Of a DNA stretch of 64,000 bases, positions 1-64,000 are shown one piece after another. A model generated the notes under the pieces. It was not told where the DNA came from. It saw nothing but the letters and a program-made list of their open reading frames with translations, and did no database searches. Position 1 is the stretch's first letter. Each line of letters opens with the position of its first letter. A program made the position numbers and the translations under genes. Where the stretch lies: contig CAZQJU010000005.1 of NCBI GenBank assembly GCA_964593185.1, positions 2,180 through 66,179 on the forward strand, in the 5' to 3' direction. Origin of the DNA: an uncultured Roseivirgaceae bacterium. Its GTDB lineage: Bacteria; Bacteroidota; Bacteroidia; Cytophagales; Cyclobacteriaceae.

Positions 1-539
1 TGCTCTTCTCCTGACAACCCGACAAGTAAAATGGAGCTCTCAAAACTGTATTTGGATAAAACCCTGGCCGCTTCGATCACACCTGCCATACCCGATGCAT
101 TATCATTTGCGCCAGGGGAATCGTCCGTATAGTTCAGCGGGTCAGACACTCTACTATCAATATCTCCGGCCATGATGATATAGCGATTGGGGAACGTAGT
201 ACCGCGCTTGATAGCTAAGACATTTACCACTTCCGTATCCTTTATGATCCTTGTCTTCGCATTTCCTTTCTCTAATGTTCGTTGCATGGAAACTTCCAAG
301 CATCCACCGCATTCAGCGGAAATCTTGTCAAACTCTGACTTTATCCATCGTCTGGCGGCTCCAATACCTCGCGTATCAGAAGCAGTTTCGGAGAGTGTGT
401 GTCTGGTACCAAAGGACACCAATTTCCGAATGTCCTTTTCAATGCGATCCTCACTTACGTTCTGGATGATCTCTTGCGATGTTTGCGCAAAAACAGAGAA
501 ACAGGCGGAGACTAAAAAAGCTACTATTGTAAATCTCAT
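1..539 (-). CDS. M28 family metallopeptidase, exported (3' end runs off the window)
   Basis: Manual translation from ATG at 539: MRFTIVAFLVSACFSVFAQ signal peptide ...FGTRHTLS...GDIDSR...PGANDNASG...GEEQ, which are M28 Zn-binding motifs. Absent from the ORF track because it has no stop codon in the window. Confidence 0.85.
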   Translation of the reverse strand, partial: MRFTIVAFLVSACFSVFAQTSQEIIQNVSEDRIEKDIRKLVSFGTRHTLSETASDTRGIGAARRWIKSEFDKISAECGGCLEVSMQRTLEKGNAKTRIIKDTEVVNVLAIKRGTTFPNRYIIMAGDIDSRVSDPLNYTDDSPGANDNASGMAGVIEAARVLSKYSFESSILLVGLSGEE

Positions 540-545
540 TGAATG

Positions 546-3500
546 CTAACTATTGGGTTTCTGTACTTCCATACCCGACTTTATTTTCAAAAGAAGCGGT
601 GCATCGTTATTCCGACCAACCATCAAATGATCTTCACCACCTATGTTGATTTTCTCCAAAGACTTCAAGTTACCTTCAAATCGAATCTCTCGATTTAGTT
701 CTGTGTCGTAGGTAAATCCATCCACGCCATTGGACAGAAAAATTGCCCCTGATCCCATATCCAATCTTGGTGTCTCTACTTCTGTTTGATAAATGGTGCC
801 AACCGTGATAAAATCATCGTACCCATCCCCATTAAAATCAATTACCTCCGTATCCAACATTGGAGCTAATTGAGCCTCGATAGGAAGTGGACTAATGTCA
901 AATTCACCATCACCTTTGTTGATCAGGAGCAGGGAGCTAAAATCTCTTGCCTCCACCATATACGCGCCATCTAATTTATCGCCATACACATCCTCTAAGG
1001 TAGCTTTTGCAAACAAATCATATGATGGGAATTCTTGGGCTATGAACGGCATCTGGTTAGAAGAGCACTCTCTCCCTCGTAAAGGCACATAATCGCCATT
1101 GTATGTATTGCTAAGTACAATATCCCAAGTGCCATTGTCGTCAAAGTCACGCGCGTACAGCTTAAGTGGCTCCTCTTGTGAAGCCGGGTACTTCGAATTC
1201 AAGCCTAAATTGCCCACTATGTAGTCCGGGAGGTCATCTCCATTGATGTCTAATTCAGTTACATCAAACCACCATCCCTTTCTATCTGCTAATGATAAAC
1301 GCGACGACACATCTTTGAAACCACCTCCGGTATTCTCGAAAAAACCAATCCCAGTCCACTCCCCTACCACAATCAGGTCATCTAAGCCATCGCTATTAAA
1401 ATCTGATCGAATAATCTTGTTGACCATGCCGTAATCCAGCAGCTCTGGAATTACCTCTTTTGTAACGTCTACTAGCTTAGTACCCGTATTCCTATAGAGT
1501 ATTGACCGCTCAGAAACCGGATATTGACCAGGCACCAAGCGTGTACCTACCACAAGATCTTCGATACCATCAAGATCAAAGTCTATTGCGCATACTGACT
1601 TTCCACTTAACCTGTTGACCGCAAGTGAACTGTCCAACGCAAGTTGAAATTCGCCGAAACCATTATTAATGTAAATTCTGTCTTGATAGTTTTCATTACC
1701 TAGTTGAAACTCGTAACCACCACTAACAACATAAAGATCCTTATCTCCATCGTTGTCAATATCAAAGAAGGTAGACTCCATATCTTCATAAAATGGATTT
1801 AAAGCCATCGCCTCTGAAGTAGCATTAAAAAAGGACCCATTCGTAGTTTGAACAAACAATTGACCATTCTGACCTATAGCACCTCCAATGTAGAAGTCTT
1901 CTAACCCATCATTATTCACATCGGAAACAGCAATATCTGGACCCAGGTTGGACTGTTTGTAGGGTAGTAAAGTTTCGACCTCAAAGTCATTGTAGCTATT
2001 TTCTCTATGGCTAAAATCAATCCCGAGGCTATCTAAGCTGACCTGTTCTAGCGGTACCATGGAGTTTTGAACCATCAATGCGTTCGCCGAAGCATCAGCT
2101 TCCTTAAAAAGGACTTCTTGGTTAACGTCAAGGTTGTATCTCTTTTCTATTCGTCCAGACGGCCATTGTACAATCAGCGAGTCTATTCTATCGGCCTGAC
2201 CTAGTCCGAAATGAAGGGACGGATCCATTGACGACAAATAGCCTCTCACAGACTTGCTTTCCTTCTTTTGCACTGTTCCGGCAGAAGAAACCCAGACCTT
2301 GGCAAAAGCATGCTGCGAAGAAGCGTCAAATCGCACCCTCAAGAAGTTTCCAAGTCCGTTTTCCATCGTTGTGTTCTTGTAGATAAATGCTTCATCATCA
2401 ATGTTGTTTACCACCAAATCCAGGTCGCCATCATTGTCCAGGTCTGCGTAGGCGGCTCCGTTGGAAAAGGAGATGTCGGATAGTCCCCATGCATCATTGA
2501 CCGATTTAAATGACAAATTCCCAGCATTCCTAAACATGAGATTAGGCAGCTTTTCAGAAGGCATTTGCTCATAAATTTCTTTTTTAACCCTCAACGGAAT
2601 GCTGTTGCTATATTTCATCTTTGCACCTATCACTTTCGCTCTGATATCGTTATTGAGCGCATACTTTTTATACCCATTAGTGATGAAAACATCATTGGTG
2701 GTATTATTGTCAAAATCATTTAGTAAGACGGCCCAACTCCAGTCAGACTTAGAGAGTTTGGTCAAGTGTGAAGCATTCTTGTAATGGCCATCTCCGGAAT
2801 TAAGCTGAAGCGAATTAAACATGTACTGATAATGAAGCCCCAGGTCCTTTGTAAGCAGATCAAAGGCTTCCACATTCATCGATGCCATCAAGGTCTTAGA
2901 TCGGTAATGGTCTGTTGAAGCCATGTCCAAAACAAATATGTCCGGGTAGGTATCCGCATTCACATCTTCAATGTCTACACCCATTCCAAAGAACGAAACC
3001 TGCTTGGTATATTCTGAGATCTTGTTGCTAAAGGTTCCATCCTGATTATTGATATACATCATATCGGGGATGTAGTAATCATTCGCAACATAAAAATCGA
3101 GCCAGCCGTCGTCGTTGATGTCACTGACTATCAATCCTAAGCCAAATGCCGGTGAAAGGACGCCTGCGTCATCCGTTACATCCTTAAAAATACCGTCTTC
3201 GTTTAAGTAGAGATGGCATGAACTGTGATGTGCCAGCTCGTAGTTATTTTCTATGAAATTGTAAAAAGTTGAAGGGTCTGTGCCATAGAGAAGATTTTCA
3301 TTCATCACAATGCAATCCAGATCTCCATCCTTATCGAAATCAAAGAATGCTGACTGACTTGAAATGGACTCATCTGCCAGCCCATAGTCGGCGGCAGACT
3401 CTATAAAGGTTTGGTCTTTTTCATTGATAAACAGCAAATTCCTACTGCGTTCTCCGTGATTAGGTCCACCTTGGGAAACGTAGATATCTTGCCACCCATC

Positions 3501-3887
3501 GTTGTTGATATCCACAAAGGATACGCCTGTAGACCAACCTTTTCCTTGATTAATCCCGGCATCTTTTGTGATATCCTGAAACCGAAGATCTCCTAAATTT
3601 AGGTAAAGTCGATTGGAGTCTTGATTTGCTGAAAAGAATAAATCCAAAAGACCGTCATTATTGATATCGACTGTGGCTAAGCCCGCACCATTGTAGAAAT
3701 AGTCAAAATCAAACACATTGTCTTTTGATTGAATATCCGTTTCAATCCGGTTGATGAAACCCACACCGGAGTGGCTGGATGGTATGCGTTCAAAGATCTG
3801 AACTTCCTCTTTGTCGGAGCCCTTAGGGGTACATTGCACTAAGAGAAAAAGCGAGGAAAATAAAATTGCAATTGCGCTAACCTTCAT
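546..3887 (-). CDS. FG-GAP/VCBS repeat lipoprotein with ASPIC/UnbV domain
   Basis: Many DxNxDGxxD Ca-binding repeats; ASPIC-type 'GYLSS...LHFGLG...WPSG' segment; lipoprotein signal MKVSAIAILFSSLFLLVQC. Start moved from 3935 to ATG 3887. Confidence 0.88.
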   Translation of the reverse strand: MKVSAIAILFSSLFLLVQCTPKGSDKEEVQIFERIPSSHSGVGFINRIETDIQSKDNVFDFDYFYNGAGLATVDINNDGLLDLFFSANQDSNRLYLNLGDLRFQDITKDAGINQGKGWSTGVSFVDINNDGWQDIYVSQGGPNHGERSRNLLFINEKDQTFIESAADYGLADESISSQSAFFDFDKDGDLDCIVMNENLLYGTDPSTFYNFIENNYELAHHSSCHLYLNEDGIFKDVTDDAGVLSPAFGLGLIVSDINDDGWLDFYVANDYYIPDMMYINNQDGTFSNKISEYTKQVSFFGMGVDIEDVNADTYPDIFVLDMASTDHYRSKTLMASMNVEAFDLLTKDLGLHYQYMFNSLQLNSGDGHYKNASHLTKLSKSDWSWAVLLNDFDNNTTNDVFITNGYKKYALNNDIRAKVIGAKMKYSNSIPLRVKKEIYEQMPSEKLPNLMFRNAGNLSFKSVNDAWGLSDISFSNGAAYADLDNDGDLDLVVNNIDDEAFIYKNTTMENGLGNFLRVRFDASSQHAFAKVWVSSAGTVQKKESKSVRGYLSSMDPSLHFGLGQADRIDSLIVQWPSGRIEKRYNLDVNQEVLFKEADASANALMVQNSMVPLEQVSLDSLGIDFSHRENSYNDFEVETLLPYKQSNLGPDIAVSDVNNDGLEDFYIGGAIGQNGQLFVQTTNGSFFNATSEAMALNPFYEDMESTFFDIDNDGDKDLYVVSGGYEFQLGNENYQDRIYINNGFGEFQLALDSSLAVNRLSGKSVCAIDFDLDGIEDLVVGTRLVPGQYPVSERSILYRNTGTKLVDVTKEVIPELLDYGMVNKIIRSDFNSDGLDDLIVVGEWTGIGFFENTGGGFKDVSSRLSLADRKGWWFDVTELDINGDDLPDYIVGNLGLNSKYPASQEEPLKLYARDFDDNGTWDIVLSNTYNGDYVPLRGRECSSNQMPFIAQEFPSYDLFAKATLEDVYGDKLDGAYMVEARDFSSLLLINKGDGEFDISPLPIEAQLAPMLDTEVIDFNGDGYDDFITVGTIYQTEVETPRLDMGSGAIFLSNGVDGFTYDTELNREIRFEGNLKSLEKINIGGEDHLMVGRNNDAPLLLKIKSGMEVQKPNS

Positions 3888-3890
3888 ACT

Positions 3891-3924
3891 AAATAAAAAA
3901 AGAGCAGCGGAAAGCTGCTCTTTT
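3891..3924 (-). terminator. Intrinsic terminator-like hairpin inside the SusC/D locus
   Basis: Inverted repeat AAAAGAGCAGC-GGAAA-GCTGCTCTTTT; reads into a U-rich tract on the minus strand. Confidence 0.75.
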
Positions 3925-3946
3925 AAATATATCAAAAGTCAAAAAA

Positions 3947-4876
3947 TTAATCTACCGTAAAGTCGATTCCGTTAGGGAAATTAATTGAAGTTTCGCCTCC
4001 AAGACCGGTGTCAGGATTTACCCATGTAATAATCCAGTCATTTCCACTGATTACGGAACTTACAGTCCAGTTTGTACCGAATTCATCGGCTACTGCTGTG
4101 AATGACACGGCACCACAAACATCCTGGAATACGAATCCTCCTTGAACAGCATCTTCGTCTCCAAAGCAATCTGCAAGAACACCAAATGTAGCGTCATCAA
4201 ACTCATACTCACCAATTGCTATGTTTCCAGTATCCTCAATTTCAAGTGTGTAAGTCACGCTTGCAGATCCAGGATTTCCTGTGCTACAATTGATAGCTGT
4301 TGTAGTAGCGGTATACTCACCAGCTAGATTCGAAGCACAACCAACAAACACCGTAAAATCAAAATAACCTTGGAAGAAAGCTCCTTCCACAGTTGCTGAA
4401 GAATTCACGCTATTGAACGTATTCGTTGGTGTCACAATTTCACCTAAGAACTCAAACTCATCCTCAGGAGAAAGATCTGCTTCCGACAATCCAAAAGCCC
4501 CGATCAACTGAGCCGAAGTGAACGTAATCGTAGCCTCCGCAAATCCATCTTCGTTTGTAGTAAACTCAGAACTGGATAGCGATACAAAATCCTCAGCTGT
4601 ACGAGGATCTGCACTACCACTCTTGTACACTAAATCAGCAGTGTAACTTTCTACGTTGCTACCATTCACATCACTTACGAATTCAATTGTGTAGGTGTGC
4701 GTATAGCTACTAAAATCGTTCTGGTCTACAAGAAAGTTTGAGCTATTGTCAACTAATCGTATGTAAGTTCCTGTTTCCAGGTCACCGTACAAGAAAAGTG
4801 GCTTAGCATCTTCATCTTCACACGACATTACAAGCACTGCTAGTAATACCATTAAAAGCTTATATGTATTTTTCAT
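3947..4876 (-). CDS. SusE/F-position surface lipoprotein, unknown ligand
   Basis: Lipobox VMSC followed by acidic EDEDAK; beta-rich; four Cys in the C-terminal domain; directly after SusD. Start ATG 4876. Confidence 0.75.
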   Translation of the reverse strand: MKNTYKLLMVLLAVLVMSCEDEDAKPLFLYGDLETGTYIRLVDNSSNFLVDQNDFSSYTHTYTIEFVSDVNGSNVESYTADLVYKSGSADPRTAEDFVSLSSSEFTTNEDGFAEATITFTSAQLIGAFGLSEADLSPEDEFEFLGEIVTPTNTFNSVNSSATVEGAFFQGYFDFTVFVGCASNLAGEYTATTTAINCSTGNPGSASVTYTLEIEDTGNIAIGEYEFDDATFGVLADCFGDEDAVQGGFVFQDVCGAVSFTAVADEFGTNWTVSSVISGNDWIITWVNPDTGLGGETSINFPNGIDFTVD

Positions 4877-4894
4877 TCTAATTAACATTTAAGA

Positions 4895-6601
4895 TTAACG
4901 AAGTGTACTTAACTGTGGACTCCAGAATACTGGCACATCTTCAGTCTTTTGACTGACGTCAATATTACGATCAACGAACGCATTTGCATATCGCATAGAT
5001 CTAGGGAATGCCCCGGCGTTCTCTTCCTGTAATGGAGGAGCCATGTTAGCAGGCAATCCAGTTTTTCTGTACATGTTGTAAGCTTCTAAACCATTGCCAA
5101 ACGCCGCGATGTAGTACTCTTTGATGATCACATCTCGTCGCTCTGCATCACTTGTAGCTTCATCATATAGTCTACCTACAGTAGCTTCATAATCGGTAAT
5201 ATCATCATCTGTCATACCGAATGCAGCTTGTACAGTCGTAGTAGTTCCACCTTGTGTAACAGGAGAAGACATCTTGTTAGCTACTAAGCTTTCGAAGCCT
5301 CTAACCTTAGCAATAGATTCTCCTACGGCCTCAATCATCAATGCTCGCGGATCACCAGATCCGGAAGTCAGTGCCATGTCAGCTCTCATAAAATCCACGA
5401 AGGAAGAAAGAATCAATGGAGAAATACCATAGCCAAGACCTCCTGTTGTTCCAAGATTCTGCGTGTTCTCAAACTCGTTGTTATCAAAGTCTCCTGCCAT
5501 AGGATACAATCCATAAGCTGTTCTGATCGCTCCATCTGCAGGGATACCTGAACCATTTAGGTGATCTCTACCTGTGTAACCATCTGCAGCACCGTAGCAG
5601 TAAGGAATTCTAGGATCAATCAAATCCCAAGAATCAGGCTTGGAGTTCTGATCTGGAAGATCAGACAATACACATCCATAAGAATCCACTGGCTGCTTGT
5701 CAGAATTGTTCACTTTTCGATAGAAATAGTATCTCAATCGTGGATCACGAATCTCCGTGATTCCATCAGTGTCCAACTTCTCACCTCTTAATAACCACAT
5801 GTAGTAATTGGACATGTAGTCTCCATCAGCTTGCTCATACTGATTTACGTACCGGGGATGTCTAGACTCAGGAAGGTTTCTTCCCGTACCATAGTTGTAC
5901 TGGAAATCCTCATCCTCTGAATCAATGTAATCACCAGCAGAAATAATGCTGTTGAAGGCCGTTGTATTACCTGTTAGATAAGCTGCTCTTAACTTGATAG
6001 TATTTGCTAAAGTGATCCATTTTACGGGATCTCCACCATAGAAATTATCAAAGGCAGGAGCTATTTCCCCTGGATCATTCAATAATGCAATTGCTTCATC
6101 CAACAATGCGTCAGCTGCTGCATATACGTCAGCTCCCGGATCAACTCTTGGGCTTAATTCGTCCAGTCCTTGTCCAATTTCGCTGAAAGGAATGTCTCCA
6201 AACGTATCCACCATTTCCATCAAAATGAAAGCCTCAAGAATTTTTACTGTGCCCACATGGATGTTCAATCCTTGCGGTGCAGCAACCTCTTCAAGCGCAA
6301 TGATGTCTGGCAAGAAATCTGCATACATAGAGACCCATAGTGGATCAAATACTACAGGTAGTGTTGCCGCACCATAGTTTGGTGAAGTAGCATTGTACAT
6401 TCGTGATACTTCTCCAGTTTGATCCTCGAGGATAAAATGTATCTCTTCAAATTCTAACTGGATGTTGTTATAAATCGCGTCAATATCTCCAGAAGCTACT
6501 CCAGGAAAATTGGGATTCTCTTGCAGGTCTAAGTCAAAATTGTCACAAGACATTGTAAACGCAACCAGAACTGCGATATATATAAATATTCTATTCTTCA
6601 T
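4895..6601 (-). CDS. SusD/RagB family nutrient-binding lipoprotein
   Basis: Lipobox TMSC; 'DTFGDIPFSE', 'YGGDPVKW', 'EAYNMYRKTGLP', 'FPRSMRY' motifs; downstream of SusC. Confidence 0.92.
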   Translation of the reverse strand: MKNRIFIYIAVLVAFTMSCDNFDLDLQENPNFPGVASGDIDAIYNNIQLEFEEIHFILEDQTGEVSRMYNATSPNYGAATLPVVFDPLWVSMYADFLPDIIALEEVAAPQGLNIHVGTVKILEAFILMEMVDTFGDIPFSEIGQGLDELSPRVDPGADVYAAADALLDEAIALLNDPGEIAPAFDNFYGGDPVKWITLANTIKLRAAYLTGNTTAFNSIISAGDYIDSEDEDFQYNYGTGRNLPESRHPRYVNQYEQADGDYMSNYYMWLLRGEKLDTDGITEIRDPRLRYYFYRKVNNSDKQPVDSYGCVLSDLPDQNSKPDSWDLIDPRIPYCYGAADGYTGRDHLNGSGIPADGAIRTAYGLYPMAGDFDNNEFENTQNLGTTGGLGYGISPLILSSFVDFMRADMALTSGSGDPRALMIEAVGESIAKVRGFESLVANKMSSPVTQGGTTTTVQAAFGMTDDDITDYEATVGRLYDEATSDAERRDVIIKEYYIAAFGNGLEAYNMYRKTGLPANMAPPLQEENAGAFPRSMRYANAFVDRNIDVSQKTEDVPVFWSPQLSTLR

Positions 6602-6620
6602 TGTACTTATAATCTACGAT

Positions 6621-9600
6621 TTAGAACGTAAGGTTTAATGAAACTCCATACTTTCTAGCAGTAGGAGCAGTTCGGAAATCAAAGCCTCTTGAGTTACCAA
6701 CACCTGTACTTGAAATTTCAGGATCGAAGTTCAGACCTTCTGGTGTGTTCGGAGCATTAAACCAAAGGTTTTCTCCAGACAATGTAACTGATGCTCTTCC
6801 GAAAGGAGTATTTGCAAGAATTTGGTTAGGTAGAATGTAAGAAAGAGCTACTTGTCTCAATCTGATCACCGTACCATCAAATACAAATCCTTCTCCGTTG
6901 AAGAATGAGTTAAACGCCTCATCTCCTACATATACCTGAATATCGTTGACAGATCCGTCCGCTTTTACTCCTGGAAGAATTACTGGGGTGTTTCTGTCAA
7001 TGTCACTATCCGTAGAGTTTCCTCTTGCAAGAAGTGCAGCAGCGGTAGAAGAGTAAATATCTCCACCTTTGATGTACTGGAATTGGAAACTGAAAGTGAT
7101 TCCTTTCCATGACAACGTATTGAAGAAGTTCATTTGATAATCAGGGTTAGGATCACCAATTACGGCAAACTCATCTCCAATTTGGTAAGAACCTTCAGAA
7201 TCAACAATTAGGTTCCCATTGTCATCCTTCAACAATTGCTCTCCGTAGAATACACCAAACTGCTCTCCAGGTACAGCATAATTACCAACGTCGGTAATAC
7301 CTGCCTCAAAGAAATCCTCAGCTTCAATTTGAACTCGATCAATTCCTTCTAGAATGGAATTCACCTTACTCTCATTACGAGTATAATTACCTCGTACATT
7401 CCAAGAAAGCTCACCTGGTAACGGAACATTCACGTCCAATCCAAGCTCAATCCCTGTGTTCTCAATATCTGCTGCGTTGATCGTAGTTGTTGTAAATCCA
7501 GTGGATGGATCTAGCGGCAATTCAACGATCAAGTCCTCAGACTGCTTGTTGTACAATGACAGGTCAACTCCTAAGATGTTGTTGAAAAAGCGTCCTTCCA
7601 ATCCAAACTCAACCTCTGTGATCAACTCATTGGTCAACGCAGGGTTAGCTAGGAAGTTAGATACTGTGTTCGTTCCGATCACATCACCATTTGAATTGAT
7701 GAATGCGTTAGGATTAGATCCCAAGAAGTTTCGAGTTTGATACGGATCAGGATATCCAGCGGATGTACCGTAACCCAAACGCAACTTCAAGAAATTAACC
7801 ATTTCAGTGTCAGCGATTGCGGAGATCGCGTCACTAGCGACGAACGACAAACTAGCAGAAGGATAGAATACTGATCTGTTTTCTTCCTCTAGCGTAGAAG
7901 TCCAGTCATTTCTTGCCTGCAAGTTCAAGTACAAGAACTTGGAATAGCCAAGTGACGATGTCAAGTAAACTCCAAGCGTGTTCTCCTCAATAGTTCTTGT
8001 GAAGTTCTGGAACTGCGTGAAGTTCTGGTGTGTAAACAGGTTGTAAACAAACTGCTCCTGGCTACTTGCAACTTCAAGGCTGTTCAATTCTCTTCGAGAG
8101 TTAAATCCTAAAATACCATCAATGGTAAAGTCTCCACCAAGATCATAGTTATAAACAAGGTTTAAGATCTGATCCGAAAGGAAGTTGGTTTCAATCGCAG
8201 TTGAGTACTCTCCTCCTGGCTGTCTTGGACCACCTTTATTAATATATCGGCTGTTGCTCTGATCGTAGTTGTCCATTGACAATCTGTAGAGAATAGACAA
8301 GTTGTCGTTCAAGTCATAACCTAGATTAATGTTACCAAAGAATCTATTGATTGCTTCTGTCTGGCCACTGTTGTTAAGTGTCCACAATGGATTTTGAATT
8401 GGAGATCCTCTACGATAGTAGACGTTTGATCCATCAATAGGCGACTGGTAAGGAAGATTCATTAAATCAACTGATCGAGGGGTAAACAATACCGCAGCAA
8501 ACAGACCATTACCATCACCTCCAAATGAAGGAGCCGTAATTGGCGTCAACCTATCAGATCTTACAAAGTTGAAAGATGGTTGAATTTTCAAACCATTTTT
8601 CAAGGTAGTCTTCATACCAACAGAGAAGTTGTGCTTATCTAAGAAGTTAGATCTTCCTCCACCTCTAAGCTCATCAAGCTTTGGTGTAAACCCTTCCTCA
8701 GTTAGGTACCCATATGACATACTTACTGAAGTATTCGCATCTACCTGCGTAGAGATTTGAATGGAAGTATTTGAAGAAACTCCTTTTTGGAAGAAGTTTT
8801 CAACACTTTCGTAAGGTTGATACACATAAGGAGCGTCAATGAATTCAGGGAAATCATCGTTGTACTGAGACTGGTCATAGGGGTGAACAATCAAAACCTG
8901 ACCGTTCTCATTTAGACCTCGGAAGTTGTCACCATAAGACGACTCTCTTGTATCATCAAATCTTGGACCCCAGTTAGAGAAGAACCAACCAAATCCAAAC
9001 GCCCCAAACCCATTACCATAGGAATTTTGGTAATCAGGAAGGTTTGCTATCTCCGTCTGGAATACAGACTGAGTAACGTTGATTTCTGTCTTCTTGCTAA
9101 GGTCTCCTCCACCTTGTCCGGTTTTTGTAGTAACAAGTACTACACCGTTTCTTCCAGCCTCTCCGTAAAGCACTGTTGCTGAAAGACCCTTTAGAATGGA
9201 GATGTCCGCAATGTTATTGGGATCTAAATCCAAGAATCTTGACGAAGCAGTCGCACTTCCAGTTCCAAAGGACTGGTTACCAGAGTTTGCATTGGTATTG
9301 AATGGAACACCATCCACAACAAACAATGGCTGATTATTTCCAGAGATTGAAGAATAACCTCTAATAATCACATTCGTACCAGCTCCAGCAAGACCTGAAG
9401 TTTGCGTGATATCAACTCCCGCTGCTTGACCTCTAAGTAATCTAGAGACGTCAGCTTCCGGTCTGTTGGCTAGATCTGCTGATCCTACGCTAGCTACACT
9501 GTAGCCCAACGAAGCCTTTTCTTTTGTGATACCTAATGCAGTAACCACAACTTCTTGTAACTCAACTGCGCCACCCATCGTTACATCAATAGTGGTGCGA

Positions 9601-9851
9601 TTACCTACAACAACTTCTTGTGTCTCAAAACCAACATAAGAAATTACAAGTGTGGCTCCATCCTCGACTGAAAGTCGATAATTACCATCAAGGTCGGTTT
9701 GCGCCCCTGTGGTCGTACCCTTTATAAGTACGTTCACACCAGGTAGCGGCTCACCGGAGTCATCGGTGATTGTACCTGATACAGTCCTTTGAGCCATAAC
9801 CGTTGTTATAGTCCAAAGAACCAAAAAACTAAGTAGTAGTATCCTCTTCAT
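6621..9851 (-). CDS. SusC/RagA family TonB-dependent outer membrane transporter
   Basis: CarboxypepD_reg-like N-terminal domain; 'EVVVTALG'; 'IRGYSSISGNNQPLFVVDGVP'; 'LKGLSATVLYG..GRNGVVLVTTK'; ends in F. Confidence 0.96.
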   Translation of the reverse strand: MKRILLLSFLVLWTITTVMAQRTVSGTITDDSGEPLPGVNVLIKGTTTGAQTDLDGNYRLSVEDGATLVISYVGFETQEVVVGNRTTIDVTMGGAVELQEVVVTALGITKEKASLGYSVASVGSADLANRPEADVSRLLRGQAAGVDITQTSGLAGAGTNVIIRGYSSISGNNQPLFVVDGVPFNTNANSGNQSFGTGSATASSRFLDLDPNNIADISILKGLSATVLYGEAGRNGVVLVTTKTGQGGGDLSKKTEINVTQSVFQTEIANLPDYQNSYGNGFGAFGFGWFFSNWGPRFDDTRESSYGDNFRGLNENGQVLIVHPYDQSQYNDDFPEFIDAPYVYQPYESVENFFQKGVSSNTSIQISTQVDANTSVSMSYGYLTEEGFTPKLDELRGGGRSNFLDKHNFSVGMKTTLKNGLKIQPSFNFVRSDRLTPITAPSFGGDGNGLFAAVLFTPRSVDLMNLPYQSPIDGSNVYYRRGSPIQNPLWTLNNSGQTEAINRFFGNINLGYDLNDNLSILYRLSMDNYDQSNSRYINKGGPRQPGGEYSTAIETNFLSDQILNLVYNYDLGGDFTIDGILGFNSRRELNSLEVASSQEQFVYNLFTHQNFTQFQNFTRTIEENTLGVYLTSSLGYSKFLYLNLQARNDWTSTLEEENRSVFYPSASLSFVASDAISAIADTEMVNFLKLRLGYGTSAGYPDPYQTRNFLGSNPNAFINSNGDVIGTNTVSNFLANPALTNELITEVEFGLEGRFFNNILGVDLSLYNKQSEDLIVELPLDPSTGFTTTTINAADIENTGIELGLDVNVPLPGELSWNVRGNYTRNESKVNSILEGIDRVQIEAEDFFEAGITDVGNYAVPGEQFGVFYGEQLLKDDNGNLIVDSEGSYQIGDEFAVIGDPNPDYQMNFFNTLSWKGITFSFQFQYIKGGDIYSSTAAALLARGNSTDSDIDRNTPVILPGVKADGSVNDIQVYVGDEAFNSFFNGEGFVFDGTVIRLRQVALSYILPNQILANTPFGRASVTLSGENLWFNAPNTPEGLNFDPEISSTGVGNSRGFDFRTAPTARKYGVSLNLTF

Positions 9852-10139
9852 ACAATACTTTTTTGGTTAACAATTAGATAATAGGAAGTAAAAAAAAAGA
9901 AAATCTGTCGATCAAACAATATTTTCAGCAGATTAATGTAAACAATTCAACGTTTAAATAAGATTATTGCTCTTTTCACAATATTGCTTACAGTTTATTT
10001 TTCTACATAATCTGGCTTCTATTGAAGGAATAGCAAATTCAAGTATTCGAATTTCGGATTTTTATGAAATTCATTAAAATGAAGAATTACCAAAAAATTG
10101 TGAGCGCCAACATCCCATCCCCTCTATTTTTACCTTACA

Positions 10140-11342
10140 ATGCTCAGCCAAAGACAACTCTTCCTTTCTCATCTTGCCCAGACATCACCTTCCCCGCTTA
10201 TGCTGGAGATTGCGTCTGCGGAAGGAATCTACCTAACTGACGTTAAGGGAAAAAAATACATCGACCTCATTTCAGGAATTGGCGTGTCCAACGTGGGACA
10301 CAGACATCCGAATGTAATCACCGCGATCAAAGATCAGGTAGACCGCCACCTGCACACTATGGTTTATGGAGAGTTTGTCCAAAATCCACAAGTACGTTTA
10401 GCAAAAGCCCTAACTGAAACACTTCCAGAGGAATTGGATTCTGTGTATTTAGTGAACTCCGGTAGTGAAGCCATTGAAGGGGCTATGAAACTCGCAAAGC
10501 GGTTTACCGGAAGATCCGAACTTATAGCCTGCCACAATGCGTACCATGGATCGTCGCACGGTGCACTATCGCTCTCGGGGAGCGATGAATTTACCCAAAA
10601 CTACAGACCGCTACTGCCTGGCGTAGGTCATATTAGATTCGGCAATGTTGATGATTTGGAATCTATCACAGAAAAAACAGCGGCTTTTATCGTTGAGACC
10701 GTGCAGGGCGAAGCGGGTGTTTCAATAGCTTCCTTAAGTTATTGGGAAAAGGTTAGGAAAAAATGCAATGAAACAGGCACAATGCTCATTTTGGACGAGA
10801 TCCAATGTGGCTTTGGAAGAACCGGTAAATTATGGGCCTTTGAGCATTATGGAATTATTCCTGATGTAATCGTGAGTGCAAAAGGCTTGGGTGGTGGAAT
10901 GCCAATAGGATGCTTTATTGCCAATCGTGAAACAATGAATGTTTTTACGGAAAACCCTGTGCTAGGTCATATTACCACATTTGGAGGCCATCCTGTCTCA
11001 GCAGCTGCCTCACTGGCTACCCTCCAAACAATTCATGAAGAGCAGCTTTTAGAAGGAATAGAAGAAAAACAGAAACGCTTTCACGACCTACTTGTACACC
11101 CGTCCATCAAACAGATACGGAGCAAAGGCCTTATGATCGCAGTCGAATTTGAATCCTACGAAGTTCTTAAGCCGATCATTGATAGGGCCATCGACTTTGG
11201 CATTATTACAGATTGGTTTCTTTTCAACGATAGATCCATGCGCATCGCACCACCTCTTACCATCACGCTAAACGAAATAACAGAAGCTTGTGAACGAATA
11301 TTGGAGGCGATTGATCAGGTGGAGGTGCTGGATAAATCATAG
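10140..11342 (+). CDS. Class III PLP-dependent aminotransferase (acetylornithine aminotransferase-like)
   Basis: 'NSGSEAIE', 'YHGS', 'ILDEIQCGFGRTG', PLP lysine in 'SAKGLGGG', 'TTFGGHP'. Confidence 0.9.
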   Translation: MLSQRQLFLSHLAQTSPSPLMLEIASAEGIYLTDVKGKKYIDLISGIGVSNVGHRHPNVITAIKDQVDRHLHTMVYGEFVQNPQVRLAKALTETLPEELDSVYLVNSGSEAIEGAMKLAKRFTGRSELIACHNAYHGSSHGALSLSGSDEFTQNYRPLLPGVGHIRFGNVDDLESITEKTAAFIVETVQGEAGVSIASLSYWEKVRKKCNETGTMLILDEIQCGFGRTGKLWAFEHYGIIPDVIVSAKGLGGGMPIGCFIANRETMNVFTENPVLGHITTFGGHPVSAAASLATLQTIHEEQLLEGIEEKQKRFHDLLVHPSIKQIRSKGLMIAVEFESYEVLKPIIDRAIDFGIITDWFLFNDRSMRIAPPLTITLNEITEACERILEAIDQVEVLDKS

Positions 11343-11392
11343 CCCTATTTTAGGAATCAGTTATTTTACGTCCGCATAATTAGACAGGACAG

Positions 11393-12205
11393 ATGATTGA
11401 AAAAGTAAACGAAGCAGTAAAATTTTTAGAGGATAAAGGTTTCGACGCACCAGAGGTTGGGATCATCCTTGGTACAGGCCTTGGTGCATTAGTGGAAGAA
11501 ATTCAAGTTGAGAAAGAACTTGTTTATTCCAACATTCCACATTTTCCAATTGCCACTGTAGAATTTCATCGAGGGAAATTGCTGTATGGTACTCTGGAGG
11601 GGAAAAAAGTGGTTGCGATGCAAGGTCGATTTCACTACTATGAGGGTCATAGCATGGGACAAGTTGTGTTTCCCGTTCGGGTAATGCACGGACTCGGCAT
11701 CAAAAAGTTAATTGTCTCCAATGCCGCGGGTGCCATGAATCTTAACTGGAAAAAAGGTGAGCTAATGTTGGCAGACGATCATATCAACCTACAACCTGAA
11801 AATCCACTTCGCGGACATGAGGCAGCTGCCTTTGGTCAAATATTTACCGACATGAGCCAACCTTATGATCAAGAGATGAACCAAGCACTAAAGCACATTG
11901 CCTCCGAAAATGGCATTGCCTTGCACGAAGGAGTATATGCATCCGTCCCCGGACCAAACCTTGAAACCAGAGCCGAGTATCGATATCTGCGAATGATCGG
12001 AGCGGATGTCGTAGGAATGAGTACCGTACCTGAAGTACTAGCAGCAAATCAAATGAGTTTGCCGGTTTCTTCTATCTCTGTCTTGACGGATGAATGTGAC
12101 CCCGACAATCTTGCTCCCATCAACATTGAAGAAATCATTGCAATAGCTAAGGAAGCAGAGAAACTGCTGGTGGTCTTGATCAAAGGACTGTTGACGTCGC
12201 TTTAG
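11393..12205 (+). CDS. punA: Purine nucleoside phosphorylase (trimeric PNP-I type)
   Basis: 'IILGTGLG', 'QGRFHYYEG', 'SNAAG', 'GPNLETRAE', 'VGMSTVPE'. Confidence 0.92.
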   Translation: MIEKVNEAVKFLEDKGFDAPEVGIILGTGLGALVEEIQVEKELVYSNIPHFPIATVEFHRGKLLYGTLEGKKVVAMQGRFHYYEGHSMGQVVFPVRVMHGLGIKKLIVSNAAGAMNLNWKKGELMLADDHINLQPENPLRGHEAAAFGQIFTDMSQPYDQEMNQALKHIASENGIALHEGVYASVPGPNLETRAEYRYLRMIGADVVGMSTVPEVLAANQMSLPVSSISVLTDECDPDNLAPINIEEIIAIAKEAEKLLVVLIKGLLTSL

Positions 12206-12252
12206 TGGCTACGATTTTCAAACCTATTTTTCAATTGCGCTTTCCAATTAGC

Positions 12253-13449
12253 CTATTTAAAGGCTTGAAGCCCTGTGATTTCAGCACCTAAGATAAGAAG
12301 ATGGATATCGTGTGTTCCTTCATAAGTGACCACAGACTCTAAATTCATCATGTGGCGCATCATCGGATACTCACCGGTAATGCCCATTCCGCCGTGAATT
12401 TGTCTCGTTTCACGAGCAACATTCAACGCCACTTCCACGCTATTTCGCTTGGCCATGGAAATCTGAGCTGTTGTTGCCGTGCCTTCATCCATCATCTTTC
12501 CTAATTTCCAGTTTAGTAGCTGTCCTTTGGTGATTTCCGTGAGCATCTCTGCCAATTTCTTTTGCACGAGTTGAAAACCTCCAATCGGCTTTCCAAACTG
12601 ATTCCGTTCAAGTGCGTATCGCTTAGCCGCATCGTAACAGTCCATAGCTGCACCTAGCGCCCCCCAAGCAATACCATATCTTGCTTTATCGAGGCAGCCT
12701 AAGGGAGCGCCTAAACCACTTTTGTCAGGCAGAAGATTCTCCTTAGGAACTTTTACATCGCTGAAAACCAACTCACCGGTGCAAGAAGCTCTCAAAGACC
12801 ATTTTCCGTGGGTTTCCGGAGTGGAAAAGCCTTCCATCCCGCGCTCCACAATCAACCCATGAATCCTACCCTCTTCGTTCTTAGCCCAAACTACCGCCAC
12901 ATCAGCTTGTGGGGCGTTCGATATCCACATCTTGGCACCATTGAGCAAATAATGGTCTCCCATGTCCTTAAAATGCGTCTCCATGCCACCAGGGTTAGAG
13001 CCATGGTTTGGCTCGGTCAAACCGAAGCATCCAAGCATCTCACCGGAAGCCAGCTTAGGAAGATATTTACGTCGCTGTTCTTCCGATCCATATGCGTAAA
13101 TCGGATACATTACCAACGATCCTTGCACAGAAGCTGTCGACCTCATGCCTGAGTCTCCGCGCTCTATTTCTTGCATGATGAGACCATAAGAAATATAGTC
13201 CAAACCGCCACCTCCATACGATTCAGGAACGGTAGGACCAAAAGCTCCTATCGCACCAAATTTGGGCACAATTTCATTCGGAAAATGATTCTCTTCAGCC
13301 CAACCTTCAATGAAAGGCGTTATTTCCTTCTTAACAAAGTCTCGGACAGAAGATCGTATTAACTTATGTTCCGCTGTAAGTAGGTCATCAAGGGAATAGA
13401 AATCAGGGGATTCAAATTCGTCAATAAAGTTTCTTTTGTTCGCACTCAT
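12253..13449 (-). CDS. gcdH: Acyl-CoA dehydrogenase, probably glutaryl-CoA dehydrogenase
   Basis: 'EIERGDSGMRS..SVQGSLVMYPI', 'CFGLTEPNHGSNPG', 'NLESVVTYEGTHDIH' match the glutaryl-CoA dehydrogenase subfamily. Confidence 0.85.
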   Translation of the reverse strand: MSANKRNFIDEFESPDFYSLDDLLTAEHKLIRSSVRDFVKKEITPFIEGWAEENHFPNEIVPKFGAIGAFGPTVPESYGGGGLDYISYGLIMQEIERGDSGMRSTASVQGSLVMYPIYAYGSEEQRRKYLPKLASGEMLGCFGLTEPNHGSNPGGMETHFKDMGDHYLLNGAKMWISNAPQADVAVVWAKNEEGRIHGLIVERGMEGFSTPETHGKWSLRASCTGELVFSDVKVPKENLLPDKSGLGAPLGCLDKARYGIAWGALGAAMDCYDAAKRYALERNQFGKPIGGFQLVQKKLAEMLTEITKGQLLNWKLGKMMDEGTATTAQISMAKRNSVEVALNVARETRQIHGGMGITGEYPMMRHMMNLESVVTYEGTHDIHLLILGAEITGLQAFK

Positions 13450-13512
13450 CGGTCGCTTTTGGGGTTGTTGTTAAAATTTTGCCTCAAATTTACATCGTTA
13501 TAACGTCAGGGA

Positions 13513-14472
13513 ATGAAAGAAAAAGAAATAGATCAGAACATACTGGAGCAACTCAAAAAATTAGATGAAAAGTATGATGTCATGGGGCAAGATCTATCCA
13601 GTTACCTTGATGGATTACTTCATGCGGATTACCTCACATATTGGGATTATATCAACCTTGATACCTTGCTCAGCCTTCAAACGCCGCGGACTGCTTTTCC
13701 GGATGAGAAAATCTTCATTCTTTATCATCAAGTCACTGAGTTGTACTTTCGAATGATACTCAACGAGGTAGAGCAGGCCATATTCACCGACCCCATTGAT
13801 GAATCAATATTCTTGAAAAGGCTGAGAAGAATCAACAGGTACTTCGATCACCTCATCGATTCATTTGATGTCATGACGGATGGGATGGATCAAGAGCAGT
13901 TTTTGGCCTTTCGAATGGCACTTTTACCAGCCAGTGGCTTTCAATCAGGTCAGTATCGACAAATTGAGATTTACGCCACAGATTTTCACCATCTAGTACA
14001 TCATTTATCCAGAGATTCATTTAACAGGGAATCGAACGTCAAGGACCTGTACGAGGCACTTTATTGGAAATCCGGCGCGACAGAACTGGCAACTGGCAAA
14101 AAGACACTTACGCTTCGGCAATTCGAAGCTAAATACGCAAATGAGTTCATTTCACTGGCGGAGAAGGTAAAAGATATCAACCTACTTCAGAAGTACAAGC
14201 AGCACTATGCCAATCATCAAGGAATTGTTAGCGAACTGAAAAAGTTTGATCAAAAAGCCAATGTTGACTGGCCTTTGCAGCACCTCAAATCAGCAACTCG
14301 CTATCTGCAAAGAGATCCGAATGTCATTAAGGCCTCCGGGGGGACGAATTGGCAAAAGTACCTTCCGCCACGTGCTCAAAAGGTCATATTCTATCCAGAA
14401 TTATGGTCAAGCGAGGAGTTGGCAGAATGGGGACATAAATTCAAGAGAGCTTTTGAACGTGAAGATGCTTAG
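13513..14472 (+). CDS. kynA: Tryptophan 2,3-dioxygenase
   Basis: 'YWDYINLDTLLSLQ', 'DEKIFILYHQVTELYF', 'ASGFQSGQYR', 'SGGT' TDO motifs. Confidence 0.88.
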   Translation: MKEKEIDQNILEQLKKLDEKYDVMGQDLSSYLDGLLHADYLTYWDYINLDTLLSLQTPRTAFPDEKIFILYHQVTELYFRMILNEVEQAIFTDPIDESIFLKRLRRINRYFDHLIDSFDVMTDGMDQEQFLAFRMALLPASGFQSGQYRQIEIYATDFHHLVHHLSRDSFNRESNVKDLYEALYWKSGATELATGKKTLTLRQFEAKYANEFISLAEKVKDINLLQKYKQHYANHQGIVSELKKFDQKANVDWPLQHLKSATRYLQRDPNVIKASGGTNWQKYLPPRAQKVIFYPELWSSEELAEWGHKFKRAFEREDA

Positions 14473-16315
14473 GAATGTATTGCAAATACTTTTGCTTCTA
14501 GGCTCCGTTTCCGCACTCGGTCAGATCAAACAATTCAAATATTATTATGACGGAGATAGTACGCGGATAAAAGAGATATTTCATTTTTCATTGAAAGACT
14601 CCACACTTACCGACTCGTATGAATCTTTCTACCTGAATGGATCACTTCAAACGTATGGGTGGTATCTCAAAAATGAACCCGATAGTGTCTGGAAGTATTA
14701 CTACGAAAACGGTCGTCCGAAGGCAGAGGGGCGGTACAAAGTAGGTGTAGCAAATGGAAAATGGAAGTACTTCTATGAAAATGGAAACATCAAATCTGAA
14801 GGTATTTTGCGTGGATCTGAAAAGGAAGGCTACTGGTCTTTTCACTATGAAAATGGGGGTGAAAAAAGCAATGGTAATTTCTTCGGGAATCAAAAAAGTG
14901 GCATTTGGAATTACTTCTATGAAGACGGTTCCATCAAGGCTCAATCTTACCTGGAAAATGGAAAGGGCAGGTATACAGAGTTCTATCCATCAGGAAAGCG
15001 ACGAATGGAAGGATTTAATGAAAATGACAAGAGCATTGGGGAATGGAACTACTATTTTGAATCTGGGGAGATCGAAGCCTCAGGGCGCTTTGAAAACGGA
15101 CTAAAAACCGGTGTTTGGACCTATTATCACAAAAACGGACTGACTGCCGCAAGTGGTAAGTATGAGAATGGCCTTAGGATAGGTGATTGGATTTACTACC
15201 ATGACAATGGAAAGATTAGCCAAGAAGGAACGCTTGTTGCAGATCAAAAAGATGGCTACTGGAAGCTATTTTATCCAACGGGCGAGGTACTCGGTGAGGC
15301 AGAGTTCAATTCAGGAAGTGGTGTCTTCAGTGAGTATTATCCTAGTGGCAGCAGGAAATCCAAAGGGAAAATTTTGAATGGCAATAAGACGGGTTTGTGG
15401 AGCTACTACAATGAAAATGGCTTATTGGAAGGTGAGGCAGAATTTCTGGATGGTGAAGGAGACTACACTGGATACTACCAAGATCGCACCATTAAGATGA
15501 AAGGAAAGCTCAAGGATGACAAACGAGTTGGTGAATGGGTATTGTACAATGAAGATGGATCCAAGGCTGGCACCTACCATCCTATCTATGAAGATGAAAA
15601 ACCGATATTTAAGACCAGAATTTCAAGAGATGACACGGAGAAGACCGATTTCAATACGCCTGAATATCGCTTTAAACGAAGAGGTTTTAAGTATTTCGAA
15701 CCCACGATCAACGAATACAAAGGCCTAATCATCGGCTCGAATCCCGGATGGCTTTTTGTAAATGAGCTACCCATCGCCATTGAGTATTACATTCAAGAAA
15801 GATTGGGACATGAAGTACAGGTTGATCTAATTCGCGATCCCTTTTTTACCGCCGACAATCAGATCGACGATTACCAAGTTTATCTACGCGGATCAACTAT
15901 CCACCTAAGACAAAAATTCTACAATTCGGACGGACCCAATGGAATGTTTTACTTTGGTCATGAAGTGTCCGTACGTTACTTAGACCATCGCGTAAATCAT
16001 TTGGATACTGCCATTGCAACGCAGGCAGCACGAAGATTTGGAAATATGACCGAGAATGGAGTTGGCTATGGCGTTTTTATCGGTAACCGATGGATGAAAG
16101 ATGCCGGAAACTCCGGGTGGACGGTTGACATTTTCTTCGGAGTGGGCATTCAAGCGCGTACCTACAACAAAAAGTATTTGAATGGTCCTGCTCGGGAAGT
16201 ACAGATTTTTGACAACTATTTTCAACGGGAAATCAACGACCGCATTTCGTTTCCCATCCAAATCGGTCTGAATATTGGCTTTGTGAGCCCAAAAAGTAAA
16301 AGCAAAACACAATGA
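14465..16315 (+). CDS. Exported MORN-variant repeat protein with C-terminal beta-barrel-like domain
   Basis: Signal peptide MLRNVLQILLLLGSVSALG; about 15 'W.YY.ENG..K.EG' repeats; C-terminal amphipathic beta strands. Start moved to ATG 14465. Confidence 0.8.
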   Translation: MLRNVLQILLLLGSVSALGQIKQFKYYYDGDSTRIKEIFHFSLKDSTLTDSYESFYLNGSLQTYGWYLKNEPDSVWKYYYENGRPKAEGRYKVGVANGKWKYFYENGNIKSEGILRGSEKEGYWSFHYENGGEKSNGNFFGNQKSGIWNYFYEDGSIKAQSYLENGKGRYTEFYPSGKRRMEGFNENDKSIGEWNYYFESGEIEASGRFENGLKTGVWTYYHKNGLTAASGKYENGLRIGDWIYYHDNGKISQEGTLVADQKDGYWKLFYPTGEVLGEAEFNSGSGVFSEYYPSGSRKSKGKILNGNKTGLWSYYNENGLLEGEAEFLDGEGDYTGYYQDRTIKMKGKLKDDKRVGEWVLYNEDGSKAGTYHPIYEDEKPIFKTRISRDDTEKTDFNTPEYRFKRRGFKYFEPTINEYKGLIIGSNPGWLFVNELPIAIEYYIQERLGHEVQVDLIRDPFFTADNQIDDYQVYLRGSTIHLRQKFYNSDGPNGMFYFGHEVSVRYLDHRVNHLDTAIATQAARRFGNMTENGVGYGVFIGNRWMKDAGNSGWTVDIFFGVGIQARTYNKKYLNGPAREVQIFDNYFQREINDRISFPIQIGLNIGFVSPKSKSKTQ

Positions 16316-16680
16316 GTAAAAAAACAGCCATCATTGGAGCTTCTGAAAATCCAAATAGCTACGCTTTTCTCGCAGCCATGAATCTCAAGTCCAAATCGCA
16401 TGACATCATTCCACTCAGCATACACGAAGGCGAAGTGGCGAACATCAAGTTTCAAAACTTGCGAGTAAAACCTGAAATAGCCGATATCGATACCGTGACC
16501 ATGTACCTCAATCCAAGTAACCAGGCGGAATGGGAAAACTATATATTATCGCTCAAACCCAACCGAATCATATTCAATCCAGGTGCCGAAAATGCCCCTT
16601 TTGCCAATAAAGCGATGAAGCAGGGGATCGAAACACTGAACGCATGCACGCTCGTACTGCTACAAACAAATCAGTTTTAG
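16312..16680 (+). CDS. CoA-binding protein (YccU-like)
   Basis: 'IIGASENP', 'DTVTMYL', 'IFNPGAEN', 'CTLV'; ATGA overlap with the upstream gene. Confidence 0.88.
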   Translation: MSKKTAIIGASENPNSYAFLAAMNLKSKSHDIIPLSIHEGEVANIKFQNLRVKPEIADIDTVTMYLNPSNQAEWENYILSLKPNRIIFNPGAENAPFANKAMKQGIETLNACTLVLLQTNQF

Positions 16681-16785
16681 CACTTAAGTGTGACGTTTGA
16701 CCAACGGCTACTTCACCCCCAAAATCCTCTGGTTGTGAGGCCGGAAATGGTGGCAAAAAAGGACTCATATTACCTCAATATTATG

Positions 16786-16793
16786 TACCTTTG
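16786..16793 (+). promoter_or_regulatory. Bacteroidota -7 promoter box for gyrB
   Basis: TACCTTTG is an exact TAnnTTTG match, about 100 nt upstream of the gyrB ATG. Confidence 0.6.
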
Positions 16794-16892
16794 TTTGATT
16801 ATAATCAACCGCAAAAAAGACGAGTGAGAGCAGCTAACTATTTATTAGAAAAATCAATCCCAGCTCTCAATTTCAGTTGACAATCATTCTAA

Positions 16893-18988
<2,096 letters not shown>

Positions 18989-19086
18989 GACTTCAGGTTG
19001 GGGTTTTTGGGTTATGATTAATGTTAAAACTTAAGATACACTATAAACTGAAATCCCGACACATTTGTTTTAGATATATTCTTAAT

Positions 19087-20916
19087 ATGAAATATAATTT
19101 TATCAAGATATCGCAAGTTGCAATAATATTCTTCTATTCTATAACTGTGGGCTTCTCACAGAACTACTGGCAACAGCAGGTTGATTACAAAATGTCAATT
19201 GATTTTGATGTTGAAGCAAATCAATTCACGGGAACCCAAGAATTAAAATACCTAAATCAAAGTCCCGATACGCTCTATAAGGTATTCTACCATCTCTATT
19301 TTAATGCATTCCAGCCTGGAAGTATGATGGATGTTCGAAGTAGAACCATTGAAGATCCTGACAGAAGAGTACTTGATCGAATCTCGAAATTGGATGATTC
19401 TCAGACAGGTTACCATACCATTAACTCGTTAACACAAAACGGTTCAGACCTTGAATACATTGTTGAAGGTACGGTCGTGGAAGTAACTCTAAATCAACCT
19501 ATTCTGCCCGGTGGATCTGCTACATTCAACATGGATTTTCAAAGTCAGGTTCCGGTTCAGATCAGACGAACTGGTAGAGACAACAAGGAAGGAATCAGAT
19601 ACAGTATGTCACAATGGTATCCTAAGATGGCGGAGTACGATTACCGTGGGTGGCATGCACACCCCTACATTGGCCGAGAGTTCTATGCACCATTTGGCAC
19701 TTTTGAAGTGAACATCACCATTGATAAGAAGTATGTTGTTGCCGCTACGGGTACCTTGCAAAACCCCAATGAGATTGGATATGGATACGAAGACGAAGGA
19801 GTTAAAGTAAAGCAGTCGGGCAAGACAAATACCTGGCAATTTAAAGCAGCTAACGTGCATGACTTTGTGTGGGCAGCAGACCCCGACTACGAGCATGTAG
19901 TCGTGAAAAGTGAACGCGGCCCCGACCTACACTTCTTCTATCAACCAGGTGCCAGTACCTCTGCCTGGGAAGATCTGATCAAAATAACGCCTCGTGCATT
20001 TGACTACATGCAGGACAACTTTGGAGAATATCCTTACAGTCATTATTCCATTATCCAGGGAGGTGATGGTGGAATGGAGTATCCAATGGCTACGCTCATC
20101 AATGGTGAGCAAGGTTTGGGTGGTCTCTTAAGTGTCACCGTCCACGAAGGATTCCATTCCTGGTATCAAGGAGTTTTAGGTTTCAATGAGAGTTACTATG
20201 AATGGATGGACGAAGGTTTCACTTCCTACGCGCAGGATAGAACACTGGCATTTTTACGTGGTCAGGAAGGGTATGGTCAAAAGGGAAATTACGCAGCCTA
20301 TATTCGTTTGACCCAAAGCGGTAAAGAAGAACCTTTAAGCACTCACGCAGATCATTACACAACTAATTTCGCGTATTCAAGAGCGGCTTATACAAAAGGT
20401 GCCGTGGCAATTTCACAAATGAATTACCTGGTGGGTGAACAAACTACATTAGCTGCGCAAAAGAAGTTTTATAATCAATGGAAATTCAAGCATCCAACTC
20501 CAAATGATTGGATTCGCGTATTTGAAAGGGAATCTGGGCTGGAATTGGACTGGTACCTTGACTACTGGGTGAACACAACCCACACCATAGACTATGCCAT
20601 CACTGAGGTGAAATCTGACGAGTCAAAGACCTTGGTTTCCTTAGAAAGGAAAGAGGAGATGCCAATGCCCATGGATATTACCGTTACCCTAAAGGAAGGA
20701 ACGAAAAAGCACTATTACATTCCACTTACTCTGATGCGGGGCGAAAAGGCGAACGATAGCGCATTGGAGAGAGCGGTACTTCCTGATTGGCCTTGGACGA
20801 ACCGTATGTATGAATTTGAGATAGATCTCCCCATGGAAGAGATCGCCAAAATCGAGATTGATGAATCCGGATTTTTAGCGGATGTCGATCGAGACAATAA
20901 CGTTTGGGAAAACTAA
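19087..20916 (+). CDS. M1 family Zn aminopeptidase, exported
   Basis: 'GGMEY' and 'HEGFH' followed by 'WMDEG' (HEXXH-x18-E); signal peptide ending GFSQ. Start moved to ATG 19087. Confidence 0.92.
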   Translation: MKYNFIKISQVAIIFFYSITVGFSQNYWQQQVDYKMSIDFDVEANQFTGTQELKYLNQSPDTLYKVFYHLYFNAFQPGSMMDVRSRTIEDPDRRVLDRISKLDDSQTGYHTINSLTQNGSDLEYIVEGTVVEVTLNQPILPGGSATFNMDFQSQVPVQIRRTGRDNKEGIRYSMSQWYPKMAEYDYRGWHAHPYIGREFYAPFGTFEVNITIDKKYVVAATGTLQNPNEIGYGYEDEGVKVKQSGKTNTWQFKAANVHDFVWAADPDYEHVVVKSERGPDLHFFYQPGASTSAWEDLIKITPRAFDYMQDNFGEYPYSHYSIIQGGDGGMEYPMATLINGEQGLGGLLSVTVHEGFHSWYQGVLGFNESYYEWMDEGFTSYAQDRTLAFLRGQEGYGQKGNYAAYIRLTQSGKEEPLSTHADHYTTNFAYSRAAYTKGAVAISQMNYLVGEQTTLAAQKKFYNQWKFKHPTPNDWIRVFERESGLELDWYLDYWVNTTHTIDYAITEVKSDESKTLVSLERKEEMPMPMDITVTLKEGTKKHYYIPLTLMRGEKANDSALERAVLPDWPWTNRMYEFEIDLPMEEIAKIEIDESGFLADVDRDNNVWEN

Positions 20917-20924
20917 AACAAGGG

Positions 20925-21986
20925 TTACTTAGTCACTTTCCCATTGATGTTGATTACCTGGGTTGGACGCACAGGATCATTCGAATGTACGGTAATGGAC
21001 TTGTACTGATTGCCTCGCATTTCTGTAGTGTCAAAAACAATACGTAATTCTAGGCTTTTCCCCTTCTTTATTCGTCTACTTTTAATATCATAACTGAGGC
21101 AATCGCAATTTGCTTTTATTGCTCTCAAGGTCAGATGTTCCTTTCCGACATTGTTTAATGTAATTACTTCTTCCACGAGCGTACCTTGATCCACAGTGCC
21201 GAAATCATAGGTGCTTTGACCAATTTCCAACCTGGGCGCTTTATCCAATTCCTCCGGAGTCATTTCGGGAAAAAACTCCTCAATAATGGCCATTACGGAA
21301 AGTGAATTCTGAGCAGCAGAGTCTAAAACAATGTTATCATTTACAAACCCATAGTCATTTTTCAAAATCGGGTCATAACGAACAGAAAGCTTCCCGATTT
21401 CCTTGGCACCTAATGTCTCACTGGCAAGTGTGACACTGATGTGATCAGGGGTAATAACAAAAGCCGAATCAAGTCTCAAAGCAGAGTCAGTAGGATTGTA
21501 TATGGCAAATGATTTTTCAACCGGCTTCTCCGTAGAAATTTTACCCATATTCAAAACTTCGTACTTCAGCCTAAAATTTCCCGAAGCCACCGGATACTCA
21601 GCTTCCGGATTCTTAGGCTTTGGCTTGACGATCCCCATGATATACAACGTCTGATTAGAGGACGCATCCGTGGTGGTAATCCGCAAGGATTTTCTAAACC
21701 TTCCCGGTCTGTTCCGAGCATTGTATCGTGCTTTGACCATTCCCGAATCTCCCGGAAGCACCTCCTCCTTGGTCCAGCCCGGTGTGGTGCATCCGCAAGA
21801 AGCTTTCACCTGGGTAATCGTAACTGGAACATCACTTGTATTTACAAAATTGAAGGTGTGCTCGGCAAACCCATCTTCCTCTTTTATTTCCCCGAAGTCG
21901 TGATCCACTACATCAAATTTGAGCTTGGATTGACCATAGCTTTGAGACATAATGAGTAAGCCAATTAGGCACAATAAATTCTTCAT
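20925..21986 (-). CDS. DUF1573 (Ig-like) multi-domain exported protein
   Basis: 'HDFGEI', 'ASCGCT', second 'YDFGTV...ANCDC'; signal peptide. Confidence 0.85.
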   Translation of the reverse strand: MKNLLCLIGLLIMSQSYGQSKLKFDVVDHDFGEIKEEDGFAEHTFNFVNTSDVPVTITQVKASCGCTTPGWTKEEVLPGDSGMVKARYNARNRPGRFRKSLRITTTDASSNQTLYIMGIVKPKPKNPEAEYPVASGNFRLKYEVLNMGKISTEKPVEKSFAIYNPTDSALRLDSAFVITPDHISVTLASETLGAKEIGKLSVRYDPILKNDYGFVNDNIVLDSAAQNSLSVMAIIEEFFPEMTPEELDKAPRLEIGQSTYDFGTVDQGTLVEEVITLNNVGKEHLTLRAIKANCDCLSYDIKSRRIKKGKSLELRIVFDTTEMRGNQYKSITVHSNDPVRPTQVININGKVTK

Positions 21987-22067
21987 TTTAAATCTTTACA
22001 CAGTTATCAAAATCTACACGAATTACAAAGATTCAAATTATATAGGTTTGCACAAATTTTTTATCAA

Positions 22068-23039
22068 ATGGCTAGAATACTTACCGGAATTCAAAGCTCC
22101 GGAAAACCTCACTTAGGGAACCTTCTTGGTGCAATTAAGCCAGCCATAAAACTCTCGCAAGAATCAGACAATGAATCGTTCTTTTTCATTGCTGACCTTC
22201 ATTCCCTCACCACCATCAAGGATCCAGACACTCGAATTTCAAATGTTCATGCAGTTGCAGCCGCCTGGCTTGCCTGCGGATTCGATACATCGAAAAACAC
22301 CTTCTATCGGCAGTCTAAAGTCCCGGTGTGTACCGAATTGACATGGTATCTCAGCTGCTTTGCCCCGTACCCAATGCTTGCGAATGCCACATCTTTTAAA
22401 GACAAATCAGATCGTCTTGCAGACGTCAATACCGGTATCTTTACCTACCCAATTTTGATGGCCTCGGACATTTTATTGTACGATGCTGAATTTGTTCCCG
22501 TCGGCAAGGATCAAAAGCAGCATCTGGAAATCACTCGAGACTTGGCAACTTCCTTCAATCACCAGTACGGAGACACTTTTGTGGTCCCAGAGCCACTCAT
22601 TGATGATCGCGTTATGACCATACCGGGAACTGACGGGCAAAAAATGAGCAAGAGCTACGGCAACATCTTGGATGTATTCCTTCCTGAAAAAAAGCTGCGA
22701 AAAAATGTGATGCAGATTGTTACGGACAGTACGCCATTGGAGGAACCAAAAGACCCGGATACCTGCAATGTTTATGCGATCTACAAACTGCTTGCCTCCC
22801 CCCAAGAGGATCAAGCAATGAGGAAAAAATACCAAGGTGGCAATTACGGATATGGACACGCAAAGCAAGAACTCTTTGAATTGTTGCTCCGCGAGTTCAA
22901 AACAGAGCGTGAGAAGTACGATTATTACATGAACAATATCGCCGAACTGGAGGGTGAATTGGAAAAAGGAGAAAAAAAAGCAACTGAAATCGCCAATACG
23001 GTTTTAGATAAAGTCAAAGTTAGACTCGGATTTATGTAA
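22068..23039 (+). CDS. trpS: Tryptophan--tRNA ligase
   Basis: 'TGIQSSGKPHLGN', 'VPVGKDQKQHLE', 'KMSKS'; TAGGTTTG -7 box just upstream. Confidence 0.97.
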   Translation: MARILTGIQSSGKPHLGNLLGAIKPAIKLSQESDNESFFFIADLHSLTTIKDPDTRISNVHAVAAAWLACGFDTSKNTFYRQSKVPVCTELTWYLSCFAPYPMLANATSFKDKSDRLADVNTGIFTYPILMASDILLYDAEFVPVGKDQKQHLEITRDLATSFNHQYGDTFVVPEPLIDDRVMTIPGTDGQKMSKSYGNILDVFLPEKKLRKNVMQIVTDSTPLEEPKDPDTCNVYAIYKLLASPQEDQAMRKKYQGGNYGYGHAKQELFELLLREFKTEREKYDYYMNNIAELEGELEKGEKKATEIANTVLDKVKVRLGFM

Positions 23040-23050
23040 CTTAGGTAACA

Positions 23051-24757
23051 ATGGAATCGAAACAAAAAGCAACCCTTTGGCTAGAAGCCAAAAACGTAGA
23101 TCAATCATCAAAAAAGGAAATAAACCAGCTCCTCCAAAACCAAGAAGAACTGGATGAAGCCTTTCTAAACGACCTTGAGTTCGGTACCGGCGGACTTCGG
23201 GGCATCATGGGTATTGGAACCAGCAGGATAAATAAATACACCGTAGGGATGGCAACCCAAGGTTTTGCAAACTATCTAAAAAAGGAGAATTCTGGTGAAA
23301 TCAAAGTGGCAATTGCACATGATAGCCGCAACAACAGCCGCTTCTTTGCTGAAACTACCGCGAATGTTTTTGCCGCAAACGGTATCAAAGCTTACTTGTT
23401 TGAAGATTTACGACCTACTCCAGAACTCTCTTTTGCAATCCGTCATCTTGGGTGCAGTGGCGGAGTGGTACTTACTGCATCGCACAACCCAAAAGAATAC
23501 AACGGCTACAAGGCCTACTGGAACGATGGAGGCCAGCTAATCGCTCCACATGATAAAAACGTCGTTGAGGAAGTAGCTAAAATTGGAAGTATCGATGAAG
23601 TGCGTTTTGATGCTGATCCATCGTTGATCGAAGTGCTTGGTGAAGACTTGGATAAAGCCTACTTATCGAAGGTCAAAGAACTCTCCCTTCTAAGCCGGGA
23701 GACCATTGAAAGTTCCAACCTAAAGATCGTTTTTTCTTCGATCCACGGCACTGGCATTACGCTGATTCCAAGAGCGCTTAAAGAGCTTGGTTTCCAAGAT
23801 GTACACGTTGTGGAAGAGCAAGCCATAGCAGACGGCAACTTTCCTACGGTCGTTTACCCCAATCCGGAAGAGAAAGAAGCGATGTCCATGGCCTTACAGC
23901 AAGGAGAAGAGAAGGGTGCAGATTTGATTTTAGCAACGGATCCGGATACCGACCGTGTTGGAATAGCAGTGCAAAATACAAAGGGAGCTTACCAGTTGCT
24001 CAACGGGAATCAAACAGGAGCTTTGTTGATCTACTACCTCGTTTCTAAATGGAAGGAAAGAGGTCTTAAGGGAAATGAATTTGTTGCAAAGACCATTGTC
24101 ACTACAGAATTGATTCGAGATATCGCAGACAAAAACGGTATTACTTGCTACGATACATTGACAGGGTTTAAGTTCATTGCGGACTTAATTCGAAAACTCG
24201 AGGGCAAAGAAAAGTTTATTGGTGGAGGTGAGGAAAGCTATGGATACCTCATTGGAGATGAAGTGCGAGATAAAGATGCAGTCGCAAGTGCCGTGATGAT
24301 TGCGGAAATGGCGGCGTGGGCAAAAAGTAATGGAAAAACAGTATTTGAACTGTTGATCAATATCTATCAAGAATTTGGGGTATACCTTGAGTCCCTTAAA
24401 TCAATCACGAAGAAAGGGCTGAAAGGAGCAGATGAAATCAAGAAAATGATGGAGGATTTCAGAAATTCGCCACCTTCGATGTTAGCTGGTTCGCCGGTAA
24501 AACGTAGCATTGACTACCAATCGGGTATCCTAACCAATGCCGATGGATCTACAGAAACTGTTGATTTCCCTAAGTCGAATGTGCTCCAATTCCTAACCGA
24601 GGATTCTACCAAAGTGAGCCTACGCCCTTCGGGAACCGAACCAAAAATCAAATTCTATTTTTCTGTAAGAGCCGATTTCGAAGGTGAGGACTATTATGCG
24701 ATGGAGGAAAATCTTCAACATAAAGTTCATAACTTATTGACAGACTTGAATTTGTGA
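23051..24757 (+). CDS. Phosphoglucomutase/phosphomannomutase family phospho-sugar mutase
   Basis: 'FGTGGLRG', 'TASHNP', 'DPDTDR', 'GEESYG', 'RPSGTEPK'. Confidence 0.95.
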   Translation: MESKQKATLWLEAKNVDQSSKKEINQLLQNQEELDEAFLNDLEFGTGGLRGIMGIGTSRINKYTVGMATQGFANYLKKENSGEIKVAIAHDSRNNSRFFAETTANVFAANGIKAYLFEDLRPTPELSFAIRHLGCSGGVVLTASHNPKEYNGYKAYWNDGGQLIAPHDKNVVEEVAKIGSIDEVRFDADPSLIEVLGEDLDKAYLSKVKELSLLSRETIESSNLKIVFSSIHGTGITLIPRALKELGFQDVHVVEEQAIADGNFPTVVYPNPEEKEAMSMALQQGEEKGADLILATDPDTDRVGIAVQNTKGAYQLLNGNQTGALLIYYLVSKWKERGLKGNEFVAKTIVTTELIRDIADKNGITCYDTLTGFKFIADLIRKLEGKEKFIGGGEESYGYLIGDEVRDKDAVASAVMIAEMAAWAKSNGKTVFELLINIYQEFGVYLESLKSITKKGLKGADEIKKMMEDFRNSPPSMLAGSPVKRSIDYQSGILTNADGSTETVDFPKSNVLQFLTEDSTKVSLRPSGTEPKIKFYFSVRADFEGEDYYAMEENLQHKVHNLLTDLNL

Positions 24758-24857
24758 TCCTTATCGAAATAGTTAGATTAAATATTTTAAATATGTTTAA
24801 TTTGCGACTGTCATACAGTGTTATGATACCAAGTCACCATAATTAACCTGATACAGC

Positions 24858-25862
24858 TTGAGTACAATTCTGTTAAACTTCTTTCTTGTCGTCGTAGGCT
24901 TTGTACTACTTATCAAAGGAGCAGATTTCCTTGTTAATGGTGCATCCTCTCTGGCAAAAAGGTTTAACGTATCCGACATAGCCATTGGTCTCACGGTTGT
25001 GGCCATGGGTACCTCGGCTCCAGAATTGGTAGTGAACATCATTTCGGGTTCAAGGGAAGTTGAAGGAGTTGGTAATGAACTGGTCTTTGGGAACATCATC
25101 GGATCCAATATTTTCAATATCTTCCTGATCCTTGGTATATCAAGTATCATCTACCCGCTAACAGTCGAAAGAAACGCGCTTTGGAAAGAAGTCCCCTACT
25201 CCTTGCTGGCGACCTTCGTATTCTTTGTCCTCGTCAATGACGCACTTTTCTTCGGAGCATCCTCCGACGGATTGGATGTAAAAGACGGACTCATTCTTCT
25301 CGTGATGTTTGCGCTCTTTCTGATTTACATCTTCATGAACATACGGAGAAATCCCGAGGCAGAGGTTGATGATATCGAGGTCATGGGAAATCTCAAAACG
25401 ACCCTGATGATCGTATTTGGAATCGCCGGACTCGTATTTGGAGGGAATCTGATCGTAGACAATGCTACGGACATTGCAAAATCTTTCGGAGTAAGCGACA
25501 AAATGATTGGGCTAACAATATTGGCTGCTGGTACTTCGCTTCCTGAGCTCGCGACTTCTGCTGTTGCGGCTTTTCACAAAAAATCAGATCTTGCTGTGGG
25601 CAACATAGTTGGATCCAATATCTTCAATCTTTTGCTCGTACTGGGTGCCACGTCACTCATTCATGCACCGCTGACTTACAATGCATCCCTAAATACAGAT
25701 TTGTACATCGTGATGATCGGAACCTTTATGTTGTTCCTTTTCATGTTTACACTGAATAAGTATAAGCTAGATCGTGCTGAAGGTGCTGTTTACTTGATTG
25801 GCTTCTTGGCCTATTCATACTACCTTTTCGTTCGAGAAAATATTCTACCAGGTTTTTTCTAA
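24858..25862 (+). CDS. Calcium/sodium antiporter (YrbG/CaCA family)
   Basis: Two alpha repeats 'GTSAPEL'/'GTSLPEL', each followed by 'GSNIFN'; many TM helices. Confidence 0.93.
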   Translation: MSTILLNFFLVVVGFVLLIKGADFLVNGASSLAKRFNVSDIAIGLTVVAMGTSAPELVVNIISGSREVEGVGNELVFGNIIGSNIFNIFLILGISSIIYPLTVERNALWKEVPYSLLATFVFFVLVNDALFFGASSDGLDVKDGLILLVMFALFLIYIFMNIRRNPEAEVDDIEVMGNLKTTLMIVFGIAGLVFGGNLIVDNATDIAKSFGVSDKMIGLTILAAGTSLPELATSAVAAFHKKSDLAVGNIVGSNIFNLLLVLGATSLIHAPLTYNASLNTDLYIVMIGTFMLFLFMFTLNKYKLDRAEGAVYLIGFLAYSYYLFVRENILPGFF

Positions 25863-25874
25863 AATTTAACTTCT

Positions 25875-27482
25875 ATGTTTCCACAAATAGATCCCACTAC
25901 TACCAAGTCTTGGGAGAAATTGCTGGCATTGGCAAAATCGGATTCAGGCGATATCAAAGGCCTATTTGAAGATCAAAATAGATTTGGAAAACTCAGTTTC
26001 CGTCATGGAGACTTTCTCTTTGATTTTTCAAAAAACGATGTTTCTGAAACGGTACTAGAAACGCTGCAGGAACTCGCAAACGAGTGCAAATTGGCGGATG
26101 CAATCAGCGCCCAATTTGCAGGTGAACAGATCAATGAGACCGAACACCGAGCAGTGCTACATACGGCCCTCCGTAATTTGGACAGTACGGAAGAAAATGG
26201 CCAAAAAGTACACGCAGAATTAGCTAAGATTAAGTCGTTCTCTGACCGGGTTTTAACAGGAGCCTGGAAAGGCTTCTCCGGAAAGGCCATCACCAACGTT
26301 GTGAACATTGGCATTGGTGGATCAGATCTAGGACCTAAAATGGTTGCGCATGCCCTTCGGGACTGCTGGTCTACCATCACACCTCATTACATTTCCAATG
26401 TAGATGCAGCACAGCTTGTGGAAGAACTATCGGGTCTTGATCCGGAAACCACGCTCTTCATTGTTGCATCCAAGACCTTCACCACACAAGAAACCATGAC
26501 CAATGCGCAAACGGCAAAAAATTGGTTTATAGAGAATGGAGGATCGCAAGACAGCATTGCGAACCATTTTGTTGCGGTAAGTACAAACGCGGAGGCTGTA
26601 AAAAAATTTGGTATTGCTGAAGAAAACATGTTTGTCTTCTGGGATTGGGTCGGCGGACGGTATTCCCTATGGTCTGCGATTGGATTAAGCATTGCTTGCT
26701 CGGCAGGATATGAGGCATTTGAGGAGCTACTCAGAGGAGCTCATGAGATGGATGAGCATTTCCAAACTGCTGCTTTTACGGAAAACATGCCGGTTTTGGC
26801 AGCCTTGATTGGGATCTGGTACAACAATTTCTTAGGCTACGAATCATTGGCAATATTACCGTACGACCACAGGTTGAGGTTCCTTCCATCCTATCTCCAA
26901 CAAGCGGATATGGAGAGCAACGGGAAATATGTTAGTAGAGATGGCCAAAAAATAGCTCATCAATCAGGCCCTATCATCTGGGGAGAACCAGGCACCAATG
27001 GTCAGCATGCTTTTTATCAGCTAATACATCAGGGCACCAAGATCATCCCAGTCGAATTTATTGCGTTTGCGCATGCTTCACATACTCACGAGGATCATCA
27101 CGACAAACTTCTGGCTAATTTTTTCGCGCAGTCAGAGGCATTGCTCAACGGAAAATCAGAAAAGCAGGTTAGGGCTGAAATGCAAGGAAATGTGAACGAA
27201 AAGCTTATCCCTTTCAAAGTCTTTGAAGGAGACAGACCATCTACCTCTATACTCATCAAAGCACTGACTCCCTTTAATTTAGGGAAACTGATTGCCTTGT
27301 ATGAACACAAGATATTTGTCCAGGGTGTTATTTGGAACATTTTCAGCTTCGATCAGTGGGGTGTGGAATTAGGAAAACAACTCGCCAAACCAATCCTCGA
27401 GGAAATCAAAAGTGGACAAGTGGGTGATCACGACTCCTCCACAAATGGGTTGATGAAAGCCTTTCAGGAGTTTCGTAAGTAG
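25875..27482 (+). CDS. pgi: Glucose-6-phosphate isomerase
   Basis: '[10 protein letters not shown]', '[10 protein letters not shown]', 'WVGGRYS', '[11 protein letters not shown]', 'DQWGVELGK'. Confidence 0.98.
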
Positions 27483-28201
27483 CTGGCAAGAATTCCAGTG
27501 GCAATCCCAACGTTAAGTGACTCGGCGTCACCCTTCCTTGGGATGGAGATTTTTTGACTAATGAGGCTCGACACTTCTGCGCTAATGCCATGTGATTCAC
27601 TGCCCATGACGATCACAGAGGCCGGACGAATAGCGGTTTCATAGACATTGGAGCCCCCTGCGTCAGCGCCCAGAATAGGTGCTTCAATGGCAGAAAGAAG
27701 TGTCGTCAGGTCTTCGTAGTAAACCTCCATTCTGGTGAAAGACCCCATGGTACTCGCGATTGTTTTGGGGTGATAGAACTCCGCACAGTCCCTTGAGCAA
27801 ACCAGCTTCTGATAACCAAACCAGTCAAGCGTCCGAATAATTGTGCCCAAATTTCCCGGGTCTCCAACTCCATCCAAAACAAACAAGTGATCATCAATGG
27901 TATTGCTAAAAGCTTTAGTCTCCTTCTGCTTCACTTGTGCTAAACACGTTTCATTGGTTTTGAATGAGCCTAGCTGGGACAGTAATGTGGCTGTCACCAC
28001 TTCCGTGCGTCGAGCAGCGAGGGTCTTTGTATTAAGTTCTGGGAAGAACGACTCCGTCGAAAGGACCATTTCAACTTCAAAATCCGAAGCTAAAAGTTCT
28101 TGCACATTTTTAGCTCCTTCTACGATAAATCGTTTTTCCCGCGTCCGGTACTTCTTAATTTTGAGTGATTGTATATATTTCTGTTCCTTCTTTGAGAGCA
28201 C
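27464..28201 (-). CDS. TrmH/SpoU family RNA methyltransferase
   Basis: '[11 protein letters not shown]', 'MGSESHGIS', 'ESLNVG'; GTG start. Confidence 0.93.
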
Positions 28202-28205
28202 TGGA

Positions 28206-30914
28206 TTGAAGCAATTTCTTAAACTAAATCAAATATCATTATTTGCTGGGATATTCCTAACGTCTTGCCTTGGTTCTAAATTTCTACACGAAGATGAGCA
28301 GATCCTGGCAAAGCAACGAATTGAAGGGATTGAAGGAAGCTTACTGGATCAGTCTTATACGCTCCTACCCGAACAGAAAAATACCCGCTTTATCAGTCTC
28401 CCCTTTACCCACCTTGCTCATATCTATCAGCTTGGAAAAAATGGTATTGTCATTGGCCCCAAAGTTGAAAGAAAACAAATGCGACTACGAGACAAAGTAG
28501 AGATTTTTAACAGAAGAATTCAAAAGGCGGACGCTCCGGAAAGAAAAACGAAACTTCAAAAACGAAGAGATAAGTTTGTTTCCAAAAAGCAAAAGCGAAT
28601 TGATTCCAAAGATGGTGCAGCGCAATTGGTACTGATTCGCGGTTTCAGTAAAGAGAAGGCGAAAGAACAAGAAAAGGAACTCTCAACCTACTATGATGAG
28701 AAAATAGCCACAACCAAAAAAGAAAACAAAAAGGATCGATTACGCGCTAAGAAGGCTAGGAAAATCGATAAGAAACGACGGAAAATTAACCAAGGCAATC
28801 AGGTTATGCGGTGGGGAGAACCGCTGTCGATCTATAATCACAACAAGGCAAGGTTAGCAGCAAACGACATTAACAATTACCTGTACTCTCAAGGCTATTT
28901 TAAATCCAGCGTATCCATTGATACTGTTCAGCTGGACAGCTTGAAACCGCCGCGAAGGTTTCGACGCAAAGTTCGGAATTGGTTTAGTCGAATCGCTGGT
29001 GCCAAGTACCGATACATCAATTTGGTATTCGAGGTGGATAAGAAAAGCAGGTATGTCGTCGATTCTATTCAGTACCATATTCAGGATCAAGCACTTAAAA
29101 ATTTACTGGAAACGAACATGAGCCAAAGTCCGTTGCTCAAGGGATACTACTCACAGGAAATGCTGGCCTCGGAGCGAGATTATATTTACAACCTTGCGAT
29201 CAACAATGGCTACTATGAATTCTCCAAAAGTTATGTGATGTTTCAGATTGATTCTACGCAATTAGGTAGGGATTCTCTAATTGTTCGAGAAATCATATCA
29301 AACCCCACAAACAAAAGCCATCACAAGGTATTTCATCTGGATTCTATTGTATTCGTTTCAGAAGCGAGTATTAGTCAGTCATTTACCCGTTACGAAACCA
29401 GTTTTGAAGACATCACCTTCAGCTTTGCGAAAAAGAAATACCCAGAACGAATACTTGGATGGAGGATTCCGATGGAAAAAAATGACTTGTACAGCAGAGC
29501 ACAGACCATTGAAACCCAACGGCAGCTTTCCTTCTTAGATAATTTCAAGTTTGTCAATATCAACTATGACACCACAGGCGGCAAGTTTATCGCAAATATT
29601 TTCACCTCTCCTTTTGAGAAGTTCCAAACTTCAAGTGAGTTTGGGCTAAGCAGTACCCTGGGAAATAACCAGGGAAATCCAGGCCCCTTTTTCAATTTGA
29701 ACTTAAAGAACCGCAATGCCTTCAATTTATTGGAAATCACCAGTTTCGATTTCAATGCCAAGCTGCAAGACCTTAGCCCCGTAAGAGATGACATAAGCAG
29801 TGACTTCACCGGAGCTTACACTAGTAGACAAATCGGTGGAGAAATCTCGATAAGTTTCCCTCAGTTTGTGTTTCCCATCGGAAATAAAAACCAAAATAAG
29901 ATCGGTAGATACAATCCCAAGACCCGTTTTTCATTTGGGGCTGTGTACGAAGATCGTGTGGAGGAGTACGAAAGATTAGAATACAATGGAGCCATTGCCT
30001 ATAGCTGGCAGGTACAGGATCGTATCAGGTACACCATCACTCCATCCAAAATTCGGTGGATTGATTCACAAAATTCATCTGAATTTGAGGTCTTCATTGA
30101 TTCCCTAATTGAAGTGAGAAACTCCTACGCCAATGCATTTAGATCGGCGGTAGTGAGTTCCAGTTCCTTTGAAAGAATTCAAAATTTCGGAGACTATTCA
30201 AACGGAGGAAATGGAGCGTTTCTACGAACCTACTTTGAGGTGGGAGGACAGTTCAACAAGCTCCTTTCCAGTTCATTTTTTGGAGACGAACTTGAAGAGT
30301 TTAGCTATATAAAAACCAATATTGACTTTCGAAGAATTCACCGCCTAAGCAGCAAGTACAACTTAGCCTACCGGGTTAACCTGGGCTATGCCTACCCTTT
30401 TGGTGACAACAGAGGTCTCCCCTACGATGGCTACTTCTATGCTGGAGGAAGCAGCAGCATTAGAGGTTGGAGACCTAGGAGGTTAGGTCCAGGTTCGTTC
30501 GTGACGTTTCAAGAAGATGGGGAAGGAAACCTTACCAACGAAATCAATGACGAAATTGAGCAGCCCGGTGAGATCCTGATTGAATCATCCATTGAGCTCC
30601 GAAGAGATTTAGTCGGATTCATGGAAGGCGCCCTGTTTATCGATGCAGGAAACGTATGGAGGATTGAAAACAATACCGATGATCCTGAGTACGGCAAAGC
30701 CGTATTTCGTTTTGATAATTTTGCGAGTCAAATTGCGGTAGCAGGTGGAGCAGGACTACGCTTTGATCTGCAGTTTCTCATCCTTCGATTGGATCTTGGT
30801 GCCAAGCTTGTTGACCCTGCAAAAGACCGAGATAATAGATTTGTAGGACGAAACCTTTTCAACAACTTTCGGGACAATACGGAAATCAATATTGGGATTG
30901 GATACCCTTTTTAA
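28206..30914 (+). CDS. tamL: TamL/BamA-family (Omp85) outer membrane lipoprotein
   Basis: Lipobox LTSC after TTG start at 28206; POTRA-like segments; Omp85 lid motif 'YAGGSSSIRGW'; ends IGYPF. The ORF-track extension to 27897 is antisense to TrmH. Confidence 0.88.
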   Translation: MKQFLKLNQISLFAGIFLTSCLGSKFLHEDEQILAKQRIEGIEGSLLDQSYTLLPEQKNTRFISLPFTHLAHIYQLGKNGIVIGPKVERKQMRLRDKVEIFNRRIQKADAPERKTKLQKRRDKFVSKKQKRIDSKDGAAQLVLIRGFSKEKAKEQEKELSTYYDEKIATTKKENKKDRLRAKKARKIDKKRRKINQGNQVMRWGEPLSIYNHNKARLAANDINNYLYSQGYFKSSVSIDTVQLDSLKPPRRFRRKVRNWFSRIAGAKYRYINLVFEVDKKSRYVVDSIQYHIQDQALKNLLETNMSQSPLLKGYYSQEMLASERDYIYNLAINNGYYEFSKSYVMFQIDSTQLGRDSLIVREIISNPTNKSHHKVFHLDSIVFVSEASISQSFTRYETSFEDITFSFAKKKYPERILGWRIPMEKNDLYSRAQTIETQRQLSFLDNFKFVNINYDTTGGKFIANIFTSPFEKFQTSSEFGLSSTLGNNQGNPGPFFNLNLKNRNAFNLLEITSFDFNAKLQDLSPVRDDISSDFTGAYTSRQIGGEISISFPQFVFPIGNKNQNKIGRYNPKTRFSFGAVYEDRVEEYERLEYNGAIAYSWQVQDRIRYTITPSKIRWIDSQNSSEFEVFIDSLIEVRNSYANAFRSAVVSSSSFERIQNFGDYSNGGNGAFLRTYFEVGGQFNKLLSSSFFGDELEEFSYIKTNIDFRRIHRLSSKYNLAYRVNLGYAYPFGDNRGLPYDGYFYAGGSSSIRGWRPRRLGPGSFVTFQEDGEGNLTNEINDEIEQPGEILIESSIELRRDLVGFMEGALFIDAGNVWRIENNTDDPEYGKAVFRFDNFASQIAVAGGAGLRFDLQFLILRLDLGAKLVDPAKDRDNRFVGRNLFNNFRDNTEINIGIGYPF

Positions 30915-31822
30915 TGGATACGGTAGATAAAACAGAAATTACAAATTGGTTTAAATCATTGCAGGACCAGATCTGCAATGGCCTGGAGGCCCTTGACGGA
31001 AATAGTACCTTTCTCGAGGAGCAATGGACAAGACCTGAAGGCGGTGGCGGAAGATCTCGCGTGATCAAACAGGGAAACCTCATCGAAAAGGGAGGTGTGA
31101 ATTTCTCTGCTGTGGAGGGTGAGACGCCTAAAAAGATTCTCGATGCGTTAAGCTTACCAAAATCTGATTTTTACGCTACCGGAGTTTCCATTGTACTGCA
31201 CCCACAAAATCCCTGGGTTCCTATCATCCACATGAACATCCGGTACTTTGAGATGAGTAATGGCATTTGGTGGTTCGGCGGCGGTATTGATCTGACACCC
31301 CACATTATTATCAAGGAAAAAGCAAAACGCTTCCATACGAGGCTAAAAGAGACGTGTGACCACTATCATGCAGTTTATTATCCGAAATTCAAGCAGTGGG
31401 CTGACGACTATTTTTATGTGAAGCATCGAAATGAAACCCGAGGTATTGGTGGAATCTTCTTTGATCGCCTGGCACAAGATTCTGAATTTACCAAGACCCA
31501 ACGCTGGAACTTTGTGCAAGCTGTCGGCGAAACATTTCTTCCCATTTATACGGAGGCTGTTGAAGACCTTCGCAATAGGGATTGGACAGATCAAGACAAG
31601 GTTTGGCAACGAATTAGGAGAGGTAGGTACGTCGAATTCAACTTAGTACATGACAAAGGGACCAAATTTGGGCTGGATACCAATGGTAGAACCGAATCCA
31701 TACTGATGAGCTTGCCGCCTGAGGCCAATTGGGAGTACAATCACGAACCGGAAACAAACGAGCAAAAAAATACCCTTTCGTTGCTTCGAAAGGGTATCGA
31801 TTGGGTTGGTGACCACACTTAA
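30914..31822 (+). CDS. hemF: Oxygen-dependent coproporphyrinogen III oxidase
   Basis: 'EKGGVNFS', 'HMNIRYF', 'WFGGGIDLTP', 'RRGRYVEFNL', 'ESILMSLP'. Confidence 0.96.
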   Translation: MDTVDKTEITNWFKSLQDQICNGLEALDGNSTFLEEQWTRPEGGGGRSRVIKQGNLIEKGGVNFSAVEGETPKKILDALSLPKSDFYATGVSIVLHPQNPWVPIIHMNIRYFEMSNGIWWFGGGIDLTPHIIIKEKAKRFHTRLKETCDHYHAVYYPKFKQWADDYFYVKHRNETRGIGGIFFDRLAQDSEFTKTQRWNFVQAVGETFLPIYTEAVEDLRNRDWTDQDKVWQRIRRGRYVEFNLVHDKGTKFGLDTNGRTESILMSLPPEANWEYNHEPETNEQKNTLSLLRKGIDWVGDHT

Positions 31823-32523
31823 AGCATATTAAACTTTTCCATCAAAGACTCTTTGTAGGAAGCTCCAATGGAGAAATTCTTCTCTCCGATGTAGACTTGC
31901 AAGTCTTCGATTCGGTTGATTTTCGTTCTGTTGATGATGTAACTACGATGTACTCGGCTGAAGATACTCTCAGGTAAGCGTTTCTCAATCCCTTTCATCG
32001 TATGGTGCACAATATGTTTTCTACCTACTTCGGTATTAAAAATCACATAATCTGCAAGGGCTTCTACGAACAGAACATTATCATAAGCCAATCGATATAA
32101 CTTACCATCGCTCTTCACATAAATGTGATCTTCTTTCTCCGCAAGGATTTGCTCCTTCTTGAGGTTTTCTCGGACCTTATTTGCCGCCTTCAAAAATCGT
32201 TCGTACTCGACAGGCTTGACAAGGTAGTCAGCCACCGAGTCCTCAAATGCTTCTGTGGCATACTCACTTTTGGAGGTTACAAGTATAACGTTGTACGCAC
32301 TTTGAAGTGATTTGACCAATTCCAATCCGCTCATTCCAGGCATCTCAATATCCAGGAAGACAACGTCCACATCATTTGAGCTTTCACCTAACAGAATATC
32401 CGAAGCTTCCTTCGTATTGTCCAGGTCATGTGTGAGGGTGAGAAAATCTGTTTTATCAATAAACTTGTTGATTACCAGACGCGACATCTTGTCGTCATCA
32501 ACAACCATGCAATTCAGTGCCAT
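31819..32523 (-). CDS. LytTR family response regulator
   Basis: Receiver domain 'VVDDD...FLDIEMP...KP' plus LytTR 'FSRVHRSYIIN'. Confidence 0.93.
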   Translation of the reverse strand: MALNCMVVDDDKMSRLVINKFIDKTDFLTLTHDLDNTKEASDILLGESSNDVDVVFLDIEMPGMSGLELVKSLQSAYNVILVTSKSEYATEAFEDSVADYLVKPVEYERFLKAANKVRENLKKEQILAEKEDHIYVKSDGKLYRLAYDNVLFVEALADYVIFNTEVGRKHIVHHTMKGIEKRLPESIFSRVHRSYIINRTKINRIEDLQVYIGEKNFSIGASYKESLMEKFNML

Positions 32524-33104
32524 TAGTTACGATTTATGATTTGGTGAATGTACTTTCCTATAATATCAAATTCAATATTGACAGTGTCTCCCTTGGCTAG
32601 TTGATGGAAGTTGGTATGTTCAAAAGTATAAGGAATTATCGCAACAGAAAAGTTTAAGCCATTTACATTAAAACATGTCAGGCTTGTACCATTTATGCAA
32701 ACACTTCCTTTTTCCACGATAAGCCCTGGCGCTTTCAATAAGAAGGTAAAGAGCCAGCTTCCATTCTCATCCTTAATTTCTTGTACTTCAGCGACCGTAT
32801 CTACGTGTCCTTGCACTATGTGGCCGTCAAACCTACTGTCAACCTTCATGCACCGCTCCAGGTTGAGCTTGCCACCAACTTGAGCCAAGCCCAAATTGGA
32901 CTTCTTGAGGGTTTCGTCTATGGCAGTGACCCAATGCGAAGAATCTTCAATCGCCGTGACGGTTAGGCAGACCCCATTATGAGAGATACTTTGGTCTATT
33001 TTCAGTTCCGATGAAATGTCGGAGGAAACCTGAAAATGAAGGTTTGTTTCCTCTTTTTTTATTTCGAGTATTTTCCCGACCGATTCAATAATTCCTGTAA
33101 ACAC
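32523..33104 (-). CDS. ribE: Riboflavin synthase (alpha chain)
   Basis: N-terminal MFTGIIE signature, 'NGVCLTV', 'GHIVQGHVD'. Confidence 0.96.
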   Translation of the reverse strand: MFTGIIESVGKILEIKKEETNLHFQVSSDISSELKIDQSISHNGVCLTVTAIEDSSHWVTAIDETLKKSNLGLAQVGGKLNLERCMKVDSRFDGHIVQGHVDTVAEVQEIKDENGSWLFTFLLKAPGLIVEKGSVCINGTSLTCFNVNGLNFSVAIIPYTFEHTNFHQLAKGDTVNIEFDIIGKYIHQIINRN

Positions 33105-33136
33105 GCTACGCTAACTTTAGGCTCAAAATAAATGAA

Positions 33137-33787
33137 TTGGAAGATACCTACAAGCATAAAGGACTCAGGAAACAACTGATCAAAGAAATTACCCAGAAAG
33201 GCATTAAAGATGAACGGGTAATTTCCGCAATTAGCAAAATTCCAAGGCATTTATTCTTCGACAAAATTTTTGAAATGCATGCCTACGAAGACAAGGCCTT
33301 CCCGATCGAAGCGGGTCAAACCATCAGTCAGCCTTTTACGGTGGCCTTTCAAAGCGAAAAATTGAACGTCAAACCCGGGAGCAAGATTTTAGAAATCGGT
33401 ACTGGCTCGGGCTACCAAGCATGCGTCCTGGTAGAGCTGGGGGCAGACGTATACACCATTGAATATCAAAAAAAGCTGTATCAAAAAGCAATTCGTTTCT
33501 TGCCATCGATCGGATATCAGCCTCATATGTATCATGGCGATGGCTCTGTAGGAATCCCTCGGTTTGCGCCGTATGATGGCATTATCGTGACGGCAGGAGC
33601 CCCAAGTGTTCCAAAAGAATTGATTCAGCAACTAAGAATTGGCGGCAAACTTGTAATTCCGGTGGGTGGTGAGAAACTTCAATCAATGCTAGTCCTAACT
33701 AAAACGGATGAGAATAAAGTAAGTAAGGAGGAATTTGACCATTTCAGCTTCGTACCTTTGCAGGGCAAAAGAGGTCGTAGCCACTAA
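33137..33787 (+). CDS. pcm: Protein-L-isoaspartate O-methyltransferase
   Basis: 'GQTISQP', 'LEIGTGSGYQ', 'APYDGIIVTAG', 'FVPL'. Confidence 0.96.
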   Translation: MEDTYKHKGLRKQLIKEITQKGIKDERVISAISKIPRHLFFDKIFEMHAYEDKAFPIEAGQTISQPFTVAFQSEKLNVKPGSKILEIGTGSGYQACVLVELGADVYTIEYQKKLYQKAIRFLPSIGYQPHMYHGDGSVGIPRFAPYDGIIVTAGAPSVPKELIQQLRIGGKLVIPVGGEKLQSMLVLTKTDENKVSKEEFDHFSFVPLQGKRGRSH

Positions 33788-33797
33788 AAATACCTGA

Positions 33798-34313
33798 ATG
33801 AAAAAAGTAAAAAAATGCAGTGATTCCTTTGTAACCATGACGGAACTGGTGTTGCCCAACGACACCAACGGATTAGATAATCTGATGGGAGGACGCCTTA
33901 TGCATTGGATGGATATCGCTGCGGCTATTGCAGCACAGAAACATTCAAACCGAATTGTGGTTACCGCGTCAGTTGATAACATTTCGTTTTCGGAACCAAT
34001 CCGCAAGAGCAACACCGTTACGATCTCTGCCTTCGTCACCCGAGCATTTAGCTCATCGATGGAAGTTTACATGGAAGTTACGGCTGAAGATATTCCGGCG
34101 GACAAGAAAGTACACACCAATAAAGCCTTTTTTACGTTCGTGGCAGTGGATCAAAGTGGCAAACCCATCAACATTCCTGAAGTAGAACCGCAAACAGACC
34201 TGGAAAAAGAACTTTACGAAGGAGCCCTGAGACGGAGACAACTCCGGTTAGTCCTTAGTGGCAGAATGAAACCAAGCGAAGCAAAGGAGTTAAAATCTAT
34301 TTTTGACTTGTAG
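33798..34313 (+). CDS. Acyl-CoA thioesterase (hotdog fold, YciA-like)
   Basis: 'PNDTN..NLMGG', 'VVTASVD', 'FTFVAVD'. Confidence 0.92.
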   Translation: MKKVKKCSDSFVTMTELVLPNDTNGLDNLMGGRLMHWMDIAAAIAAQKHSNRIVVTASVDNISFSEPIRKSNTVTISAFVTRAFSSSMEVYMEVTAEDIPADKKVHTNKAFFTFVAVDQSGKPINIPEVEPQTDLEKELYEGALRRRQLRLVLSGRMKPSEAKELKSIFDL

Positions 34314-34317
34314 GCTC

Positions 34318-34833
34318 ATGATGAATTCAGAAGACCTCCATCTTTTAATCCACGAAGAAATCTACGCAATCAAAGCGCATTCTGGGGAACAATCCGAGGA
34401 ATCCCATGAAGATATAGCGATACATCGGCAGGAAGTAGTAGAAGAAAAAATATCGGAAAAAGCACCGGATGTGCCGGTAGTTGACACGTCCAAACCCTCA
34501 GAAGAGGCACCTTCAAATGAACGCGACGTCATTCCTGTAGCAATCTTCCATGAAGCCACTTCTAACAACGAACTTGATCTGCTACAGAAGATCATTGCTG
34601 CATGTGGATTAGAGGTCGATCAATACACCGTGTTTGCCAGCGGTTTTAACAAGGAAGTGAAGTTCGCGAAAGGGCTGGTTTTTGTTTCAGCTGCTAAAAA
34701 GTTCTACGAGGTCATACCTTATCAGACAAGCCAAATCCTTTGTTCGAAACCCTTGGACGTTATTGCATCAGATCAAAACGAAAAAGTGAAGTTGTGGAAT
34801 GCTCTGAAACGCTACTTAGGTAAAGAACAGTAA
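34318..34833 (+). CDS. Hypothetical protein, possibly DNA polymerase III psi (HolD)-like
   Basis: Short N-terminal motif, disordered acidic linker, 'LLQKIIAACGL' and C-terminal 'KVKLWNALK'. Confidence 0.5.
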   Translation: MMNSEDLHLLIHEEIYAIKAHSGEQSEESHEDIAIHRQEVVEEKISEKAPDVPVVDTSKPSEEAPSNERDVIPVAIFHEATSNNELDLLQKIIAACGLEVDQYTVFASGFNKEVKFAKGLVFVSAAKKFYEVIPYQTSQILCSKPLDVIASDQNEKVKLWNALKRYLGKEQ

Positions 34834-34885
34834 AAACTTCACCAGACTGGACTGAAGATTTAGCGCAAGAGATCCACAAACCCTG

Positions 34886-36025
34886 TTAATGCACCCCTGC
34901 GTACACAAGCTGGACCATTTCTTCAAGCTTGGATGGCTCGAGCCACCGGGTAACAATGACCAGGTCTTCTTCCTGATCTACGACGATATAGTTACCTCCA
35001 AAGCCTGCTGCATAAAAGAGGTGCTCAGGAGTATTTTCTCCCAGGTTCCTTGGACCTCTGTTCAACCACCACATGTAGCCGTAGCTTTCGTAGGCAGAGG
35101 CTGGGGTTTGTACATCCTGCGTCCATTTTTCAGAAATCAATTGCCGTCCATTCCAATTTCCTTTGCGTGCGAACAATAGCCCAAAACGTGCATGATCCAT
35201 GGTATTGACAAAAACGCCACCACCATGGTGACCGCCCCCACTGACAATTTGCATCTGTTGTCCATCCATGGTAATCCAGGAATCATTGTAACCATACCAG
35301 CGCCACGTAGTGCTTGCCCCGATTGGGTCCATGATGCGTTCCTTCAATACTTGAGGCAAAGGTCTTCTCCAAACGTTGAGCAAGGAATAAGATAAAAGAT
35401 TTACTCGAACGTCGTTGTATTTGAAGCTTGTTCCCGGGTCCTTTAACTCCCTATACTTCCATTGGTCATACGTATCATCTCTCAGTGGACGATCGGCCCA
35501 GTCGTTCAAGCCAAATAAAGTTCCGGACCAGTCTGAAGTCTGTTGCAATAAATGCTCCCAGGTTATCTGACTATTGTGTTCTCCTCTAAAGGTGCCGTCC
35601 CAGACATATTCCTGAACGGGATCTTGCACAGTACGAATCAGTCCGTCATCAATGGCCAAGCCAGCTGTTGTGGAGAGGTAACTTTTGGTTACGCTAAAAG
35701 TCATGTCTACACGCTGTACGTCTCCCCACTGGGCTACGATATATCCATCCTTTAAAATCATTCCGGCAGGTCCTCCGCGCTCTTTCGTAGGTCCAAGCAA
35801 CTTGTGGTCGGGTTCACGCGCAAAGGACTTCAAAATAGCCAAGCGCAAATCTCTTTCGCCCGTATATTCGTTTGCCTTCGCAAAGTCGACTGCTTCTTGA
35901 ATCTTATCTGGGTCAAGTTTGACGTCCTCAGGACTTCGTATCTCCCATGAGGTCTGAGCAGGATAGTATTGGGAGAGGCCTTGTTGGCAAACAAAGACTG
36001 CAAGTAAAAGAAGTAGTTTTTTCAT
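34886..36025 (-). CDS. Serine hydrolase, beta-lactamase/NylB-like fold, exported
   Basis: Intact SxxK (FSVTKS), 'LLQQTSD', catalytic Tyr in 'FKYND', 'AAGFGGN'. Confidence 0.9.
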   Translation of the reverse strand: MKKLLLLLAVFVCQQGLSQYYPAQTSWEIRSPEDVKLDPDKIQEAVDFAKANEYTGERDLRLAILKSFAREPDHKLLGPTKERGGPAGMILKDGYIVAQWGDVQRVDMTFSVTKSYLSTTAGLAIDDGLIRTVQDPVQEYVWDGTFRGEHNSQITWEHLLQQTSDWSGTLFGLNDWADRPLRDDTYDQWKYRELKDPGTSFKYNDVRVNLLSYSLLNVWRRPLPQVLKERIMDPIGASTTWRWYGYNDSWITMDGQQMQIVSGGGHHGGGVFVNTMDHARFGLLFARKGNWNGRQLISEKWTQDVQTPASAYESYGYMWWLNRGPRNLGENTPEHLFYAAGFGGNYIVVDQEEDLVIVTRWLEPSKLEEMVQLVYAGVH

Positions 36026-36050
36026 ATGAGCAATTTAAACATTAGCCTAA

Positions 36051-37535
36051 TTAATCTGCCAGCACTTCGAATTCCACCCTTCGATTTAACTTCCGAGTCT
36101 GTTCGTTAGCGTTGCTGGCTATGGGTTGGTTTCCACCATAACCCTTTCCTCTCACACGATAGGCGCTGATTCCCTTGGAAAGAATGTATGCTTTGACGGT
36201 CTTGACGCGAGCTTCAGAAAGCTTTACATTCTTGACCGGATCACCTGTATTGTCCGTATGTCCCTTCAGGAGAATTTTGAGGTTAGGATTATCACGCATT
36301 ACTTCAACTACCAAATCCAATTCTTGTTCTGAGCCCTCTACAAGATTGGCTGTCCCTCGATGAAAAAGTACATGATCCAATGGGATGGTATTTCCTTTTG
36401 CCACGGAGTTTAGCGTCACAATGTTATCCCCCAGCGTAAACGTAGCGTCGATCATCAGCCTTCTAGGTAAGTAGCCAGCAGATTTTACTTCTACCTCGTT
36501 TCCCATTAAACTATCCAAGACAAGACCTTCAGCAACATTCAACGTGTCTGTAGCGGTCATCACTGTGGCTATGATAGGCTCGTAGGTAGCAGCATCCACC
36601 ACCCGCATCGTTATTGATGTAGGGTGTACTTCTTCTTCCTTAGCTACAAGTGACGTATCCAGTACCGTAGTAGTATCTAGTTCAATATCTTCCTTGATCA
36701 TGATCTTCATGATATCTCCATATCCATCACTATCCTGTGAGCTGACAAAATAGGCCCACCCTTCACCATCCCTGAAAGCAAAGGACGTTTCTGATCCCGA
36801 TGAATTAATCTGATTGCCAAGATTAACTGGTTGGGACCAACTTTTCCAAGAATCGTCTTGACGAATCGAATAGAAAAGGTCGTAGCTACCCTCACCACCA
36901 CGACCATTTGTGGCAAAGAACAAGGTCTTGTTGTCGGCTGCCAAGAAGGGCGTTATCTCTTGAAAAGCGGTATTTAAGTCACTACCTAAGTTTTTAAAGC
37001 TACTCCAACCACCATTCGCTTCCCTTTTAGAGACATAGAGATCTTCGACACCATACGTGTTGCCTGATTCCATACTTAAAATCATGTATTGCCCATTAGC
37101 GGAGATAGAACCACTTTGCACCGAAGACTGACTTTTCATGAAGGGAATATCGACCTTCTCCGTTTTCCCACTTTGAAGGTTCTTGGCAAGGACAACGCCC
37201 CGATAACTCCCTTTCGAAAATATCACGTGGCTGAAGAAGAGCCGCCCGTTCCAAAACCCAATTGGACTGACCATCCCTTTGGTATTAAGCCAATCCTTGA
37301 ACACCAGAACCGTAGCACTATCATGCTGGATCTCAATGATGGTATTTTCATCACCGCTGCCTCCACTCTCCTCCGTAAAAGACATGCTTCCGGATTCCGG
37401 ATCAAGTACTAGATAATTCTGTCCGAAGGGTGAATTCACCGCATCTACCGCCAAAGGCGCTCCCTCAAAACGTATTTGAGCTGAAAGGGTAAAAGCTAGG
37501 AAGAGGTAGGGAATACTAATTATTGAACTTTTCAA
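36051..37535 (-). CDS. OmpA-family protein with PD40/WD40-like beta-propeller
   Basis: 'EITPFLAADNKTLFFATNGRGGEGSYDLF' PD40 repeats; C-terminal 'GHTDN...LSEARV...NRRVEF' peptidoglycan-binding domain. Confidence 0.9.
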   Translation of the reverse strand: MKSSIISIPYLFLAFTLSAQIRFEGAPLAVDAVNSPFGQNYLVLDPESGSMSFTEESGGSGDENTIIEIQHDSATVLVFKDWLNTKGMVSPIGFWNGRLFFSHVIFSKGSYRGVVLAKNLQSGKTEKVDIPFMKSQSSVQSGSISANGQYMILSMESGNTYGVEDLYVSKREANGGWSSFKNLGSDLNTAFQEITPFLAADNKTLFFATNGRGGEGSYDLFYSIRQDDSWKSWSQPVNLGNQINSSGSETSFAFRDGEGWAYFVSSQDSDGYGDIMKIMIKEDIELDTTTVLDTSLVAKEEEVHPTSITMRVVDAATYEPIIATVMTATDTLNVAEGLVLDSLMGNEVEVKSAGYLPRRLMIDATFTLGDNIVTLNSVAKGNTIPLDHVLFHRGTANLVEGSEQELDLVVEVMRDNPNLKILLKGHTDNTGDPVKNVKLSEARVKTVKAYILSKGISAYRVRGKGYGGNQPIASNANEQTRKLNRRVEFEVLAD

Positions 37536-37602
37536 TTATTTTTTTTTAATTTTTTAATACAAAAATTTTATTATATAACTAAACTAATATATAATTGTAC
37601 TC

Positions 37603-37684
37603 GTAAAGTTTCTCTATTGGTTAGTTGGTGACAAAGCTAAACAGCTAGTGAATTTAAGTCCGGGGTGGTTTCCGGACTTTTTTT
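37603..37684 (+). ncRNA. Candidate ~80-nt small RNA
   Basis: Plus-strand terminator lying between two minus-strand genes, preceded by TATAATTG (one mismatch to TAnnTTTG) at 37590-37597. The 5' end is estimated. Confidence 0.5.
37656..37684 (+). terminator. Intrinsic terminator, plus orientation
   Basis: AAGTCCGG-GGTGGTTT-CCGGACTT ending in a 7-T run. Confidence 0.8.
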
Positions 37685-38306
37685 ATGTCTTAATCGGCTT
37701 ACTTACGTATTTATTGCCCTTTATGATGAACCTCCAGGGCCTTAACGCATCTTCTTCGGCATATTCCACTCCGATTCGCGTTCCACTGACGATTTCAACA
37801 GGAGTTTCTACACGGGGTTTGGCGATCCAGAGTTGTTCTCCAAGCAGATCTGTACCAGACATTCCAACATGGATTCCCATCGCTTGTGAAAGTGTTCCTG
37901 GACCCGAGGAAAGCTTCGCTTTCGGATTTCCTCTACGAATCCGCATTTCTTCGATAGCTAGCAGGGGCTCAAGGCCCCGGATAAGCACAGCATCAGCCTG
38001 GCCCTCCTGATTCGTCACCACATTAACCAGGTGATGTATACCATAGCATAGGTACACATATGCATGTCCACCTTGTCCATACATTACTTCGGTTCTTGGC
38101 GTACGCTTTCCATTCGCATGGCAAGCTTTATCCCCACGGCCGCAATAAGCTTCGGTTTCAACGATTCTCCCCGCTGCTAAAACCCCATCTACATTACTCA
38201 CCAGTACTTTGCCCAACAAATCCTGTGCGACTTGCACGACATCTTCGTTCAGATAAAACGATCTATCTAATTTTTCGTAAATGGTTGTATTAATTTCGAA
38301 GACCAT
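37683..38306 (-). CDS. DNA-3-methyladenine glycosylase (AAG/MPG family)
   Basis: 'GRIVETEAY', 'AYVYLCYGIH', 'AVLIRGLEP', 'GPGTL', 'RIGV'. Start uncertain; ATG 38306 used. Confidence 0.93.
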   Translation of the reverse strand: MVFEINTTIYEKLDRSFYLNEDVVQVAQDLLGKVLVSNVDGVLAAGRIVETEAYCGRGDKACHANGKRTPRTEVMYGQGGHAYVYLCYGIHHLVNVVTNQEGQADAVLIRGLEPLLAIEEMRIRRGNPKAKLSSGPGTLSQAMGIHVGMSGTDLLGEQLWIAKPRVETPVEIVSGTRIGVEYAEEDALRPWRFIIKGNKYVSKPIKT

Positions 38307-38325
38307 AAAACCATAATTAACTCTT

Positions 38326-39195
38326 ATGAACACAAAACGAATTACAAATCTAATCGCGTTAAGCTTGCTAGTAGCATTTGGTGCTACCGCACAAATTAGC
38401 ACCCCAGCGCCAAGTCCAGCTGGGTCCGTAAGCTCAACTGTAGGACTTACCGAAATAAAAGTTGACTACTTCAGACCTGGAGTGAAAGGAAGAAAAATCT
38501 TTGGATCAGGGGATGAATTTCTTCAACCATATGGAGAAATATGGAGAACAGGAGCCAATGCCGGGACCTTTCTTACATTAAGTACAGCTGCAAATATTGG
38601 GGGTGTGGACGTTGAAGCTGGCGAATATCAAATCGTGTCAAAACCTGGGGCAGATTCATGGGAAGTTATGCTCTTAACAGAGCGTATTGGTGGCAACATG
38701 GCCAACTATAAAGAAGACATTGTTGCTGCGAAAATGACTGCCAAGCCTATGAAGACTTCAGGTTTAGTAGAACGAATGACATTCCAAATCACAGACATCA
38801 GTGAGGACAACACAATGGCGAATATTCAATTCTCCTGGGAGAATGCGATGTTTAACATTCCGGTCCAGGTGAGCTATCATGAAACAGTAATGGCTGACAT
38901 TGAAGCCAAAACACAGGTAAACCCTGGAAACTACGTAGCTGCTGCAACCTATTATCTGAATGCAGATGAAAATCTTGAGCAAGCGCTTGAATGGATGAAT
39001 CTGTATCTAGCTGTCGGCGATAATTCAGGTCAGTTTTGGAATGTGCATACCAAAGCACGTATCCTGGCAAAACTTGGCAAGAAAAAAGAAGCCATTGCGA
39101 CCGCAGAGGATTCGCTTGAAAAAGCAAAGAACTTTGCAAATGGAGACTTCGGATACATCAAGAGAAATGAAGATTTGATTAAGTCCTTGAAGTAA
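38326..39195 (+). CDS. DUF2911 domain exported protein with C-terminal TPR-like helices
   Basis: 'PAPSP', 'VDYFRPGVKGRKIFG', 'WRTGAN'. Confidence 0.87.
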   Translation: MNTKRITNLIALSLLVAFGATAQISTPAPSPAGSVSSTVGLTEIKVDYFRPGVKGRKIFGSGDEFLQPYGEIWRTGANAGTFLTLSTAANIGGVDVEAGEYQIVSKPGADSWEVMLLTERIGGNMANYKEDIVAAKMTAKPMKTSGLVERMTFQITDISEDNTMANIQFSWENAMFNIPVQVSYHETVMADIEAKTQVNPGNYVAAATYYLNADENLEQALEWMNLYLAVGDNSGQFWNVHTKARILAKLGKKKEAIATAEDSLEKAKNFANGDFGYIKRNEDLIKSLK

Positions 39196-39218
39196 CTAAC
39201 ATCACTGTAACAGGAACT

Positions 39219-39248
39219 AAAAGCGTAGACGAGAGTTTACGCTTTTTT
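39219..39248. terminator. Probably bidirectional intrinsic terminator
   Basis: AAAAGCGTAGAC-GAGA-GTTTACGCTTTT(TT) between convergent genes, overlapping the symporter stop codon. Confidence 0.8.
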
Positions 39249-40937
39249 CGTTCTAAGGAAGACTTGGATGCACATACTGAACAATAACGTCCCTCCACAT
39301 CCAATCAGATTGTACCATAGATAACTTAAAGAGAAGAGTCCGGCCTCCGTCATAAAATGGATCGCAATCACCCCCGTTTGCGCAATGATGGCAGCGATAA
39401 ACACCGCATTTCCGTTCACCCATTTCAAGAAAAAGGCCACTAAGAATATCCCTAAGACGGTACCGTAGAAAATGGATCCAACAATATTTACAGCTTCAAT
39501 CAAGTTCTCAGAATTCTTTGCGAGAATCGCAAACAAAATTGCCAAAACACCCCAGCCAAACGTCATCAATTTGGACGTAGTAAGGTAATGGTCGTCTGAA
39601 GCCCCTTTATTGATCGCTCTTTTGTAGAAGTCGACCGAGGTGGTCGAGGCCAATGCATTGAGCTCAGAGGAGGTAGACGACATGGCGGCAGAAAAAATAA
39701 CCGCAATGAGCAACCCTATCAACCCGTGTGGCAAATAGGTTATGATAAACGTGAGAAAAACATAATCAGAGTCCTTGGTCTCTAACGACTCATCTGCTTT
39801 CAGGATGATCTCCTTGGCCTCATTTCGAAGCGCCAGGACATTCGCATCTGCTGCTTTAAATTCCGTTAGGAAGTCAGCCTTTTCAAAAGTAGTAATTCCT
39901 TCATTGGCGTAGTTGCTTGCCGCCAATCTCCGTTGCTCAAGTGCTTCCTGATAGGCCTGATCCACAGACTGGTACTCCTCTGCAAACGCCGACTCCGCAA
40001 CAATCTTGACTGAAGTCTCTTTAAAGTGCAAGGGTGGATTATAAAAGATGTAAAAGACATATACCATTACACCCGTAAACAGTATAAAAAACTGCATCGG
40101 TATCTTCAGGATAGCATTGAACATCAACCCCATTCTGCTCTCCGCTGCACTTGAACCACCCAGATATCGCTGAACCTGAGACTGATCTGTTCCAAAGTAA
40201 GAAAGTTGTAAAAAGAACCCTCCGGCTAACCCTGACCAGATAGTATATCTTGTGCCTGCATCAGTACTAAAATTTACCGCTTCCAACTTCCCAAGACTAC
40301 CTGCAATCTCCAACGCACCCCCGAACGTAGTGTGATCATTGATGTACGCAATAATGACAAAGAAAGCAGCAAACATCCCTCCCATGATCACGGCCATTTG
40401 TTGTTTCTGTGTAATTGAAACAGCTTTTGTCCCTCCTGAAACGGTGTAGATGATCACCAAAATTCCTGTCCCCAGAATGGTCAGCGTTAAATTCCAATTT
40501 AGGATAGAAGAGATGATGATTGCGGGAGCATAGATAGTGATCCCTGCGGCCAACCCTCGCTGAATCAAAAATAGTGCTGCCCCCAAGTATCGGGTTTTGA
40601 GATCAAATCTACTTTCCAAAAACTCGTATGCTGTATAGACTTTGAGGCGATAGAATATAGGGATGAAGACCACACAAACGACAATCATTGCCAGCGGAAG
40701 TCCAAAGTAGTTTTGCACGAAGCCCATCCCACTCTCGTAAGCTTGGCCGGGTGTGGAAATAAAGGTGATGGCACTTGCCTGGGTCGCCATGACGGATAAG
40801 CCAATGGTCCCCCATTTCATCGAATGACTTCCAAGTAAGTAGCCTTCTATATCCTTTTGCCCTCTGGTTTTGTAAACTCCGTAAGCAACAATGAATATTA
40901 GCGTACCAAAGAGTACGACCAGATCAAGCGTATTCAT
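39237..40937 (-). CDS. Sodium:solute symporter (SSS family)
   Basis: 'SVMATQASAITF', 'TAYEFLESRF', 'GGTKAV', 'DQSQVQRY', 'AAMSSTSSELN'; multiple TM helices. Confidence 0.94.
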   Translation of the reverse strand: MNTLDLVVLFGTLIFIVAYGVYKTRGQKDIEGYLLGSHSMKWGTIGLSVMATQASAITFISTPGQAYESGMGFVQNYFGLPLAMIVVCVVFIPIFYRLKVYTAYEFLESRFDLKTRYLGAALFLIQRGLAAGITIYAPAIIISSILNWNLTLTILGTGILVIIYTVSGGTKAVSITQKQQMAVIMGGMFAAFFVIIAYINDHTTFGGALEIAGSLGKLEAVNFSTDAGTRYTIWSGLAGGFFLQLSYFGTDQSQVQRYLGGSSAAESRMGLMFNAILKIPMQFFILFTGVMVYVFYIFYNPPLHFKETSVKIVAESAFAEEYQSVDQAYQEALEQRRLAASNYANEGITTFEKADFLTEFKAADANVLALRNEAKEIILKADESLETKDSDYVFLTFIITYLPHGLIGLLIAVIFSAAMSSTSSELNALASTTSVDFYKRAINKGASDDHYLTTSKLMTFGWGVLAILFAILAKNSENLIEAVNIVGSIFYGTVLGIFLVAFFLKWVNGNAVFIAAIIAQTGVIAIHFMTEAGLFSLSYLWYNLIGCGGTLLFSMCIQVFLRTKKA

Positions 40938-41071
40938 TTATAAGCAGCACTGAATAGATGAAACAATAGGATGAGAAACCCTAACCAAAAAACAATAAAA
41001 ATGTAGAGATACCTCCACCTTTTAAAAAGTGGTGGTTTGTTGATGTTCTTTTCTGAGATGAGTTCAGTCAT
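40934..41071 (-). CDS. 45-aa single-TM protein, probable symporter accessory subunit (not in ORF track)
   Basis: MTELISEKNINKPPLFKRWRYLYIFIVFWLGFLILLFHLFSAAYK; overlaps the PIG-L stop (ATGACTGA) and the symporter start (ATGA). Confidence 0.78.
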   Translation of the reverse strand: MTELISEKNINKPPLFKRWRYLYIFIVFWLGFLILLFHLFSAAYK

Positions 41072-43532
41072 TGCCTAAGGAGATTAAATTGACAAAAATT
41101 CGATACGCTCCTGGCACACCGGCAGGGAGTTCCCTGAACCAACTGTACCCGGAGTATACATAATAACCCTCTCCATATTTTGCGACAAGCAGTCCTCCAT
41201 TTTTTGGACTTTCTCCGGGATCATGACTGCTTAGTATCGGTGTAAATTCTTCAGACCATTCATTCGGGAAGTAGAGGCCACGCTCTTGTACCCAACCTTC
41301 AAAATCTTCCTCTGTAATCTTGTTTGGACCTTTAAGTACGGGATGATCAGCTGCCAAAATCTCTACTTTCGCCTGTTCCACAGCTACTCGATCCCGTGAC
41401 AACTTCACATCATAAGGTGCCACTTTCTGAGTAACAAGTCGGTGACTGGTATTGTACTGAACAACAACTGTCCCCCCCTCTTTCACATATTCAAAAAGCT
41501 CATCATTCTTATATGCAAGCCAATCAACAGTGTTGAAAGCTCTTACGCCAAGTATTACGGCGTTGTATTTTTTCAATTGATCCGCCACAACATCATCCTT
41601 GCCTAACAGTTCCACTTGATATCCGACTTGTTCCAAATTGTCCGGAATAGCATCTCCGGCACCCTCGATGTAACCAATTAAGTTGCCCTTCCGCTCCAGA
41701 TCAACCCGTACAACTTTGACCTCTGCTGCCGGGTAGGAAATCTGGGTAGGGATATGATCGTACTCGATGAACATCTTAGACTTTGTGTATTCCCGTGCAT
41801 TCACCGTGGCAATAGCTTTCAATTTTCCCACCGAAGCCTTTCTGGGGGGAACAACTTCAAAGGTGAAGACCTGTTCTTCGCTCTTTCGCTGCATCTCGAA
41901 GCTTATGGAAGCGGGGGTAGATTTCCATCCTTCCGGTAAATCCAGTCGCAATTCACCCTCAACCGATTCTCTTCCGGCAATTGTTCTTACCTCAACAACC
42001 TTTGATTTGTCTTCTCCAAAAACCAGGACGCTTGCGTTGATATTCATCATCACGGGAGGTCCGACAGAAATGGGCGTAATCACTTCTCCAGCTACAGGAT
42101 CTGTTCTTCTGAAGTTAACAGGGACCTCAACTTCAAGTTGCTCACCTCCAACATTCAACAAAAACTGTCCTACAAAAGGCGCTTCATTCTCCGGTTTCCC
42201 GATCATTTCCTGATCCTGTACGGTATACATGCCAAGACTAGATTGCGCTCGAAGCCAATACGGAGTTGAATACTCCATCGACGGAGGAATTGCGTAATTC
42301 ATTTCAGAAATCAATGGCCGGTTGAGCACTAACTCTGTTTTAAGTTCTACCGGATTAATCCAATTCTTGAACGACACTTGCTCCATAGAAATCTCTACCG
42401 TGCTCCGATTTATAGCTTCAAGTTTGATTTGAATCGAATCTCCGGGCGTGTACGTAGCTGCGTCTGAGCTCAGCGAAAGATACACGCCCGTTACGGAAAG
42501 GATTAGGTCATCTAGTTCTTTCAACTTGATTTCTTTCCAAAAATCATCCTCTAGCTGGCTCAAGGCCTTTCTTGCCAAAACCAGTGATTCTGCAATCGCC
42601 CAGGGCTTAGCAGCATCATACTCTTCGATGGCTTTGTTGACATAAAATGCAACTTCCTCTGACCCTTCGACTCTTCCCCATGAAGTATCGATGTCATCAA
42701 ACGGATACTTGGTCTCAGATCCTCCCCACTGTTTCAAATACTCGATTTGATCACCTCTTGTTCCGGAAGCGCCAAATCCCTGACTCTTGTGCATGCTTCG
42801 GCTTCGTGCGGCAATCTCGCCGTAGGAAGATCCTAATAAGGGATTGTAAGTTCCCATGTTGATCCTTTTCAGTCCCGTGGTATCCTGCCCATTGCGAAAC
42901 CACCACCAGCCGGTGTTCCAAAAGATCTTTTTGGGCTCCCAAATCTCTACGTAGTCAAGTTGATTCGGAAATACTTCTGGGTTTCCAGCTAGCTCAAAAG
43001 CTTCTTTTGCCAAAATGGCACTAGCTGTATGGTGGCCATGGTTTCTGCCCTCAGAATTGAATCGAGTTACAATAATATCGGGCCTGAACTTCCTAAATAC
43101 CCAAACAAAATCAGCCAGTACCTGGTCTCGATCCCAAATAGTAAACGTCTCCTCCGGATTTTTTGAGTAACCAAAATCATTCGCTCTGGAGAAAAATTGT
43201 TGCCCACCGTCGGTTCTTCTGGCCGCTAACAGCTCTTGTGTTCGAATGACTCCCAAACCTTCTCTGATCTCCGAACCGATAAGGTTTTGGCCTCCATCTC
43301 CTCTGGTAGCAGCCAAGTACCCTGTTCGCATCAGCTTCTCGTTCGCATAATACGTTATAAATCTCGTGTTTTCATCATCCGGGTGAGCTGCAACATACAG
43401 CACGGTACCCAAAACGTTCAGTTTATTTAGTCTCTGGCGAATCTCACCGGGTGAGTATTGTGAGTTCTGGCCAAAAATTGGGGCTATGAAAGGAGCTATT
43501 GTGAGCGCTCCGAATAATAAAATTTTATGCAT
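41064..43532 (-). CDS. Exported PIG-L/LmbE family deacetylase with Ig-like and GATase-like C-terminal domains
   Basis: 'AAHPDDE', 'TRGDGG', 'HGHH', 'SMHKSQG'; signal peptide from ATG 43532. Confidence 0.88.
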   Translation of the reverse strand: MHKILLFGALTIAPFIAPIFGQNSQYSPGEIRQRLNKLNVLGTVLYVAAHPDDENTRFITYYANEKLMRTGYLAATRGDGGQNLIGSEIREGLGVIRTQELLAARRTDGGQQFFSRANDFGYSKNPEETFTIWDRDQVLADFVWVFRKFRPDIIVTRFNSEGRNHGHHTASAILAKEAFELAGNPEVFPNQLDYVEIWEPKKIFWNTGWWWFRNGQDTTGLKRINMGTYNPLLGSSYGEIAARSRSMHKSQGFGASGTRGDQIEYLKQWGGSETKYPFDDIDTSWGRVEGSEEVAFYVNKAIEEYDAAKPWAIAESLVLARKALSQLEDDFWKEIKLKELDDLILSVTGVYLSLSSDAATYTPGDSIQIKLEAINRSTVEISMEQVSFKNWINPVELKTELVLNRPLISEMNYAIPPSMEYSTPYWLRAQSSLGMYTVQDQEMIGKPENEAPFVGQFLLNVGGEQLEVEVPVNFRRTDPVAGEVITPISVGPPVMMNINASVLVFGEDKSKVVEVRTIAGRESVEGELRLDLPEGWKSTPASISFEMQRKSEEQVFTFEVVPPRKASVGKLKAIATVNAREYTKSKMFIEYDHIPTQISYPAAEVKVVRVDLERKGNLIGYIEGAGDAIPDNLEQVGYQVELLGKDDVVADQLKKYNAVILGVRAFNTVDWLAYKNDELFEYVKEGGTVVVQYNTSHRLVTQKVAPYDVKLSRDRVAVEQAKVEILAADHPVLKGPNKITEEDFEGWVQERGLYFPNEWSEEFTPILSSHDPGESPKNGGLLVAKYGEGYYVYSGYSWFRELPAGVPGAYRIFVNLISLGND

Positions 43533-43641
43533 TGGTCGGTTTTCAATCTGATAGTTACGACAGAATTGCTCAAAAGTTCTCACTATTATTTGAGCGGTAA
43601 ATTGATTATGTAAGACTTATTTGGCTGAATTGTTTACTGAA

Positions 43642-44115
43642 TTATCCCAACTTGCTAAAGTCCTTGACCTCCGCATCCGTGGTAAGTATGCGCTGGAATG
43701 TCGCATTCAAATTTTCAAAGTCCCATGGTTTTGTGACAAACTCATGAATCCCAAAGTCTCCGATGGTTTCCAAGAGATCGTCTCGCTTGATGAAGCCACT
43801 GAGGATCATTCTTTTGATTTTTGGATTATAGGTGCTGACCTTTTTCAAGAGCTGTACCCCACTCATGTGCGGCATTCGATGGTCGGAAACAATCAAGTCT
43901 ATTTTTTCATTCAACACCATCTGAAAGGCTTCTTCGGGGCCCAATGCTGTCAGTACATTGTACAATCTTCGGAAGGTAGATTTAAAGCCTCTCAGATTGG
44001 GCATTTCATCATCTACATAAAGAATAGTATATTCTTTTTTTACTTTGCTGGCTTGCCTTTCCGCTCTTCTAGCAGCGCGTCTTGCGGCTCTTTCTTCTCT
44101 TGAAAATGTATCCAT
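43642..44115 (-). CDS. Single-domain response regulator with Arg-rich N-terminal extension
   Basis: 'LYVDDE', 'IVSDHRMP', 'ILSGF', 'TKPW'. Confidence 0.9.
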   Translation of the reverse strand: MDTFSREERAARRAARRAERQASKVKKEYTILYVDDEMPNLRGFKSTFRRLYNVLTALGPEEAFQMVLNEKIDLIVSDHRMPHMSGVQLLKKVSTYNPKIKRMILSGFIKRDDLLETIGDFGIHEFVTKPWDFENLNATFQRILTTDAEVKDFSKLG

Positions 44116-44139
44116 GTTTGCTAGGAGCTAAGATACAAT

Positions 44140-44850
44140 CTACTCCTCTTTTGACTCCTCTAATTTGGATTTTGGAGCCTTTTTTATTGAGAACATAATG
44201 TTGGTGCCTTCCCCCTCAGCAGTGGATTCAATCCAAATCATACCTCCGTTACGAGCAACAAGATCCTTACACATAAACAATCCGATCCCGGTTCCTTTCT
44301 CTTCGTTGGTTCCAAGACGTCTATTGTCCTTGCCCATTGAAAAAATAGAAGCATGCATTTTTTCCGGAATTCCCATTCCCTGATCCGAGATACTTATCTG
44401 TAAGAACCATCCTTTCGGCTGAACAGATACTACAATCTCCTTACCCTTTTCTGAGAAGCTAATAGCATTCGTCAAAAGATTCTTGACGATCATTTTCAAA
44501 GCACTCTTGTCAACATAGGCCGGCGGAAGCTTCTCCTTTTCGAAAATGATTTTTTGGTCCTTTGCTTCAGCTTTGTCTTTAATCAGCTCGATGGTACTGG
44601 CTATAACCTCGTTTGCATCGAGGACTTCTTTGGTGATTTTCTTGTGTTGATCGGAAGCATGACTCCACTCAATCAGATCATCCAATAGTTTCAAGGAACG
44701 GTTGATGCCCAGCTCAATATGTGACATGAACATCTTGGCTTGATCGACCTCTATTTCATTCATCTTGAAGAGGTCGGATACATTCTTCATGTTCCCAAGA
44801 GGTCCTCGCAGATCATGACTGATGATTTTTACCAATGGCCCTAGTTCCAT
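44140..44850 (-). CDS. Histidine kinase (HisKA + HATPase only, no sensor domain)
   Basis: H-box 'SHDLRGPL', N-box 'NLLTNAI', G1 'DQGMGI', G2 'GTGIGL'; no TM segment. Confidence 0.9.
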   Translation of the reverse strand: MELGPLVKIISHDLRGPLGNMKNVSDLFKMNEIEVDQAKMFMSHIELGINRSLKLLDDLIEWSHASDQHKKITKEVLDANEVIASTIELIKDKAEAKDQKIIFEKEKLPPAYVDKSALKMIVKNLLTNAISFSEKGKEIVVSVQPKGWFLQISISDQGMGIPEKMHASIFSMGKDNRRLGTNEEKGTGIGLFMCKDLVARNGGMIWIESTAEGEGTNIMFSIKKAPKSKLEESKEE

Positions 44851-44963
44851 GCTCCTAATATAATTAGTTCGACAATCAATCAACCAATTAATGGCAGATA
44901 ATCAATGAAGCCGTGATACTCAGCAGAAAATAATTTATATTTAAACGAACCAAAAACAACCCG

Positions 44964-45263
44964 ATGTATTGCAAAGCCTGGAAGTATACAGTTTTATCCA
45001 ATCAAGCAAAATTTGAGGAAGTTTATGGAAGAAATGGACAGTGGTTCAAATTCTTTGAACCTTGCGACGATTTCCTAGGGCAAGACCTAATGAAAGGTGC
45101 TGATGATGAGACCACTTACATGGTTCTGGATAAATGGATGTCGGAGGAGGACTACGAGGCTTACATCGCTGCCAACCAAGCCGAGTATGAGCTGCTCGAA
45201 TCACAAACACGTGAATTGTTCGAAGAGGAAATCTCTTTAGGAAGCTACTCCATCATTCAGTAG
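44964..45263 (+). CDS. ABM/dimeric alpha-beta barrel family small protein
   Basis: 'FEEVYG..GQW...F', 'YMVLDKWMSEEDY' pattern; 99 aa. Confidence 0.65.
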   Translation: MYCKAWKYTVLSNQAKFEEVYGRNGQWFKFFEPCDDFLGQDLMKGADDETTYMVLDKWMSEEDYEAYIAANQAEYELLESQTRELFEEEISLGSYSIIQ

Positions 45264-45265
45264 CG

Positions 45266-46324
45266 TCAGAAAATCGGATCCCAGACATTAGATGACAAGT
45301 ACCTAAGCTCACCATTTTCAATGGTCAATGGAGAAGCAATGTTATTGTGGTACAAGTTACCTGTTCCAAGCCCGTGGTACTGATTGTTTTGGAATGTACT
45401 GGTAAACTGGCTGATGGCATTAAGTCCTACGTTTGATTCTAGATACGAGGTAATCCACCATGCAACACCATGAATATGCGCAAGGTCAATCCATTCACTA
45501 ACGCCACTGAATCCACCGTGTAGTGTGGGTTTCAATACCAAATATTGAGGTTTCAATTCTTGAATCAAATCCATCTTCTCCTTTGCAGAAAATACATGGA
45601 TCAGCTCCTCATCAAACGCTATTGGAATCTCACTTTTCTTACATATCAACTCCATGGCTTCGGGCTGCATTGGCAAAATAGGCTGCTCGATCGAGTGAAT
45701 TGAGAACTTACTAAGCACTTTGAGTTTGCCCAAAACTTCATGGGTTTGAAAACCGCCATTTGCATCCAGTCGAATGACCAGCTCTTCAGAAACCGCACGC
45801 AGCTTTCTAATTAACTCCACTTCTGCTTCAAAATCGAGTGCACCTACTTTCAACTTGATGCACTGGTAACCCAGATCGAGTTTTTCCTTGATTTGTTCTT
45901 GCATAAAATCAACATCTCCCATCCAGATCAATCCATTAATTGGCACAGAAATGCTTCCCAGGTCTTTCGCGAATATTTTTTTTAACCCTCCGTTAATTAA
46001 GTCCATTAGGGCCATCTCTACGCCAAATCGAATGCTGGGAAACTGAATGGGTACGAGCTCGCCAACAAGTTTGTAGACTTCTTGCTGGCCTTTGGGAGCT
46101 ACAAAAGTCGCTAGTACTTCCGCTAGCAAGCTCAATTGATAAGGAATCTCCTCCGGATCTTCAGGACTGAGTCGGTTGATCGGTGCGACTTCACCAATAC
46201 CGGATTGACCTAATTCATTGGTAATTTGAATAAACCAGACCTTCCGTTCCTTTATCTCACCACGACTTGTCTTGGCCGAGAATTTAAAATCCAATGAGTA
46301 GGGCTTAACTTCGAGCTTTAGCAT
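45266..46324 (-). CDS. menC: o-Succinylbenzoate synthase (enolase superfamily)
   Basis: 'KTSRG', 'KLKVG', 'RLDANG', 'IEQP', 'DEEL', 'LKPTLHGG', 'GLGTG'. Confidence 0.88.
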   Translation of the reverse strand: MLKLEVKPYSLDFKFSAKTSRGEIKERKVWFIQITNELGQSGIGEVAPINRLSPEDPEEIPYQLSLLAEVLATFVAPKGQQEVYKLVGELVPIQFPSIRFGVEMALMDLINGGLKKIFAKDLGSISVPINGLIWMGDVDFMQEQIKEKLDLGYQCIKLKVGALDFEAEVELIRKLRAVSEELVIRLDANGGFQTHEVLGKLKVLSKFSIHSIEQPILPMQPEAMELICKKSEIPIAFDEELIHVFSAKEKMDLIQELKPQYLVLKPTLHGGFSGVSEWIDLAHIHGVAWWITSYLESNVGLNAISQFTSTFQNNQYHGLGTGNLYHNNIASPLTIENGELRYLSSNVWDPIF

Positions 46325-47483
46325 GGACTTAAAATTAGAAGAATTTATCTATGATCTCCCCGAAGATCGAATTGCTAAGCACCCCCCAACTGTAAGAGGA
46401 AACTCCAAATTACTGGTCTATCAGCAGGGTAAAATTTCGCATCATCAGTTTCCAGAAATTGCACAGCACCTTCCAGAAGACGCACTGCTAGTATTCAACG
46501 ATACAAAGGTGATCCCCGCCAGGATCATAATGCACAAGGATACGGGAGCAAAAATCGAAATCTTCTTGCTTGAACCCACGCGACCCTCCAAGGTGCACGA
46601 AGAGGTGATGCAGACACAAAGGTCATGTACCTGGAAATGCATGATTGGAAACGCTAAGAAATGGAAAGTTGAAAGTGAATTGAAACTCGAAGCTGTCGGA
46701 TTAATTGCCAAAAGAATATCTCCGGATCTAGTCCAATTTACATGGGCAAACGAACTTACCTTTTCAGACCTGCTCACCGCAATTGGGAAAATACCACTAC
46801 CCCCCTACATCGATCGAGAAGTAAATCAGGAAGATGCTTCGCGATATCAAACGGTGTACTCAAAAATGAAAGGAGCAGTAGCAGCACCTACTGCCGGCCT
46901 CCATTTTACCGACCAAGTCATTCAGGACATCAAAAACAGAGGAAATGCCACTGACTTCGTCACCCTCCATGTTTCAGCTGGTACTTTTCAGCCCATCAAA
47001 TCAGCTTCCATCACAGATCACCCAATGCACAATGAGCAGATTTGGATCACCAGAAACAACATCGAAAACTTACTCCAGGCAAAGTCAATTATTGCGGTGG
47101 GAACCACTTCGATGAGAACCCTGGAAAGCCTTTATTGGTATGGTGTGAAACTGCTTAACGGAGCTGAAGAATTTTTTGTTCATCAGCAAGATCCGTATCA
47201 ACTGACACCGGTTTCAGTGACCGAAGCACTCAATGCCGTGCTCCTTCGTATGGAACGAGAGGGATTGGAGAAGCTAGGGGGTCATACCGAGATTTTCTTA
47301 TATCCCGGCTACACCTTTAAGATCTGTGATGGATTGGTTACCAATTATCATCTACCAGGATCTACCTTGATTTTGTTGGTAGCTGCATTCATTGGACAGG
47401 ACTGGCGCAAAGTCTACGATCAGGCGTTGGTAAACGATTATCGCTTTCTGAGTTACGGAGATAGTTCGCTTCTGTTAAAGTGA
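46323..47483 (+). CDS. queA: S-adenosylmethionine:tRNA ribosyltransferase-isomerase (QueA family)
   Basis: 'YDLPEDRIA', 'FNDTKVIPAR', 'PLPPYI', 'AAPTAGLHF', 'VGTTS', 'FLSYGDS'. Confidence 0.9.
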   Translation: MDLKLEEFIYDLPEDRIAKHPPTVRGNSKLLVYQQGKISHHQFPEIAQHLPEDALLVFNDTKVIPARIIMHKDTGAKIEIFLLEPTRPSKVHEEVMQTQRSCTWKCMIGNAKKWKVESELKLEAVGLIAKRISPDLVQFTWANELTFSDLLTAIGKIPLPPYIDREVNQEDASRYQTVYSKMKGAVAAPTAGLHFTDQVIQDIKNRGNATDFVTLHVSAGTFQPIKSASITDHPMHNEQIWITRNNIENLLQAKSIIAVGTTSMRTLESLYWYGVKLLNGAEEFFVHQQDPYQLTPVSVTEALNAVLLRMEREGLEKLGGHTEIFLYPGYTFKICDGLVTNYHLPGSTLILLVAAFIGQDWRKVYDQALVNDYRFLSYGDSSLLLK

Positions 47484-47520
47484 ATGTAACTACATATAAT
47501 GTACTTACGTATTATTGAAC

Positions 47521-48027
47521 ATGAATAGTTCATATCAAATCCCAGCAGGTACTCGAATTGGTCATGTTCACCTGAAAGTGGCCGATTTACAGCGGAGCCT
47601 TGATTTCTATTGCGGCCTTCTAGGTTTCGAGCTTATGACCACTTACGGAAAAGATGCTGCCTTTATTTCAGCTGGCGGGTATCATCATCACATTGGATTA
47701 AACACCTGGATGAGTAAAAATGGAAATCCACCTCCTCCGAATTCCACCGGACTTTTTCACACGGCGATCTTGCTTCCAACGAGAAAAGACCTGGCAATTA
47801 TTTTTCAACGACTACGAGAGGCAAAGTATCCCCTTTCAGGTGCTTCAGATCATGGAGTTTCAGAAGCTTTGTATTTGAACGATCCGGATGAAAATGGGGT
47901 AGAGCTCTACGTAGACCGTGCCAAAGAGGACTGGCCACAAAAGGTAGATGGATCAGTTGAAATGTTTACTAAACCACTTGATCTAAACAACTTATTGAAA
48001 GAGGTAGCTGAACTAAACCCGAACTAA
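47521..48027 (+). CDS. VOC/glyoxalase family protein (CatE-like)
   Basis: 'IGHVHLKV', 'GGYHHHIGLNTW', 'DHGVSEALYLNDPDENGVELY'. Confidence 0.9.
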   Translation: MNSSYQIPAGTRIGHVHLKVADLQRSLDFYCGLLGFELMTTYGKDAAFISAGGYHHHIGLNTWMSKNGNPPPPNSTGLFHTAILLPTRKDLAIIFQRLREAKYPLSGASDHGVSEALYLNDPDENGVELYVDRAKEDWPQKVDGSVEMFTKPLDLNNLLKEVAELNPN

Positions 48028-48987
48028 TATCTTTCCCTTCACGGTCCTTTGCTGAAGTCTTGATAGCCCCACTGAAGTCTCCTCCAATGGATAAATCGTA
48101 TCGACAATTGGACGTAGTGTGCCTTCTCCAATCCATGCCATCAACTGAGCGATGTGCTTACGATTCTCATCCGGATAATTTCTAAAGAAAGAGCCCCAAA
48201 AGGCCCCGACGATGGATGCTGACTTAAGCAGCGGTAAGTTCCAAGGTATTGCGGGTACTTTTCCTGTCGCAAACCCAATGACCAGGTACCGGCCTCTGGG
48301 AGCAATTCCTCTAAACGCTTGCTCTGCAAAATCTCCACCGATAGGATCAAAGATGACATCTGCCCCTCTACCTTTTGTCAACGTTTTGATCTGTTCTTTT
48401 AGTGTTTCTAACGTATACAGATGCGCCTCATCAGCACCTGCTTCAAGGCAAAACGTAGCCTTTTCGCTCGATGAAGTAAGCGCGATGACATTTGCCCCAA
48501 GGATTTTACCAAGCTGAATGGCTGCAGTGCCAACCCCTCCTGAAGCTCCAAGGACCACTAGGGTCTCCCCTTCTTTTAGATTTGCTCGATCTTGCAGTGC
48601 ATGGATGACTGTTCCATGTGTCATCAAAACAGAAGCAGCGTCTTCTAAGGATACTTCATCCGGTACATGGTGCGTATTGAAATCAAAACCGAGTGCCTCT
48701 TCTGCAAAACCACCCCAGGTGGTTCCGGAAACCACTCGATCTCCAGGCTGAAATCCAGTCACCCCCGCTCCAACGGCCTTAATAATCCCTGCAACTTCCC
48801 CACCCGGGGAAAAAGGTCTATCCGGTTGAAATTGATATTTCCCTTGAGTAATCAGAATGTCTGGAAAGTTTACTCCAGCATACTTCACCTCCATCAAAAC
48901 ACGGTTAGGTCCTGGCGCATCGATTTGATGATCACCGACTACCAGATCTTTTGGACCCGTAAGTGAGTTGACCAATACCGCCTTCAT
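48013..48987 (-). CDS. NADPH:quinone oxidoreductase (zeta-crystallin/MDR family)
   Basis: 'GVNFPD...GKYQ', 'PGGEVAG', 'LGASGGVG'. Confidence 0.92.
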   Translation of the reverse strand: MKAVLVNSLTGPKDLVVGDHQIDAPGPNRVLMEVKYAGVNFPDILITQGKYQFQPDRPFSPGGEVAGIIKAVGAGVTGFQPGDRVVSGTTWGGFAEEALGFDFNTHHVPDEVSLEDAASVLMTHGTVIHALQDRANLKEGETLVVLGASGGVGTAAIQLGKILGANVIALTSSSEKATFCLEAGADEAHLYTLETLKEQIKTLTKGRGADVIFDPIGGDFAEQAFRGIAPRGRYLVIGFATGKVPAIPWNLPLLKSASIVGAFWGSFFRNYPDENRKHIAQLMAWIGEGTLRPIVDTIYPLEETSVGLSRLQQRTVKGKILVRV

Positions 48988-49325
48988 AAGATGGTTAATG
49001 CATTTTCGGGCGGTCTGCCAATTACCGCGCTATTTCCGGATAAAACAATGGGTCGCTCCATCAGCTTTGGATACGTAATCATCACCTCCAACCATTCTTC
49101 GTCGCTCAGGTCCTTGCCCTTAAAATTTGCCTTGTACACATCTTCGTTTTTCCTAATCAAGTCGAATGGTTTGATCTTCAGCAAATCAACCAATCCAGAC
49201 AACTCTTCCTTTGAAAGAGGTTCTTTTAAATACTCTTTTATGACAATTTGAGCCCCTTCATTTTCCAGTAACTGCAGGGTCTCCCTACTTTTCCGGCATC
49301 TTGGATTATGATAGATCGTGACCAT
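48984..49325 (-). CDS. ArsC family (glutaredoxin-dependent arsenate reductase-like) protein
   Basis: 'IYHNPRCRKSRE', 'LMERPIV', 'IGRPPE'. Start moved to ATG 49325. Confidence 0.9.
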   Translation of the reverse strand: MVTIYHNPRCRKSRETLQLLENEGAQIVIKEYLKEPLSKEELSGLVDLLKIKPFDLIRKNEDVYKANFKGKDLSDEEWLEVMITYPKLMERPIVLSGNSAVIGRPPENALTIL

Positions 49326-49411
49326 GAATTTATTCGGTATTAGCGTTTTGACGTGGTTGGTTAAACAAGCATTAAAGATTATACTTACTGACCTATTTAA
49401 AAAATCAACCC

Positions 49412-52306
49412 ATGAAGAGTTTCCTACTATTTCTATCGCTTGTCGCGGCAATTGGTTCATTCGCTCAACGCAAAAAGCAGTACAATGCCATGCCTGAAGC
49501 GACAGTGGCAGAAGATCGATGGCAGGGATATAAGCAGCGTTTGAAACTTGAGCAACAGTCACTATTTAAGAACCTTCCCTTCAGGAACGTTGGTCCTACC
49601 GTCATGAGTGGACGAGTGGTAGACCTGGAGGTTGACCCTGATGATCCACTCCACTTTTACGTTGCTTATGCGTCTGGTTCACTATGGGAAACCAAGAACA
49701 ATGGCACCTCCTTCACACCCCTCTTTGACAATCAAATTGTTATGACCATTGGTGACATTGCTGTCGATTGGGTAAACGACATTATATACGTTGGCACCGG
49801 AGAAAACAACTCCAGCAGATCTTCCTACTCTGGCTATGGAATGTTCAAATCCGAAAATAATGGCGAAAGCTGGGAACACATCGGACTTTCCGAATCGCAC
49901 CACATTGGCAGAGTCTTAATTCATCCAACTGAACCAAAAATCGTATGGGTTGCGGTATTGGGACATCTGTACTCTGAGAATAGTGACCGTGGCATTTATA
50001 AATCAATGGATGGCGGGGCTACGTGGACCAAAACGCTCTTTGTGGACAACAGAACCGGATTTGTAGATCTGGTGCTACACCCGGAAAATCCCAACGTGTT
50101 GCTTGCTGCTGCATGGGAAAAGGATCGTAAAGCCTGGAACTTCGAGGATGCCGGTCCCGGAACAGCCATTTACCGGACCGAGGACGGCGGAAGCAGCTGG
50201 AGTGAACTTTCCGACAATGCAGGATTCCCGGACACCAAAGGTTCCGGTAGAATCGGACTGTCCTTTGCACTATCAGATCCCAATATCGTTTACGCTATTC
50301 TTGATAATCAAGATCGCCGAGCGAAAGATTCAGAAGATGAGCCTGGACTGACCAAAGAAGCCCTTAGAGACATGTCAAACGACACATTTCTCGACCTTGA
50401 AAACAAGGTTATCAACAAGTATCTGGACGAATACGGGTTCCCAAGTGAATACAATGCAATAGCTATTAAAAAGGATGTTGAAAAGGGTAAGGTCACCCCT
50501 TTGGATTTAGTGTCCTATGTCGAAGATGCAAACTCACTTCTTTTTGATACGCCTGTAAAAGGTGGGGAAATGTATCGGTCTGACGATGCCGGCTTGACCT
50601 GGTCCAAGACGCATGAAGGCTACATCGAAGACATGATTTACTCCTACGGCTATTACTTTGGGCAGGTCCGAGTAGATCCGAATGACCCAGACATTATTTA
50701 CACAATGGGCGTTCCAATTGTTCGATCAGAGGACGGAGGAAAGACCTTCAAGAGTATCAATGAGGACAATGTTCACGTGGACCATCATGCCTTGTGGATC
50801 AATCCGGAGAATTCTAACCACCTAATTCTGGGAAATGACGGCGGGGTATATATCAGTTTTGATTCAGGCACTAACTGGACCAATTGCAATTCGCCTTCGG
50901 TAGGTCAATTTTATGCGATCGCTGTAGACATGGACAAACCGTACAATGTCTATGGGGGACTGCAGGACAATGGTGTTTGGAAAGGGCCAAGCAATTATGT
51001 CTACTCAAGAAGATGGTATCAGGAGGGAAATTATCCATATGAACGATTGATGGGAGGAGATGGGATGCAAGTGGCCATTGACACCCGAGACAACGAAACG
51101 GTCTACACGGGATACCAGTTTGGCAACTACTTCCGATTGAACACCTCCTCTGGCACAAGAGCGTACATTACACCTAAGCATGAATTGGGTGAAGCTCCGT
51201 TTCGATGGAACTGGGAAGCCCCCATCTTACTTTCAAGACACAATCAGGACATCGTGTATTTCGGGAGTAACCGATTTCACCGATCCATGAATCAAGGTGA
51301 TGATTTCGAAACACTTTCAGGCGACCTGACCAATGGAGGTAAAAAAGGAGATGTCAGCTATGGAACGCTGACTTCAATAGCAGAGTCCCCGATACGATTT
51401 GGCTTGCTTTACGTGGGAAGCGACGATGGGCTTATCCATGTTTCTAAAGACGCCGGCATCACCTGGACTAACGTATCTGAAAACCTAAGGCCTAACTTTT
51501 GGATTAGTTCGGTCGCCGCTTCCGCTCACCAGGAAGGGAGGGTTTATGCTTCTCTTAATGGATATCGCTGGGACAATTTTGAATCCATCATCTACAGGAG
51601 TGACGACTATGGTGTCTCCTGGAAAGAAATATCGGGGAATCTCCCCAAAGAACCCGTAAACGTAATCAAGGAAGACCCTGTCAACGAAAACATCCTGTAC
51701 GTAGGTACTGATCATGGATCCTATGTCTCCATTGATAGAGGGGCTAGCTATCAAGCCTTTGTAGCGGGACTACCCAACACGCCTGTCCATGACTTGGTTG
51801 TGCACCCAAGAGAAAATGAGCTGATCTTGGGTACTCATGGACGAGGTATCTATATCGGAGATGTCTCTCAAATACAGAATGTTACAGCTGAGGTTTTAGC
51901 AAATTCGCTGCATATTTTTCCAATTGAGGAGGTCACCTATTCCACAAGATGGGGCACTCGGTGGAGTGTCTGGGCAGCGTACAATGAACCGGAATTATCG
52001 TTTGTTTTTCACTCCAATGCTTCAAGACAAGGGAAGGTTGAAATACTCAAAGGCGATACGGTAGTTTCTTCAGAGGAACTTAGCGCGGACAAAGGAATGA
52101 ATTACGCCACCGTAAGCTTAGAGACAGATGAGTCCTTCAAGGAACTTCTTGACCAAGATTCTGCCGAAGCGTATAAAATTGCCGACAATGAGAAATACTA
52201 TCTTACCAGTGGAGATTATGTCTTAAGGCTATCGCTTGGTGGCAACGAAACTTCAACCGACTTTAAGATCAAAGCGCCAAGAGCAAAACCGCAGAGAAAA
52301 GAGTAG
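49412..52306 (+). CDS. Exported VPS10/sortilin-like BNR (Asp-box) beta-propeller protein
   Basis: Repeated SxDGGxTW Asp boxes, 'GPTVMSGRV', 'HVDHHALWI', 'GGLQDNG', 'THGRG'. Confidence 0.88.
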   Translation: MKSFLLFLSLVAAIGSFAQRKKQYNAMPEATVAEDRWQGYKQRLKLEQQSLFKNLPFRNVGPTVMSGRVVDLEVDPDDPLHFYVAYASGSLWETKNNGTSFTPLFDNQIVMTIGDIAVDWVNDIIYVGTGENNSSRSSYSGYGMFKSENNGESWEHIGLSESHHIGRVLIHPTEPKIVWVAVLGHLYSENSDRGIYKSMDGGATWTKTLFVDNRTGFVDLVLHPENPNVLLAAAWEKDRKAWNFEDAGPGTAIYRTEDGGSSWSELSDNAGFPDTKGSGRIGLSFALSDPNIVYAILDNQDRRAKDSEDEPGLTKEALRDMSNDTFLDLENKVINKYLDEYGFPSEYNAIAIKKDVEKGKVTPLDLVSYVEDANSLLFDTPVKGGEMYRSDDAGLTWSKTHEGYIEDMIYSYGYYFGQVRVDPNDPDIIYTMGVPIVRSEDGGKTFKSINEDNVHVDHHALWINPENSNHLILGNDGGVYISFDSGTNWTNCNSPSVGQFYAIAVDMDKPYNVYGGLQDNGVWKGPSNYVYSRRWYQEGNYPYERLMGGDGMQVAIDTRDNETVYTGYQFGNYFRLNTSSGTRAYITPKHELGEAPFRWNWEAPILLSRHNQDIVYFGSNRFHRSMNQGDDFETLSGDLTNGGKKGDVSYGTLTSIAESPIRFGLLYVGSDDGLIHVSKDAGITWTNVSENLRPNFWISSVAASAHQEGRVYASLNGYRWDNFESIIYRSDDYGVSWKEISGNLPKEPVNVIKEDPVNENILYVGTDHGSYVSIDRGASYQAFVAGLPNTPVHDLVVHPRENELILGTHGRGIYIGDVSQIQNVTAEVLANSLHIFPIEEVTYSTRWGTRWSVWAAYNEPELSFVFHSNASRQGKVEILKGDTVVSSEELSADKGMNYATVSLETDESFKELLDQDSAEAYKIADNEKYYLTSGDYVLRLSLGGNETSTDFKIKAPRAKPQRKE

Positions 52307-52314
52307 TTAGCACC

Positions 52315-52854
52315 TTACTCCACCACCTCTATTACTAGGTTGTGGTTGGTATAGATGCAGATATCGGCTGCAATGGTCAGGCCTTCTTTCACCATCTCTT
52401 CCGCGGAAAGTTGTGGTGCATGCTTTTTAAGTGCCAAGGCAGCTGAACGGGCATATTCACTACCTGATCCGATGGCTAAAAGATCGTCATCGGGCTCAAT
52501 GACGTCACCAGTTCCTGAGATCACGAGAATCTCGCTCTTATCGGCAACAATCATCATCGCCTCCAATCTCCGAAGATAACGGTCTGTTCGCCAGTCCTTT
52601 GCCAGTTCTACGGCTGCACGCTTCAGGTTACCTGAGTAATTGCTCAACTTTTCGTCAAAACGATCTAGAAGTGTAAAGGCATCTGCTGTAGATCCTGCAA
52701 AACCTGTGACGATTTTACCGTCATTGAGTTTGCGAATCTTTTTGACATTGGACTTTGCTACTGTATTTCCCAACGTTGCTTGACCGTCTGCTCCAATGGC
52801 AACTTTTCCATTGTGCTTTACCGCCAGGACAGTTGTAGATTTGATTTTCTGCAT
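52315..52854 (-). CDS. hslV: ATP-dependent protease subunit HslV
   Basis: 'STTVLAV', 'DGQATLG', 'GFAGSTADA', '[12 protein letters not shown]', 'IGSG', 'CIYTN'. Confidence 0.96.
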
Positions 52855-52890
52855 AATAAAGTGAGCACTGATTTTAGTTTCAGTGTCTAT

Positions 52891-52922
52891 AAAAACAAAA
52901 GACCCTGCAACAAGTTCAGGGT
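52891..52922 (-). terminator. Possible intrinsic terminator after PDH E2
   Basis: ACCCTG...CAGGGT inverted repeat followed by CTTTTGTTTTT on the minus strand. Confidence 0.55.
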
Positions 52923-52935
52923 GCTTTCAAACTTC

Positions 52936-54567
52936 TTAGATTAAAATTCTAACAGGATCTTCCAGTAGCTCTTTGAAGGTCACAAGGAAGGCTGCCCCTA
53001 CCGCTCCGTCTACGGCTCGGTGATCACATGACATGGTCACTTTCATTACATTCCCAGGCTTCATTTCCCCATTTTCAACAATGACCGTTTCCTTGATTCC
53101 ACTAACAGCCATGATACAGGCATCAGGTGGATTAACAATCGCAGTAAATTCCTCTATCCCAAACATACCTAGGTTTGAAATGGTAAACGTATTTCCAGAA
53201 AATTCCTCCGGTTGGAGCTTTTTGTCTTTCGCCTTTTGTGCAAGTTCTTTCACCTCTGCTGAGATGTGAGAAAGCGGCTTATTGTCTGCAAATCGAACCA
53301 CAGGGACAATTAAACCGTCAGGTATTGCAACAGCAACCCCAATGTGGATATGATCATGGCGTACCAAGTGATCACCTCCCCACGTCACATTGATATTAGG
53401 ATGCTTCCTTAAAGCTGCAGCTGCGGCCTTAATCACCATGTCGTTGAAAGAAATCTTAACAGGTGACACTTCATTCATGGACTTTCTAGCCTGAATAGCT
53501 TTGTCCATGTTGATCTCCATGGTGAGATAGAAGTGAGGAGCAGAAAACTTGCTTTCGCTTAGTCTTCTGGCAATTGCCTTTCTCATTTGGGACAATTCCA
53601 CCTTCTCTGAATTTTCTTGTCCAACAATAGAAGGAAGTTGAATCGGTGCCGCTACTGGTGCGTCTGCTTTCGCAGGAGCAGCAGAAGGGGTAAAGTTTTC
53701 AACGTCTTTCTTTATGATCCTTCCGTCAGGACCTGTTCCAGATACCTCTGAGAGGTTAATCCCTTTATCTGTAGCAATTTTTTTAGCTAACGGAGACGCT
53801 TTTACTCTTCCATTCTCCGAAATTGTAGTGGTAGCCGCTGCACTTGCAGGTGCTGCCTGTGCTGGCTCATTTTTCACCTCCGGAGCCGAGGTTTCCTGCG
53901 GTGGCGTTGGAGCTGCTGCGCCACCAGCCTTTTCGGCATCTAGCAACGCCTGAAAATCAGCACCGCCTTCACCGATGATCGCGATAACACCATCAACAGG
54001 TACTCCATTGCCAGCTTCTACTGCCGTATATAAAAGTGTTCCATCTTCATAAGCTTCCAATTCCATGGTTGCTTTGTCCGTTTCTACCTCTGCAAGAATA
54101 TCTCCAGACTCTACGGCATCACCGACCTTTTTCAACCAAGAGGCAATTACCCCCTCTTCCATCGTATCGCTCATCTTAGGCATTCGAATGATGGTCGCCT
54201 TGATGTTGCTTGTATCAATTGGACTGCTTGCTTCCGGGGTCGCAGGTTCGGCTGCAGCAGCCGGTGCAGCATCGCTTGCACTGCCATTTGAAGAGGTAGC
54301 TTCTCCCAACAATGATTGGTACTCCTCCCCTTTTTCTCCGATCACAGCTAGAATACCGTCTACCGGAACCGACTCTTTTTCTTTTACACCAATGTAAAGT
54401 AGCACCCCATCCTGATAGGACTCCAACTCCATTGTAGCCTTGTCGGTCTCTACTTCTGCTAGTACGTCCCCTGAGCTCACCTCGTCACCTTCTTGCTTCA
54501 ACCACGAGGCGATCACCCCCTCTTCCATGGTATCGCTCATCTTGGGCATTCGTATTACTTCTGCCAT
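52936..54567 (-). CDS. pdhC: Pyruvate dehydrogenase E2 (dihydrolipoamide acetyltransferase), two lipoyl domains
   Basis: Two 'EVETDKATME' lipoyl domains, 'ASPLAKKIA' E3-binding domain, 'DHRAVDG' catalytic motif. Confidence 0.96.
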   Translation of the reverse strand: MAEVIRMPKMSDTMEEGVIASWLKQEGDEVSSGDVLAEVETDKATMELESYQDGVLLYIGVKEKESVPVDGILAVIGEKGEEYQSLLGEATSSNGSASDAAPAAAAEPATPEASSPIDTSNIKATIIRMPKMSDTMEEGVIASWLKKVGDAVESGDILAEVETDKATMELEAYEDGTLLYTAVEAGNGVPVDGVIAIIGEGGADFQALLDAEKAGGAAAPTPPQETSAPEVKNEPAQAAPASAAATTTISENGRVKASPLAKKIATDKGINLSEVSGTGPDGRIIKKDVENFTPSAAPAKADAPVAAPIQLPSIVGQENSEKVELSQMRKAIARRLSESKFSAPHFYLTMEINMDKAIQARKSMNEVSPVKISFNDMVIKAAAAALRKHPNINVTWGGDHLVRHDHIHIGVAVAIPDGLIVPVVRFADNKPLSHISAEVKELAQKAKDKKLQPEEFSGNTFTISNLGMFGIEEFTAIVNPPDACIMAVSGIKETVIVENGEMKPGNVMKVTMSCDHRAVDGAVGAAFLVTFKELLEDPVRILI

Positions 54568-54683
54568 TAATCGTCTTTTTAAGATTATTCATTCAAAATT
54601 AACCCATCCAACAAAATAAAAATCAGCTATCTCAACTAAATCTAACATTGAGGAACCGATATTCTGGTGTTAAATTGCCATCG

Positions 54684-55364
54684 ATGCTAGACAGGTATAC
54701 CATTACACTTCAGCCTGATGAACTCGCGCTTGTTTTGGGAGTAGAAATACCTGAAGCATATCACATCCAATACAATGCAGCACCAAGTCATAATTTACCG
54801 GTAATTGTTAACAGGTCCAGGGACAGATTAAGTTTCCAGAAATGGGGGTTAATGTCAAATTGGACTAATAATAAGGCCATGAGTCCAAAATTTTTCAATC
54901 TGCCAATCGACTCTGTGCTCAGCAAATCATCATACAAAAAAAAGCTGCAAAACCATCGTTGCGTCATCCCAATGGATGGGTTCTACATCTGGAAGAAAGT
55001 GGCGAAAAAGCAACAGATACCACATTATTTTTTCTATCCGGACAAACGAGTTTTCTGTGTTGCGGGTCTATGGGAAGAGAACGAAGATGACAATTCTTTC
55101 ATCATGATCACCTGCCAGGCCAATGAATCGGTTCGTGAATTTCAAGAGGACATGCCCTTAATCATGGATGTGACCTCCACCAGAAGATGGCTTGAAACAG
55201 AAGACATGTCGGAATTGGAGGCCTTACTTACTCGAGAGACCGTGGACAATTTAAAATCACATACGGTAAGTCCAAGAATAATGGATATTGACCTCAATGA
55301 TGTTTCATTAATTAAACCGACGCCCGCTTCGGACCAGCATGGTAATTACACGCTGTTTTCATGA
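54684..55364 (+). CDS. SRAP/HMCES (YedK) family protein, catalytic residues substituted
   Basis: Scaffold motifs 'YNAAPS', 'KWGL', 'RCVIPMDGFY.W', 'AGLWE', 'IT..AN', 'MPLI', 'VS..I'; N-terminus is MLDRY instead of MCGRY. Confidence 0.85.
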   Translation: MLDRYTITLQPDELALVLGVEIPEAYHIQYNAAPSHNLPVIVNRSRDRLSFQKWGLMSNWTNNKAMSPKFFNLPIDSVLSKSSYKKKLQNHRCVIPMDGFYIWKKVAKKQQIPHYFFYPDKRVFCVAGLWEENEDDNSFIMITCQANESVREFQEDMPLIMDVTSTRRWLETEDMSELEALLTRETVDNLKSHTVSPRIMDIDLNDVSLIKPTPASDQHGNYTLFS

Positions 55365-56440
55365 TGAAGAAGATTTTCGTTATATCACTCCTCTGTTCTG
55401 CATGCTACTTGAGCGAAGAAATTCCTCCTGATCAACAGATTTGGGAGTATGACCTGCCGAAAAATCAACGACTGGATCAAGAGCTCTTATTGAACATAAA
55501 CAATCGAATTCTGATCCAAGATGAGGCGTATGGCACCGTCGAAGGGCTAACGATCGTAAAGAATAACCGACTGGTTTTCGAAAACTATTATTCCGGAGAA
55601 CTTAGTAGATCCACCACTAAGAGTATCGGAAAATTAGGGCTATCCATTACGCTTGCAGCCCTCGGAGTAGCGATTGACCAGAGATTCATCTCGGTTGAAG
55701 ATAGCATCCATACCTACCTCCCGGAATACAGTTCCATTTTTCAAGCAGACCCTACGAAAAGAAATATCAAAGTAAAAGATGTGCTCACGCACAGAACGGG
55801 TTTGGCTTGGAATGAGATCAGGTTTACGGACAACGATTACGAGATCATGAAATCAGAGGACGACTGGTTGAGATACTTCCTAACCAAGACACTTTTTGGC
55901 GTTGGAATCTACAACCGGAATACTGCCAATGGTATCCTGATTGCAAGAATAATTCAAAATGCTACGGGAAGGGATTTCAACGATTATGTTCAAGAAGAGC
56001 TTTTTGCTCCGCTTGCCATCGATCACCCGCCTCTGGAACAAGATGCCAGTGGAAACTACAATGGTGGGGATGGCTATCAACTTTCGATGCTGGATTTTAC
56101 CAAAATCTCCTATTTATTTCTCCAAGAAGGGTTCTGGGAGGGTCGCACACTCATTAACTCCAATCTTGTAAAAGATGCCCTCAGCAGACAGCATCAATTT
56201 TCAACTTCATTCTTTAGAAACACAACGGGCTATTTCTGGTCGTTTATGGACTCAAATGCACAAAATTCTTCCGGCTTAGACTTGAGAGATGTAACCTATT
56301 TTGTAGGTGAGACAGGTCAATCGATTTACCTCGTTCCAGAAGAAAATATGATCATCACATTTCATAGTAGCAACTTCTTTAGTCCGACCTCACAGTCGAT
56401 CAACCTTTTCTTTGACATAACCAACTCAATCTCTCAATAA
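55361..56440 (+). CDS. Beta-lactamase-fold (serine hydrolase-like) lipoprotein, active site degenerate
   Basis: Lipobox-like CSAC; 'IVKNNRLVFENY', 'LGVAID', 'VLTHRTGL', 'GETGQSIYLVP'; SxxK and the catalytic Tyr are not in register. Confidence 0.8.
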   Translation: MMKKIFVISLLCSACYLSEEIPPDQQIWEYDLPKNQRLDQELLLNINNRILIQDEAYGTVEGLTIVKNNRLVFENYYSGELSRSTTKSIGKLGLSITLAALGVAIDQRFISVEDSIHTYLPEYSSIFQADPTKRNIKVKDVLTHRTGLAWNEIRFTDNDYEIMKSEDDWLRYFLTKTLFGVGIYNRNTANGILIARIIQNATGRDFNDYVQEELFAPLAIDHPPLEQDASGNYNGGDGYQLSMLDFTKISYLFLQEGFWEGRTLINSNLVKDALSRQHQFSTSFFRNTTGYFWSFMDSNAQNSSGLDLRDVTYFVGETGQSIYLVPEENMIITFHSSNFFSPTSQSINLFFDITNSISQ

Positions 56441-57010
56441 ATGTCGCAGGATTCTGATCTCATACTTTTCGAAAAAGTAAAAGGTGGTGACCTACCGTCT
56501 TATGAGGTTATATTCAAAAAGTACTACAAAGAACTACATCGCTTTGCATTTACCTATGTGAGAGATCCGTCCATCTCCGAAGAAATGGCACAGGAGGTTT
56601 TTTTGTATATCTGGGAGAAACGCAGAAAGATTGAAATCCAAACCACCTTAAAAACCTATTTATATTCCGCGGTCAAGAACAAGTGCCTCAACTACATCAA
56701 ACTTGAATTGCCCAAACAACAATCCATGGCGGATATTAGTGAAGTCATGCTGAGCGTAAACAATCCACGAAAAGACGAAGGTGAAAACGATCAGTTAAAA
56801 CGATACATTCAGAAGGCCATTGACGCTTTGCCCAAGAAATGTAGGCGAATATTCATCCTGAGCAGAAATGCCGGGATGACGTACGAAGAAATCGCTGAAG
56901 AGCTGGATCTCTCAAAAAAAACGGTGGAAAACCAAATGGGAATTGCGCTTAAAAAACTTAGAGAATCCCTTGAAGAAGTTTATTTCAGATATAAAGAAAC
57001 GATGAATTGA
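56441..57010 (+). CDS. ECF RNA polymerase sigma-70 factor (Bacteroidota expansion type)
   Basis: 'EEMAQEVFLYIWEKR', 'YLYSAVKNKCLNY', 'LPKKCRRIFILSR..GMTYEEIA...TVENQM..ALKKLR'. Confidence 0.95.
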   Translation: MSQDSDLILFEKVKGGDLPSYEVIFKKYYKELHRFAFTYVRDPSISEEMAQEVFLYIWEKRRKIEIQTTLKTYLYSAVKNKCLNYIKLELPKQQSMADISEVMLSVNNPRKDEGENDQLKRYIQKAIDALPKKCRRIFILSRNAGMTYEEIAEELDLSKKTVENQMGIALKKLRESLEEVYFRYKETMN

Positions 57011-57025
57011 AAAAAACTGTGAAAT

Positions 57026-57056
57026 TTTTAGGGGTACAACCTGTTGTTGTTGACAT
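57026..57056 (+). promoter_or_regulatory. Putative ECF-sigma promoter upstream of the FecR gene
   Basis: TTTTTAGGGGTA-N14-TGAC. It resembles the GGGT...TGTC-type element I recall between Bacteroidota ECF and FecR genes; not verified. Confidence 0.4.
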
Positions 57057-57065
57057 GCTAGTGAA

Positions 57066-57959
57066 ATGAGCGACGAACTGAAGCGATATAACCACCTCAA
57101 GTATGAAGAAAAAGATACGGCATCTGAGCAAGATGGTTTCGTAGATTTTCTTTTCCAGCATTCAGACATCAATTGTCCGGAGGTCAATACGGATAAAGCC
57201 TGGGATCAGCTGGCTCAGCGTATGGCAACCGATAAATCCAAAAAGCAAGCCGTCTGGCTCAAGATTGCAGCCAGCATCGCGATCATTGCGACCACAGCAT
57301 TCTCCGTTTATTTCTTCAACGTAGATCCAGACCAGATTCAGGTTGCGTCCGGAGCCGAGAAAGTACTGGTTACATTCCCGGATGGTTCCACCGGATTCCT
57401 AAATGCTGCATCTGAATTTTCTTATCCTGAAAAATTCGGTTTAAGCCGTGACGTTGAATTTTCCGGTGAGGCTTATTTCGATATCAAAAAAAGTAAGAAA
57501 CCTTTCGTTATCAATGCAAATGGAGTTGATGTGAAAGTACTGGGAACAGCCTTTAATCTGGTAACATCCGAAAATGAAGTGCATCTCTACGTGGATAGAG
57601 GTTTAGTTGCATTTGAAAAGGACGGAGAGGAGACGCCTGTAGAGGCAGGGAAGCAAGCCGTATTTGACAAAGTGACCAATACGGTGAGCATCAAAGATGT
57701 TCCAGACGCCAACATCATGAGTTGGAGAAACGGCACCTTCAAATTCGAGGATACTCCTTTTGGCGAGGTGCTCAATGAGTTGAGTGGCTACTACGAAGTA
57801 GAATTTAAGCTTGCCAATAAAAACCTTAAGTCTTGTCGGGTATCAGCATCAATCAATGGGCGATCATTGGAAGAGGTTTTGCTGCTGCTTGAATCCATTT
57901 TGGATGTAAAAACCAAACTAAAAGACAACACCGTTAAAATTTCAGGAAAAGGCTGTTAA
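57066..57959 (+). CDS. FecR family anti-sigma factor
   Basis: Single TM, 'FPDGSTGFLN', 'GEAYFDI', 'VKVLGTAFN', 'SWRNG', C-terminal DUF4974-like domain. Confidence 0.93.
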   Translation: MSDELKRYNHLKYEEKDTASEQDGFVDFLFQHSDINCPEVNTDKAWDQLAQRMATDKSKKQAVWLKIAASIAIIATTAFSVYFFNVDPDQIQVASGAEKVLVTFPDGSTGFLNAASEFSYPEKFGLSRDVEFSGEAYFDIKKSKKPFVINANGVDVKVLGTAFNLVTSENEVHLYVDRGLVAFEKDGEETPVEAGKQAVFDKVTNTVSIKDVPDANIMSWRNGTFKFEDTPFGEVLNELSGYYEVEFKLANKNLKSCRVSASINGRSLEEVLLLLESILDVKTKLKDNTVKISGKGC

Positions 57960-57990
57960 TAGTCCGTCAGCTTAATACTTTATTTGTAGC

Positions 57991-60594
57991 GTGGGTGGCA
58001 CGCGAACTAAAGTACTTACATTTTTATTCTTTTCCCTCTGTGGATTTCTGGTTTCTTATGCGCAGACTTCAAGGGACTATCAGATAGGATTTTCCGGAAG
58101 TTTCCCACTCCTGCAAGTATTGGATTCCGTCCAAAAAGACGTTAAGCTCGCCTTCAGTCGAGATAGAATCCCAAATTACACCATCCAATGTACTGAAGGT
58201 CAGTCGCTGAAGGACATGCTTGATGAGTTGGCCGCAGCAAAAATCTTGACATTCAACATACAAAATGAACAGATAATCCTGGGACCCTACACGCCAAGGT
58301 CATACACAATCAACGGCGTGTTGAAGGACATGGAAACGGGTGAGCACATTATTGGGGCTGCAGTGCAAATTACAGGGGGCAAGTCCGGAACCACCACGAA
58401 TGGATATGGATACTTTTCCATTACGCTCTTTGAATCAGACTATGAAGTTGTGGTTTCGCATGTGGGGTACTCCACGTATCGGACAGACGTACAATTAGAT
58501 AGAAATGTATACCTGAAGTTGGCCTTGGCTTCCTCGGTGACTAAGCTGGACGAAGTAGAGATTAATGCACAAGCCAGTAACGACTTCGTGACCGAAGGCA
58601 TTCCGTCCATCAATAAAATCTACATTAACGAAACTGCCGGGCAAGTACCCTACCTCTTTGGTGAAGTGGACGTAATTCAAAATGCACTATTGCAGCCGGG
58701 CATTAAAGTTATTGGCGAGGACGCAAGTGGGTTTCACGTTAGAGGAGGTGCAGTAGATCAGAATCTCACGCTCCTCGATGAGGCCACGATATACAACCCC
58801 AATCATTTCTTCGGGCTAATCTCTGTGTTCAACCCCGAAGCGGTAAATGACATTAGGATCATGAAAGGATACTCCCCCCCCTCTTACGGTGGAAGGGCTT
58901 CCTCCGTTATCGAAGTACGGCAGAAGGAAGGCAATAACCAAAAGGCAAGCTATTCAGGCGGAATAGGTATTCTCTCCGCAAGAGGGTTAGCCGAAGGTCC
59001 CATAAAGAAAGGAAAGAGCTCCTATTTGATTAGCGGACGCCAAAGTTTGCTAAATCTGTCAATCTCAGATTTTGGCAGTCGGTCCGTCTTGAGGAGTAGG
59101 AATCGATTTCAAGATTTGAACATCAAATTGAACACTCGTCCTAATACATCCAATCAGTTTTATCTGTCAGGATATTATGGAAACGACCGAAACAGTGTAG
59201 GCCTTAATTCGATTCGAAACTGGGGGAATCGAATTGCAAATTTTAGATGGAGTCACCTATACAGCCCTCAGCTCTTCTCAAACATCGCGCTATTCGTATC
59301 AGAATTCAATTATCGGGTTGAAAATGACGAAGAACCGGGCGCCTTCATTGGAAGATCCAGGATAAGAGATATCGGCCTAAAGGCTGATTTTGCCTACACC
59401 TTTGAAACCTCCAATGAAATTACTTTTGGTCTGCACAGCACCTATCACAATCTCCTACCAGGGTCCAGAGAGCCTTTTGATCCCAATGCAAGCAGTACGA
59501 ACATCATAGAGTTGGAAAGGGAAAGAGGTTTGGAGTCTGCCGTGTATCTAGGTCACAGCTTTGAGGTAGGAAAGGTGAACGTAAATTATGGTTTCAGGTA
59601 CAGTACCTTACACAACTTTGGACCGGATGAGGTTTTCCGTTATCGAAATGATATTCCCTCAGATACAGCAATTACTGACACGATCACGTTTGCAAACGGA
59701 GAACTCATAAATTCCTTCAGCACATTCGAGCCCAGACTTGCAATCAACTGGAAAATCAATAAAAAGTCTTCCATTAAAGCGGCATTTTCTCGGAATGCGC
59801 AGTACATCCACTTGATCTCTAATACGGTTTCGCCAGCTCCTACAGACATCTGGAAACTGACCGACGACTACATCCCTCCTTTGGTTTCAGATCAGTATTC
59901 CTTAGGACTCTACAAGAATTTCAAGGATGATCAGTGGCAATTTTCTTCGGAAATCTATTACAAGGATATCACCAATAATATTCAGTACAGAAACGGAGCT
60001 GACCTCGTGTTTAACGAAAACATTGAAACCGAATTGATTATAGGCAATGCCAGAGCATATGGGTGGGAAATTTATTTGGGCAAGCAACGAGGTAAACTCC
60101 AAGGATGGCTTAGCTATACCCTCTCCCGTGCTGAAAGTAGGATTATTGAAAATGACCAAGACCTCTTTATACCGGAGAACTTTGACAAGACTCATGACTT
60201 CTCAACATCCTGGAACCTGGATATATCGGATCGTTTAAGCGCTTCTACAAACTTCATCTTCAATACCGGCATTCCTGTGACTTTGCCTACGGATAAATAC
60301 ATTTTCGAAGACAATCTGGTGCCGGGCTTCTCCACACGAAACAATGAAAGAATACCCAACTATCATCGCCTGGACCTTTCCATGAGATTAAAAGGAAGAG
60401 CTACAACCAAGCGTGGGACCAAGCGCAAAAATCAAGACTACTGGATACTGACAATCTACAACGTGTATGCGAGAAAAAATGCTTACTCCTATTTCTTCAG
60501 AGAATCTGAAATCAATCCTGGAATTGGCGAAATCGTTCAATACTCAATTTTTGGAACGGTCATCCCTGCCCTAACGTACAACTTTAAATTCTAA
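57991..60594 (+). CDS. TonB-dependent receptor with N-terminal signalling-like extension
   Basis: Signal peptide, ~70-aa N-terminal domain, CarboxypepD_reg-like domain, plug 'VRGGAVDQNLTLLD', 'YHRLDLS', ends YNFKF. Confidence 0.92.
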   Translation: MGGTRTKVLTFLFFSLCGFLVSYAQTSRDYQIGFSGSFPLLQVLDSVQKDVKLAFSRDRIPNYTIQCTEGQSLKDMLDELAAAKILTFNIQNEQIILGPYTPRSYTINGVLKDMETGEHIIGAAVQITGGKSGTTTNGYGYFSITLFESDYEVVVSHVGYSTYRTDVQLDRNVYLKLALASSVTKLDEVEINAQASNDFVTEGIPSINKIYINETAGQVPYLFGEVDVIQNALLQPGIKVIGEDASGFHVRGGAVDQNLTLLDEATIYNPNHFFGLISVFNPEAVNDIRIMKGYSPPSYGGRASSVIEVRQKEGNNQKASYSGGIGILSARGLAEGPIKKGKSSYLISGRQSLLNLSISDFGSRSVLRSRNRFQDLNIKLNTRPNTSNQFYLSGYYGNDRNSVGLNSIRNWGNRIANFRWSHLYSPQLFSNIALFVSEFNYRVENDEEPGAFIGRSRIRDIGLKADFAYTFETSNEITFGLHSTYHNLLPGSREPFDPNASSTNIIELERERGLESAVYLGHSFEVGKVNVNYGFRYSTLHNFGPDEVFRYRNDIPSDTAITDTITFANGELINSFSTFEPRLAINWKINKKSSIKAAFSRNAQYIHLISNTVSPAPTDIWKLTDDYIPPLVSDQYSLGLYKNFKDDQWQFSSEIYYKDITNNIQYRNGADLVFNENIETELIIGNARAYGWEIYLGKQRGKLQGWLSYTLSRAESRIIENDQDLFIPENFDKTHDFSTSWNLDISDRLSASTNFIFNTGIPVTLPTDKYIFEDNLVPGFSTRNNERIPNYHRLDLSMRLKGRATTKRGTKRKNQDYWILTIYNVYARKNAYSYFFRESEINPGIGEIVQYSIFGTVIPALTYNFKF

Positions 60595-61457
60595 TGAAGA
60601 AGATCTGTACCCTATTGTCCCTGACCTTTCTCTTCGCATGTGAGCGGATCAATATTGGGGTTGAAGAGGTTGTCAGTGTAGAGCTTCCTAATGCCACAAA
60701 CCTGATCACCGTGGAGGGTTGGCTGACGAGTACGCAGGAAACCCAGTACGTCAGACTTACACGATCCAATAGCTTCAATAGTGCAGAACAAGTAGCGCTC
60801 ATCGAAGACGCCAGTGTTATTGTGCAATCCAGAAGTGGTCAAACATTTCAATACCTATATACCGCCAATGGCATTTACCTTTCTGCTGAGCAGTTTTCAG
60901 CTGCTTCTGGCACCGACTATCGAGTACGGGTTCAACTTGAAGATGGAAGGGAAATAAGATCCGAGTGGGAGACTGCGCCTGAAATTGTCGTACTTAACCG
61001 ACTCTTTATTGACTCTTTTGAAGAAAATGACCCAGATAATCCGAACCAACAAATACGTGTCTTTTTTCCCCGAATTATCGCTATAGACCCGGATGGCGAA
61101 CGTAACTACTACCGATGGAGGTTTTTCAAAAATGACCTTCCCTTCACGGATTTTGAATCCATCACAATTCAAGATGATCGTTTTTTTGATGGAAACCTAA
61201 TACCCAATGACTTCAGGTCGTTTGGCTATGCCAGTGGAGACGAGATGGTGGTACAATTTCAATCGATTAGTAGTGAAGCCTTTAACTACCTCAATCTTTT
61301 AAAATCCCAAATCACCTCACTGGGGACCTCCTCAGGCACTACTCCAGCACAGGTTATTGGTAATCTAAGCTTTAACGCTGATTCAGAAGACGAAACGGTG
61401 TTGGGGTACTTTGGATTGGTGGGGGTTAGTGCAGATACCGCCGTGGTCGTAAACTAG
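60594..61457 (+). CDS. DUF4249 family lipoprotein (TonB receptor partner)
   Basis: Lipobox LFAC, 'ITVEG.L', 'VRLTRS', 'DPDGERNYYRW', 'GNL...VLGYF'. Confidence 0.85.
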   Translation: MKKICTLLSLTFLFACERINIGVEEVVSVELPNATNLITVEGWLTSTQETQYVRLTRSNSFNSAEQVALIEDASVIVQSRSGQTFQYLYTANGIYLSAEQFSAASGTDYRVRVQLEDGREIRSEWETAPEIVVLNRLFIDSFEENDPDNPNQQIRVFFPRIIAIDPDGERNYYRWRFFKNDLPFTDFESITIQDDRFFDGNLIPNDFRSFGYASGDEMVVQFQSISSEAFNYLNLLKSQITSLGTSSGTTPAQVIGNLSFNADSEDETVLGYFGLVGVSADTAVVVN

Positions 61458-61465
61458 AGGGCCAT

Positions 61466-61505
61466 AAAAAAGCAAACGGAGCGCCCTCACCAAAGCAACT
61501 CCGTT
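61466..61505 (-). terminator. Intrinsic terminator, minus orientation
   Basis: Minus strand reads AACGGAGTTGCTTTGGTGAGGGCGCTCCGTT followed by TGCTTTTTT. Confidence 0.7.
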
Positions 61506-61572
61506 CTAATTCAACCAGCTATGGATAATCTTTAATGTCTTTGATCTATTTCTAATTCTTTGTTGATCACGA
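61466..61572 (-). ncRNA. Candidate ~105-nt small RNA, possibly ECF-sigma dependent
   Basis: GCAACC-N14-GATCTAA promoter-like element (61606 to 61580) upstream of a terminator; shares a motif with the 37.6-kb candidate. Confidence 0.4.
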
Positions 61573-61661
61573 CTCAAGGTTAGATCAAAAATCACAGTTC
61601 GGTTGCAAGATTCGGTGATCAGTGCTTTGGCTTAGATAAATCCGAATAATCGGACGATTAA

Positions 61662-62108
61662 TTATTTTCCGAGAATTCGACGGTGGTAATTGACTTGTCC
61701 AAGATGGTAGTTCAGGTGTCCCATCAGATGCATGATAAAATGAAGATTGGACATTTTGTACCCAAATACTTCTAGTGGATAGTCAGCACTATAATCTTCA
61801 TCGGATGCGGTCTCAAAATATCCAATCAGTGCTTCCTCGGTTTTCAACACTTCACTTACCAACGCTTCTCTTGTCATCCTCCCATTAAATTCAAATGCTC
61901 GATCACGCTCGTACGCTGATCCTCCGAGTACATGCCCAATGAAATGCTGTAGATTACCACATAGGTGCATTGCTAAGTTTCCGGCTGAGTTCTTAATCTC
62001 TCCATCCGTAATCCAAAGCTGTTCCTCACTGGCATACAAGTTTATTTCTTCCTTAAGCTTCCCTAAATCTCTCGCAAAAAGGGTCTTGAATTCTCCAGAA
62101 ACATTCAT
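61662..62108 (-). CDS. DinB/DUF1572-like family protein
   Basis: 'NSAGNLAMHLCGNL', 'RDRAFEF', 'HLNYHLGQ' metal-binding His pattern. Confidence 0.88.
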   Translation of the reverse strand: MNVSGEFKTLFARDLGKLKEEINLYASEEQLWITDGEIKNSAGNLAMHLCGNLQHFIGHVLGGSAYERDRAFEFNGRMTREALVSEVLKTEEALIGYFETASDEDYSADYPLEVFGYKMSNLHFIMHLMGHLNYHLGQVNYHRRILGK

Positions 62109-62704
62109 GATAGCGTCGTTATTGCGATGTTAAAAAAATCTTTTGTGCGCTGCTCAAATCGCGTAAGGTCGTCCTTTTTGAGCTTACCTACTACTTTACA
62201 AGCCTCTAAGAAGATTCGTTCACTGACTTCAATCGAGAAATCAGTGATTAGGCGTTCCACCGTGCTTAGCTGAGGGTATTCAAAGGTAAAAACTACCTCA
62301 ACTCGTTCAAAGATTTGCTTCATTTGAGCCTTACTGAGTGCCTCCTCGGAGGCCATTTTGTAGGCACTTATTAATCCACCCACACCTAGTTTTGTCCCGC
62401 CAAAGTACCGTACCACAACGACCAGGACATTGGTAAGTCCGTACGATTTTATTTGCCCCAATATTGGGTCTCCAGCGGAGTGTGAAGGTTCTCCATCATC
62501 ATGCGTACGTATGACTGACTGCTCCAAACCAAGCATCCAAGCATAACAGTGGTGCTGAGCATCACGGTATTTACGCTTTATCCCCTCCAACAAAACCTTA
62601 ATTTCCTCTTCCGATTGAACCGGATGGGCGAGTCCAATGAACTTGCTACCCTTCTCCTTCACAAGGCTTTCTACTGAATTCACGATGGTATAGAAAGCAC
62701 TCAA
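62105..62704 (-). CDS. YigZ/IMPACT family protein
   Basis: 'KGSKFI', 'HHCYAW', 'DDGEPS.SAG', 'VVRYFGGTKLGVGGL'. Confidence 0.94.
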   Translation of the reverse strand: MSAFYTIVNSVESLVKEKGSKFIGLAHPVQSEEEIKVLLEGIKRKYRDAQHHCYAWMLGLEQSVIRTHDDGEPSHSAGDPILGQIKSYGLTNVLVVVVRYFGGTKLGVGGLISAYKMASEEALSKAQMKQIFERVEVVFTFEYPQLSTVERLITDFSIEVSERIFLEACKVVGKLKKDDLTRFEQRTKDFFNIAITTLS

Positions 62705-63813
62705 ATTTCAGAGAGTATCTTCTTGGCCTCTGTCGAAATCTGAGTGGTCTCAGCATACTTCAAGGATAACTCAAGCATCTCTTTTGCTTCTGCATCTTCA
62801 CCTTTTTCTTCAAGTAATCGACCTAGTCCTAGGTAGCCAAACCCCTTGAAGTATTCACCGTGATGAGGAATGTCTTCTCCAAATTTGAGCCCTTTTCGGT
62901 ATGCAAATTCAGCCTTTTCTTTGTTCTGGATAACCACTTCCTCATAGTATCCAAGAAATACATAGCCCGCAAGGTTATAATAAGGGCTGGGATGCCGTAG
63001 CAACGCATAGATCATTTGAAGAGGTGCCCCCTTAAAGTCTTCCGTGTTAGCCAATGATTCAAGGTATTTTGCTTTGGCGTAAAAATTATTTGGGTACCTC
63101 TCACATAGAAACGATAAGTGCTTCTGGGCTAATTGGGGTTTATCTTCATATCGAAGGTAGATATAGCTTAGGTAGACGTGTGCTTCTACATCCGTAAGAA
63201 TAGAGGTTTGGGAGGCCTTCTCTAATTGTTTCAGCCCTAGTTCCATGTCACCACTTTTGAAAAACCAGACAAAGGGTTTGTAAATCGGATGTTTCTCAGG
63301 ATACTTCTCGATAAAGTAATTGTACAGACCTGTTGTAAACAGAAATTCAGGAAATTCATCCACCAACGAAAACCCTTCTTTTAGAAGCCCATAAGCTCTA
63401 TTGGCCTCACCAACGGCTTTCATAAGATATTCTTGGTCTGCATAATACTCTGCCAACAACCCATGCGCTGACATCGCAAAGAATATCATCTCGGGATCTT
63501 GGAGATCCGGATCTCTTTCCCGAGCCAATGAAATCGCCGAATCGAGCTTACTTTCCATTTCTGCAAACAAGTCTTCTGAAATCGTAGGAATGTTTGCCCA
63601 TAGAATTGCCATTCCACGCATAAGGGGTACAACAGGATGATCTTGCACCAACCTCTCAACACGCTTTGCATAGTAATAGGCAGAGTCCTGATCGGAATTG
63701 TAAATTTGCTCAGCTCCAAGCTTAACCAAGCGCTGAACCTCTCCACGATCAAAGACTTGAGCCGATACTTGCAAGCTTAAGAATAAGAGAAAAAGAGTCG
63801 TAGCGTTTTTCAA
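62701..63813 (-). CDS. Exported all-helical TPR-like protein
   Basis: Signal peptide from TTG 63813 (LKNATTLFLLFLSLQVSAQ); TPR-like helices; 'GLYNYF...GDMELGLKQLEKA'. Confidence 0.7.
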   Translation of the reverse strand: MKNATTLFLLFLSLQVSAQVFDRGEVQRLVKLGAEQIYNSDQDSAYYYAKRVERLVQDHPVVPLMRGMAILWANIPTISEDLFAEMESKLDSAISLARERDPDLQDPEMIFFAMSAHGLLAEYYADQEYLMKAVGEANRAYGLLKEGFSLVDEFPEFLFTTGLYNYFIEKYPEKHPIYKPFVWFFKSGDMELGLKQLEKASQTSILTDVEAHVYLSYIYLRYEDKPQLAQKHLSFLCERYPNNFYAKAKYLESLANTEDFKGAPLQMIYALLRHPSPYYNLAGYVFLGYYEEVVIQNKEKAEFAYRKGLKFGEDIPHHGEYFKGFGYLGLGRLLEEKGEDAEAKEMLELSLKYAETTQISTEAKKILSEI

Positions 63814-64000
63814 GTTTTGAACCTTATTTAGCGTTTCAATGAGGCAAGTTATAGGGCTTACTTTAGATAAAAAGATTATTTGAACATTAGTTTCATGTGA
63901 CCGATGGACTTCCAAAAATTTACCAACCCAAGTAGTTTAGACCTAACCTCTCCGGTCACCTATTTAACCAAAACGTACCTTCAGTCCCAGCAACACCCTA

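Follow-up and report, generated by a model that had tools for sequence, protein, structure and literature searches.

The window analysed here, a single stretch of 64,000 nucleotides, carries at positions 54684–55364 of the forward strand (stop codon included) the coding sequence of a SRAP-fold protein, P0001, from which the catalytic residues of the family are absent. The initial annotation had described this open reading frame as intact and full length, and the listed frame indeed runs from ATG to TGA, encodes 226 amino acids and covers the whole SRAP profile. Comparison with the Pfam SRAP HMM and with the YedK structure, both suggested there as checks, gave a full-length match: residues 1–200 align with positions 1–212 of the 214 in PF02586 at 153.4 bits (E 8.2e-45, cut-off 27.1), and an AF2 model built from a 60-sequence alignment (pLDDT 92.1, pTM 0.88) matches YedK 6nua_A in Foldseek with an E-value of 1e-17 and a TM of 0.79. 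Over YedK, HMCES and BT_1218, the corresponding values range from 1e-17 to 3e-14 and from 0.74 to 0.79; the YedK–DNA complexes superpose on the model, and the same three proteins are matched by sequence among the solved SRAP structures when searched with phmmer. By fold and by homology, P0001 is a member of the SRAP domain superfamily.

A start at the upstream TTG (54648) was considered and rejected. It would add 12 residues, none of them a cysteine, as had been pointed out before, and these are not conserved as a coding extension; such a start is unlikely because more than 100 orthologs begin with M[LVIY]DRY and because the TTG sits within a promoter-like block. This block, conserved in an alignment of 22 Ekhidna upstream regions, spans 54648–54677 (+) and consists of the TTG (54648–54650), 20 nucleotides and TTAAATTG (54670–54677), after which the ATG follows; it is a candidate promoter of the Bacteroidota −33/−7 type. 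At its 3′-end, the SRAP-like gene overlaps by 4 nucleotides (ATGA) with a gene at 55361–56440 (+) encoding a lipoprotein-like protein of beta-lactamase fold (PF00144, 61 bits). Such a gene follows the ortholog in 19 of 22 Ekhidna loci, with identities of 37–61%, and does not lie beside the orthologs of other genera. Missing from three of the 22 loci, fast-diverging and confined in this position to the genus, it was discarded as an obligate operon partner. Further downstream, positions 56441–60594 (+) hold an ECF sigma gene (Sigma70_r2/r4 by Pfam), a FecR-like open reading frame and a large open reading frame read from its translation alone as a TonB-dependent receptor; this region resembles the usual trans-envelope signalling cassette of Bacteroidota, and nothing evident connects it with the SRAP-like gene.

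The residues on which SRAP chemistry depends are known from YedK, where Cys2 is the nucleophile, Glu105 the general acid/base and His160 the residue protonating O4′ (PMC9436759); in the founding description of the family, Cys2 was called "absolutely conserved" (PMC3765255). When the E. coli protein (NC_000913, L033:4822–5487) is aligned with P0001, its C2-G3-R4, N75-A76-R77, E105-W106 and H160-D161-R162 correspond to L-D-R, N-L-P, I-W and Q-E-D. At the N-terminus (54684–54698, +), M-L-D-R-Y replaces the canonical M-C-G-R-[FY], with Leu2 at the position of the nucleophile. The F-N-L-P motif (54894–54905, +) keeps, as Asn72, the equivalent of Asn75, which holds the N-terminus, and has Pro74 in place of the phosphate anchor Arg77. 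In G-F-Y-I-W (54978–54992, +), Ile102 occupies the position of Glu105, and in F-Q-E-D-M-P (55140–55157, +), Gln154 and Asp156 stand for His160 and Arg162, the latter exchange reversing the charge. Alignments with HMCES and BT_1218 from phmmer are in agreement, and all five substitutions are exactly those that the initial annotation had read from the sequence. That they recur in about 105 homologs with 53–100% identity is far beyond chance. The scaffold motifs, namely Asn75, W-G, R-C, G-F-x-x-W and M-P, are retained. With Cys2, Glu105, His160, Arg77 and Arg162 absent, a thiazolidine cross-link is impossible for P0001, and covalent capture of abasic sites is excluded as far as the sequence can show. 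Four of the five sequence features of a functional SRAP protein are lacking, and P0001 is therefore a SRAP variant outside the enzyme class.

A Cys2-bearing paralog, which the initial annotation had proposed to look for, exists in the same genome (L002:1387–2154, −; contig C96). This second SRAP protein of 255 amino acids starts with MCYD, ends with QGGLF and has C-N-R-D-H-R as its key residues, as checked in this genome. It falls into a divergent MC[YF] subgroup together with L031 and L032. Its aspartate stands at the position of Glu105, and since the E105D exchange affects YedK only modestly (PMC9436759), the paralog is probably active. Judged by Pfam score and length, paralog-like genes occur in about 20 of 41 Ekhidna genomes, and several closed genomes, such as G007, G016, G506 and G516, contain the dead copy alone. 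The dead gene is thus core and the live paralog accessory, so that compensation by the paralog for the lost function is only partly tenable as an explanation.

The conservation of the gene within the genus bears on whether it is maintained. A Pfam search recovered the ortholog in 39 of the 41 Ekhidna genomes sampled, among them closed genomes without any other SRAP gene, and the two misses are both fragmented assemblies. All of the about 105 homologs, which are named Ekhidna in their source and share 53–100% identity, start with M[LVIY]DRY and show the same losses. Pairwise Nei-Gojobori estimates of dN/dS, with dS saturated in most pairs, lie between 0.016 and 0.066 for those seven in which dS stays below 2; relative to the P0001 gene itself, dS is saturated and dN is 0.17–0.34, the lower value belonging to the nearest relative. 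Gene order is kept in Ekhidna, with a divergent PDH E2 gene followed by the SRAP-like gene, the beta-lactamase-fold gene, the ECF sigma gene and FecR, and within the genus the SRAP-like protein is about as conserved (60–77% identity) as PDH E2, the downstream gene being far less so (37–61%). The suspected M[LI]DRY-type clade therefore exists in the broader form M[LVIY]DRY and is under purifying selection. Since the functional residues are missing and the gene is both under purifying selection and phylogenetically retained, it is very probably a maintained non-cross-linking pseudoenzyme; the proposal of a repurposed protein rather than one in decay is supported by conservation, low dN/dS, synteny and a confident fold.

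How this state arose can be followed in related genomes. In an exhaustive profile-free search, 62 cluster representatives were found at an E-value of 1e-30 or better; among 144 of the best matches, aligned with YedK, 76 are strictly C-N-R-E-H-R and 59 lack Glu and His, most of the latter lacking Cys2 as well. Orthologs of the P0001 gene are recognizable by a C-terminal tail, discussed below. Across 401 genomes sampled from the whole phylum, a full-length match with the tail was present in all 12 members of the GTDB family to which the present genome belongs and, outside this family, in just one genome, from a different family in the same order. Within the family, 59 of 71 genomes sampled (70 genera) have a tail-bearing gene. 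Sixty-eight such genes were tabulated, all with the tail: 20 are fully canonical (C-G-R-N-R/K-E-H-R), 8 retain only Cys2, and 40 are dead, with none of the triad. The tail clade is monophyletic relative to other SRAP proteins (99% SH-aLRT in a quick IQ-TREE run). On an alignment without the tail, parsimony requires the canonical state to have been left about three times, the cases including L137 and L117/L120, and the well-supported branches alone force two such events; since only midpoint rooting was applied to the trees (quick IQ-TREE and FastTree), the losses are minimum estimates in both order and number. Catalysis has thus decayed repeatedly, at least two to three times and by degrees, while the tail, borne by canonical, Cys-only and dead proteins alike, stayed unchanged. 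The claim that only the functional residues had been lost selectively thus stands as regards the residues; the loss as a single step does not, P0001 being the end of a graded and repeated series across genera. The tail-bearing L137 (G487:C7:301200–302130), nested in the canonical clade, has Ala at the Glu105 position as its sole catalytic change and keeps Cys2, His160 and both arginines, apparently marking the first step of the decay series. Several tail-bearing genes, canonical and dead alike, have the PDH-E2 neighbourhood in common, which supports positional orthology. Five other genera have an alpha/beta-hydrolase gene (PF00561/PF12146, about 310 amino acids) directly upstream of the tailed SRAP gene, on the same strand (L034:512–1462, L036:517–1470, L035:710–1429, L043:569–1495, L045:754–1467 and L044:2192–2896), adjoining both canonical and dead copies; the closest Ekhidna homologs of this hydrolase (about 40% identity) are located elsewhere, on contigs C7 and C1. 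The arrangement may point to a partner within an operon or simply to local synteny.

The tail itself, D-Q-H-G-N-Y-T-L-F-S in P0001 (55332–55361, +), is a near-invariant linear motif and a candidate docking peptide for the beta clamp. Throughout the degenerate group, the C-terminus reads P-x-D-Q-x-G-N-[YL]-T-L-F-x with hardly any deviation; among 60 diverse members there is no variation at Q218, L224 and F225 and at least 90% conservation at D217, G220 and N221, and 103 of 105 Ekhidna homologs contain DQxGNYTLF. In the AF2 model, pLDDT over the last two blocks of ten residues falls to 72 and then to 49, and the tail is predicted to be disordered. Within the domain, members of the degenerate group have retained the structural core (W54-G55, R92-C93, G99, W103, P113, P158 and W169). 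No further protein of the genome has the full Q.GN..LF tail, the sole partial match being a radical SAM protein of the PA0069 family that ends in GNYQLF.

Set against the clamp-motif consensus QL[SD]LF or QxxLF, the last five residues, NYTLF, keep Leu-Phe and have Asn in place of Gln; Asn does not belong to the published consensus at position 1, the conserved D-Q-x-G goes beyond a plain pentapeptide clamp motif, and the Gln of the tail precedes Phe by seven residues as opposed to four. Indirect support for the equivalence of NYTLF with this motif comes from SRAP relatives and from the PA0069 orthologs. An ending of the form Qxx[LMF][FLW] is found in 29 of 75 canonical SRAP representatives as against 0.19 expected from its internal frequency; three dead SRAP proteins (P0174, P0206 and P0223) have QASLF, QTSLF and QAKLF at the position of NYTLF, and of the close canonical relatives, the pair L046/L047 ends in NNTLF and L048 in QGKLF. 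The PA0069-family radical SAM protein (L063, G000:C47:18168–19217, +; NF033668, 487 bits) is unrelated to SRAP and ends in GGNYQLF. Among its orthologs from 25 further genera of the family, most terminate in GGN[YL]xLF, and four terminate in GQLSLF, GQLKLF, NQLQLF and GQLTLF. Because these endings alternate at a homologous position, N[YL]xLF can be exchanged there for the textbook QLxLF, and for the same reason the PA0069 protein, described as DNA-repair photolyase-like, is probably clamp-tethered too. C-termini of the classical clamp-motif type also occur in other repair proteins of the genome: QLTIGF in Pol IV, QLELFPE in RNase HII (L066, G000:C10:28027–28629, +), QGSLF in a DUF763 protein (L069, G000:C43:18034–19236, −), GGQLDMF in a second DUF763 protein, a C-terminal fragment of 146 amino acids (L070), and QPTLFG in a photolyase-FAD-domain protein (L065, G000:C41:7166–7969, +). 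Human HMCES possesses a C-terminal PIP box for PCNA. Together, these observations make it rather probable that the tail of P0001 binds the beta sliding clamp. The idea of a protein-interaction module, put forward in the initial annotation, thereby gains a candidate partner, the invariant tail being common to P0001 and to the canonical orthologs of sister genera.

On balance, P0001 would then be a pseudoenzyme that forms no cross-links and serves as a SRAP scaffold, tethered by its tail to the sliding clamp. Since the last five residues of the tail look like a family variant of QLxLF, clamp tethering appears the most likely function. The SRAP scaffold is folded and selectively kept but cannot capture abasic sites by a Cys2 thiazolidine cross-link, and the flexible DQxGN[YL]TLF terminus would dock the protein on the replication clamp, its final pentapeptide serving as an Asn-for-Gln variant of the beta-sliding-clamp motif. 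Once on the clamp, P0001 might play a non-covalent role as a scaffold, a cleft competitor or a residual DNA reader; recruitment of partners through a remodelled groove would be a further option. The genomic context speaks against the clamp, as there is no replication partner in an operon and the neighbours are PDH E2, the beta-lactamase-fold gene and the ECF sigma gene.

A somewhat unlikely alternative is that P0001 acts as a pseudoenzyme adaptor with a tail that either engages another partner, such as a family-specific protein of repair or replication, or folds back on the SRAP domain as a regulatory plug. This would account for the conserved D-Q-x-G, which goes past any known clamp pentapeptide, and for the restriction of the GNYxLF ending to one other protein of the genome, the PA0069 radical SAM protein. 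However, the orthologs of that very protein swap the ending for the textbook QLSLF, QLKLF or QLTLF, and related SRAP proteins carry a classical QxSLF at the aligned position, while the plug is disfavoured by the AF2 model, which leaves the tail undocked with a pLDDT below 50.

Alternatively, the groove residues and the basic beta-thumb could still bind DNA, P0001 being a non-covalent shield of ssDNA or lesions that has given up the covalent step. In favour of this possibility, several DNA-contact positions are still conserved, namely R4, P40, W106, T149, the K/R equivalent to YedK position 84 and a lysine-rich beta-thumb (K104/K108/K109), so that DNA binding may not be wholly gone; moreover, several dead lineages of other genera keep R77 and/or R162. 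In the P0001 lineage, however, both anchor arginines are gone, one replaced by Pro and the other by Asp with reversed charge, the equivalent of W68 is Thr, and the protein has a net charge of −5 and a pI of 5.7. In YedK, the lesion phosphate is anchored by Arg77, Thr149 and Arg162, and ssDNA binding is abolished by each of the single exchanges R77A, R162A, T149A, W67A and W68A (PMC6821365). Binding of ssDNA in the YedK mode is accordingly improbable on these residues, and a shielding function seems unlikely.

That P0001 is still an enzyme, with a new chemistry based on other residues or on the N-terminal amine, is quite improbable. Catalytic residues have migrated in some pseudoenzymes, and in YedK the C2A variant still uses its N-terminal amine for Schiff-base formation and lyase activity (PMC9436759), but for this remaining activity Glu105 is required, P0001 has Ile at this position, and Met1 is probably retained before Leu2, judging from the specificity of methionine aminopeptidase (MetAP). 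Across the dead clade, the positions of the former active site vary and are occupied mainly by hydrophobic residues: L, V, A, I or S at E105; Q, S, T, G or E at H160; and R, D, E, N or T at R162. The dead members therefore have no new fixed active site, and a search of their domain for clade-specific invariant polar residues found none, so that no new invariant Cys, His, Ser, Asp or Glu is available. Neutral decay towards a pseudogene, which the loss of every catalytic residue and the branches of dead members, longer than those of canonical orthologs in FastTree, might suggest, is refuted by a frame intact in all genomes examined, a dN/dS of about 0.03–0.06, synteny, a distribution over 39 of 41 genomes of the genus, a conservation comparable to that of the neighbouring PDH E2 and far above that of the downstream gene, and an invariant tail, and can be dismissed as highly improbable.

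Mechanistic work on SRAP proteins centres on the covalent cross-link, and here a widespread and maintained SRAP lineage does without that chemistry. One bacterial family holds active, half-decayed and dead orthologs together, with a clamp-type docking peptide as the constant element. The dead tailed lineage suggests a second, non-chemical job for the SRAP family. A more tentative proposal is that SRAP proteins have a second function at the replication clamp, independent of their chemistry, that by itself sufficed in one bacterial family to keep the gene under strong selection after cross-linking and even the canonical grip on ssDNA had been lost several times. If this is true, part of the biology ascribed to cross-linking by YedK and HMCES could be non-catalytic, for example the restraint of translesion synthesis or the management of clamp traffic, and the GTDB family in question would offer natural separation-of-function alleles. 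Two questions thereby become testable: whether the sliding clamp tethers bacterial SRAP proteins in the way that PCNA tethers HMCES, and whether a non-catalytic role at the fork exists for SRAP proteins. In the library searched, no paper describing a SRAP pseudoenzyme or a clamp motif on a SRAP protein was found, nor one on either question.

Among known systems, P0001 is closest in fold to the SRAP domain of YedK and HMCES (PF02586; PDB 6nua, 6kbz and 6oe7), with which it shares size and a full-length HMM match. In contrast to both, it lacks Cys2, Glu105, His160, Arg77 and Arg162. HMCES has a PCNA-binding PIP box and P0001 likewise bears a C-terminal peptide of clamp type, whereas YedK itself has no clamp-like tail. 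The canonical tailed orthologs of sister genera (for example L036, L038–L040, L106, L109 and L115) belong to the same orthogroup as P0001 and share with it the DQxGNYTLF tail, a length of about 232 amino acids and the PDH-E2 neighbourhood; they retain C-G-R-N-R/K-E-H-R and are presumably active, whereas P0001 is the fully degenerate end of the series. The bacterial clamp motif QL[SD]LF or QLxLxL, as in Pol IV, RNase HII and MutS, resembles the tail in its location at the extreme C-terminus, its disordered linker and its Leu-Phe end, and differs from it in having Gln where P0001 has Asn at position 1 and in lacking the four additional conserved residues D-Q-x-G. The logic proposed for P0001 is that of ImuB, a dead Y-family polymerase that has kept its beta-clamp motif and acts as a clamp-bound adaptor (PMC10421592), although ImuB has an unrelated fold and known partners, ImuA′ and DnaE2.
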